A stretch of 25,791 bases of DNA, from positions 5,984 to 31,774 of the forward strand of contig CAYPOZ010000007.1 of assembly GCA_964412415.1 (NCBI GenBank), read 5' to 3'. Each line of letters starts with the position of its first letter. The first letter of the stretch is position 1. This DNA is from an uncultured Isosphaeraceae bacterium. GTDB lineage: Bacteria > Planctomycetota > Phycisphaerae > Phycisphaerales > SM1A02. The notes beneath the pieces are model-generated. The model did no database searches and was not told where the DNA came from. It was given only the letters and a program-made list of their open reading frames with translations. This document shows positions 1-25,791 of the stretch, piece after piece. The position numbers were made by a program, and so were the translations under genes.

Positions 1-38
1 AGAGCTGCGGCCGCCGGCCGCGCTCGTTCGGTGCATGA
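1..38 (+). CDS. Possible 3' end of an upstream gene (murE expected from dcw gene order)
   Basis: The frame starting at base 3 reads SCGRRPRSFGA-stop. Its TGA (36-38) overlaps the murF ATG (35-37) as ATGA, a typical coupling arrangement. The peptide is not diagnostic; identity is inferred only from usual gene order. Confidence 0.3.
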   Translation, partial: SCGRRPRSFGA

Positions 39-1579
39 GCGGCATGGATGCCAGGAGCGATGCGATGGATGCGATGAGCGGATGCGATGGGCGCAGCGGG
101 CGCGGCTTCATGACGCCGACGGAGCTTTGCTCGGCGCTAGGCGGGGAGTGGGCCGTGGCGCCCGGCTCGCCCTGCGCGCCGGGCCGTTGCTGCCGCGCAT
201 CGGCCGATGGCCAGCTCGCCGGCATCGGCACCGACACGCGTTCCGACCTCGAGGGCCGCGCGTTCTTCGCGCTTCGCGGGGAGCGCTTCGACGCCCACGA
301 CTACCTGCTCGACGCGCTGCGGGCAGGGGCTTCGCTGCTCGTCGTTGAGCGCGGGCGGTGGGGCCGCGTGCGTGTGGCGGACCCTGGCAGCGCGGCGGTG
401 CTGATGGTGGATGACGCGCGGCGCGCGCTCGTGGATGCTGCGCGCGCGTGGCGCGCACGGCTCGTCGGCATGCAGGTGGTCGGCGTGACAGGGAGCGCCG
501 GCAAGACGACCGTGAAGCGGCTGCTTCACGGGGTGCTCTCGCGCACCCTGCGCGGCACTGCAAGCCCCCGCAGCTTCAACAACGACGTCGGCGTGCCGAT
601 CACGCTGTGCGCGGCGCACGTTGACCACGACTACGTGATCTGCGAGATCGGGATGAATGCTCCCGGCGAGATCGCGATGCTCGCGGACATCGCGCAGCCC
701 ACCGTTGCCGTGGTCACCATGGTGGGGCGCGCGCACCTCGAGCGGCTTGGCTCGGTCGAGGCAATCGCGCGCGAGAAGCTGTCGCTCGTGTCGGCCCTGC
801 CGCCCGGCGGGCTGGCTGTGGTGCGCGGCGACAGCGCGATGATCGACGAGGCGCTGGCTCGCGCGCTCCCTGCGGGCGCGAGGGCGGTGCGATTCGGCGA
901 GGGGCCCGCGAACCACGTCAGGCTCGTCGGCCGCCGCAACGACGGCACAGGGCAGGTCATCTCCGTGGACGCGTGCGGACGCAGGATGGAGATGCGCATG
1001 GCGCTGCCCGGCATGCACAATGCGATGAACGCGCTCTCGGCGATCGCCGTCGGCATCGACCGTGGCATCCCGGATGCCGAGATCGCCGCGGGCCTCGCCG
1101 CGGTCGAGCCCGCGGACATGCGGATGGTGCGCCAGCAGGTGGGCTCGTACACGATCTTCAACGACGCGTACAACGCGAACCCCGATGCCGTGGCCGCCGC
1201 GCTCGGCGCATTCGCAGAGCTCGCGTCGCAGGCGCCGCGGCGCGTCGTGGTGCTTGGGGACATGCTTGAGCTCGGCGATGATGCGCCGGCGCTCCACGCG
1301 GAGACCGGCCGCACGGTCATGCGGTCCTTTGCGGGCGGTCCGCCCGAACTGGCGATCTTTGTCGGCAGGCTCTCCGCGCATGCGGCCGTCGCCGCGCGCG
1401 AGTCGAGGGGTGCCAACGTGCTGCACGTGCCCGACCTGCAGCCTGCATCCATGGCGCTGGTCGCCGAGGCGCTCGAGCCCGGCGACGCGATTCTCCTCAA
1501 GGGCTCGCGCGGAAGCGCGATGGAGCGTCTGCTCGGCGCGCTGCAGGCGCCGGCAGCGCAAGGGCGCAGCGCCGCCTAG
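35..1579 (+). CDS. murF: UDP-N-acetylmuramoyl-tripeptide--D-Ala-D-Ala ligase
   Basis: Mur ligase motifs: GVTGSAGKTT P-loop, SFNNDVGVP, EIGMNAPGEI, DAYNANP, LGDMLELG, LLKGSRG. Lies directly upstream of mraY. Start is 35 (ATGA overlap) or 110. Confidence 0.95.
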   Translation: MSGMDARSDAMDAMSGCDGRSGRGFMTPTELCSALGGEWAVAPGSPCAPGRCCRASADGQLAGIGTDTRSDLEGRAFFALRGERFDAHDYLLDALRAGASLLVVERGRWGRVRVADPGSAAVLMVDDARRALVDAARAWRARLVGMQVVGVTGSAGKTTVKRLLHGVLSRTLRGTASPRSFNNDVGVPITLCAAHVDHDYVICEIGMNAPGEIAMLADIAQPTVAVVTMVGRAHLERLGSVEAIAREKLSLVSALPPGGLAVVRGDSAMIDEALARALPAGARAVRFGEGPANHVRLVGRRNDGTGQVISVDACGRRMEMRMALPGMHNAMNALSAIAVGIDRGIPDAEIAAGLAAVEPADMRMVRQQVGSYTIFNDAYNANPDAVAAALGAFAELASQAPRRVVVLGDMLELGDDAPALHAETGRTVMRSFAGGPPELAIFVGRLSAHAAVAARESRGANVLHVPDLQPASMALVAEALEPGDAILLKGSRGSAMERLLGALQAPAAQGRSAA

Positions 1580-1594
1580 CGCGGACCGCAGCCG

Positions 1595-2797
1595 ATGCTC
1601 TACTGGCTCACCGAACTGCTGCAGGGCTGGCTCGACGACCGCGGGCTCTTCCCGCTGGTCATGGTGATGTACCAGCAGGAGTTCCGCGCATTCGGTGCAG
1701 TGCTCCTGTCCTTCGTCCTTGTGCTGGCCTTCGGCCGTCGCGTCATCCGGTGGCTGGCACGCCAGAAGATTGGCGACGCTCCCGAGTTCTACAACCCCGA
1801 CCTCAACGCGCTGATGGCATCGCGTGCGGGCACGCCCACGATGGGCGGGATCCTCATCATCGGCGCGATCGTCGTCACCGTGGCGCTGCTCGGTGACGTG
1901 GTGCACAACCGCTACGTGCACCTGGCGATGATCCTGACGCTGTGGCTCGCGTTCGTCGGAGGTATCGACGACTGGCTCAAGCTCACGGCGAGCCGCCGCA
2001 ACCCAGGCCAGCGCGAGGGCCTCTTCGCGTGGGAGAAGCTGCTGTTCCAGCTGGGGATCGGCGCGCTTGTGGGGTTCTTCCTGTGGAAGGCCGCGGCGGG
2101 CATGGACGGCCATGTGCTGAACCTGCCCTTCCAGCGGACGTACCCGCCCACGCCGACGGTCGAGTCGATCGTGCAGCCGCCGGTCGTCGACGGCAGCGTG
2201 ATCGTGCTCGGTGTCGGCGCGTTCACGATCCTGGCGATGCTGGTCATTGCGTTCATGTCGAACGCGGTGAACATCACCGACGGCATGGACGGCCTGGCGC
2301 CGGGCAACCTGGTCATCACGAGCTTCGCGCTGATGGTGATCGCGTGGATTGCGGGCAGCCCGCGCGCCGCGTACTTCCTCATGGTGCCGCATGTGGAGGG
2401 CACCGGCGAGCTCATGGTCGTGGCGGGCGCGATGGCTGGCGCGTGCCTTGGGTTCCTGTGGTTCAACTGCTCGCCCGCAAGCGTCTTCATGGGCGACACG
2501 GGCAGCCTGCCGATGGGCGGGCTCGTGGCGCTCATCGCGGTGGCCACGCGGCAGGAGGCGCTGCTGCCGCTGGTCGGCGGCATCTACATCATCGAGATCA
2601 GCAGCGTGATGCTGCAGACAGGCTGGTTCAAGTTCACCAAGCGCGCGCAGGGCGAGGGGCGCCGCATCTTCAGGTGCGCGCCGATCCACCACCACTTCCA
2701 CCTCGGCGGATGGAAGGAGCAGCAGGTGGTGACCCGCTTCTACATCATCTCGGTGGTGCTGGCGATGCTCGCGCTTGCCAGCCTGAAGCTCCGCTGA
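1595..2797 (+). CDS. mraY: Phospho-N-acetylmuramoyl-pentapeptide transferase
   Basis: Polytopic membrane protein with GTPTMGG, GIDDWLK, NAVNITDGMDGLA, FMGDTGSL and APIHHHF motifs. Confidence 0.97.
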   Translation: MLYWLTELLQGWLDDRGLFPLVMVMYQQEFRAFGAVLLSFVLVLAFGRRVIRWLARQKIGDAPEFYNPDLNALMASRAGTPTMGGILIIGAIVVTVALLGDVVHNRYVHLAMILTLWLAFVGGIDDWLKLTASRRNPGQREGLFAWEKLLFQLGIGALVGFFLWKAAAGMDGHVLNLPFQRTYPPTPTVESIVQPPVVDGSVIVLGVGAFTILAMLVIAFMSNAVNITDGMDGLAPGNLVITSFALMVIAWIAGSPRAAYFLMVPHVEGTGELMVVAGAMAGACLGFLWFNCSPASVFMGDTGSLPMGGLVALIAVATRQEALLPLVGGIYIIEISSVMLQTGWFKFTKRAQGEGRRIFRCAPIHHHFHLGGWKEQQVVTRFYIISVVLAMLALASLKLR

Positions 2798-2863
2798 CTG
2801 CGCAGTGCGGCGTGCGGCGGTGCGTGGGGCGTCCGGCGCCAGGGCCGCAAGCCCGTGCGCCGC

Positions 2864-3427
2864 TCAGTCGCCGTGCTTCTGCCGCAGCCGTGGGGAGAGC
2901 CGCAGCAGCAGCTGCACGCGCTCGAACTCGCAGATCCAGTCGGCGAGCGTGGCGGCCATCTCGTCGTCGGGCAGCGGCGCGCCGGGGAGCGGGCATGATG
3001 CGCCGAGCGCCCGCGCAGCCATCGCCCGGTAGCGCGAGACTGTGCGGTCGCCGAGCAGCGACACGAACTCGAACTCCTCGGACATCCAGATGACGGTGGG
3101 CACGCGGCGGCCGCCGCAGATCGTCACTCGCTCGGAGAGCTCCGCGTGCTCGTCGCGGTCGAGCCAGCGCAGGTCCGCCATCGGGCAGGCGTCGGCGATT
3201 GCGGCAAGCATGGGGCCCTGAGCGGAGCAGTCGCCGCACCAGATCCCGCTCAGGCAGATGACGGGCATGGTGCGCGTGAAGCTTCCAAGCAGGGCGCGCT
3301 GTGCCGATGTGAGGGCCACGCGCTGCCCGACCTCCTGCCACGGGCGTGCGCGCGACACGTCGGTGGCGAGGTACTGCGCGTAGGTGAGGCCTGCGTCGTG
3401 CGCGGCACGGAGCGTTGCGGCATCCAT
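2864..3427 (-). CDS. Thioredoxin-fold protein (thioredoxin_9-like)
   Basis: WCGDC CxxC motif, then LRWLDRDEHAEL and a VP cis-proline segment (GGRRVPTVIW). TACCCT box 7 nt before the ATG. Confidence 0.85.
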   Translation of the reverse strand: MDAATLRAAHDAGLTYAQYLATDVSRARPWQEVGQRVALTSAQRALLGSFTRTMPVICLSGIWCGDCSAQGPMLAAIADACPMADLRWLDRDEHAELSERVTICGGRRVPTVIWMSEEFEFVSLLGDRTVSRYRAMAARALGASCPLPGAPLPDDEMAATLADWICEFERVQLLLRLSPRLRQKHGD

Positions 3428-3507
3428 GGGGCGAAGGGTAGGCGCGGGAGCGGTGCCGGCGCACAGGTTCTGCCGTGTCGGTACAGCGTCAGGGAGGCGC
3501 CGGACGC

Positions 3508-6294
3508 TCAGCCGAGCAGTTCCCTCGTGCGGCGGAGCATGTCGAACGCCTGAAGCGGCGTCATCGACTCGAGCTGCGCCGAGCGCAGTGCAGCGAGCGC
3601 ATCCCGCTCTCCCGGGCTGGCTGCGGGCACGGTGCGGTCAGCCGAAGCGGCATCAGGCAACGCTTCCGATGCCGCGAGCGGTGGCGGCTCCGGCTCGGGC
3701 CCATCGAAGAGGCCAGGTTCGCGCGTCGGCGATCCGGCGGGCGTTCCGTGGACGGCGAGCGACTCGAGCACCGCGTGCGCGCGGCGGATGGTGGTCGCGG
3801 GCAGCCCGGCGAGCCGCGCGACATGGATGCCGTAGGAACGGTCGGCGCGGCCGGGCTCGATGCGGTGCAGGAAGACGATCTCGTCCTTCCACTCGCGCAC
3901 GGCGACGCGCAGGTTGCCGATGCGGGAGTCGGCATCGGCGAGCGCAGTGATCTCGTGGTAGTGCGTGGCGAAGAGCGTGCGGCACCCGCGTGCGGCGAGC
4001 GTCTCGGCGATTGCCCACGCGAGGCTCAGGCCATCGAGCGTGCTCGTGCCGCGGCCGATCTCGTCGAGCACCACCAGCGTTCGTCCGGTGGACCCATTGA
4101 GGATCTGCGCGGTCTCGGTCATCTCCACCATGAAGGTCGAGCGGCCTGCATGAAGCTCGTCGCCTGCGCCGATGCGCGCGAAGATGCGGTCGCAGAGCCC
4201 GACAGTGGCACGTTCGGCAGGCACGAAGGACCCTGCAAGCGCAAGCACGCACAGCAGCGCGTTCTGCCTGATGTAGGTGCTCTTGCCGGCCATGTTGGGG
4301 CCAGTGACAAGCGCGAGCACGGGCTGGCCTGGGCCGCCAAGCGCACAGTCGTTGGGCACGCACCCCGATCCGAGCGACTGGTCGAGCACGGGATGGCGGC
4401 CGCCCACGATCTCAAGCACGGGATCTGGGCTGATCGCCGGCTGCACCCAGCTGCGACGCACGGCCTGCTCTGCGAACGCGCACAGGCAGTCGAGCTCGGC
4501 GATGGTGCGTGCCGCGTCGGCGATGGCCGGCCCCGCCGCGGCCACGTGGCCGAGCAGTTCCTCGAAGAGCGCTCGCTCGCGCCCGTGGGCGCGCGACTCC
4601 GCGGAGAGGACGCGGTCCTCGTAGCCCTTGAGCTCCGCAGTGACGTAGCGCTCGGCATTGCGCAGCGTCTGCCGCCTCGTGAATGCGGCAGGCACCCGCA
4701 CCGAATGCGTGTGGGTCACCTCGATGTAGAAGCCGAACACGCGGTTGTAGCCGGTGCGGAGGCTCTCGATGCCCGTCTGCGCGATGAGCTGCGACTGGTA
4801 CTCGGCAAGCCACGCTCCTGCGTCGCGCTGGAGCCCACGCGCCTCGTCGAGCTCCGCATCGACGCCATCGCGGATGAGGCCGCCCTCGCGCAGGTGGGCG
4901 GGCGCATCGTCGATGCACGTTGCCGCAATGCGCAGCGAGAGCGGATCGAGCGACGGAACCGCTGATGCGAGCTGCGCGCACAGCGCAGCAAGCGGCTCGA
5001 GATCGCGCAGCGACTCGGCCAGCGGCGCGATCCGCGCAAGCGACCTCCCGAGCGCCACGGTGTCGCGGGGGGTGGCGCGGCGCATCGCGACGCGCCCATG
5101 GATGCGGGCGATGTCCTGCACGGAGGCGAGTGCGCGGCCCACCGCTGCGCGCAGCGCATCATCCGAGCACAGCACCGACACCGCCGCATGGCGTCCTCTC
5201 ACCGCGGCCGCGTCGCGCAGGGGATGAAGCAGCCACTCTCGCAGGAGTCGGCGTCCCATTGGCGTGCGTGGCGCGGCAAGGCTCCCCAGGAGCGACCCGT
5301 CGATCGCGCCCGAGAGCTGCGTGCGCTCGATCTCGAGGGCGCGCAGCGTCCAGGCGTCGATCTGCACCGCACTGTCACGGCTGACGCGGCGCGGCGTTTC
5401 GAGGTGCGCAAGGCTTCGCGTGCCCGCCGCGGTGCCGTGCGCACCATCAACGGCCAGGCCCGCCTGCGTGTCGAGCAGGTAGGTCAGCAGTGCGCCAGCC
5501 GCCCGGAGCTCCGGACCGTCGTCGCCGAGGCCGAAGCCACTGAGGTCCGTCACGCCGTAGTGGCGGCGGAAGGAATCGCGCGCGGTGCGCTCTGTCATCG
5601 TGCCCGGCGCTCGCGGCGCCGGCGATATCCCCATCGAGCGCAGCGCCACATCGAGCGCGGTGCCGTCGGCACCGGCGCATCCCTCGGCGTGAAGGGCCTC
5701 CGACGCGGCGGCACGCGTCAGCGCACCGTGCCAGCCAGATGCAGCGCAGGAGTGCACCTCGAAGGACCCGGTGCTGAGCTCCACGGTGGCGACTGCGGCA
5801 TGCTCGCCATCGATGACAATCGCCGCGATGCGGTTGGGCGCCCCATCCTCGAGGAGTGACTCGTCGACTCGGGTGCCCGGCGTGACGACGCGAACGACGG
5901 CACGCTCGACGACGCCCTTGGCTGCCTTGGGGTCCTCGATCTGCTCGCACACGGCGATGCGCTGGCCGGCCTCGACCAGTCTGCGGATGTACGTCTCCGC
6001 GGAGTGGAAGGGGACCCCGGCCATGGGGATCCCGCTGGTGCGTTCAGTCAGCGTGATGCCGAGGATCCTGTGCGCGACGACCGCATCGTCATCGAACATC
6101 TCGTAGAAGTCGCCCATCCGGAACAGGAGGATGCAGCCTGGGTGCGCCGACTTGAACCGCGCGTGCTGGCGCATCGCGGGGGTGTCGCGGTTGGGTGCGG
6201 GATGCGCGGGACCCTCCGCCCGATCCGGGCGAGGCTCGTCGCGCGAGGTGCGGTTCACCTGCGCCGGCGCGGCAGTGTCAGCGCGTTCTCCCAT
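3508..6294 (-). CDS. mutS: DNA mismatch repair protein MutS (MutS1)
   Basis: Mismatch-recognition RMGDFYE (Phe-X-Glu), Walker A GPNMAGKSTY, Walker B DEIGRGTST, SYGIHVARLAG, a clamp-motif-like PGLF and C-terminal MTPLQAFDML. Confidence 0.98.
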   Translation of the reverse strand: MGERADTAAPAQVNRTSRDEPRPDRAEGPAHPAPNRDTPAMRQHARFKSAHPGCILLFRMGDFYEMFDDDAVVAHRILGITLTERTSGIPMAGVPFHSAETYIRRLVEAGQRIAVCEQIEDPKAAKGVVERAVVRVVTPGTRVDESLLEDGAPNRIAAIVIDGEHAAVATVELSTGSFEVHSCAASGWHGALTRAAASEALHAEGCAGADGTALDVALRSMGISPAPRAPGTMTERTARDSFRRHYGVTDLSGFGLGDDGPELRAAGALLTYLLDTQAGLAVDGAHGTAAGTRSLAHLETPRRVSRDSAVQIDAWTLRALEIERTQLSGAIDGSLLGSLAAPRTPMGRRLLREWLLHPLRDAAAVRGRHAAVSVLCSDDALRAAVGRALASVQDIARIHGRVAMRRATPRDTVALGRSLARIAPLAESLRDLEPLAALCAQLASAVPSLDPLSLRIAATCIDDAPAHLREGGLIRDGVDAELDEARGLQRDAGAWLAEYQSQLIAQTGIESLRTGYNRVFGFYIEVTHTHSVRVPAAFTRRQTLRNAERYVTAELKGYEDRVLSAESRAHGRERALFEELLGHVAAAGPAIADAARTIAELDCLCAFAEQAVRRSWVQPAISPDPVLEIVGGRHPVLDQSLGSGCVPNDCALGGPGQPVLALVTGPNMAGKSTYIRQNALLCVLALAGSFVPAERATVGLCDRIFARIGAGDELHAGRSTFMVEMTETAQILNGSTGRTLVVLDEIGRGTSTLDGLSLAWAIAETLAARGCRTLFATHYHEITALADADSRIGNLRVAVREWKDEIVFLHRIEPGRADRSYGIHVARLAGLPATTIRRAHAVLESLAVHGTPAGSPTREPGLFDGPEPEPPPLAASEALPDAASADRTVPAASPGERDALAALRSAQLESMTPLQAFDMLRRTRELLG

Positions 6295-6316
6295 CGCTTC
6301 CGCAAGGTATCCGCGG

Positions 6317-6345
6317 TAGTCAGTGGCGGGGCAGGCGGGTATAGT
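6317..6345 (+). promoter_or_regulatory. Putative sigma70-type promoter of tRNA-Ala
   Basis: -35-like TAGTCA (6317-6322, 4/6 match to TTGACA), 17 nt spacer, -10 TATAGT (6340-6345, 5/6 match to TATAAT), 14 nt before the tRNA 5' end. Confidence 0.6.
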
Positions 6346-6359
6346 GGTCGGTCTCCCAT

Positions 6360-6432
6360 GGGGTGGTAGCTCAATTGGGAGAGCGCCTCGGTCGCATCGA
6401 GGAGGTTGTGAGTTCGATCCTCATCCACTCCA
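6360..6432 (+). tRNA. tRNA-Ala (anticodon CGC)
   Basis: Cloverleaf folded by hand: acceptor GGGGTGG/CCACTCC with the G3:U70 alanine identity pair, D arm GCTC/GAGC, anticodon stem CCTCG/CGAGG with loop GTCGCAT (CGC at 6393-6395), T arm GTGAG-TTCGATC-CTCAT, discriminator A73. CCA is not encoded. Confidence 0.95.
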
Positions 6433-6450
6433 CTGAAGCAATGACGAATG

Positions 6451-6475
6451 CCCCCGCGCCTGTGCGGGGGTTTTT
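6451..6475 (+). terminator. Intrinsic terminator downstream of tRNA-Ala
   Basis: Stem CCCCCGC/GCGGGGG with a 6-nt loop followed by TTTTT. Flanks GACGAA (6443-6448) and TTCGTC (6474-6479) can extend the stem. Confidence 0.85.
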
Positions 6476-6556
6476 CGTCGAGGCGCCGTGCCTCGCCCCC
6501 GGCCTGCGCAGACATGCCCAGGCGGGGACCGTCCCGCAGACTGAACGAGACTGCCT

Positions 6557-7549
6557 GTGGACATCTCACCGACCATCGCCCTGATCATCTCGCTCGCCGC
6601 AGTGTGCGCCGCCAGCGTCGCGGGCGGTGCTGTCGCGATCCGCATCCGCCTTGGGCACCGGGCGCTGCAGTTTGCGCTGAGCGCAGTGGCCGGCGTGATG
6701 CTTGGCGTGGCCTGCTTCCACATGCTGCCGCATGCGTTCATGGCACGAGGTCCCTCGGCCGTGGCCACGCATGATGGCATCGAGCCCGTGATGATCGCCG
6801 CGGTGCTCGGGTTCATCGTGATGTTCGTGCTTGCACGGTTCCTCGACCACCACCGGCACGAGCCGGTCGACGCGGTCGATCCCGATGGTGGGGCGCACGC
6901 CTGCAGCCATGGGCATCATGCGCATGCCCACAGCCATCCCCACGGTGCCGCGCCCGATCATGCCGGCGCCGGCGCGCCAGCGGTGCTTGGACGAGGCGGC
7001 TGGATCGGCGCCTTTGCCGGACTCGGGCTCCACAGCGCGCTTGAGGGCATCGCGATCGCTGCGGCCATCGAGCTTGGCGCGCGCGAGGGCCATGGCGCGC
7101 TGGCCGGCTTCGCCACCGTGCTCGTGGTGCTCCTTCACAAGCCATTCGACGCGATGACGCTCTCCACCATGCTTGCGGCGGCGGGCGCAAGCGCGGCGCG
7201 CCGCCACGTGATGAACGTGGTGTTCGCGGCGATCGTGCCGCTCGGCGCAGCGGCTTTCGCGCTTGGCATGCGCGGCGACAGCTCCGGGATCCTTGGGCTT
7301 GCGCTTGCGTTCAGCGCGGGCACTTTCCTGTGCATCGCGGCTGCGGACCTGCTGCCGGAGCTGCAGTTCCACTCGCATGACCGTCTTGGGCTCACGGCGG
7401 CGCTCGTCGCAGGGCTTGGGATCGCATGGGGCATCGGGCGGCTCGAGGCGGCGACGCACTCGCACGAGCATGGCGCGTCCTGCACCGACCCGAGCCACGA
7501 TCATGGCCACAGCCATGACCACGATCACAGCCATGATCCTGGTCCTTGA
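6557..7549 (+). CDS. ZIP-family divalent metal transporter, His-rich
   Basis: About 8 hydrophobic helices, ZIP-type TM4 LHSALEG and TM5 LLHKPFDA, GTFLCIAAADLLPEL near the end, a His-rich loop and a His-rich C-tail. GTG start. Confidence 0.9.
   Translation: MDISPTIALIISLAAVCAASVAGGAVAIRIRLGHRALQFALSAVAGVMLGVACFHMLPHAFMARGPSAVATHDGIEPVMIAAVLGFIVMFVLARFLDHHRHEPVDAVDPDGGAHACSHGHHAHAHSHPHGAAPDHAGAGAPAVLGRGGWIGAFAGLGLHSALEGIAIAAAIELGAREGHGALAGFATVLVVLLHKPFDAMTLSTMLAAAGASAARRHVMNVVFAAIVPLGAAAFALGMRGDSSGILGLALAFSAGTFLCIAAADLLPELQFHSHDRLGLTAALVAGLGIAWGIGRLEAATHSHEHGASCTDPSHDHGHSHDHDHSHDPGP
7496..7537 (+). repeat. Degenerate hexanucleotide (CAYRRY) tandem repeat, 7 units, encoding the His-X tail
   Basis: cacgat catggc cacagc catgac cacgat cacagc catgat, read directly from the sequence. 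Confidence 0.8.
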
Positions 7550-8123
7550 CAACTACGACTCGTTCACATGGAACCTTGTGCATGCGATCGGGCTGCAGAG
7601 GCCCGGCGCCGATGTGCGCGTGGTGCGCAATGACGAGCTCGATGCGGGGCAGCTCGCATCACTCGCGCTGTCCGCGCTCGTGATCTCTCCCGGACCGTGC
7701 TCTCCGGAGGAGAGCGGCATCTGCCGGGATGCGATCCGGGCGCTCGCGGGTCGCGTGCCGATCCTCGGGGTGTGCCTTGGCCACCAGGCGATGGCCGATG
7801 CGTTTGGGATGCGCGTCGTCAGGGCGCCCGAGCCCGTTCACGGGAAGACGAGTGCGGTGGAGCACGATGCCCGCGGGCTGTTCGGCGGCCTCCCGTGCCC
7901 GATCACGGTCGCGCGGTACCACTCGCTTGTCGTGGAGCGGTCCTCCGTGGCCGGCCCCTTCGAGGTGAGCGCGTGGACGCCTGAAGGCCTCGTCATGGGA
8001 CTGCGGTGGACCGGCCCTGGCTCCGGCAGCTGCCCCATGGACGGCGTGCAGTTCCATCCGGAGAGCTTCCTGAGCGGGGAAGGCCCGGCGCTTCTGGGCA
8101 ACTTCCTCCGCAACGTCGCGTGA
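7533..8123 (+). CDS. trpG: Class I glutamine amidotransferase (anthranilate/aminodeoxychorismate synthase component II, TrpG/PabA)
   Basis: MILVLDNYDSFTWNL N-terminus, ISPGPCSP, catalytic GVCLGHQ, HGKTS, ARYHSL and QFHPES. True start is 7533, not the 7263 ORF start. TrpG and PabA cannot be distinguished from sequence alone. Confidence 0.9.
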   Translation: MILVLDNYDSFTWNLVHAIGLQRPGADVRVVRNDELDAGQLASLALSALVISPGPCSPEESGICRDAIRALAGRVPILGVCLGHQAMADAFGMRVVRAPEPVHGKTSAVEHDARGLFGGLPCPITVARYHSLVVERSSVAGPFEVSAWTPEGLVMGLRWTGPGSGSCPMDGVQFHPESFLSGEGPALLGNFLRNVA

Positions 8124-8236
8124 GCTGCGGGCGCGGCACCGGTCCGTGAGCCCGCCGGCGCGCGCTCCGCGCAGCACGCTGGCACCATCCGGGAATGCAC
8201 GCCCGCTTGCGCACTCCCGCGATACCCTTCGTCACC

Positions 8237-8650
8237 ATGTCCACCACCGTGAGCGATGTCGCGACAGGCGTGCTCATGACCGCATCCGACGGTCATGTGG
8301 TCCTGCGCGTTCCCGGCACCAACTACATGATCAGGCTCGCGTGCGCCGCTGACGAGCGCGATCTTGCGCCGCACGTTGGCAGGCGGGTGAGCGGCATCGT
8401 GCATGCGAAGGCGCTGAAGATGAACCATGCCGCCGGCGGCGGCGTCTTCATCGAGCCTGTCGATGGGCATCCGCGCATTGTGCAGGGCCGCGTCATCGCG
8501 ACCGACATCGGGCGCAACCGCGTGCTTGCCGACGTCGTGGTGCCAATGTGGCTTGAGGTTGCGCCGGGTCAGGCCGCATCGGACTTCGCGACCGGCCAGC
8601 TCCTGAACTTCTACGTGCAGAGCGGCGCAACCTTCACTCCGGTGGGGTGA
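8237..8650 (+). CDS. Hypothetical beta-rich protein (137 aa)
   Basis: Open frame with GC-rich third positions and a TACCCT box 8 nt before ATG 8237. No family recognised with confidence. Confidence 0.7.
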   Translation: MSTTVSDVATGVLMTASDGHVVLRVPGTNYMIRLACAADERDLAPHVGRRVSGIVHAKALKMNHAAGGGVFIEPVDGHPRIVQGRVIATDIGRNRVLADVVVPMWLEVAPGQAASDFATGQLLNFYVQSGATFTPVG

Positions 8651-8722
8651 TCGCGCGCAGGACCGGGGGCTCCTGCAACCCGCCTTGGGACGACGGGCGC
8701 TGCCCGTTCGCGATGCGCCCGG

Positions 8723-9886
8723 TCAGGGCGCGCTGCTGACTGCGCCAAGGACCTTCTTGCGCAGGCCGGGACCGTCGTAGACCGCGACCTCGCCAGCGCC
8801 CACCTTGTCGATGCCCACGCGCACGAGCTGCTGGCCTTGGCCTCCGCGCAGGCTCATCGCGCCCCCATCGGCATCAGCTGCCGCGCCGACCACAACGACT
8901 GGCGTGCCGGACGCGTTGCCGAGGTTGAGCAGGCCGCCGTTGGCGGTTGCGCCAAGACCGACAAGGCGAAGGCCGCCGGACATGAGCGAGAAGAGCGGCG
9001 CATCTGCGGCACCGGTCTGCATCACCATCAGGGGCTCGTCGGCGGAGCGGCCGAGCGTGATCTGCGCGCCCGCATCGGTGCGCGCCTGCGCTGAGACCGT
9101 CTCGTTGCCGCCCGGCGCATAGAGGGCCATCGATCCGCCCGCATCCGGTGCCATGACACCGAGCGCGGCAGCGCGCGTGCCGGCGCGCGTGGCGCAGGTC
9201 ACGGTGCCGCCGTCATCGCCCGAGGTGAGCTCGACGACCGGAACGCCAGCCGCATCAGCCACGCGCATGACGCCGGCCTTTCCTGAGGCTGCGCCCATCG
9301 CCACCAGCTCGCGTCCTTCGGCGTTGCGCACTGAGACGCCAACGCTGCCTTCCGCAGCTGCTGCCGCGAAGAGGGGACGACCCTCCGCGTCGGCGATCGC
9401 AAAGGCGGGGCCTCTCTCGTTGGTGGCGAGCATTGCGGTCATGGAGCCGTCGGTGGTGTTGGTCTCCACCCGTCCGCCAGCCTCCGTGGCGTACATGCCG
9501 GTGACGAGCTCGCCGCCCGCATTCCACATGGCGAGGTCGCCGCCCTGCGCGTTCGCGCCCATGCGCACCACGTTCGCGCCGGCGGGACCCCAGATGTCGA
9601 CCTGCCCGCCATGCTCGCCGACGGCGGCAAGGAAGACGACACGGTTGCTCGAGTCCACAACCTCAAGGCGCCGCGCACGCACCACGTCGCTGATGCCCGT
9701 GGCCTGCGTGGCCGCGATGCAGGCGAGCGCGACCAGCGGCAGCGCGGCTGCAAGGGCCACCCGCTTCCATCGCCGCTCGCGCGTGTGCGCTGCCGTGATC
9801 TCCCGCTCGAGTGTCCCGAGGCGCGCGGTGATGGCATCGATGCGGTCGTCGCTTGGGGAGCCGGACGCTGCGTGCTGTTCGATCAT
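8723..9886 (-). CDS. Hypothetical membrane-anchored protein with ~22-aa tandem beta repeats
   Basis: N-terminal coiled-coil-like segment, a hydrophobic helix (VALAAALPLVALACIAA), then 14 degenerate repeats. TATCCT box 7 nt before the ATG. Confidence 0.8.
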   Translation of the reverse strand: MIEQHAASGSPSDDRIDAITARLGTLEREITAAHTRERRWKRVALAAALPLVALACIAATQATGISDVVRARRLEVVDSSNRVVFLAAVGEHGGQVDIWGPAGANVVRMGANAQGGDLAMWNAGGELVTGMYATEAGGRVETNTTDGSMTAMLATNERGPAFAIADAEGRPLFAAAAAEGSVGVSVRNAEGRELVAMGAASGKAGVMRVADAAGVPVVELTSGDDGGTVTCATRAGTRAAALGVMAPDAGGSMALYAPGGNETVSAQARTDAGAQITLGRSADEPLMVMQTGAADAPLFSLMSGGLRLVGLGATANGGLLNLGNASGTPVVVVGAAADADGGAMSLRGGQGQQLVRVGIDKVGAGEVAVYDGPGLRKKVLGAVSSAP

Positions 9887-9918
9887 GGCTCGTAGGATAC
9901 GGATTGGAGATCAAACGC

Positions 9919-11109
9919 ATGCCGCGTCCCCGCGCTCGTCATCAAGGTCCCCTCGGCGTGGGGCTCATCGGCACCAAGTTCATGGGTCGCGCCCACTCGG
10001 TGGCGTGGGCTGGGGCGCCGCGGTTCTTCGACCTTCCCGCCCCGGCGCTTGCCTGCGTGGCGGGCAAGGATGCCGCGGAGACCCACGAGTTCGGGAGGCG
10101 ATGGGGGTGGACGCGCTCGACGGCGGACTGGCGTGACCTCGTGGGCGATCCGGCCGTCACCCTCGTGGATGTCGCCGTCCCCAACAACCTCCACGCGGCG
10201 ATGTCGATCGCGGCGCTCGGGGCAGGCAAGCACGTCGCCTGCGAGAAGCCACTTGCGGGCACGCTCGCGGATGCGCGTCGCATGCGCGATGCGGCGCGCG
10301 CCGCCGCGCGCAAGGGAATCCGCACGTTCGTGTGGTTCAACTACCGCCGGGCGCCGGCCGTTGCGCTGATGCACCGCATGGTGAGGCAGGGGAGGATCGG
10401 CCGCATCTACCACGTGCGCGCCACCTACCTGCAGGACTGGGGCGGCCCGTCGACGCCGATGCTGTGGCGGTTCGATGCGTCGGCCGCCGGAAGCGGCGCG
10501 CACGGTGACCTCAACGCGCACATCGTTGACATGGCGCGCTTCGTGACGGGCGAGGAGGTCGTGGAGGTCAACGGCGCGGTGGAGCGCACGTTCGTCGAGC
10601 GGCGTGCGGCCGCTCCTGCGCGTCGCGGGGGGCGTGCGCGCACCCAGCGCAGCACCGTCGACGACTGCGTGGCGTTCCTCGCGCGCATGTCGGGCGGCGC
10701 GGTGGCGACGTTCGAGGCGTCGAGGGTGGCGACTGGCCACAAGAACCGGAACACGCTCGAGATCAACGGCGAGCGCGGGTCGGTGCGATTCGACTTCGAG
10801 CGCATGAACGAGCTCGAATGGTGGGATGACACGCAGGAGCAGGCGCTGCGCGGATGGACGCGCATCATGTGCACCGAGCCGGTGCACCCGTACGTGCGCG
10901 CGTACTGGCCTCCCGCTCACCTCATCGGCTACGAGCACGGCTTCGTGAGCCAGGCAGCGGACATCATGCGCACGCTCTCGGGACTGGAGCCGGAAGTGCC
11001 GCTGCCCGACTTCGACGACGCGTTCGCGACGCAGTGCGTGCTCGAGGCCGCGCTGCGCAGCGCGCGCACGCGCAGGCCGGTGCTGGTGAAGTCAGTGGTG
11101 CGCGTCTAG
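9919..11109 (+). CDS. Gfo/Idh/MocA family NAD(P)-dependent oxidoreductase
   Basis: VGLIGTKFMGRAH Rossmann start, GKHVACEKPLA, FNYRRAPA, YLQDW and GAHGDLNAHIVD. GGAGA Shine-Dalgarno (9906-9910) supports start 9919. Confidence 0.92.
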   Translation: MPRPRARHQGPLGVGLIGTKFMGRAHSVAWAGAPRFFDLPAPALACVAGKDAAETHEFGRRWGWTRSTADWRDLVGDPAVTLVDVAVPNNLHAAMSIAALGAGKHVACEKPLAGTLADARRMRDAARAAARKGIRTFVWFNYRRAPAVALMHRMVRQGRIGRIYHVRATYLQDWGGPSTPMLWRFDASAAGSGAHGDLNAHIVDMARFVTGEEVVEVNGAVERTFVERRAAAPARRGGRARTQRSTVDDCVAFLARMSGGAVATFEASRVATGHKNRNTLEINGERGSVRFDFERMNELEWWDDTQEQALRGWTRIMCTEPVHPYVRAYWPPAHLIGYEHGFVSQAADIMRTLSGLEPEVPLPDFDDAFATQCVLEAALRSARTRRPVLVKSVVRV

Positions 11110-11238
11110 CGGCGCCGGCGGGGCGCGCGGCAACGTGTTGCGCCGTGCGCGGCACGCAGGATGCCGCACCAGCCGCGGTTTTCGCCGTGCGGTCGCGCTA
11201 CACTTCCGGGCTTGCGCACGCTGTGCGCGCATCCACTC

Positions 11239-13368
11239 ATGCCCGTAGAGCACACCAGGAGTCCGCGCAGCCGCATCTCGCCCGATGCGCTCGATCGCCT
11301 CGAGGCCAGCGCGAATGCCGCGGTGGCGGCGCTCTCGTCGCTGCAGCGCGAGGACGGCCACTGGTGCGGGGAGCTCGAGGGCGACTCGATCCTCCAGAGC
11401 GAGTACATGCTCATGAAGTGGATCCTTGGCCAGGAGCGCGCGCTGATGGCCGATGGCCGCAGCGGATGGGACATGATGTGCCGGCTCGCCGCGCAGCTCC
11501 GCTCGCAGCAGCGCGCCGACGGCGGGTGGGGCCAGTACCCCGGCTCGGGCATCGACATCAGCGCCACCGTCAAGGCCTACCTCTGCCTGAAGCTGATGGG
11601 CGACGATCCCTCAGCGCCGCACATGGTGCGTGCACGGGAGCGGGTGCTTGAGCTTGGCGGTGCCGAGGGCTGCAACTCCTTCACCACCTTCTACCTCGCG
11701 TCGCTCGGCCAGGTGCCGTGGGATGCGGTGCCTGCGATCCCTCCAGAGGTCGTGTGGCTGCCGCGCTGGTTCTACTTCCACCTGGACAAGGTGAGCGCGT
11801 GGAGCCGCACGATGATCCTCCCGCTGGCCATCGTGAACGCGCACCGCCCGGTGCGCGAGCTCGCGCCGCACCAGCGCATCGACGAGCTCTACCTGAGCGC
11901 GCGTGCGCGCGGCTCGCTGCGGATGCGCGCGGACACGCCCGCGCCATGGAAGGCGTTCTTCCGGACCGTCGACCGCACGCTGAAGCTGATGCAGCGCTTC
12001 AGGCTGATGCCCTGGCGCGAGCAGGCGATCGCAGATGCGTTCGCGTGGATCATGCGCCGGGCCAGCCAGGAGATGCCTGCGCCGACGGAGGGCCTCGGCG
12101 CGATCTTCCCGCCGATGGTCTACCTGCAGGTGGTCTTCAAGGTGCTCGGCATCCCGCGGGACGACCCGCGCGTGAAGCAGGCCGAGCGAGACCTCGATGC
12201 ATTCATCATTGACGGGCCGACGCATGCCCGCATCCAGCCGTGCTTCTCGCCGGTGTGGGACACCGGCATCGCGCTGTATGCGCTGACCGACTGCGGTCTT
12301 GATGCGCAGGACGCACGGCTTGCGCGCGCGGCGCACTGGCTGTGCGGGCGCGAGTGCACGCACGTTGGCGACTGGATCCGCAACTGCGCGCCGGGCACGC
12401 AGGCCGGCGGCTGGTACTTCGAGTACGCCAACGCGTGGTACCCCGACTGCGACGACACGGCGATGGTGGCGATGGCGCTGCAGCGCTGCGGCGACAGCGA
12501 GAGCGTCGGGGCCGCGAGGCGTGGCATCGCATGGATGCTCGCCATGCAGAACGACGACGGCGGATGGGCCGCCTTCGACCGCACGCGTGACCGGCGCATC
12601 CTCGAGTACGTGCCGTTCGCGGACCACAATGCGATGCAGGACCCGTCGTGCCCCGACATCACCGGACGTGCGCTCGAGTGCCTGAGCTGGCACGGCATGC
12701 GCGTGGGCGACGCGGTGGTCGACCGCGCTGTCGCGTACATCCGCTCGCACCAGGAGCCCGACGGCAGCTTCTTCGGCCGCTGGGGGGTGAACTACATCTA
12801 CGGCACCTGGCAGGCCGTCATCGGCCCGATCCGATGCGGCGTCTCGCGCGACGCGGATTGGATCCGGAGCGCTGGCGCGTGGGTCAAGTCCGTGCAGAAG
12901 GCAGATGGGTCCTTCGGCGAGACCGCGAACTCGTATGTCGACCCGAGGCTGCGCGGAACAGGGCCATCCACGGCATCGCAGACCGCATGGGGCGCGATGA
13001 TCCTCCAGGAGGTCTTCGGCGCCGACGACCCTGACCTGCTCCGAGCGCTCGAGTGGCTTGCGCGCACGCAGCTCGATGCGCGCGCCGCGGCGGACCCTGC
13101 TGCCAACCCCGATGGCGATCCGGCCGGGAGCTGGCGCGAGACCGAGTGCACGGGCACCGGCTTCCCGAAGGTCTTCTACCTGCGCTACCACCTGTACCGC
13201 CTGTACTTCCCGGTGATGGCGCTGGGACGGTTCCTGCGAGGGCACGGGCGGACCTTGGCGGCCGCCCGCCCTGGGGCGTCAGCGGAGTCTCTCAGTTCGC
13301 CGGCGCGCGCGACGGGTGCGGGCCAGGTTGCGGTGGCGCTGGAGCCGGCCGGCGTGTCAGGTCGATAG
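11239..13368 (+). CDS. shc: Squalene-hopene cyclase
   Basis: ELEGDSILQSEY, QW repeats (QRADGGW, QNDDGGW, QEPDGSF, QKADGSF), catalytic DCDDTA (12445-12462), WGVNYIYGT and TGTGFPKVFYLRYHLY. TACACT box at 11199-11204 argues against start 11161. Confidence 0.96.
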   Translation: MPVEHTRSPRSRISPDALDRLEASANAAVAALSSLQREDGHWCGELEGDSILQSEYMLMKWILGQERALMADGRSGWDMMCRLAAQLRSQQRADGGWGQYPGSGIDISATVKAYLCLKLMGDDPSAPHMVRARERVLELGGAEGCNSFTTFYLASLGQVPWDAVPAIPPEVVWLPRWFYFHLDKVSAWSRTMILPLAIVNAHRPVRELAPHQRIDELYLSARARGSLRMRADTPAPWKAFFRTVDRTLKLMQRFRLMPWREQAIADAFAWIMRRASQEMPAPTEGLGAIFPPMVYLQVVFKVLGIPRDDPRVKQAERDLDAFIIDGPTHARIQPCFSPVWDTGIALYALTDCGLDAQDARLARAAHWLCGRECTHVGDWIRNCAPGTQAGGWYFEYANAWYPDCDDTAMVAMALQRCGDSESVGAARRGIAWMLAMQNDDGGWAAFDRTRDRRILEYVPFADHNAMQDPSCPDITGRALECLSWHGMRVGDAVVDRAVAYIRSHQEPDGSFFGRWGVNYIYGTWQAVIGPIRCGVSRDADWIRSAGAWVKSVQKADGSFGETANSYVDPRLRGTGPSTASQTAWGAMILQEVFGADDPDLLRALEWLARTQLDARAAADPAANPDGDPAGSWRETECTGTGFPKVFYLRYHLYRLYFPVMALGRFLRGHGRTLAAARPGASAESLSSPARATGAGQVAVALEPAGVSGR

Positions 13369-13375
13369 ACCCATC

Positions 13376-14704
13376 GTGAGCCTCGGTTCGAGAATCGCGC
13401 TGACCATAGCGGGCGCTGTCGCTGCGCTTGCTGTGGCGATCGTGGCGATTCGCGGTGGGCTTGGCCGGGCGGCAGGCGAGCCGATCCGCGTCGGCGTGCT
13501 CCATTCGCTCACCGGACCGATGGCCACGAGCGAGGTTCCTGTGGTCAACGCCATCAGGATGGCGGCGGATGAGGTCAACGCCCGGGGCGGGGTGCTTGGG
13601 CGACCGATCGAGCTGTTCGTGCGCGACGGGAAGAGCGATCCGGCGACGTTCGCCGAGGAGGCCGAGCGGCTGCTCACGGAGGACCGCGTCAGCGTGATCT
13701 TCGGGTGCTGGACCAGCGCGTCGCGTCGCACGGTGCGCCCGGTGATCGAGCGCCTGAAGGGACTGATGGTCTATCCCGTGCAGTACGAGGGCGTGGAGTC
13801 GAGCCCGAACCTGGTCTACGCGGGCGCCGCGCCAAACCAGCAGATCGTGCCCGCGGTGCAGTGGCTCTTCAGCCGGGGTGCGCGGAGGTTTGCGCTCGTC
13901 GGCAGCGACTACGTCTTTCCGCACATCGCCAACGCCATCATCCGAGACCTGGTGCGTTCGCTCGGCGGGGAGGTGGTCGCCGAGCGCTACATCCCGCTCG
14001 CCGGAGGCGGCGAGGACGACGCGGCACGGGCGATTGCCGCAGCCACGCCTGACGTGATCCTGAACACCGTCAACGGGGACGCCAACCGTCCGCTGATGCG
14101 CGCGCTCCGCACAAGCGGCATCGAGCCGGGCAGGACGCCGGTGATGTCCTTCAGCATCGCAGAGCCGCAGATCGCCGCATGGTCGCCAGATGCGTTCGTC
14201 GGCGACTACGTGGCGGCGACGTACTTCGAGTCGATGCCTTCCCCCGAGAGCCGTTCGTTCGCGCGTGCGCTTCGCGCGCACCACGGCGACTCGGCCCGTG
14301 CCAGCGATGCCATCGAGTCCGCGTACACGGCGTTCATGCTGTGGGTTCAGGGCGTCGATGATGCGGGCACGACCGATCCCACTGCCGTGCGCTCGGCGAT
14401 GAGCGGCAAGTTCACGGTGGGGCCGGCGGGAATCGCGATTGTCGACCCGACAACGGGTCACCTGTGGCGGAGCGCACGCATCGGCGAGGTGATGCCGGAT
14501 GGGTCGATCCGTGTCGCATGGGAGTCAGGTTCTCCGATCCGTCCCATGCCGTACCCGCTGTGGCGCAGCCGCCGCGACTGGGACCGGTTCCTCGCGGACA
14601 TGCGGAATGCATGGCGGGGTGCGTGGTCGGGTCCCGGCGATGTCGATGCGCCGCGTCCCCACTGGGAGCCGGTGCAGCCCAAGTCGTCAGGAGATGCGCC
14701 ATGA
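13376..14704 (+). CDS. UrtA/AmiC/FmdD-like (urea/short amide) periplasmic binding protein
   Basis: [50 protein letters not shown] and NTVNGD, all hallmark UrtA-family segments. N-terminal hydrophobic helix without a lipobox Cys. GTG start 7 nt after the shc stop. Confidence 0.9.
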
Positions 14705-16680
14705 GCCGTGCGGCGGTTGCGCCTCGACGGGGCCTGGGCCGAACCCTCTCTCTCGCACTGTCTGTGATGGCGATCGGGCCGCTCGTGTTCCTCGCGGCCT
14801 TCCTGTGGGTCACCACAGGCCGCGCCATCGAGCGATCGGCGGCAGAGACCCTCACCGCGCTTGCAGACGAGAAGGCCGCACGCCTCGAGACGTACGTGGA
14901 GGACCGCCTCCGGTCGGTCGTCAGCGTCGCAAACGACACGGCCTTCGTGTCGGCGGCGCGAGGTTCGGTGGGCGACGCCGGCACCGCGCGCATCCGGCTC
15001 TTCGCCGAGGCCATGGGATTCACCGAGCTGGTGATCGCAGATGCGCGGGGCGTGATCACGTTCGCGCTCGATGACGCGAGCTGGGTGGGGAAGTCGACAG
15101 AGGATTCGGACCTCAAGGCGATCGGCGTGTCGGCGGTCGCATTGCGCGTGCGCGCGACCATGCAGGCCGACCTCACGCCGCCACTCGTGGCGGCCTCGGG
15201 CACGTCCCTTTCGATCTACGCCGTCGGTCCGCTCATCGATGGCGGCACGCTGGCGGGAATCTGCGCGGCACGGCTGCCGACGGCGGAGCTTGAGGAGGTG
15301 GTCTCTGACTACACGGGGTTGGGGTCCACAGGCGACGTGATCGGTGCCGCAGACGTCGGCGGCAGCGTCATCGTCACGACGCCAGGCCGCGGCAGCGGTG
15401 GCGCGGGGTCGATGGGACGTGCGATTGGGGAGTCGTTGCCCGAGATGGCGCGGCTGCGTGCAGCGTCTGCGGGCAAGGCATCGAGCGGCTACTGCACTGA
15501 CACGGACGGGCACCCTGTGATCGGCGCATGGACGTACGTGCCCAGCCTTCGGTGGGGTCTCGGCGTGACGATGCGCATCGACGAGGCATTCGCGCTGGCG
15601 GTGCAGCAGCGCAACGTCATCCTGGCGGTGATCGCGGTGTTCGCGGTCGCGTCCGTCGTGATTGCGCGCCTGATTGCCCGGTCGATCAGCGAGCCGATCG
15701 AGCATGCGGCCCGGATCGGCAGCGCGCTTGCGGACGGCAACCTCGCGTGCGAGGTCGTCCCGGCTGGCTCGGGCGAGCCGCGTGCGCTTCTTGACTCGAT
15801 GCACCGGGCGGTGGGGGGTCTCCGTGCGCTTGTCGGCGGAATCCGGGCATCTGTCGTGGAATCCCATGGCGCCGCTACGCGCATCAGGGCAATCGCGCAG
15901 GACCAGCAGGGGACGGTCACCGGATTCGACGCCAGTGCCACGCAGATTGCGGCCGCGGTACACGAGATTGCGGCTACAGGCCGGCAGCTCGCGGCGACTG
16001 TCGCATCGGTGGCGCAGACCGCCTGCGAGGCGGCGCAGGCCGCAGGGCAGGGCCAGGGTTCGCTCGATGAGCTCGGGCAGTCGATGCGTGAGTTGCGCGA
16101 CGCATCGACTGGTGTCGCGTCCAGGCTCGAGGCGATCCGCACCAAGACCGAGTCGATCACCGGCATCGTGACCACCATCACCCGCGTGGCCGAGCAGACA
16201 AACCTCCTGAGCATCAATGCGTCGATCGAGGCTGAGCGCGCAGGTGCGCACGGCGTCGGGTTCCGCGTCGTGGCGCGCGAGGTCGCGCGGCTCGCGTCGC
16301 AGACGGCGGCGGCCACGGTCGACATCGAGCGCCTGGTGTCAGGCATGCAGTCGGCGGTGCAGGAAGGCGTTCGGGAGATGTCCCGCTTTGCGGAAGCGGT
16401 CCAGCGCGGCACCGACACGTCGGCGCACGCCGGGGAGCGCCTTGGCGAGGTGATCGGGCAGGTCGGCGGCCTGCAGTCGCGATTCGGCGAGGTGGCCGAG
16501 GGCGTGAAGGCGCAGGACTCTGGAGCGCGCCAGATCAGCGAGGCAATGTCGCTGCTCGCCAGGGGCGCCCGCAGTGCCGCCGAGGCGATGCGGAAGTTCA
16601 CGGAGGCGAGCGCTTCGCTCGAGTCGCAGGCGCGAGAGCTTGAGCGCAGTGTGGCTTCGTTCAAGCTGCCCGCGGAGTGA
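14701..16680 (+). CDS. Methyl-accepting chemoreceptor (TM-dCache-TM-HAMP-MCP signal), WspA-like
   Basis: Two TM helices flank a Cache-like domain, followed by a HAMP-like segment and the hairpin tip [41 protein letters not shown] overlap with the upstream binding protein supports start 14701. Confidence 0.93.
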
Positions 16681-16700
16681 GCGGCACCGGCCAGCTGCAC

Positions 16701-17384
16701 TCAGAATGGCGATGGCGATTCGAAGGCGCTGCGCTCGCCAGTCCCGGGGTGGGTAAACGTCAGCGTCGTGGCATGCAGGCACAGCCTGGTCGCGGCAGCG
16801 CACTCGCCTGGGGTTCCGTAGAGGTCGTCGCCCAGGATGGCGTGCCCGATCGCACGCAGGTGCAGACGCAGCTGGTGCGATCGGCCTGTCAGCGGCGAGA
16901 GCGAGAGGCGCGCGCAGGAGAGTGCGGTGCCCGCTTCGGCGGGACGCACTGGCGGCGGCACCGCACCCAGGCGCTCGATCACGCCCCATGAGGTCTGGCT
17001 TGGCCGTCCCATCGCGGCATCGATGACCTGCAGTGGCGGGTTCTCGAGATCCTTGCGGATCGGGAGGTCGATCGATCCGCCATCGGCCGATGGATGCCCC
17101 GCCACGAGCGCCTCGTAGCGCTTGCTGACGGCACGCCGCTCGAACTGCATCGACAGGTCACGGTGGGTGGAGGCATCGAGAGCGAGCACGATCACGCCGC
17201 TCGTGTCGCGGTCGAGCCGGTGCACGATGCGGGCCGTGGGCCACCGCATGGATGCCCGTGCGACCAGGCAGTCGGCCTTCTCGGGACCGATGCCGGGCAC
17301 GCTCAGCAGTCCGCTCGACTTGTCGAGCACGACAAGCCACTGGTCGGCATGGATGGTCGAGTAGCCGCTCGTGACGGCGTCCAT
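16701..17384 (-). CDS. rluA: RluA-family pseudouridine synthase
   Basis: DKSSGLLSVPG, catalytic VHRLDRDTSG, LTGRSHQLRLHL, GHAILGDDLYG and RLCLHA. No S4 domain. TAGCCT box 7 nt before ATG 17384. Confidence 0.92.
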   Translation of the reverse strand: MDAVTSGYSTIHADQWLVVLDKSSGLLSVPGIGPEKADCLVARASMRWPTARIVHRLDRDTSGVIVLALDASTHRDLSMQFERRAVSKRYEALVAGHPSADGGSIDLPIRKDLENPPLQVIDAAMGRPSQTSWGVIERLGAVPPPVRPAEAGTALSCARLSLSPLTGRSHQLRLHLRAIGHAILGDDLYGTPGECAAATRLCLHATTLTFTHPGTGERSAFESPSPF

Positions 17385-17439
17385 GGCGCGGAGGCTAGGG
17401 GAGGGCGGGAACGCGACGAGCGACCTAGACTCACGATCC

Positions 17440-18685
17440 ATGGCGTGCGCAGAGTTCCGACATGCCGTTTCCCCACGCGGGCATGCCTCGCTGGCGCTGG
17501 CGATTGCTGCGCTGGCCCTCGGATGCGAGAGCGTGCCTCCCGGGCCAGTGCCTGCAGGTGGGCGGGCTCCGGCTTCCCCGGCGAGGGAGGGCATTGCGGC
17601 CAGTCCCGAGGCTGCGGAGGCGCCCATCCTGGGCGGTGCGGTGCAGCTCACGTTCCCCGGGCAGTTCCGCAAGGCGGGGGAGAGCTACTTCAGTCCCGAC
17701 GGCGCACGAGTCATCTTTCAGGCTGTGCCGGCCGGCGATGGTGCGTCCGGCGACGACGCCGGCTACTCGATGTTCATCGCAGATGTGGTCCGCAAGGGCG
17801 ATGCGCCGGTGCGCCTCGAGCGCGTGCGCCAGATCTCGCCGCCAATGGCCCACAACACGTGCGGATGGTTCCACCCGACGGATCCGAACGTCGTCATCTT
17901 CGGCACCACGGTCATCGCTCCCGCGGGAGATGACGTTCCCGGGTACCAGCGTGGCACGAGCCGCTACCGGTGGGCGTTCCCTCCCGAGATGCGCGTCGTG
18001 CAGGTGCGCATCGATCCGGCGACCGGCGAGCCCGGTCCGCCCGAGGTGATTGCAGGCGATGGCACTGCCTATGCGGCGGAGGGCAGCATCAGCCCCGACG
18101 GCCGTGCGCTGCTCTTCACGAAGGTCGATCGGGTGACGCAAGGCGACCTGTGGGTGAAGGACCTTGCCAGCGGCGAGGAGCTGGCGCTCGTGGTCGAGCC
18201 CGGATACGACGGCGGGCCCTTCTTCTCGCCGGATGGGCGGTCGATCATCTACCGCAGCGACCGCAGCAACGACAACCTGCTCCAGCTCTTCACCGCCGAT
18301 GTCGTGCGCGACAACGGCGGCCGCATCACGGGGGTCTCAGCGGAACGCGCGCTCACGTCGAACGGCCACGTCAACTGGTGCCCCTTCTACCAACTACGAG
18401 GTGTTCCTGGTCGATGTGCGAAACCCGTCGCGGCGAGTGCGTGTGACGCACGTGCCGGGAGCCGATGTGCTTCCGGCGTTCTCGCCGAGCGGACGCCACA
18501 TGATCTGGACAAGCAAGCGCGACGGGAGCGGCACATCGCAGCTCTGGAGCGCGGCATTTGACGCGGACGCCGCACGGGCTGCGCTCGACGCGTCCGCGGA
18601 CCGGGCCGCGCCGCCTGCCGCATCGACTTCGTCGTCAGCTGCCGCGGATCGGGCGGCATCCCCGGCCGGCAGTGCTGCGAGGTGA
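17440..18685 (+). pseudogene. TolB-like/PD40 beta-propeller lipoprotein with frameshift near 18391 (pseudogene or assembly error)
   Basis: Lipobox LALGC. PD40 repeats (ESYFSPDG, GSISPDG, GPFFSPDG) run in one frame up to NWCPFY (18390). The family-like sequence resumes in the +1 frame as NYEVFLV...VLPAFSPSGRHMIWTSKR (from 18392) and ends at TGA 18685. Confidence 0.8.
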
Positions 18686-18687
18686 GC

Positions 18688-20340
18688 ATGTGGCGTGAGC
18701 GGCGCTACCTGATCCCCTTCCGTGGCACGCTGCTTCCGCAGGTGTTCACGGACGTGCTGGTGATCGGGAGCGGAGTGGCCGGTCTTCGTGCGGCGATCGA
18801 GGCGTCGGCGCATGCGGACGTGATCGTCGTCGCGAAGGACAGCCTCGACCTCTCCAGCACGGGATGGGCCCAGGGCGGGATCGCGGCCGCGACGGACCAC
18901 GGGGATTCCGTGGAGTGCCACGCTGCGGACACTCGCGAGGCAGGCGCAGGGCTGTGCGATGCGGAGGCTGTCGATGCGCTCGTCATCGAGGGGCCTGCAG
19001 AGGTCGCGCGCGTGCTGTCGTGGGGCATGCGAGTGGACCGCACGGCTGACGGCTCGCCGAGCCTCGCGCTCGAGGGCGGGCACTCCGCGCCCCGGATCCT
19101 CCACAGCGATGGCGACGCGACGGGCCGCGAGCTGGTGCGCACGCTCATCGAGAGGGCTCGCTCGCTGCGCGGAATCCGGCTCTTTGACCGCTGCTTCGCG
19201 ATCGACGTGCTCACGACCGGGAGCGGCCCATCGTGCCGCGTGTGCGGAGCGCTCACGTGGCATCCGCGGTTCGGGCTGCAGATCATCTGGGCTCGCGCGA
19301 CGGTGCTTGCGGCAGGCGGCGCAGGACAGGCCTACCGAGAGACCACCAACCCTCGTGTGGCCACCGGTGATGCGATCGCGATGGCCTGGCGCGCGGGCGC
19401 CGAGGTGGCCGACCTCGAGTTCATGCAGTTCCACCCGACGACGCTGTATGTCGCGGGCGCGCCGCGGCACCTCATCAGCGAGGCGGTGCGCGGCGAGGGC
19501 GCAACAATCGTCGACCGCGATGACGCGCCCGTGATGGCCGGCGTGCATCCGCTGGGCGACCTCGCGCCGCGCGACATCGTCTCGCGCACCATCGTCGCGC
19601 ACCTTGCGCGCACCGGTGGCTCGCACGTCTTCCTGGATGCGCGTCCCGTCGGTGCCGCGTTCGGCACGCGGTTTCCGGGGCTCGATGCCATGCTGCGTGG
19701 CTTCGGCATCAATGCCTCGCGCGACCTGATCCCTGTGCATCCTGCCGCGCACTACACGATCGGTGGCGTGCGCGCCGACCTCCACGGCAGGTCCTCCATC
19801 GCCGGCCTCTACGCGTGCGGGGAGTGCGCGTCATGCGGCGTGCATGGCGCCAACCGGCTCGCGAGCAACAGCCTGCTCGAAGGCCTGGTGTTCGGCCGGC
19901 GGGTGGCTGTCGCCGCGCTTGGCGACGGGCTCGCCGATCCCGTGCCCGTGCATGTGCAGAGCGATACCCGGCCGACGGTTGCCGGCGAGCTCGACCTCGT
20001 GGACATCCGCAGCAGCCTCCGCAGCGCGATGTGGCGAAACGTGGGCGTCATCCGCGAGGGCGCAAAGCTCGACGATGCGATCCACATGATGTCGTTCTGG
20101 GGCCGCTATGCGCTTGGGCCTGTGTTCGAGTCGCCGGAGGGGTGGGAGATCCAGAACCTCCTGACGACGGCAACCCTCATGGCCCATGCGGCACGCGCAC
20201 GTACCGAGTCGCGAGGCACGCATTCGAGGCTCGACTACCCGGCACCGGATGCGGGGCAGGCGGCGAGGCTCGGATGGTCACGCGGGATCGACGGGCCCTG
20301 GTGCATTCCCGCGCACGCGGCGGAGCGCACTGGGGCATGA
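18688..20340 (+). CDS. nadB: L-aspartate oxidase
   Basis: IGSGVAG FAD-binding motif, STGWAQGGIAA, EGGHSAPRILH, EFMQFHPT, ISEAVRGEG, HYTIGG and GVHGANRLASNSLLEG. Alternative GTG start at 18682 overlaps the upstream TGA. Confidence 0.95.
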   Translation: MWRERRYLIPFRGTLLPQVFTDVLVIGSGVAGLRAAIEASAHADVIVVAKDSLDLSSTGWAQGGIAAATDHGDSVECHAADTREAGAGLCDAEAVDALVIEGPAEVARVLSWGMRVDRTADGSPSLALEGGHSAPRILHSDGDATGRELVRTLIERARSLRGIRLFDRCFAIDVLTTGSGPSCRVCGALTWHPRFGLQIIWARATVLAAGGAGQAYRETTNPRVATGDAIAMAWRAGAEVADLEFMQFHPTTLYVAGAPRHLISEAVRGEGATIVDRDDAPVMAGVHPLGDLAPRDIVSRTIVAHLARTGGSHVFLDARPVGAAFGTRFPGLDAMLRGFGINASRDLIPVHPAAHYTIGGVRADLHGRSSIAGLYACGECASCGVHGANRLASNSLLEGLVFGRRVAVAALGDGLADPVPVHVQSDTRPTVAGELDLVDIRSSLRSAMWRNVGVIREGAKLDDAIHMMSFWGRYALGPVFESPEGWEIQNLLTTATLMAHAARARTESRGTHSRLDYPAPDAGQAARLGWSRGIDGPWCIPAHAAERTGA

Positions 20341-21044
20341 CCGCGCTCGCAGCGAGGATGCTCGTGGCGGTCGTGGCCGCGCTGGCGTGCGTAGGCGGCG
20401 CGGGCTGCGGCCCAGAGCGCATCGAGTACCACAAGCGCCAGCCAGGGCAGGAGGCCGGCGCCGACAGCGCGCCGATCCGCACCGCCGACGGGCGCACCAT
20501 CGTCTTCGTGGACCGGCTGCCGTCCGAGGGGTCGGCCCCCGAGAAGGATGGTCTCCCCGTGGGCACCTACATGCTTGACGAGTACGGCAAGCCGATGAGC
20601 GTGGAGCAGATGCGCGAGATCGCGCGCAAGTCAGGGCAGGAGCTGCCGCCCCCATCCGGCGAGCTGATGATCCGCGAGCGCGACGACAGCGGCCGTGTCA
20701 CGCTGCGTGCCGCAATGCCGGAGCACGTGCTCGAGAACTTCAGCGAGTGCATCCGCGAGCGCGAGTACGAGGCGATCTGGGAGCAGCTCACCTCGCGGTC
20801 CTCGCGCAGCGCAATGGGCCGCCACGAGTTCGTCGCATGGTGCGAGGCCAACCGGACCGAGCTTCTCGCGTTCCTCAACCGCATGGCGGCGGGATGGAAC
20901 TCCACCGACGTGCTCGCCGACAACATCGGTGGACCGCAGCACCAGCGCTACCGGCTCCACCCGCGCCTGCGCAAGCAGTTCAGCTTCATGCGCATGGAGG
21001 TCGTCTACGAGGACGGCGGCTGCAAGCTCCACTCCGTGAAGTGA
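20337..21044 (+). CDS. Hypothetical lipoprotein (235 aa)
   Basis: ATGA overlap with the nadB stop, hydrophobic signal peptide with candidate lipobox Cys (ALAC or GAGC), hydrophilic mature region. Confidence 0.75.
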   Translation: MTALAARMLVAVVAALACVGGAGCGPERIEYHKRQPGQEAGADSAPIRTADGRTIVFVDRLPSEGSAPEKDGLPVGTYMLDEYGKPMSVEQMREIARKSGQELPPPSGELMIRERDDSGRVTLRAAMPEHVLENFSECIREREYEAIWEQLTSRSSRSAMGRHEFVAWCEANRTELLAFLNRMAAGWNSTDVLADNIGGPQHQRYRLHPRLRKQFSFMRMEVVYEDGGCKLHSVK

Positions 21045-21057
21045 GCGGCTCGGCAGA

Positions 21058-22605
21058 TCACTCGAAGCGGCCGCGATCCTCGATCCGGACGTCGAGCAGC
21101 TTGCGCAGGTCCTTGGGGCCTGCGTCGCCGATCGCCGCGAGACGGTCCACCAGCTTGGAGGGCTTGCGCACGGCGAGCCTGCCGAGAAGGCGGAACTTGG
21201 TGTCGAGGATCCCGCGCAGGTCGGCGGTCGTGTTGCGGGCGTGCCCGGACGGATACATCACCAGGCCGCTGTCGAGCGTGGTGCCGCCCTTGAGGCCCAT
21301 CACGAGAGAGGTCGGGATGCCGTCGGGGTAGCGCCGGTCGTACTCGGCGCCGCCGTGCTCGAAGGCGACCGTCGCCATGATCGCGCGCGTGCGCTCGTCG
21401 TGGATCGCCTCCTCGGAGTAGTCGTAGGGTCCGAGCATGAGCGCCTTCCACCACTCGTCGTTCGAGGTCGGCAGCCCGGCAGCGCCCACCGACTCGCGGA
21501 GCTCGTAGGCTTTCCGCAGCATCGTCGACACGATGTAGACCATAGAGTGATCCGCGCTCTGGCGCGTCTTCGGGTCCCGCTTGGCGGGATCCCCGATGAT
21601 GCCGAACGCAGGCTCGTACGCGAGGATTCGGATCGAGGCGAGGTCGCCGGGACGCTCGAGGATGCCGGGGTTCGAGCTGATGAGGTCGATCAGGCCCTGC
21701 AGCGCGCCCGCCGACTGGTGCTCGTAGAGGCCGAGCTTGAAGTGCATGCCCATCACGGCGAAGTCGTCGCCGGAGAAGCCCAGCACGAGATCGAATGGGC
21801 TGTCGCCCTGCGTGCGCTCGAACTGGCGGAACATGCTCTCGGGGTTGCGGAAGATGTCGCGCGGCCCCATGAACCCCGCCATTGAGCGGCGCATCGCGAC
21901 CACCGCGGCCTCCGCGCTGATCGCGGCGCTTGCGCCCTTGGAGTCGGAGAGCTGCTTGCCAGCGCGGATCGCCCGCCAGGGGATGTGATGCGCGACGACC
22001 ATGCCGATCGCGCTCTCGATCTGCTCCGCGCTCGCGCCAAGCATCGCGCCGTACACCGCAGCGCTCGCGATCGCGCCATGCACCACGTGGTCGATCTTGT
22101 AGGTCTTCAGGCTGAAGACCTCGGCGAGGCGGCCGCGGATCTCGTCGATGCAGGCCATGCCGCGCAGAGCCTCTGCGCCGCCAAGGCCGCCGACCTGCGC
22201 CGCCGCGATCGCGACGGGATAGAAGTCGTTGTGGCCGAACTCGCCGGCCGTGTGGCCAAGCGCGGGGTTGTAGCCGAAGTTCGTGCCGTTGGAGTCCCAC
22301 TCGCGGACCGCGGCGCTGTTGGCGACCACGGCCTTCTCCGGCGCGACGCGCCGTGAGCTTCCGAAGACGGTGGCTCCCTCGCGGTCGCGGTAGCCGAGCG
22401 CCTCCTCGCGCAGCAGCGTCGGCGCGTTCGTGCCGAGCGCGAGCGCCGAGAGGCCGCAGATCACCGCATCGGTGTGGAAGAGGGTGGTGCGGTCAAGCAC
22501 TGCGGCCGAGGGCTCGCCGCTGCGCATGAAGTCGATGGCGTACTGGCCGATGCCGAGCGCCTGGTTCGTGTGGCGTGGGAGGTTGACGTGGCTCATGGAG
22601 GTCAT
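21058..22605 (-). CDS. prpD: MmgE/PrpD family protein (2-methylcitrate dehydratase-like)
   Basis: VREWDSNGT, GHNDF, DEIRGRL, IDHVVHG, SDSKG, FKLGLYEHQSAG and PKTRQSADHS. Family assignment is good, exact substrate unproven. Alternative start at 22596. Confidence 0.85.
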   Translation of the reverse strand: MTSMSHVNLPRHTNQALGIGQYAIDFMRSGEPSAAVLDRTTLFHTDAVICGLSALALGTNAPTLLREEALGYRDREGATVFGSSRRVAPEKAVVANSAAVREWDSNGTNFGYNPALGHTAGEFGHNDFYPVAIAAAQVGGLGGAEALRGMACIDEIRGRLAEVFSLKTYKIDHVVHGAIASAAVYGAMLGASAEQIESAIGMVVAHHIPWRAIRAGKQLSDSKGASAAISAEAAVVAMRRSMAGFMGPRDIFRNPESMFRQFERTQGDSPFDLVLGFSGDDFAVMGMHFKLGLYEHQSAGALQGLIDLISSNPGILERPGDLASIRILAYEPAFGIIGDPAKRDPKTRQSADHSMVYIVSTMLRKAYELRESVGAAGLPTSNDEWWKALMLGPYDYSEEAIHDERTRAIMATVAFEHGGAEYDRRYPDGIPTSLVMGLKGGTTLDSGLVMYPSGHARNTTADLRGILDTKFRLLGRLAVRKPSKLVDRLAAIGDAGPKDLRKLLDVRIEDRGRFE

Positions 22606-22624
22606 GTGGTGCTGGTGGCGCAGG

Positions 22625-23743
22625 TCAGGACATCAGGGCCTCGTACAGCTCGACGATTCCCTTGCCCTCGGTGGCGACGGTCTCGAAGATCGGGCGCCCG
22701 CCGGCGATGTCAAGGAGCTCGCGCACGTGCTTGGACTCGCCGGCGTGGTCCGCCTTGTTGGCGACGAAGAGGTCGGCGATCTCGAGGATGCCTGCCTTGT
22801 CCATCTGGACGGCGTCACCCATGCCAGGCACGGTGACGACGGCCGTGCGGTCGACGTGGTGGCGGATCGCCACGTCGTTCTGGCCGGCGCCCACAGTCTC
22901 GATGATCAGCGTCTCGAATCCTGCGGCGCCCACAAGCTCCGCGATCGTGGGGAGCGCGACGTAGTCCTCGCCGACGATCGCGAGCGAACGGTAGAAGACC
23001 TTGTCGTCGACGGCGTTGAAGTCCACGCGCAGCCGGTCGCCAAGCAGCGCGCCGCCGGTGATCGGGCTCATCGGGTCGAATGCGATGACCGCGATGCGCG
23101 TGCCACGCCGGACAGCCTCGCCGCAGAGCGCGGCAACGAGCGTGCTCTTGCCGGCGCCCGGCGCACCGGTGAGGCCAATCACCCGTGCCGGCCGCTTTCG
23201 CGTTGCGCCGGCGGGTAGCGCGCCAGCCTGCGCGAGGGAGATCTGGCGCGCGAGGATCGCCTCTGCCGGCCCGGTGGTGCGCGGCATGTACGGCTTCACG
23301 GAGCTTCGCACGCTCTCGATGATGTCCTCCATCCCGGTGCCGGTGTGGTAGACGCGCGCGACACCCGCATCGAGCAGCGTCTTCACGTCCTCCTGCGGGA
23401 TGATGCCGCCCACGTTCACCGGCACGTCCGGCCTGCCCACCGACTTGCACTCGTCGAGCAGCTTCGGCACCAGCACAAGGTGCGAGTTGCTCATCATCGA
23501 GCACGCGATGCAGTCGACATCCTCGTCGCGTGCTCCGATCGCGAGGCTGCGGGGGGTCTGCCAGAGCCCGGAGTAGATGACGTGGACTCCGCTATCGCGC
23601 AGCACGCGGGCGATCAGCTTCACGCCACGGTCATGGCCATCGAGCCCGATCTTGCCGAGCAGTACGCGGGGCCGGTGAGGCAGGTCCGCGCAGCGGTCCC
23701 GCTTCTCGATCGACGTGGTGGGGTCGTTGAGGGTGCGAGTCAT
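22625..23743 (-). CDS. Fusion of a cobalamin-binding domain (mutase small-subunit type) and a MeaB/ArgK-type GTPase
   Basis: N-terminal RPRVLLGKIGLDGHDRG (DxHxxG) and VGGIIPQED. C-terminal GLTGAPGAGKST, FDPMSPITGGALLGDRLR, IETVGAGQ, GDAVQMDKAGILEIAD and NKAD. Confidence 0.92.
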   Translation of the reverse strand: MTRTLNDPTTSIEKRDRCADLPHRPRVLLGKIGLDGHDRGVKLIARVLRDSGVHVIYSGLWQTPRSLAIGARDEDVDCIACSMMSNSHLVLVPKLLDECKSVGRPDVPVNVGGIIPQEDVKTLLDAGVARVYHTGTGMEDIIESVRSSVKPYMPRTTGPAEAILARQISLAQAGALPAGATRKRPARVIGLTGAPGAGKSTLVAALCGEAVRRGTRIAVIAFDPMSPITGGALLGDRLRVDFNAVDDKVFYRSLAIVGEDYVALPTIAELVGAAGFETLIIETVGAGQNDVAIRHHVDRTAVVTVPGMGDAVQMDKAGILEIADLFVANKADHAGESKHVRELLDIAGGRPIFETVATEGKGIVELYEALMS

Positions 23744-23756
23744 CGGGCGGGAAAGA

Positions 23757-24425
23757 CTACTTCATCCCGCCCACAGCGTCCGCGGCCGGCTTGGCACCCT
23801 TCTTCGCCAGCGTCGCGTCGGCGTTCCAGACCTGCGGATCGAAGCGGTGGGCATACGTTCCGACGATGAGGTGCATGCCGCCGAACTTGTAGTCGTCGAG
23901 CACCAAGGGAGCGCCACCCCGTACCTCCAGCGTCGCGATCGACTTGGACATCCAGCGGCTCATGTCGATGCCGGTCACGTCGTCGTGGCCGATCCTGCGG
24001 GCGCCTGCGTGCAATGTGCCGTCATCGTCAAGCCTGAAGCTGCGCGAGGCGGTGCGTGCCAGGCTCACGACGCACCATCCCGTGCCAAGGATGCCGCACC
24101 CGATCATGTAGACCCAGAGCTGGAGAGGGCGGTCGTACGCAGCCACGGGGGTGGGCGCGCCCGCCGCATACTTGTCGATGACGTCGCGCGCGGCCTGGTA
24201 GTCCGCTTCCTGCTCTGCAGTGAGCCTCGGTGCACCTGGCACGCTCATGTCCGCGTACCGCTTCGTGCGTGCGGTCGCCGACTGGTACTCGGCGAACTCC
24301 GCCTCCTGGCGAGGGATCCGCTCCCAGTAGTCGTACGCGCCCCAGAGCCCCAGCAGGGCGCACATGATCGCATAGCCAGCGGTGAACCAGAAGTTCCTCG
24401 GTCGAATGCGGCTCTCGAGCGCCAT
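23757..24425 (-). CDS. Hypothetical membrane protein (two TM helices plus a beta-rich C-terminal domain)
   Basis: Hydrophobic segments FWFTAGYAIMCALLGLWGAY and LQLWVYMIGCGILGTGWCVVSL. TAACCT box 6 nt before the ATG. Confidence 0.75.
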   Translation of the reverse strand: MALESRIRPRNFWFTAGYAIMCALLGLWGAYDYWERIPRQEAEFAEYQSATARTKRYADMSVPGAPRLTAEQEADYQAARDVIDKYAAGAPTPVAAYDRPLQLWVYMIGCGILGTGWCVVSLARTASRSFRLDDDGTLHAGARRIGHDDVTGIDMSRWMSKSIATLEVRGGAPLVLDDYKFGGMHLIVGTYAHRFDPQVWNADATLAKKGAKPAADAVGGMK

Positions 24426-24434
24426 GGCGGGAGG

Positions 24435-25790
24435 TTACTCCGCCGCTGCACGGGCAGCGAGCCGGGACTCGGCGAACCGGATGTTGTTGCGCAAGAGTTC
24501 CGCATGCGGGCTGCCGTCTCCGTACTCGAGCACGGCCCATGGGAGGATCCGCTGCAGCACATCGATGGCCTCACGCTCGCGCCCGCTGGCTGCAAGCCCG
24601 AATCCCGCGTTGTTGTAGATGTCGAAGGTCGACCTGTGGGCCCATCCGAGGAGATCGACGAACTGGGTGCCAAATCGCTCGTAGATGTACACGCAGAACT
24701 GCTGGTCGTTCACCAGTCCTGCGGCATACCCGCCGGCGCTGAGAGCAACGAGAAGCCCTGGAGTCACTTCGCCGATCCTGCCGCTGTCGAAGTCGTCGAG
24801 GACCGCCGCTGCCTCCGATCGGCCGAGCTCCGGCAGGCCTGACCAGGCGCAACGGAGGATCAGCTCCGATGCGGCCATCAGTGCGGCGTCATCGGCAGGA
24901 CTCGACGCGCGAATGACGGCGAACCGTGCGCGTGCGCGGGCGATGGCCGCACTCCTCGCGGTAGGGTCGCTGGTGGTGGCGGGCTCGGCGAGCATCGCGT
25001 TCCACTCGAGCCGCGCCCGCTTGTCCGCGGCGACGCCTGTCCCGCGGGCAGCGGCAGCGAGGTGCCGGCGTGCGTGGCTGACCGTCTCGGCGTCGAAGGC
25101 GATGTTGCGCGGGTGCAGCAGGTCGGTCAGCACGTCGATGGTGCGCTCGCTGCCTGTGGGGAGCTCGGCATCGAAGATCGCGAATGCGGAGTCGAGGTGC
25201 GGCTCGGCGCTCCTCCACTCGCGCAGGACCGCGTAGCCGCGGCCGAGGAATGCCTGGCGGGTTGCCATCGCGAGCGGATCGCCCAGGTCGGTCTCGCCGG
25301 CCTCGGGCTCAAGCGACTGCAGCACGCGCATCAGCAGCGGAACGTCCCGGCGCGAGTTGTGGAGGCCTGCATTGCCCACCAGGAACTTGTTGGTGAACTC
25401 CTCGCTCAGCCGGGCGCGGACAAGGGCGTTCTCTGCCCGCACGGCCTGGCCTCGCGCCTCGTCGGCGGAGTGGAATGCGAAGAGCGCAAGGCCGCAGGTG
25501 ACCGCAAAGGCCGCCGCCACCGCAATGGCTGTTGGCCTGTTCCTGCGGAGGAACAGCCGGATCTCGTGAAAGGGCGCGTGGGTCCGCGCGGAGACCGGCT
25601 CGCGCCGCACCCATCGGGCGATGTCGTCGCGCATCTGCGAGACGCTCGCGTAGCGGGACTCCCTGTCTTCCTCGAGGCAGCGGCCCACGATCGCGTCGAG
25701 GTCGGGATCGATGTGGCGCCCGGGCGCGCATGTGCGGGCCACCTCAGAGGCAGGCCGGAAGCCGCGCCGTGGGGACGCATCTCCAGTCCA
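24435..25790 (-). CDS. C-terminal part of a membrane Ser/Thr protein kinase with TPR-like tail (5'-truncated by the window edge)
   Basis: The frame is open to the window edge. DLDAIVGRCLEEDRESRYASVSQMRDDIARWVRREPVSAR matches the end of a Hanks-type kinase C-lobe. It is followed by one TM helix and helical repeats (STFDIYNNAGFGLAASGREREA). The catalytic core lies outside the window. Confidence 0.75.
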   Translation of the reverse strand, partial: WTGDASPRRGFRPASEVARTCAPGRHIDPDLDAIVGRCLEEDRESRYASVSQMRDDIARWVRREPVSARTHAPFHEIRLFLRRNRPTAIAVAAAFAVTCGLALFAFHSADEARGQAVRAENALVRARLSEEFTNKFLVGNAGLHNSRRDVPLLMRVLQSLEPEAGETDLGDPLAMATRQAFLGRGYAVLREWRSAEPHLDSAFAIFDAELPTGSERTIDVLTDLLHPRNIAFDAETVSHARRHLAAAARGTGVAADKRARLEWNAMLAEPATTSDPTARSAAIARARARFAVIRASSPADDAALMAASELILRCAWSGLPELGRSEAAAVLDDFDSGRIGEVTPGLLVALSAGGYAAGLVNDQQFCVYIYERFGTQFVDLLGWAHRSTFDIYNNAGFGLAASGREREAIDVLQRILPWAVLEYGDGSPHAELLRNNIRFAESRLAARAAAE

Positions 25791-25791
25791 C

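Follow-up and report, generated by a model that had tools for sequence, protein, structure and literature searches.

A UrtA-like binding protein gene coupled to a chemoreceptor gene as a candidate two-part urea sensor in a planctomycete

On a genome fragment of an uncultured planctomycete, a gene for a UrtA-like binding protein (BP) is followed directly by a gene for a transmembrane methyl-accepting protein (MCP). On balance, the pair probably encodes a two-part periplasmic urea sensor, in which BP docks on the dCache domain of the MCP and the receptor signals. BP would be a UrtA-type Venus-flytrap protein that an N-terminal anchor and a short tether keep at the inner membrane. An ATGA overlap of the two genes couples its synthesis to that of the MCP, and its pocket, identical with the one in transport UrtAs, is predicted to bind urea or a very close analogue. 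By analogy with LuxP-LuxQ, HptA-HptS and BasB-BasT, the liganded, closed BP would dock on the dCache domain and shift the signalling state of the receptor, which would then pass the signal to a CheA/CheW pathway whose genes would lie elsewhere in the genome. The parts that we infer are urea as the ligand, the docking of BP on the Cache domain, a role for the C-terminal tail of BP, and an output in motility or another chemosensory function.

Background

Urea is a major nitrogen currency of soils, lakes and oceans. The sensing of external urea by bacteria is, to our knowledge, largely unexplained; direct urea binding by TlpB of H. pylori is one case. Full-text literature searches returned no paper that describes a UrtA-like/Cache sensor module. 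In a Dechloromonas genome, according to the paper on it, UrtA is immediately preceded by a kinase and a receiver protein, and is separated from UrtBCDE by a sensor and an ABC-transporter component; the paper makes no comment on this order.

Gene organization of the locus

The window, that is, the whole stretch of 25,791 nucleotides that was analysed, contains the two genes consecutively on the plus strand. The features discussed below are these:

11161 to 13368, plus strand: squalene-hopene cyclase gene (open reading frame; Pfam SQHop_cyclase in the syntenic relatives L001 and L002)
13376 to 14704, plus strand: BP gene, 442 aa, start GTG 13376, stop TGA 14702-14704 (open reading frame list)
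13382 to 13456, plus strand: N-terminal hydrophobic helix of BP, aa 3-27, followed by a linker of about 10 aa (AF2 helix; 19-aa uncharged stretch, aa 7-25)
13484 to 14560, plus strand: Peripla_BP_5 two-lobe domain with a complete urea pocket (Pfam; pocket mapped through a HMMER alignment to 8hic)
14543 to 14635, plus strand: Trp-rich C-terminal tail of BP, aa 390-420 (Trp-rich motif aa 390-417, nt 14543-14626; helix 399-412; AF2 pLDDT 89-94)
14690 to 14704, plus strand: GGAG (14690-14693) and ATGA (14701-14704), the latter joining BP stop and MCP start (sequence)
14701 to 16680, plus strand: MCP gene, 659 aa (open reading frame; MCPsignal E=1e-29)
14743 to 14811, plus strand: MCP TM1, aa 15-37 (23-aa hydrophobic stretch; part of a long N-terminal helix in the model)
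14812 to 15606, plus strand: MCP periplasmic ligand-binding domain (LBD), dCache-like, aa 38-302 (weak Pfam match; AF2; Foldseek; LBD homology)
15616 to 15678, plus strand: MCP TM2, aa 306-326 (21-aa hydrophobic stretch)
15676 to 15840, plus strand: MCP HAMP-like linker, aa 326-380 (below the Pfam threshold; HAMP at the equivalent place in partner sensors)
16021 to 16551, plus strand: MCP signalling domain, aa 441-617 (Pfam PF00015)

Public gene calls start BP at the GTG at 13376 and not at an ATG, and a 442-residue database protein (P0001) is identical to the window BP. A longer reading frame, from a GTG at 13316, is possible and is without support. The gap between the end of the squalene-hopene cyclase gene and the start of BP is 7 nt, and the two are possibly on one transcript. 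A scan of 9000-17800, uninformative for a planctomycete of 70% GC, returned no promoter-like or terminator-like sites. No RNA runs are listed with the region, which is contained only in DNA metagenomes (aquatic, lagoon and freshwater).

The GGAG sits 8 nt upstream of the MCP ATG, and the 4-nt overlap of the two genes is common to L001 and L002. Among 62 loci scored for stop/start overlap, 58 of which are BP-sensor pairs, 27 offer a start codon that overlaps the BP stop by 4 nt and 10 more offer one that overlaps it by 8 nt, so that the overlap in the window is no local accident. Judged from this arrangement of stop and start, BP and MCP are shown to be translationally coupled through the ATGA overlap.

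The remaining genes of the window, identified by Pfam on its open reading frames and by synteny with L001 and L002, are MurF-like, MraY, MutS, ZIP, GATase, GFO/IDH/MocA, RluA-like, PD40, NadB-like, PrpD and MeaB-B12 genes, together with the squalene-hopene cyclase gene. Neither of these two sources shows a urt, ure, amidase or che gene among them; tblastn gave no match to UrtB-E in the window, nor are these present in the syntenic relatives. The first-pass annotation had described an orphan binding protein that overlaps an MCP at 14701-14704, in a window free of ABC permease or ATPase, urease, amidase and che genes. The overlap is present in the sequence, Pfam, synteny and tblastn found none of those genes, and 'orphan' holds within the window.

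Pairing of the binding protein with membrane sensors

The pairing was surveyed at 80 loci, drawn from GTDB species-level genomes with the BP most similar to that of the window, which were retrieved by the peptide patterns GCWTSASR[KR] and GSDYVFP[RH]xA and ranked by similarity to the window BP. In this sample, which is enriched for the window BP subfamily and includes few transport UrtAs, a Cache/HAMP membrane sensor lies directly downstream of BP at at least 56 of the 80 loci, while urtB is next to BP, with urtBCDE following, at only seven. At 51 loci the N-terminal part of the downstream gene is detectably homologous to the periplasmic domain of the window MCP; beyond these are two loci with an MCP of different or undetected LBD and three with a Pfam-confirmed dCache kinase. 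The partner MCP of a single locus (L014) has a CHASE3 domain instead of Cache. A fusion of BP with a kinase, of either the Ser/Thr or the histidine type, occurs at 11 loci: the architecture is Pkinase-TM-BP in seven and BP-TM-HAMP-HisKA-HATPase in four cyanobacteria. Pairing of BP with a sensor recurs across eight phyla or more, and nitrifiers and an archaeal MAG are among the carriers of the family.

The outputs of the partners vary over a homologous LBD, from histidine kinase and MCP to EAL/GGDEF and SpoIIE (PP2C). Pfam on 55 downstream proteins gave HAMP in 45, dCache_1 in 40, HATPase_c in 26, MCPsignal in 16, REC in 16, EAL in three, SpoIIE in three and GGDEF in one. In Azoarcus olearius BH72 (AM406670.1, about 143.4-164.7 kb) the genes are BP, dCache-HK, REC and REC-PAS-GGDEF. 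A conserved partner LBD under a variable output domain is the pattern expected if BP acts through the LBD. The earlier reading of the pair as a dedicated sensing unit had been staked on conserved adjacency or fusion of its homologues with MCPs or histidine kinases, as against their residence mostly in urtBCDE operons; the genomes surveyed bear out the former, and these comparisons of gene order and sequence argue for the sensing role.

In a neighbour-joining tree, sensor-linked BPs form a clade apart from transport UrtAs; the seven urtB-adjacent BPs are placed in a different clade and lack the C-terminal tail. Three genomes have both kinds of protein side by side: in L020, L025 and L054 the order is BP, a hybrid dCache kinase, a divergent OmpR regulator, and a second, tail-less UrtA with urtB and urtC, so that a separate transport UrtA (urtABC) adjoins the BP-kinase pair. 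Most sensor loci are not beside urease or urt genes.

At six loci, several of them from Planctomycetota (L018, L022, L038, L045, L055 and L078), BP and MCP are followed by cheW and cheR. A second cheW and cheA come next in the first five, while the L078 contig ends before that point; the CheA of L038 has Hpt, HATPase, CheW and REC domains by Pfam. Tautonia sociabilis GM2012 is a cultured carrier of a BP-MCP-che cluster. The succession MCP-cheW-cheR-cheW-cheA is the gene order of wspA-E. In contrast to Wsp-type clusters, no CheB or WspR-like output gene lies within these five loci, and che genes do not adjoin the window MCP. We know of no substrate-binding protein (SBP) used by WspA.

Probable membrane anchor and Trp-rich tail of the binding protein

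The hydrophobic stretch near the N-terminus of BP (aa 7-25) contains no Cys, and hence no lipobox, and has no adjacent AXA site, whereas AXA signal-peptide sites end the N-terminal stretch of Gram-negative transport UrtAs in the same data set. The helix thus probably stays uncleaved and anchors BP in the membrane, with a short tether behind it. At the other end of the protein, a hidden Markov model of the Trp-rich tail, trained on half of the sequences, matches 66 of 69 sensor-adjacent or Ser/Thr kinase-fused BPs and none of the 14 transport or histidine kinase-fused UrtAs. That the tail might be peculiar to the window BP was considered and rejected, the tail being family-wide by both the subfamily alignment (A1) and the tail model. 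At the level of sequence comparison, the tail and the short membrane tether, as opposed to a cleavable signal peptide, are shown to be signatures of the sensor-linked BP subfamily. The first-pass annotation had singled out both ends of the protein: the lipobox-free helix is confirmed by the uncharged, Cys-free stretch and the AF2 helix, and the Trp-rich tail proves to be the mark of a subfamily. Ser/Thr kinase-fused BPs, which have no Cache partner, still keep the tail, so it is not necessarily a docking element.

These features bear on the reading of BP as an ordinary transport UrtA, with permease and ATPase genes elsewhere, whose adjacency to the MCP is incidental or which serves transport and taxis alike. 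MBP, RBP and DppA of E. coli do serve both, the SBPs that act on bacterial chemoreceptors are mostly transporter-linked (PMC8050422), the fold and pocket of BP match those of transport UrtAs, and the source databases label its homologues 'urea ABC transporter substrate-binding protein'. Our survey of gene content covered the window, and an urtBCDE operon that also uses BP could lie elsewhere in the genome. Against this, BP scores 402.5 bits with the NCBIfam UrtA model (TIGR03407), below the curated cutoff of 492.75; the few BPs with urtB next to them among the nearest loci are tail-less and of another clade; three genomes encode a transport UrtA separately, next to the sensor pair; and Gram-negative transport SBPs do not usually exchange the cleavable signal peptide for a membrane tether. 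We regard a transport role of this kind as distinctly unlikely.

The urea pocket and the predicted ligand

BP has the type-I periplasmic binding protein fold by Pfam, AF2 and Foldseek. Peripla_BP_5 matches residues 37-395 (E=1e-128), and the AF2 model (pLDDT 91) superposes on the urea-bound UrtA and urea-binding protein structures 8tg1, 7s6e and 8hic with an rmsd of 1.3-1.4 A. The family motifs CWTSASR, YPVQYEG and DYVFP, reported as intact on first reading, lie at aa 111-117, 133-139 and 178-182. The urea-pocket residues of P. marinus UrtA, W120, S122, Y141, Q144, E146, Y190, N246 and S274 (PMC10392092), correspond to W112, S114, Y133, Q136, E138, Y179, N233 and S260 of BP, and with F181 all nine pocket residues of BP are present. 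Across the subfamily alignment eight of the nine are invariant and F181 is nearly so, and AmiC-type substitutions are absent. By its residues the pocket is UrtA-type and not AmiC-type, which favours urea over larger amides; the ligand class first suggested, urea or short amides, is thereby narrowed towards urea. Urea or a very close analogue is the predicted ligand of BP.

A co-sensor for a different small molecule, such as formamide, acetamide, hydroxyurea, methylurea or a guanidine-like compound, is unlikely in view of the nine retained urea-site residues, the missing AmiC-type substitutions and the three sensor pairs that abut urtABC. Such a ligand would be in keeping with a family that includes AmiC, a binder of acetamide and butyramide, and with the position of most sensor loci away from urease and urt genes; the ligand of the tail-bearing members is, moreover, a prediction from sequence. 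A cytoplasmic regulator of the AmiC kind was rejected on the export helix, the UrtA-type motifs and the lack of an AmiR partner; no ANTAR (AmiR-type) gene occurs in the window.

The chemoreceptor and its periplasmic domain

The cytoplasmic part of the MCP is readily recognized: PF00015 (MCPsignal) scores 103.6 bits against a cutoff of 34.6, and the canonical MCP hairpin tip motif is at aa 498-515. HAMP has no Pfam match in the window MCP and is present at the equivalent place in 45 of the 55 partner sensors. The periplasmic domain, called a Cache domain at the outset, is dCache-like by its model and its homologues, whereas the Pfam match in the window MCP itself is weak (dCache_1 at aa 41-289, E=2e-3, 18 bits against a cutoff of 45). 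In the homologous partner sensors dCache_1 is clear (40 of 55, down to 1e-17). The AF2 model of the LBD (pLDDT 70.6) has a long helix and two alpha/beta modules, which is dCache topology, and its best Foldseek matches are the dCache LBDs of PctA, Tlp3, Mlp24 and DctB, the first three at TM 0.5-0.7. At 268 aa, as against about 283, and with dCache_1 below the Pfam threshold, the window LBD is a divergent member of the partner family.

The dCache domain of the MCP might instead bind a small ligand of its own, with BP as an accessory modulator (inhibitory when apo, for example, or a second input). In most of the dCache domains that have been characterised, ligands bind directly, in the distal module (PMC8050422); cytosine is listed in the dCache domain of 5ERE, a solved fusion; and LBD-only paralogues of 354 aa, without an adjacent BP, exist. 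Such paralogues made up most of the 19 matches in a search with the MCP periplasmic region; that search, being word-indexed, missed even close orthologues and is thus no fair measure of how often the LBD is paired. The consensus of the partner LBD family holds no known ligand motif, and the tight one-to-one coupling of the genes, together with fusions in which BP replaces the Cache domain altogether, argues that BP carries the signal. We consider direct ligand binding of this sort improbable and prefer docking of liganded BP on the LBD.

Comparison with known systems

PMC8050422 lists SBP-activated sensors that have dCache-like domains, as well as the gene neighbours basB-basT and cosB-cosT. 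In BasB-BasT and CosB-CosT of Halobacterium salinarum, as in the window, the SBP gene immediately precedes that of the chemoreceptor and no transporter genes are attached (PMC8050422). BasB is a type-I (Peripla_BP_6) SBP whose transducer has a dCache-like LBD (PMC8050422), whereas the window BP is of the Peripla_BP_5/UrtA kind. Further, the Halobacterium pairs are archaeal, their ligands are branched-chain amino acids or compatible solutes, no Trp-rich tail is described for them, and the window module type, unlike them, is found with kinases, c-di-GMP enzymes and phosphatases as well. The pairs LuxP-LuxQ, HptA-HptS and TorT-TorS resemble that of the window in that an SBP dedicated to sensing and not to transport has its gene next to that of a membrane sensor; the periplasmic domains of LuxQ and HptS are dCache-like, and solved complexes of SBP and LBD exist (PMC8050422). 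LuxP, HptA and TorT differ in belonging to other SBP families, in their ligands (AI-2, glucose-6-phosphate and TMAO), in being soluble and in having kinase output only. Two traits of BasB-BasT and LuxP-LuxQ are found here: the SBP gene of the window lies next to a transmembrane sensor gene in the same orientation, unaccompanied by transporter genes, and in pairs of the window type the pairing follows the periplasmic domain of the sensor and not its output.

Close structural relatives are UrtA of the cyanobacterial urtABCDE system (8HIC, 7S6E, 7S6F) and the Caldicellulosiruptor urea-binding protein (8TG1), which share with BP their fold, 40-47% identity and an identical pocket, at the rmsd given above. 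They are tail-less transport proteins with either a cleavable signal peptide or a lipid anchor, whereas BP has the tail, belongs to another clade and is not encoded in a urt operon. The AmiC sequence differs from UrtA at the signature motifs. AmiC-AmiR of Pseudomonas aeruginosa (1PEA, 1QO0) is a precedent for a Peripla_BP_5 protein as a sensor of small amides and not a transporter; AmiC, at 34% identity, is cytoplasmic and sequesters the ANTAR antiterminator AmiR, whereas BP is exported or anchored and pairs with a Cache receptor that spans the membrane.

Dret_0059 of Desulfohalobium retbaense (5ERE) combines a type-I SBP and a dCache domain in one periplasmic polypeptide, and differs from the window pair in being a fusion and in its ligands. 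It is among the Foldseek matches of the MCP LBD model, its residues 322-562 being listed as dCache. The N-terminal part of Dret_0059 is said, in work by Wu et al. in Protein Sci in 2017, to be an SBP domain bound to a keto acid. By analogy, this protein would show that type-I SBP and dCache folds can pack together.

Conclusions

Beyond the single locus, the window pair may belong to a large, undescribed family of sensory UrtA-like BPs, marked by tail and tether and spread over at least eight phyla. Through it, urea sensing would reach most major classes of signal transduction in prokaryotes, namely chemoreceptors with Wsp-like clusters, histidine kinases beside urt operons, Ser/Thr kinases, c-di-GMP enzymes and PP2C phosphatases. 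We hold the case for this wider claim to be evenly balanced. Were it true, one recognisable BP subfamily would account for the response of taxis, gene regulation and c-di-GMP control to urea across many lineages, among them Planctomycetota, Acidobacteriota, Verrucomicrobiota, Cyanobacteria, Nitrospira, Nitrosomonas and Azoarcus. It would also correct a systematic annotation error, by which sensory BPs are now counted as transporters in metagenomic surveys of the nitrogen cycle, and would supply the first Peripla_BP_5 member, and a bacterial gene-coupled pair of SBP and chemoreceptor, among the SBP-dependent sensors of PMC8050422. The module, which has cultured hosts in Azoarcus olearius BH72, Tautonia sociabilis and Anabaena cylindrica, would offer a clean system for the question of how a Venus-flytrap protein talks to a dCache domain.

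Results and discussion

Conserved pairing of a UrtA-like protein with membrane sensors

The UrtA-like binding protein (BP, 442 aa) and the methyl-accepting protein behind it (MCP, 659 aa) occupy one strand of the window, in the following order.

Upstream of the cyclase, + strand: GFO/IDH/MocA oxidoreductase
11161-13368, + strand: squalene-hopene cyclase
13376-14704, + strand: BP gene, GTG start, TGA stop at 14702-14704
14701-16680, + strand: MCP gene, ATG start at 14701-14703
Next after the MCP gene, opposite strand: pseudouridine synthase

The first-pass annotation had read this pair as a dedicated urea/short-amide sensing unit, with the BP docking on the receptor rather than serving transport, and its sequence observations are borne out. 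The BP stop codon shares bases with the MCP start codon (ATGA), a GGAG lies eight bases 5' of that ATG, and the quoted BP motifs are each in place; the two genes are translationally coupled. As also claimed, no urt, ure, amidase or che gene is present among the other genes of the window, whose GC content is 70%. An identical 442-aa BP is held in the public collection (P0001), and source databases name proteins of this type 'urea ABC transporter substrate-binding protein'.

Among genomes, the window is closest to Phycisphaerales MAGs (L003 and L004, whose BPs are 86-87% identical to it), recovered from metagenomes of aquatic, lagoon and freshwater origin. Full synteny among close relatives (80-90% identity) is by itself weak evidence, and identity falls to only about 50% in the relatives that come next. 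We inspected the gene following the BP in 80 loci, the best matches to the window BP with one genome per GTDB species.

Gene or domain partner of the BP in 80 loci
Downstream gene whose N-terminal region shares homology with the window MCP periplasmic domain (21-38% identity): 51/80 (20 MCPs, 31 other outputs)
Downstream MCP whose periplasmic domain differs or escaped detection (one CHASE3): 2/80
dCache histidine kinase after the BP, recognized through Pfam only: 3/80
Ser/Thr kinase-TM-BP fusion: 7/80
BP-TM-HAMP-histidine kinase fusion (cyanobacteria): 4/80
urtB immediately after the BP: 7/80
Contig end after the BP: 3/80
Other: 3/80 (L019, a HAMP histidine kinase without a Cache match; L016 and L024, unassigned)

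The annotation had named residence in urtBCDE operons, without conserved MCP adjacency, as an outcome that would speak against its proposal. In these loci, which were picked by two peptide patterns, ordered by how closely their BP resembles that of the window and under-sample transport UrtAs, urtB comes next in only seven and a sensor with the homologous ligand-binding domain in 51; within this BP subfamily, residence mostly in urtBCDE operons was not observed. Pfam domains in 55 downstream proteins were HAMP (45), dCache_1 (40), HATPase_c (26), MCPsignal and receiver (16 each), EAL and SpoIIE (3 each) and GGDEF (1). Judged by sequence, this combination of a constant periplasmic input and swappable outputs beside one BP subfamily is characteristic of a BP and sensor that form one functional unit. 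According to record titles, the hosts comprise Planctomycetota, Acidobacteriota, Verrucomicrobiota and Lentisphaerae, Cyanobacteria, Nitrospirota, alpha-, beta-, gamma- and zeta-Proteobacteria, a 'Deltaproteobacteria' MAG and a Thaumarchaeota MAG.

Of 62 loci scored, 58 being BP-sensor pairs, 27 offer a start codon that overlaps the BP stop by 4 nt, and 10 more offer one with an 8-nt overlap; by our rough estimate, chance would give about 14%. ORF starts are uncertain where GC is high. Many of the 80 loci are MAGs.

Several partners depart from the common layout. A verrucomicrobial tail-bearing BP precedes an MCP with a CHASE3 periplasmic domain (L014, 8001-10975; a che-like cluster lies further downstream), and the BP may not be confined to Cache partners. 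In a Mariprofundus MAG (L033, 2571-6346), a 595-aa BP ORF does not stop at the tail but continues through part of a Cache-like region (aa 438-588, matching Pfam dCache_1), and a complete Cache sensor comes next, with a 1-nt overlap. Either BP and Cache are truly fused here or the assembly contains a frameshift. Proteins of 354 aa consisting of TM, Cache-like domain and TM, with no output domain and 33% identity to the N-terminal part of the window MCP (L083/L084, 7001-8065; P0121-P0138), are widespread in a different lineage of Planctomycetota (251 index blocks). Their immediate neighbours are an ECF sigma factor/Ser/Thr kinase pair and flagellin, FliW and CsrA genes, and no BP lies beside them.

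Two further features of the window were observed. The BP start lies seven bases past the cyclase stop (gap 13369-13375), the oxidoreductase upstream is co-oriented with short gaps, and the sensor pair may share a transcript with the hopanoid gene, a cyclase-BP layout kept in L001 and L002. On the minus strand, one ORF at 22625-23743, adjoining a PrpD/MmgE gene, joins a B12-binding domain to a MeaB-type GTPase, that is, the small domain of methylmalonyl-CoA mutase fused to its chaperone.

An intact urea pocket

The BP matches Peripla_BP_5 (Pfam, E=1e-128) and scores 402 bits against the NCBIfam UrtA model, under the 492.75-bit cutoff. Its nearest solved structures are the Caldicellulosiruptor urea-binding protein 8TG1 (47% identity) and the cyanobacterial UrtAs 7S6E, 7S6F and 8HIC, with AmiC more remote; the AlphaFold2 model (pLDDT 91) superposes on urea-bound structures at 1.3-1.4 A. 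In Prochlorococcus UrtA, urea is surrounded by W120, S122, Y141, Q144, E146, Y190, F192, N246 and S274 (PMC10392092). All nine are present in the BP, as W112, S114, Y133, Q136, E138, Y179, F181, N233 and S260, and eight of them do not vary across 42 aligned relatives. The pocket is thus intact, and the expected ligand is urea or a molecule of nearly equal size and shape.

A subfamily dedicated to signalling

A neighbour-joining tree separates transport UrtAs from a large clade holding all Ser/Thr kinase-fused BPs and all sensor-adjacent BPs but two (L061 and L073, which branch next to the transport group), a split drawn from a sample poor in transport UrtAs that a broader tree would be needed to secure. 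The clade carries a Trp-rich C-terminal tail (aa 390-420 of the window BP; consensus P[FY]PxxR[ST]xxEWxxFLxxLYxxWGGxWANP), modelled with confidence by AlphaFold2 as a helix packed against the protein body. A profile trained on half of the sequences recognizes the tail in 66 of 69 sensor-adjacent or Ser/Thr kinase-fused BPs (35/38 among the untrained ones) and in none of 14 transport or histidine kinase-fused UrtAs. The subfamily is dedicated to signalling partners and the tail is its hallmark; because Ser/Thr kinase fusions without a Cache partner retain it, the tail may stabilise a signalling-competent conformation or dimer instead of forming a docking surface.

The N-termini also differ. Transport UrtAs have N-termini that finish with an AXA signal-peptidase site in Gram-negatives and are lipoproteins with long linkers in Firmicutes, whereas sensor-linked BPs begin with a hydrophobic segment of 17-25 residues (or, in about 10 cases, a lipobox). 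Since only 5-10 residues then lead to the domain, these proteins are predicted to be tethered near the membrane, where the Cache domain of the sensor sits; RAAG-E in the window BP could in principle be a cleavage site.

Fusions were seen in two forms. Seven Pkinase-TM-Peripla_BP_5 proteins of about 750-830 aa, from Pirellulales, Planctomycetaceae and Phycisphaerales MAGs (L013, L021, L027, L029, L032, L044 and L056; BP match at about 8001-9170 in most), have a tail-bearing UrtA-like domain as their C-terminal extracytoplasmic part and resemble receptor kinases of the eukaryotic kind, equipped with a Venus-flytrap domain of the urea type. Four proteins from Microcoleus, Richelia and Oscillatoriales (L049, L050, L065 and L072; 853-975 aa) consist of a UrtA-like domain lacking the tail, joined to TM-HAMP-HisKA-HATPase and, in L050, also to a receiver. 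As the latter group with transport UrtAs, outside the sensor clade, they suggest that UrtA was recruited into signalling a second time, independently.

The receptor and a proposed mechanism

The MCP is organized as follows.

aa 15-37 and aa 306-326: hydrophobic segments flanking a domain of about 265 aa
After the second hydrophobic segment: HAMP-like stretch, under the Pfam threshold
C-terminal to the HAMP-like stretch: canonical signalling domain (Pfam)

The Pfam dCache_1 model matches the MCP weakly. The predicted periplasmic domain (aa 38-302; pLDDT 70.6, moderate confidence) comprises a long helix and two alpha/beta modules, as in double Cache domains, with best PDB matches to PctA, Tlp3, Mlp24 and DctB. 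No che gene accompanies the MCP in the window; its output may be flagellar motility or another chemosensory function.

In the mechanism that we propose, the anchored BP would close on urea and dock on the dCache domain of the receptor, as in LuxP-LuxQ or HptA-HptS (PMC8050422), and docking would alter the signal that passes by way of TM2 and the HAMP-like linker to the kinase-control tip. A gene pair of this kind is also formed by archaeal BasB-BasT and CosB-CosT, the only gene-adjacent binding protein-chemoreceptor pairs in a review of such signalling, which notes that binding proteins for bacterial chemoreceptors have their genes together with those of transporters and lists neither a Peripla_BP_5 protein nor a urea system (PMC8050422). 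In a table of a Dechloromonas genome paper, UrtA comes directly after a kinase and a receiver protein and is separated from UrtBCDE by a sensor and an ABC-transporter component; the paper offers no interpretation. No description of a UrtA-like BP/Cache sensor module was found in full-text searches of the openly accessible literature. Given the review's list and this search, we place the BP-MCP module as a variant within a known kind, sensing mediated by binding proteins.

Ligand and output in other genomes

In Terasakiella (L020), an acidobacterial MAG (L025) and Magnetovibrio (L054), a tail-bearing BP is followed by a hybrid dCache histidine kinase and a divergent OmpR-type regulator, beyond which lie a second, tail-less UrtA, urtB and urtC. 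Separate UrtA paralogues, one for sensing and one for transport, are thus side by side, which supports urea as the signal and counts against dual use.

Pirellulales, Planctomicrobium, Tautonia and further Planctomycetota carry cheW-cheR-cheW-cheA behind BP-MCP wherever the contig reaches far enough, an order typical of Wsp-like clusters. These compact che clusters headed by BP-MCP (L018, L022, L038, L045, L055 and L078; for example L038, 8001-16252, whose CheA has Hpt, HATPase, CheW and receiver domains) showed no CheB or output regulator within the loci.

In Azoarcus olearius BH72 (L086, AM406670.1, 10001-15384) and Azoarcus sp. DD4 (L087), one operon encodes the BP, a HAMP-bearing dCache kinase (4-nt overlap), a single-domain receiver and a receiver-PAS-GGDEF protein, which suggests urea-controlled c-di-GMP. 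The module also occurs in Nitrosomonas, Nitrosomonadales and Nitrospira loci (L047, L070, L012 and L082), and in the Thaumarchaeota MAG (L034, 6717-10164) a tail-bearing BP precedes a histidine kinase with dCache and PAS domains. The contig, 104 kb long, is attributed to an ammonia-oxidising archaeon, an assignment that could be a binning error. A. olearius BH72 provides a cultured, genetically tractable carrier of the module and, if the archaeal binning is right, the module would span domains and be present in a urea-using nitrifier.

Follow-up and report, generated by a model that had tools for sequence, protein, structure and literature searches.

Two arrangements of B12 domain and chaperone are recognized in recent structural studies and reviews: MeaB or MMAA as a free dimer, and IcmF as a complete fusion (PMC10481361, PMC9974510, PMC11672702). 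MeaB and MMAA (2qm7, 8dpb, and 6cum) are stand-alone proteins of about 330 aa with a dimerization arm. IcmF (Cupriavidus metallidurans; 4xc6, 5cjt, and 8ssl; NF045497) is a single polypeptide in which a B12 domain and a G domain without this arm are joined to a linker and the mutase barrel. Mutases of the IcmA/IcmB (Streptomyces cinnamonensis) and HcmA/HcmB (4r3u) types consist of a barrel-only subunit of about 560 aa and a separate B12 subunit, with the MeaB-like chaperone also separate. In addition, a "minimal system" of the MCM cobalamin domain and MeaB (8dpb) had to be engineered before MeaB could be captured in the active state (PMC9974510). Here, we describe a natural fusion with the same composition as this engineered complex. 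It represents a third arrangement, in which the cofactor-binding subunit, but not the catalytic barrel, has the chaperone attached. A protein made up of just a B12 and a MeaB domain was not described in the literature that we searched, and the layout seems to have escaped experimental study so far.

The fusion is encoded in a 25,791-nucleotide stretch of DNA (the window) from an uncultured Isosphaeraceae bacterium, placed in the order Phycisphaerales by GTDB. The open reading frame has 372 codons, an ATG start, and a TGA stop. Matches to Pfam and NCBIfam models bear out an earlier sequence-only reading, which held that this frame joins a B12 domain with a DGHDRG motif to a MeaB-type G domain and ends after the G-domain core. 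The features of the gene and its two neighbors are as follows.

22625..23743, minus strand: whole gene, putative mutase small subunit (B12 domain) plus MeaB-type G protein (ORF list; Pfam and NCBIfam matches; orthologues at 63 to 97% identity)
23330..23668, minus strand: mutase-type cobalamin-binding domain, residues 26 to 138 (PF02310, E = 6e-20; TIGR00640, 141 bits)
23624..23641, minus strand: DxHxxG motif, DGHDRG at residues 35 to 40 (D35, H37, and G40), invariant in 13 divergent fusions
23189..23329, minus strand: linker, residues 139 to 185, with a helix at residues 160 to 172 (PRK09435 alignment; AF2 secondary structure)
22637..23188, minus strand: MeaB-type G3E GTPase core, residues 186 to 369 (PF03308 positions 33 to 230 of 273, E = 4.4e-50)
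23141..23167, minus strand: P-loop GAPGAGKST, residues 193 to 201 (G193, G196, G198, K199, and S200 invariant in 13 divergent fusions)
23027..23056, minus strand: switch I region GGALLGDRLR, residues 230 to 239 (G231, A232, D236, R237, and R239 invariant in 13 divergent fusions)
22880..22900, minus strand: switch II ETVGAGQ, residues 282 to 288 (E282, G285, and Q288 invariant in 13 divergent fusions)
22790..22825, minus strand: switch III GMGDAVQMDKAG, residues 307 to 318 (D310, Q313, and K316 invariant in 13 and in 29 fusions)
22748..22759, minus strand: guanine-specificity motif NKAD, residues 329 to 332 (D332 invariant in alignment A2, 29 fusions)
21058..22605, minus strand: divergent MmgE/PrpD-family protein of 515 aa, downstream at a distance of 19 bp (PF03972 and PF19305)
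23757..24425, minus strand: 222-aa protein with two hydrophobic stretches, upstream at a distance of 13 bp (no Pfam or NCBIfam match)

Both domains scored above the cutoffs of their family models: 141.4 bits against 57.45 for the B12 domain (NCBIfam acid_CoA_mut_C, TIGR00640) and 170.6 bits against 23.1 for the G domain (PF03308). H37 is predicted to be the lower axial cobalt ligand in a base-off/His-on binding mode. The B12 motif reads LDGHDRG, as in free small subunits, whereas IcmF has FDGHDA. The linker corresponds to part of the N-terminal helical region of MeaB, as residues 139 to 337 align to MeaB positions 11 to 211 (NCBIfam PRK09435), and the region that links the G domain to the barrel in IcmF has no counterpart here. 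The match to the NCBIfam MeaB model TIGR00750 (178.5 bits) stayed under its cutoff of 240.75 and covered positions 34 to 233 of 300, so that the C-terminal third of MeaB is absent from the fusion. The protein ends three residues past the Pfam MeaB match, which itself stops at position 230 of 273, and has no C-terminal dimerization arm. The fusion is therefore probably not an obligate dimer.

The P-loop, switches I to III, and NKxD are shared with the G3E core of MeaB and MMAA, from which the fusion differs in being armless and covalently tied to the B12 domain of its client. Among the 13 divergent fusions, the P-loop and the three switches are kept, and NKxD varies as a whole motif. Switch III follows the pattern GxGDxxQxxK, as in MeaB, versus EFGAASQLEK in IcmF. 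Its Gln and Lys are kept in all three: Q313 and K316 correspond to MeaB Q185 and K188 and, by alignment to wild-type IcmF and the Q341A entry 8ssl, to IcmF Q341 and K344. Going by the motif pattern, we take D310 to be the counterpart of MeaB D182. [quoted passage not shown]

The two-domain layout is real, conserved, and widespread. Full-length, co-linear orthologues that stop at the same place were found in 31 of 40 related Phycisphaerales genomes, several of which are closed or nearly closed (G022, G035, and G039). By family, the fusion was present in f1 to f3 and absent from f4 and f5. The best 120 of 7,978 significant database matches all shared the architecture and the stop position, nearly all of them at 370 to 376 aa, and in metagenomes the layout recurred in at least 12 divergent clusters. 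An icmF that is truncated or misassembled had been named in advance as an explanation that would undo the finding, and a fragment of a pseudogene can be considered along with it. The domain order is indeed that of the IcmF N terminus, and the assembly is fragmented (405 contigs), with the real icmF on contig C76 broken by a scaffold gap. However, length and stop are the same in the relatives and in the database entries, and we therefore rejected this explanation, which we consider scarcely credible. The gene also lies at least 2 kb from the contig end with a conserved neighbor after it, both of its domains fall outside the IcmF clade (see below), and it scored 140 bits against the IcmF model NF045497, which has a cutoff of 1500, with no match to PF01642. 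The second reservation of the sequence-only reading, that the architecture might already be common and characterized, was half right: it is common, and we found no characterization.

Some apparent cases did not hold up. Widespread fusions in cultured taxa (Chloroflexus, Schwartzia, Veillonella, haloarchaea, and others) turned out on translation to be two genes with a stop between them and a full-length MeaB; the apparent single matches arose from alignments that ran through the in-frame stop. One further candidate (L120) was frameshifted. In current annotation, the fusions go by "cobalamin-dependent protein," "hypothetical protein," or "LAO/AO transport system ATPase."

The relationship to IcmF is one of layout and not of origin. 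In quick trees with unresolved deep forks, IcmF sequences formed a single clade for the G domain (SH-aLRT, 99) and for the B12 domain (support, 100; stem length, 3.4). Both domains of the fusion lay outside these clades, separated from the IcmF domains by long, well-supported branches. The G domain is closer to MeaB than to IcmF (125 bits versus 70 to 90 bits), and the B12 domain is nearest to free small subunits. Among solved structures, the best relatives of the B12 domain were the A. pernix mutase small subunit 2yxb and HcmB (4r3u_C), and that of the G domain was 6cum (146 bits). As the trees of both domains and the phmmer scores group the fusion with the free forms of small subunit and MeaB, we rejected an origin by fission of IcmF. 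The comparisons indicate an independent joining of a small subunit and a MeaB, and the trees require at least two origins of B12/G fusions, all independent of IcmF. In one relative (G028), the genes for a small subunit, a full-length MeaB, and a barrel follow each other in this order, which is the unfused precursor layout. The earlier suggestion of a split IcmF whose barrel acts in trans is thus an apt description of the layout, and probably also of how the enzyme works, but it is wrong as to descent. The N-terminal order of IcmF, B12 domain before G domain, was confirmed by the domain matches and by the AF2 model of the fusion (pLDDT, 85.9; pTM, 0.86). The whole model superposes on the B12 and G half of IcmF chains (TMq, 0.80 to 0.83; root mean square deviation, about 3 Å), although AlphaFold training included IcmF structures and the predicted domain packing may be partly memorized.

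The window has no mutase barrel: in agreement with the sequence-only reading, a Pfam scan assigned its large ORFs to other families. Genome-wide, PF01642 barrels occurred only on contigs C74, C76, C194, C332, and C333 and not on C7, which carries the window. A search elsewhere in the genome for a large subunit lacking a B12 domain, as that reading had proposed, recovered one on C74 plus C194. This partner barrel has about 560 aa, matching the barrel-only subunits of the IcmA/IcmB and HcmA/HcmB types, and lies hundreds of kilobases from the fusion in closed relatives. An intact orthologue of this barrel from the same genus is at positions 4435 to 6012 of contig C56 in G001. In most of the 31 carriers, the sole PF01642 barrel is an open frame of about 560 to 720 aa whose match reaches the end of the profile, and no DxHxxG motif followed the barrel in any of the 11 partner barrels checked. 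The fusion was also the sole match at an E value of ≤1e-20 in most carriers, which therefore lack any further small subunit or MeaB.

Fusion and barrel tend to occur together. In the 40 relatives, 29 had both, 7 had neither, 2 had only the fusion (G018 and G034, incomplete genomes), and 2 had only the barrel (G014 and G023, fairly complete or partial genomes), giving a P value of 6e-5 (by Fisher's test) when genomes are treated as independent of phylogeny. In three divergent clusters (L127/L128, L129, and L130), a barrel-only gene is directly upstream of, or overlaps, the fusion gene, and in two Phycisphaerales metagenome-assembled genomes (L049 and L053) the barrel is 2 to 6 kb upstream. Since the two genes are unlinked here and in most relatives, their pairing is deduced from the phyletic pattern, with shared ancestry as a confounder. 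This separation also sets the lineage apart from the IcmA/IcmB and HcmA/HcmB types, as the genes are not in one operon. A PduO-type adenosyltransferase (PF01923) is present in the source genome on C22 (positions 15480 to 15989); nearly all relatives have one, including those without a mutase, so it is not diagnostic.

The fusion is thus probably the B12 small (beta) subunit of a two-gene AdoCbl-dependent acyl-CoA mutase that carries its own MeaB-type chaperone, with the barrel encoded elsewhere and with isobutyryl-CoA/n-butyryl-CoA mutase as the most likely activity. The barrel-only subunit elsewhere in the genome, the co-occurrence, the status of the fusion as sole B12/MeaB homologue in most relatives, and the adjacency in three lineages all support the small-subunit reading. 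Earlier, the fusion had alternatively been viewed as a stand-alone B12 carrier or sensor, or it could be a storage protein, with the GTPase controlling the release of cobalamin to other clients. B12-binding domains act as sensors in other protein families, and the window is without a barrel, as are the surroundings of the fusion gene in most relatives. However, the type of the B12 domain is specifically that of mutase small subunits, and fusion-carrying genomes contain a barrel with no other possible B12 partner. Further, a barrel gene lies directly against the fusion gene in three other lineages, and four barrel-less genomes (G027, G032, G033, and G038) are also without the fusion. The evidence therefore favors a small subunit with its barrel in trans, and a stand-alone role seems quite unlikely.

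The source assembly contains two further mutases, an IcmF on C76 and a three-gene system on C332/C333, and their presence raises the idea that the fusion is only a chaperone for one of them and uses its B12 domain as a decoy for docking. We consider this very unlikely, given that each of these mutases has its own B12 and G components and that both are missing from the four genomes of the same genus, all of which keep the fusion. In addition, the C76 and C332/C333 contigs are compositional outliers (85th to 91st percentile) and may be misbinned.

The predicted substrate comes from the barrel. All 11 Phycisphaerales partner barrels examined had RQF (RQFAGFG) and EFH[AS]QNE, which place Phe and Gln at the positions of methylmalonyl-CoA mutase Tyr89 and Arg207, and all had Ala at the position of HCM Asp117. 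Internal controls behaved as expected, with Y/R in classical MCM and I/Q/D in a Mycobacterium HCM-type barrel. The Phe/Gln pair, which the partner barrels share with IcmF, is presumably of the isobutyryl-CoA mutase (ICM) type. It makes isobutyryl-CoA/n-butyryl-CoA mutase the most likely activity, in a prediction that draws on two residues and is compatible with a related substrate. The best solved relative of the partner barrel was HcmA (510 bits). Partner barrels are usually annotated as methylmalonyl-CoA mutase.

The gene neighborhood offers another view of the substrate, in which fusion and barrel form a mutase for a different acyl-CoA in a pathway with the divergent MmgE/PrpD-family enzyme. 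This PrpD-like gene is 19 bp downstream here, overlaps the fusion gene by 4 bp at one related locus (L019), adjoins it in at least eight related genomes, and is present in 29 of the 31 carriers; throughout, its position beside or close to the fusion is seen in the same genus and in several further relatives. However, it was not found within 8 kb of the fusion in three carriers (G010, G022, and G035), it is on the opposite strand at three loci (L046, L047, and L048), and it is absent near all divergent fusions and unfused operons examined. Its co-occurrence tracks the same family-level split and is explicable by ancestry, and the specificity residues of the barrel are of the ICM type. This alternative is thus unlikely. 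We otherwise rejected a functional operon with the PrpD-like gene, as the synteny is limited to close relatives, the strand is sometimes opposite, and the gene is missing at divergent loci. On the other side of the fusion, the 222-aa protein is kept upstream at seven related loci (L017, L019, and L021 to L025) at 36 to 87% identity (tblastn).

A working model for the small subunit can be drawn from MeaB and IcmF (PMC10481361, PMC9974510). The B12 domain would dock on the barrel and provide His37 as the lower cobalt ligand, while the tethered G domain would be monomeric at rest, as in IcmF. Once GTP is bound, two small subunits would pair through their G domains. In such a pair, one protomer would use its switch III (D310, Q313, and K316) to complete the GTPase site of the other and to wedge the B12 domain off the barrel. 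In the opened enzyme, the PduO-type adenosyltransferase could load AdoCbl, or damaged cobalamin could leave, and GTP hydrolysis would close the enzyme again.

Beyond this model, we tentatively entertain a broader and rather doubtful possibility. The armless B12/G fusions may form a distinct, repeatedly evolved class of self-chaperoning small subunits, whose B12 and G module could alternately bind and leave a free barrel. The Phycisphaerales module might also share a pathway with the PrpD-family enzyme, its substrate then being different from isobutyryl-CoA. If the module does shuttle, cofactor loading and repair would take place away from the catalytic subunit, unlike in both studied modes, the obligate MeaB dimer and the IcmF filaments.

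With its two proteins of 372 aa and about 560 aa, this is a small natural system in which to study how a mutase is opened when GTP drives its G domains to pair and whether the barrel is required for cofactor exchange. Correcting the annotation of the fusion proteins and their barrels would also change the short-chain acyl-CoA metabolism predicted for a common order of aquatic bacteria.

The minus-strand gene followed up here encodes a single protein, hereafter called the fusion, with the following layout.

22625-23743, minus strand: fusion ORF, 372 codons, ATG start, TGA stop
Fusion residues 26-138: B12-binding domain (Pfam, E 6e-20)
Fusion residues 35-40: DGHDRG motif
Fusion residues 186-369: MeaB domain (Pfam, E 4.4e-50; profile positions 33-230 of 273 aligned)

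Among the NCBIfam models, TIGR00640 (mutase C-terminal B12 domain) scored 141 bits (cut-off of 57), and TIGR00750 (MeaB equivalog) scored 178.5 bits, under its cut-off of 240.75, with positions 34-233 of 300 aligned. The equivalog for IcmF, the fully fused isobutyryl-CoA mutase (ICM), reached 140 bits versus a cut-off of 1500, and NCBIfam holds no dedicated model for the B12/MeaB two-domain layout. As the Pfam and NCBIfam MeaB matches stop short, the fusion ends at the start point of the C-terminal dimerisation arm of MeaB. These matches agree with the sequence-only reading of one ORF in which a B12 domain (DGHDRG) is joined to a MeaB-type G domain and the stop follows the G core. That reading was also right that the window holds no mutase barrel, since genome-wide PF01642 matches lie on other contigs only. 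The remaining large ORFs of the window were assigned by Pfam to a Mur ligase, MraY, MutS, a ZIP transporter, a squalene-hopene cyclase, a binding protein, an MCP, NadB, a PrpD-family protein, and unknowns. The cyclase gene (11161-13368, plus strand) carries both cyclase domains (E 1e-98 to 1e-112) and is unrelated to the fusion.

A protein database search with the fusion gave 7,978 significant matches among 8,000 candidates scored. All of the best 120 of these 7,978 had the same two Pfam domains, and nearly all were 370 to 376 aa long with 75 to 97% identity; where a source was named, it was mostly a Phycisphaerae or Planctomycetota metagenome-assembled genome (MAG). Their database names included "cobalamin-dependent protein," "hypothetical protein," "methylmalonyl-CoA mutase cobalamin-binding domain/chain," and "LAO/AO transport system ATPase." Co-linear orthologues (63 to 97% identity) were present in 31 of 40 related Phycisphaerales genomes, several of them closed or near-closed. 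The suspicion that the ORF is a truncated or misassembled icmF is refuted by this constant length and by the orthologues. An exhaustive search among representatives clustered at 50% identity added at least 12 further clusters of 360- to 410-aa proteins spanning both domains, down to 31% identity. The architecture is thus real, conserved, and widespread. It had been considered that it might be already common and characterised; common it is, and no description of a two-domain B12/MeaB protein was found in the literature searched. Structural papers published in 2023 and a review from 2024 cover only stand-alone MeaB/MMAA and IcmF, with IcmF as the notable exception (PMC10481361, PMC9974510, PMC11672702), and the architecture is apparently uncharacterised.

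True single-ORF arm-less fusions are, among named genomes, essentially a Planctomycetota trait. Among 150 sampled genomes of the phylum, we found the arm-less fusion in only two genomes outside Phycisphaerales and IcmF above its cut-off in 46. Small-subunit and MeaB genes are adjacent yet separate in Chloroflexus islandicus, Schwartzia, Veillonella, haloarchaea, Bathyarchaeota, and others. At loci of C. islandicus (L058 and L059) and Schwartzia succinivorans (L067 and L074), around 10000-11400, small-subunit and full-length MeaB genes share one frame, separated by a single stop and a short spacer, and read-through of the stop would give a fusion. The ranking of matches favours such same-frame loci, so their number is no measure of frequency. 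In an uncultured Planctomycetaceae MAG (L066:8396-12757), a frameshifted barrel gene precedes an open frame of 928 aa that runs without a stop from a B12 domain through an arm-less G domain into an AMP-dependent acyl-CoA synthetase; the frame reflects either a triple fusion or the loss of a stop codon.

We searched the genome's own assembly (an 81%-complete MAG totalling 2.78 Mb over 405 contigs) for mutase barrels with PF01642 and found three sets. The IcmF gene on contig C76 is genuine; a scaffold gap splits it, and about 70 residues occur twice, on both sides of the run of Ns. A second, conventional system occupies contigs C332 and C333, where a free B12 small subunit, a barrel divided between these two short contigs, and a full-length, arm-bearing MeaB follow one another. 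Each of these two systems includes a B12 and a G component of its own. Contigs C74 and C194 carry the N- and C-terminal parts, respectively, of one barrel, which ends in "...GGPEW*" and carries no B12 domain; the next gene encodes histidyl-tRNA synthetase. This barrel is the orphan of the genome, the kind of large subunit lacking a B12 domain that the sequence-only reading proposed looking for elsewhere in the genome. The remaining two B12 domains of the genome are those of MetH (C24) and of a small sensor-like protein (C1). The IcmF and the C332/C333 system are absent from all four same-genus genomes. In composition, C76, C332, and C333 are outliers (85th to 91st percentile; C76 is at the 91st in tetranucleotides), and C7, which holds the window, C74, and C194 are typical. 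Both systems may be accessory or misbinned, for C76 because IcmF is absent from those four genomes.

The fusion was the sole match at E ≤ 1e-20 in most relatives; at that threshold a free small subunit or free MeaB, expected to score between 1e-21 and 1e-37, would have been seen. The same relatives had a single PF01642 match, in an open frame of about 560 to 720 aa with the barrel match reaching the profile end, and no DxHxxG followed the barrel in the 11 partner barrels examined. Fusion and barrel occurred together in 29 relatives, the fusion alone in 2 (G018, 86% complete, and G034, 70% complete), the barrel alone in 2 (G014 and G023), and neither in 7 (Fisher's test, P = 6e-5, with kinship among the 40 ignored). 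The pair is found in families f1 to f3 and is missing in f4 and f5, and the fusion is also missing in all four relatives devoid of any barrel. G021 (family f1) and G037 lack both the fusion and a partner-type barrel and have a classical methylmalonyl-CoA mutase (MCM) and MeaB instead. The two genes are unlinked: they lie at 139 and 532 kb on one contig in G010 and at 0.60 and 1.99 Mb in G022.

In three divergent clusters, a barrel-only gene of 500 to 541 aa lies directly upstream of, or overlaps, the fusion gene.

Cluster P0158: loci L127 and L128
Cluster P0133: locus L129
Cluster P0163: locus L130

The barrel lies 2 to 6 kb upstream of the fusion in two Phycisphaerales MAGs (L049 and L053). 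Together, the orphan barrel, the co-occurrence, and the adjoining barrels support the earlier suggestion of a small subunit with its own loading GTPase and a barrel acting in trans, which had been set beside a stand-alone B12 carrier or sensor. In two divergent lineages (L125:11192-11992 and L131:1854-3657), electron-transfer flavoprotein subunits (beta, or both beta and alpha) are encoded directly after the fusion, which fits acyl-CoA dehydrogenase-linked butyryl-CoA catabolism. Relative G028 (L040:5500-8600) has an unfused operon of a small subunit, an overlapping full-length MeaB with the arm, and then a 559-aa barrel of MCM type (Y/R). This order is the same as in the fusion and IcmF, and the operon plausibly pictures the prefusion state.

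Among solved structures, the partner barrel scored best against HcmA (4r3u; 510 bits), with MCM behind at 462 bits. At the Tyr89 position, set by alignment to the Y89F entry 5req, the partner barrel has Phe (RQFAGFG); at the Arg207 position it has Gln (EFH[AS]QNE); and at the Asp117 position of 2-hydroxyisobutyryl-CoA mutase (HCM) it has Ala. Phe plus Gln is the ICM signature. A motif scan of all loci gave F/Q/A in 11/11 Phycisphaerales partner barrels, and the internal controls came out as they should, with Y/R in classical MCM and I/Q/D (HCM type) in a Mycobacterium barrel. The barrel adjoining the P0133 fusion is F/Q/A and that adjoining the P0163 fusion is Y/R, so the fused small subunit is not bound to one substrate class.

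With phmmer, the G domain of the fusion scored 125 bits against the free MeaB of the genome, compared with 70 to 90 bits against 13 IcmF G domains, and its B12 domain scored 101 bits on a free small subunit and mostly under threshold on IcmF. We built trees of both domains against IcmF and MeaB, and IcmF formed one clade in each. In the G-domain tree (113 rows; IcmF SH-aLRT 99, stem 1.46), the Phycisphaerales fusions formed a separate clade (100), other fusions fell in three or four further places, and starred branches forced at least two origins of fusions. In the B12-domain tree, IcmF (100) sat on a stem of 3.4, and every fusion grouped with small subunits. Both trees were quick and leave many deep forks open; they show only that the fusion is, judged by sequence, not nested within IcmF. 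A split IcmF by descent is not what these trees suggest, as both put the fusion outside the IcmF clade.

Thirteen fusions (28 to 66% identity to the window protein) share invariant D35 and H37 of DxHxxG, the GG motif, the P-loop, switch I D236, R237, and R239, switch II E282, G285, and Q288, and switch III G309, D310, Q313, and K316. Alignment to wild-type IcmF and its Q341A variant equates Q313/K316 with IcmF Q341/K344. These residues and their MeaB equivalents work across the G:G interface, completing the partner's GTPase site and wedging the mutase open (PMC10481361). An AlphaFold model of the fusion (29 sequences; pLDDT 85.9, pTM 0.86) matched IcmF chains over its whole length (TMq 0.80 to 0.83, rmsd about 3 Å), followed by single-domain matches (MeaB and small subunits). 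The predicted packing is supportive and not independent, because IcmF is in the AlphaFold training data. The genome also encodes a PduO-type adenosyltransferase. By analogy, we infer that the fusion may run an IcmF-like cycle. Its G domain would be monomeric at rest, and GTP would drive the pairing of two small subunits. Switch III would then open the B12-domain/barrel interface so that AdoCbl could be loaded or damaged cofactor taken out, and GTP hydrolysis would close it. Since the module is untethered to the barrel, opening may amount to its dissociation.

The fusion lies in a tight minus-strand run that starts with a kinase-like gene, its 5' end beyond the window edge, and also includes two immediate neighbours.

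23757-24425, minus strand: 222-aa protein, 13 bp upstream of the fusion; no family match; two hydrophobic stretches
21058-22605, minus strand: divergent MmgE/PrpD-family gene, 19 bp downstream of the fusion

The 222-aa protein is kept directly upstream of the fusion in the genus and at L017, L019, and L025 (36 to 87% identity). The MmgE/PrpD-family protein scored 93 bits where the PrpD cut-off is 950, and its best match to a solved structure reached only E 3e-9. Its gene occurs in 29 of the 31 relatives that have the fusion; it adjoins the fusion in the same genus and several other relatives (with a 4-bp overlap in L019), lies 8 to 56 kb away in others, and is on the opposite strand in L046 to L048. 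No PrpD-like gene was near any divergent fusion locus examined. In G021 (88% complete), the fusion, the partner-type barrel, and the PrpD-like gene are missing together. The PrpD-like gene may be functionally linked to the fusion. The fusion itself is probably a self-chaperoning small subunit of a two-gene acyl-CoA mutase, which is probably an ICM.
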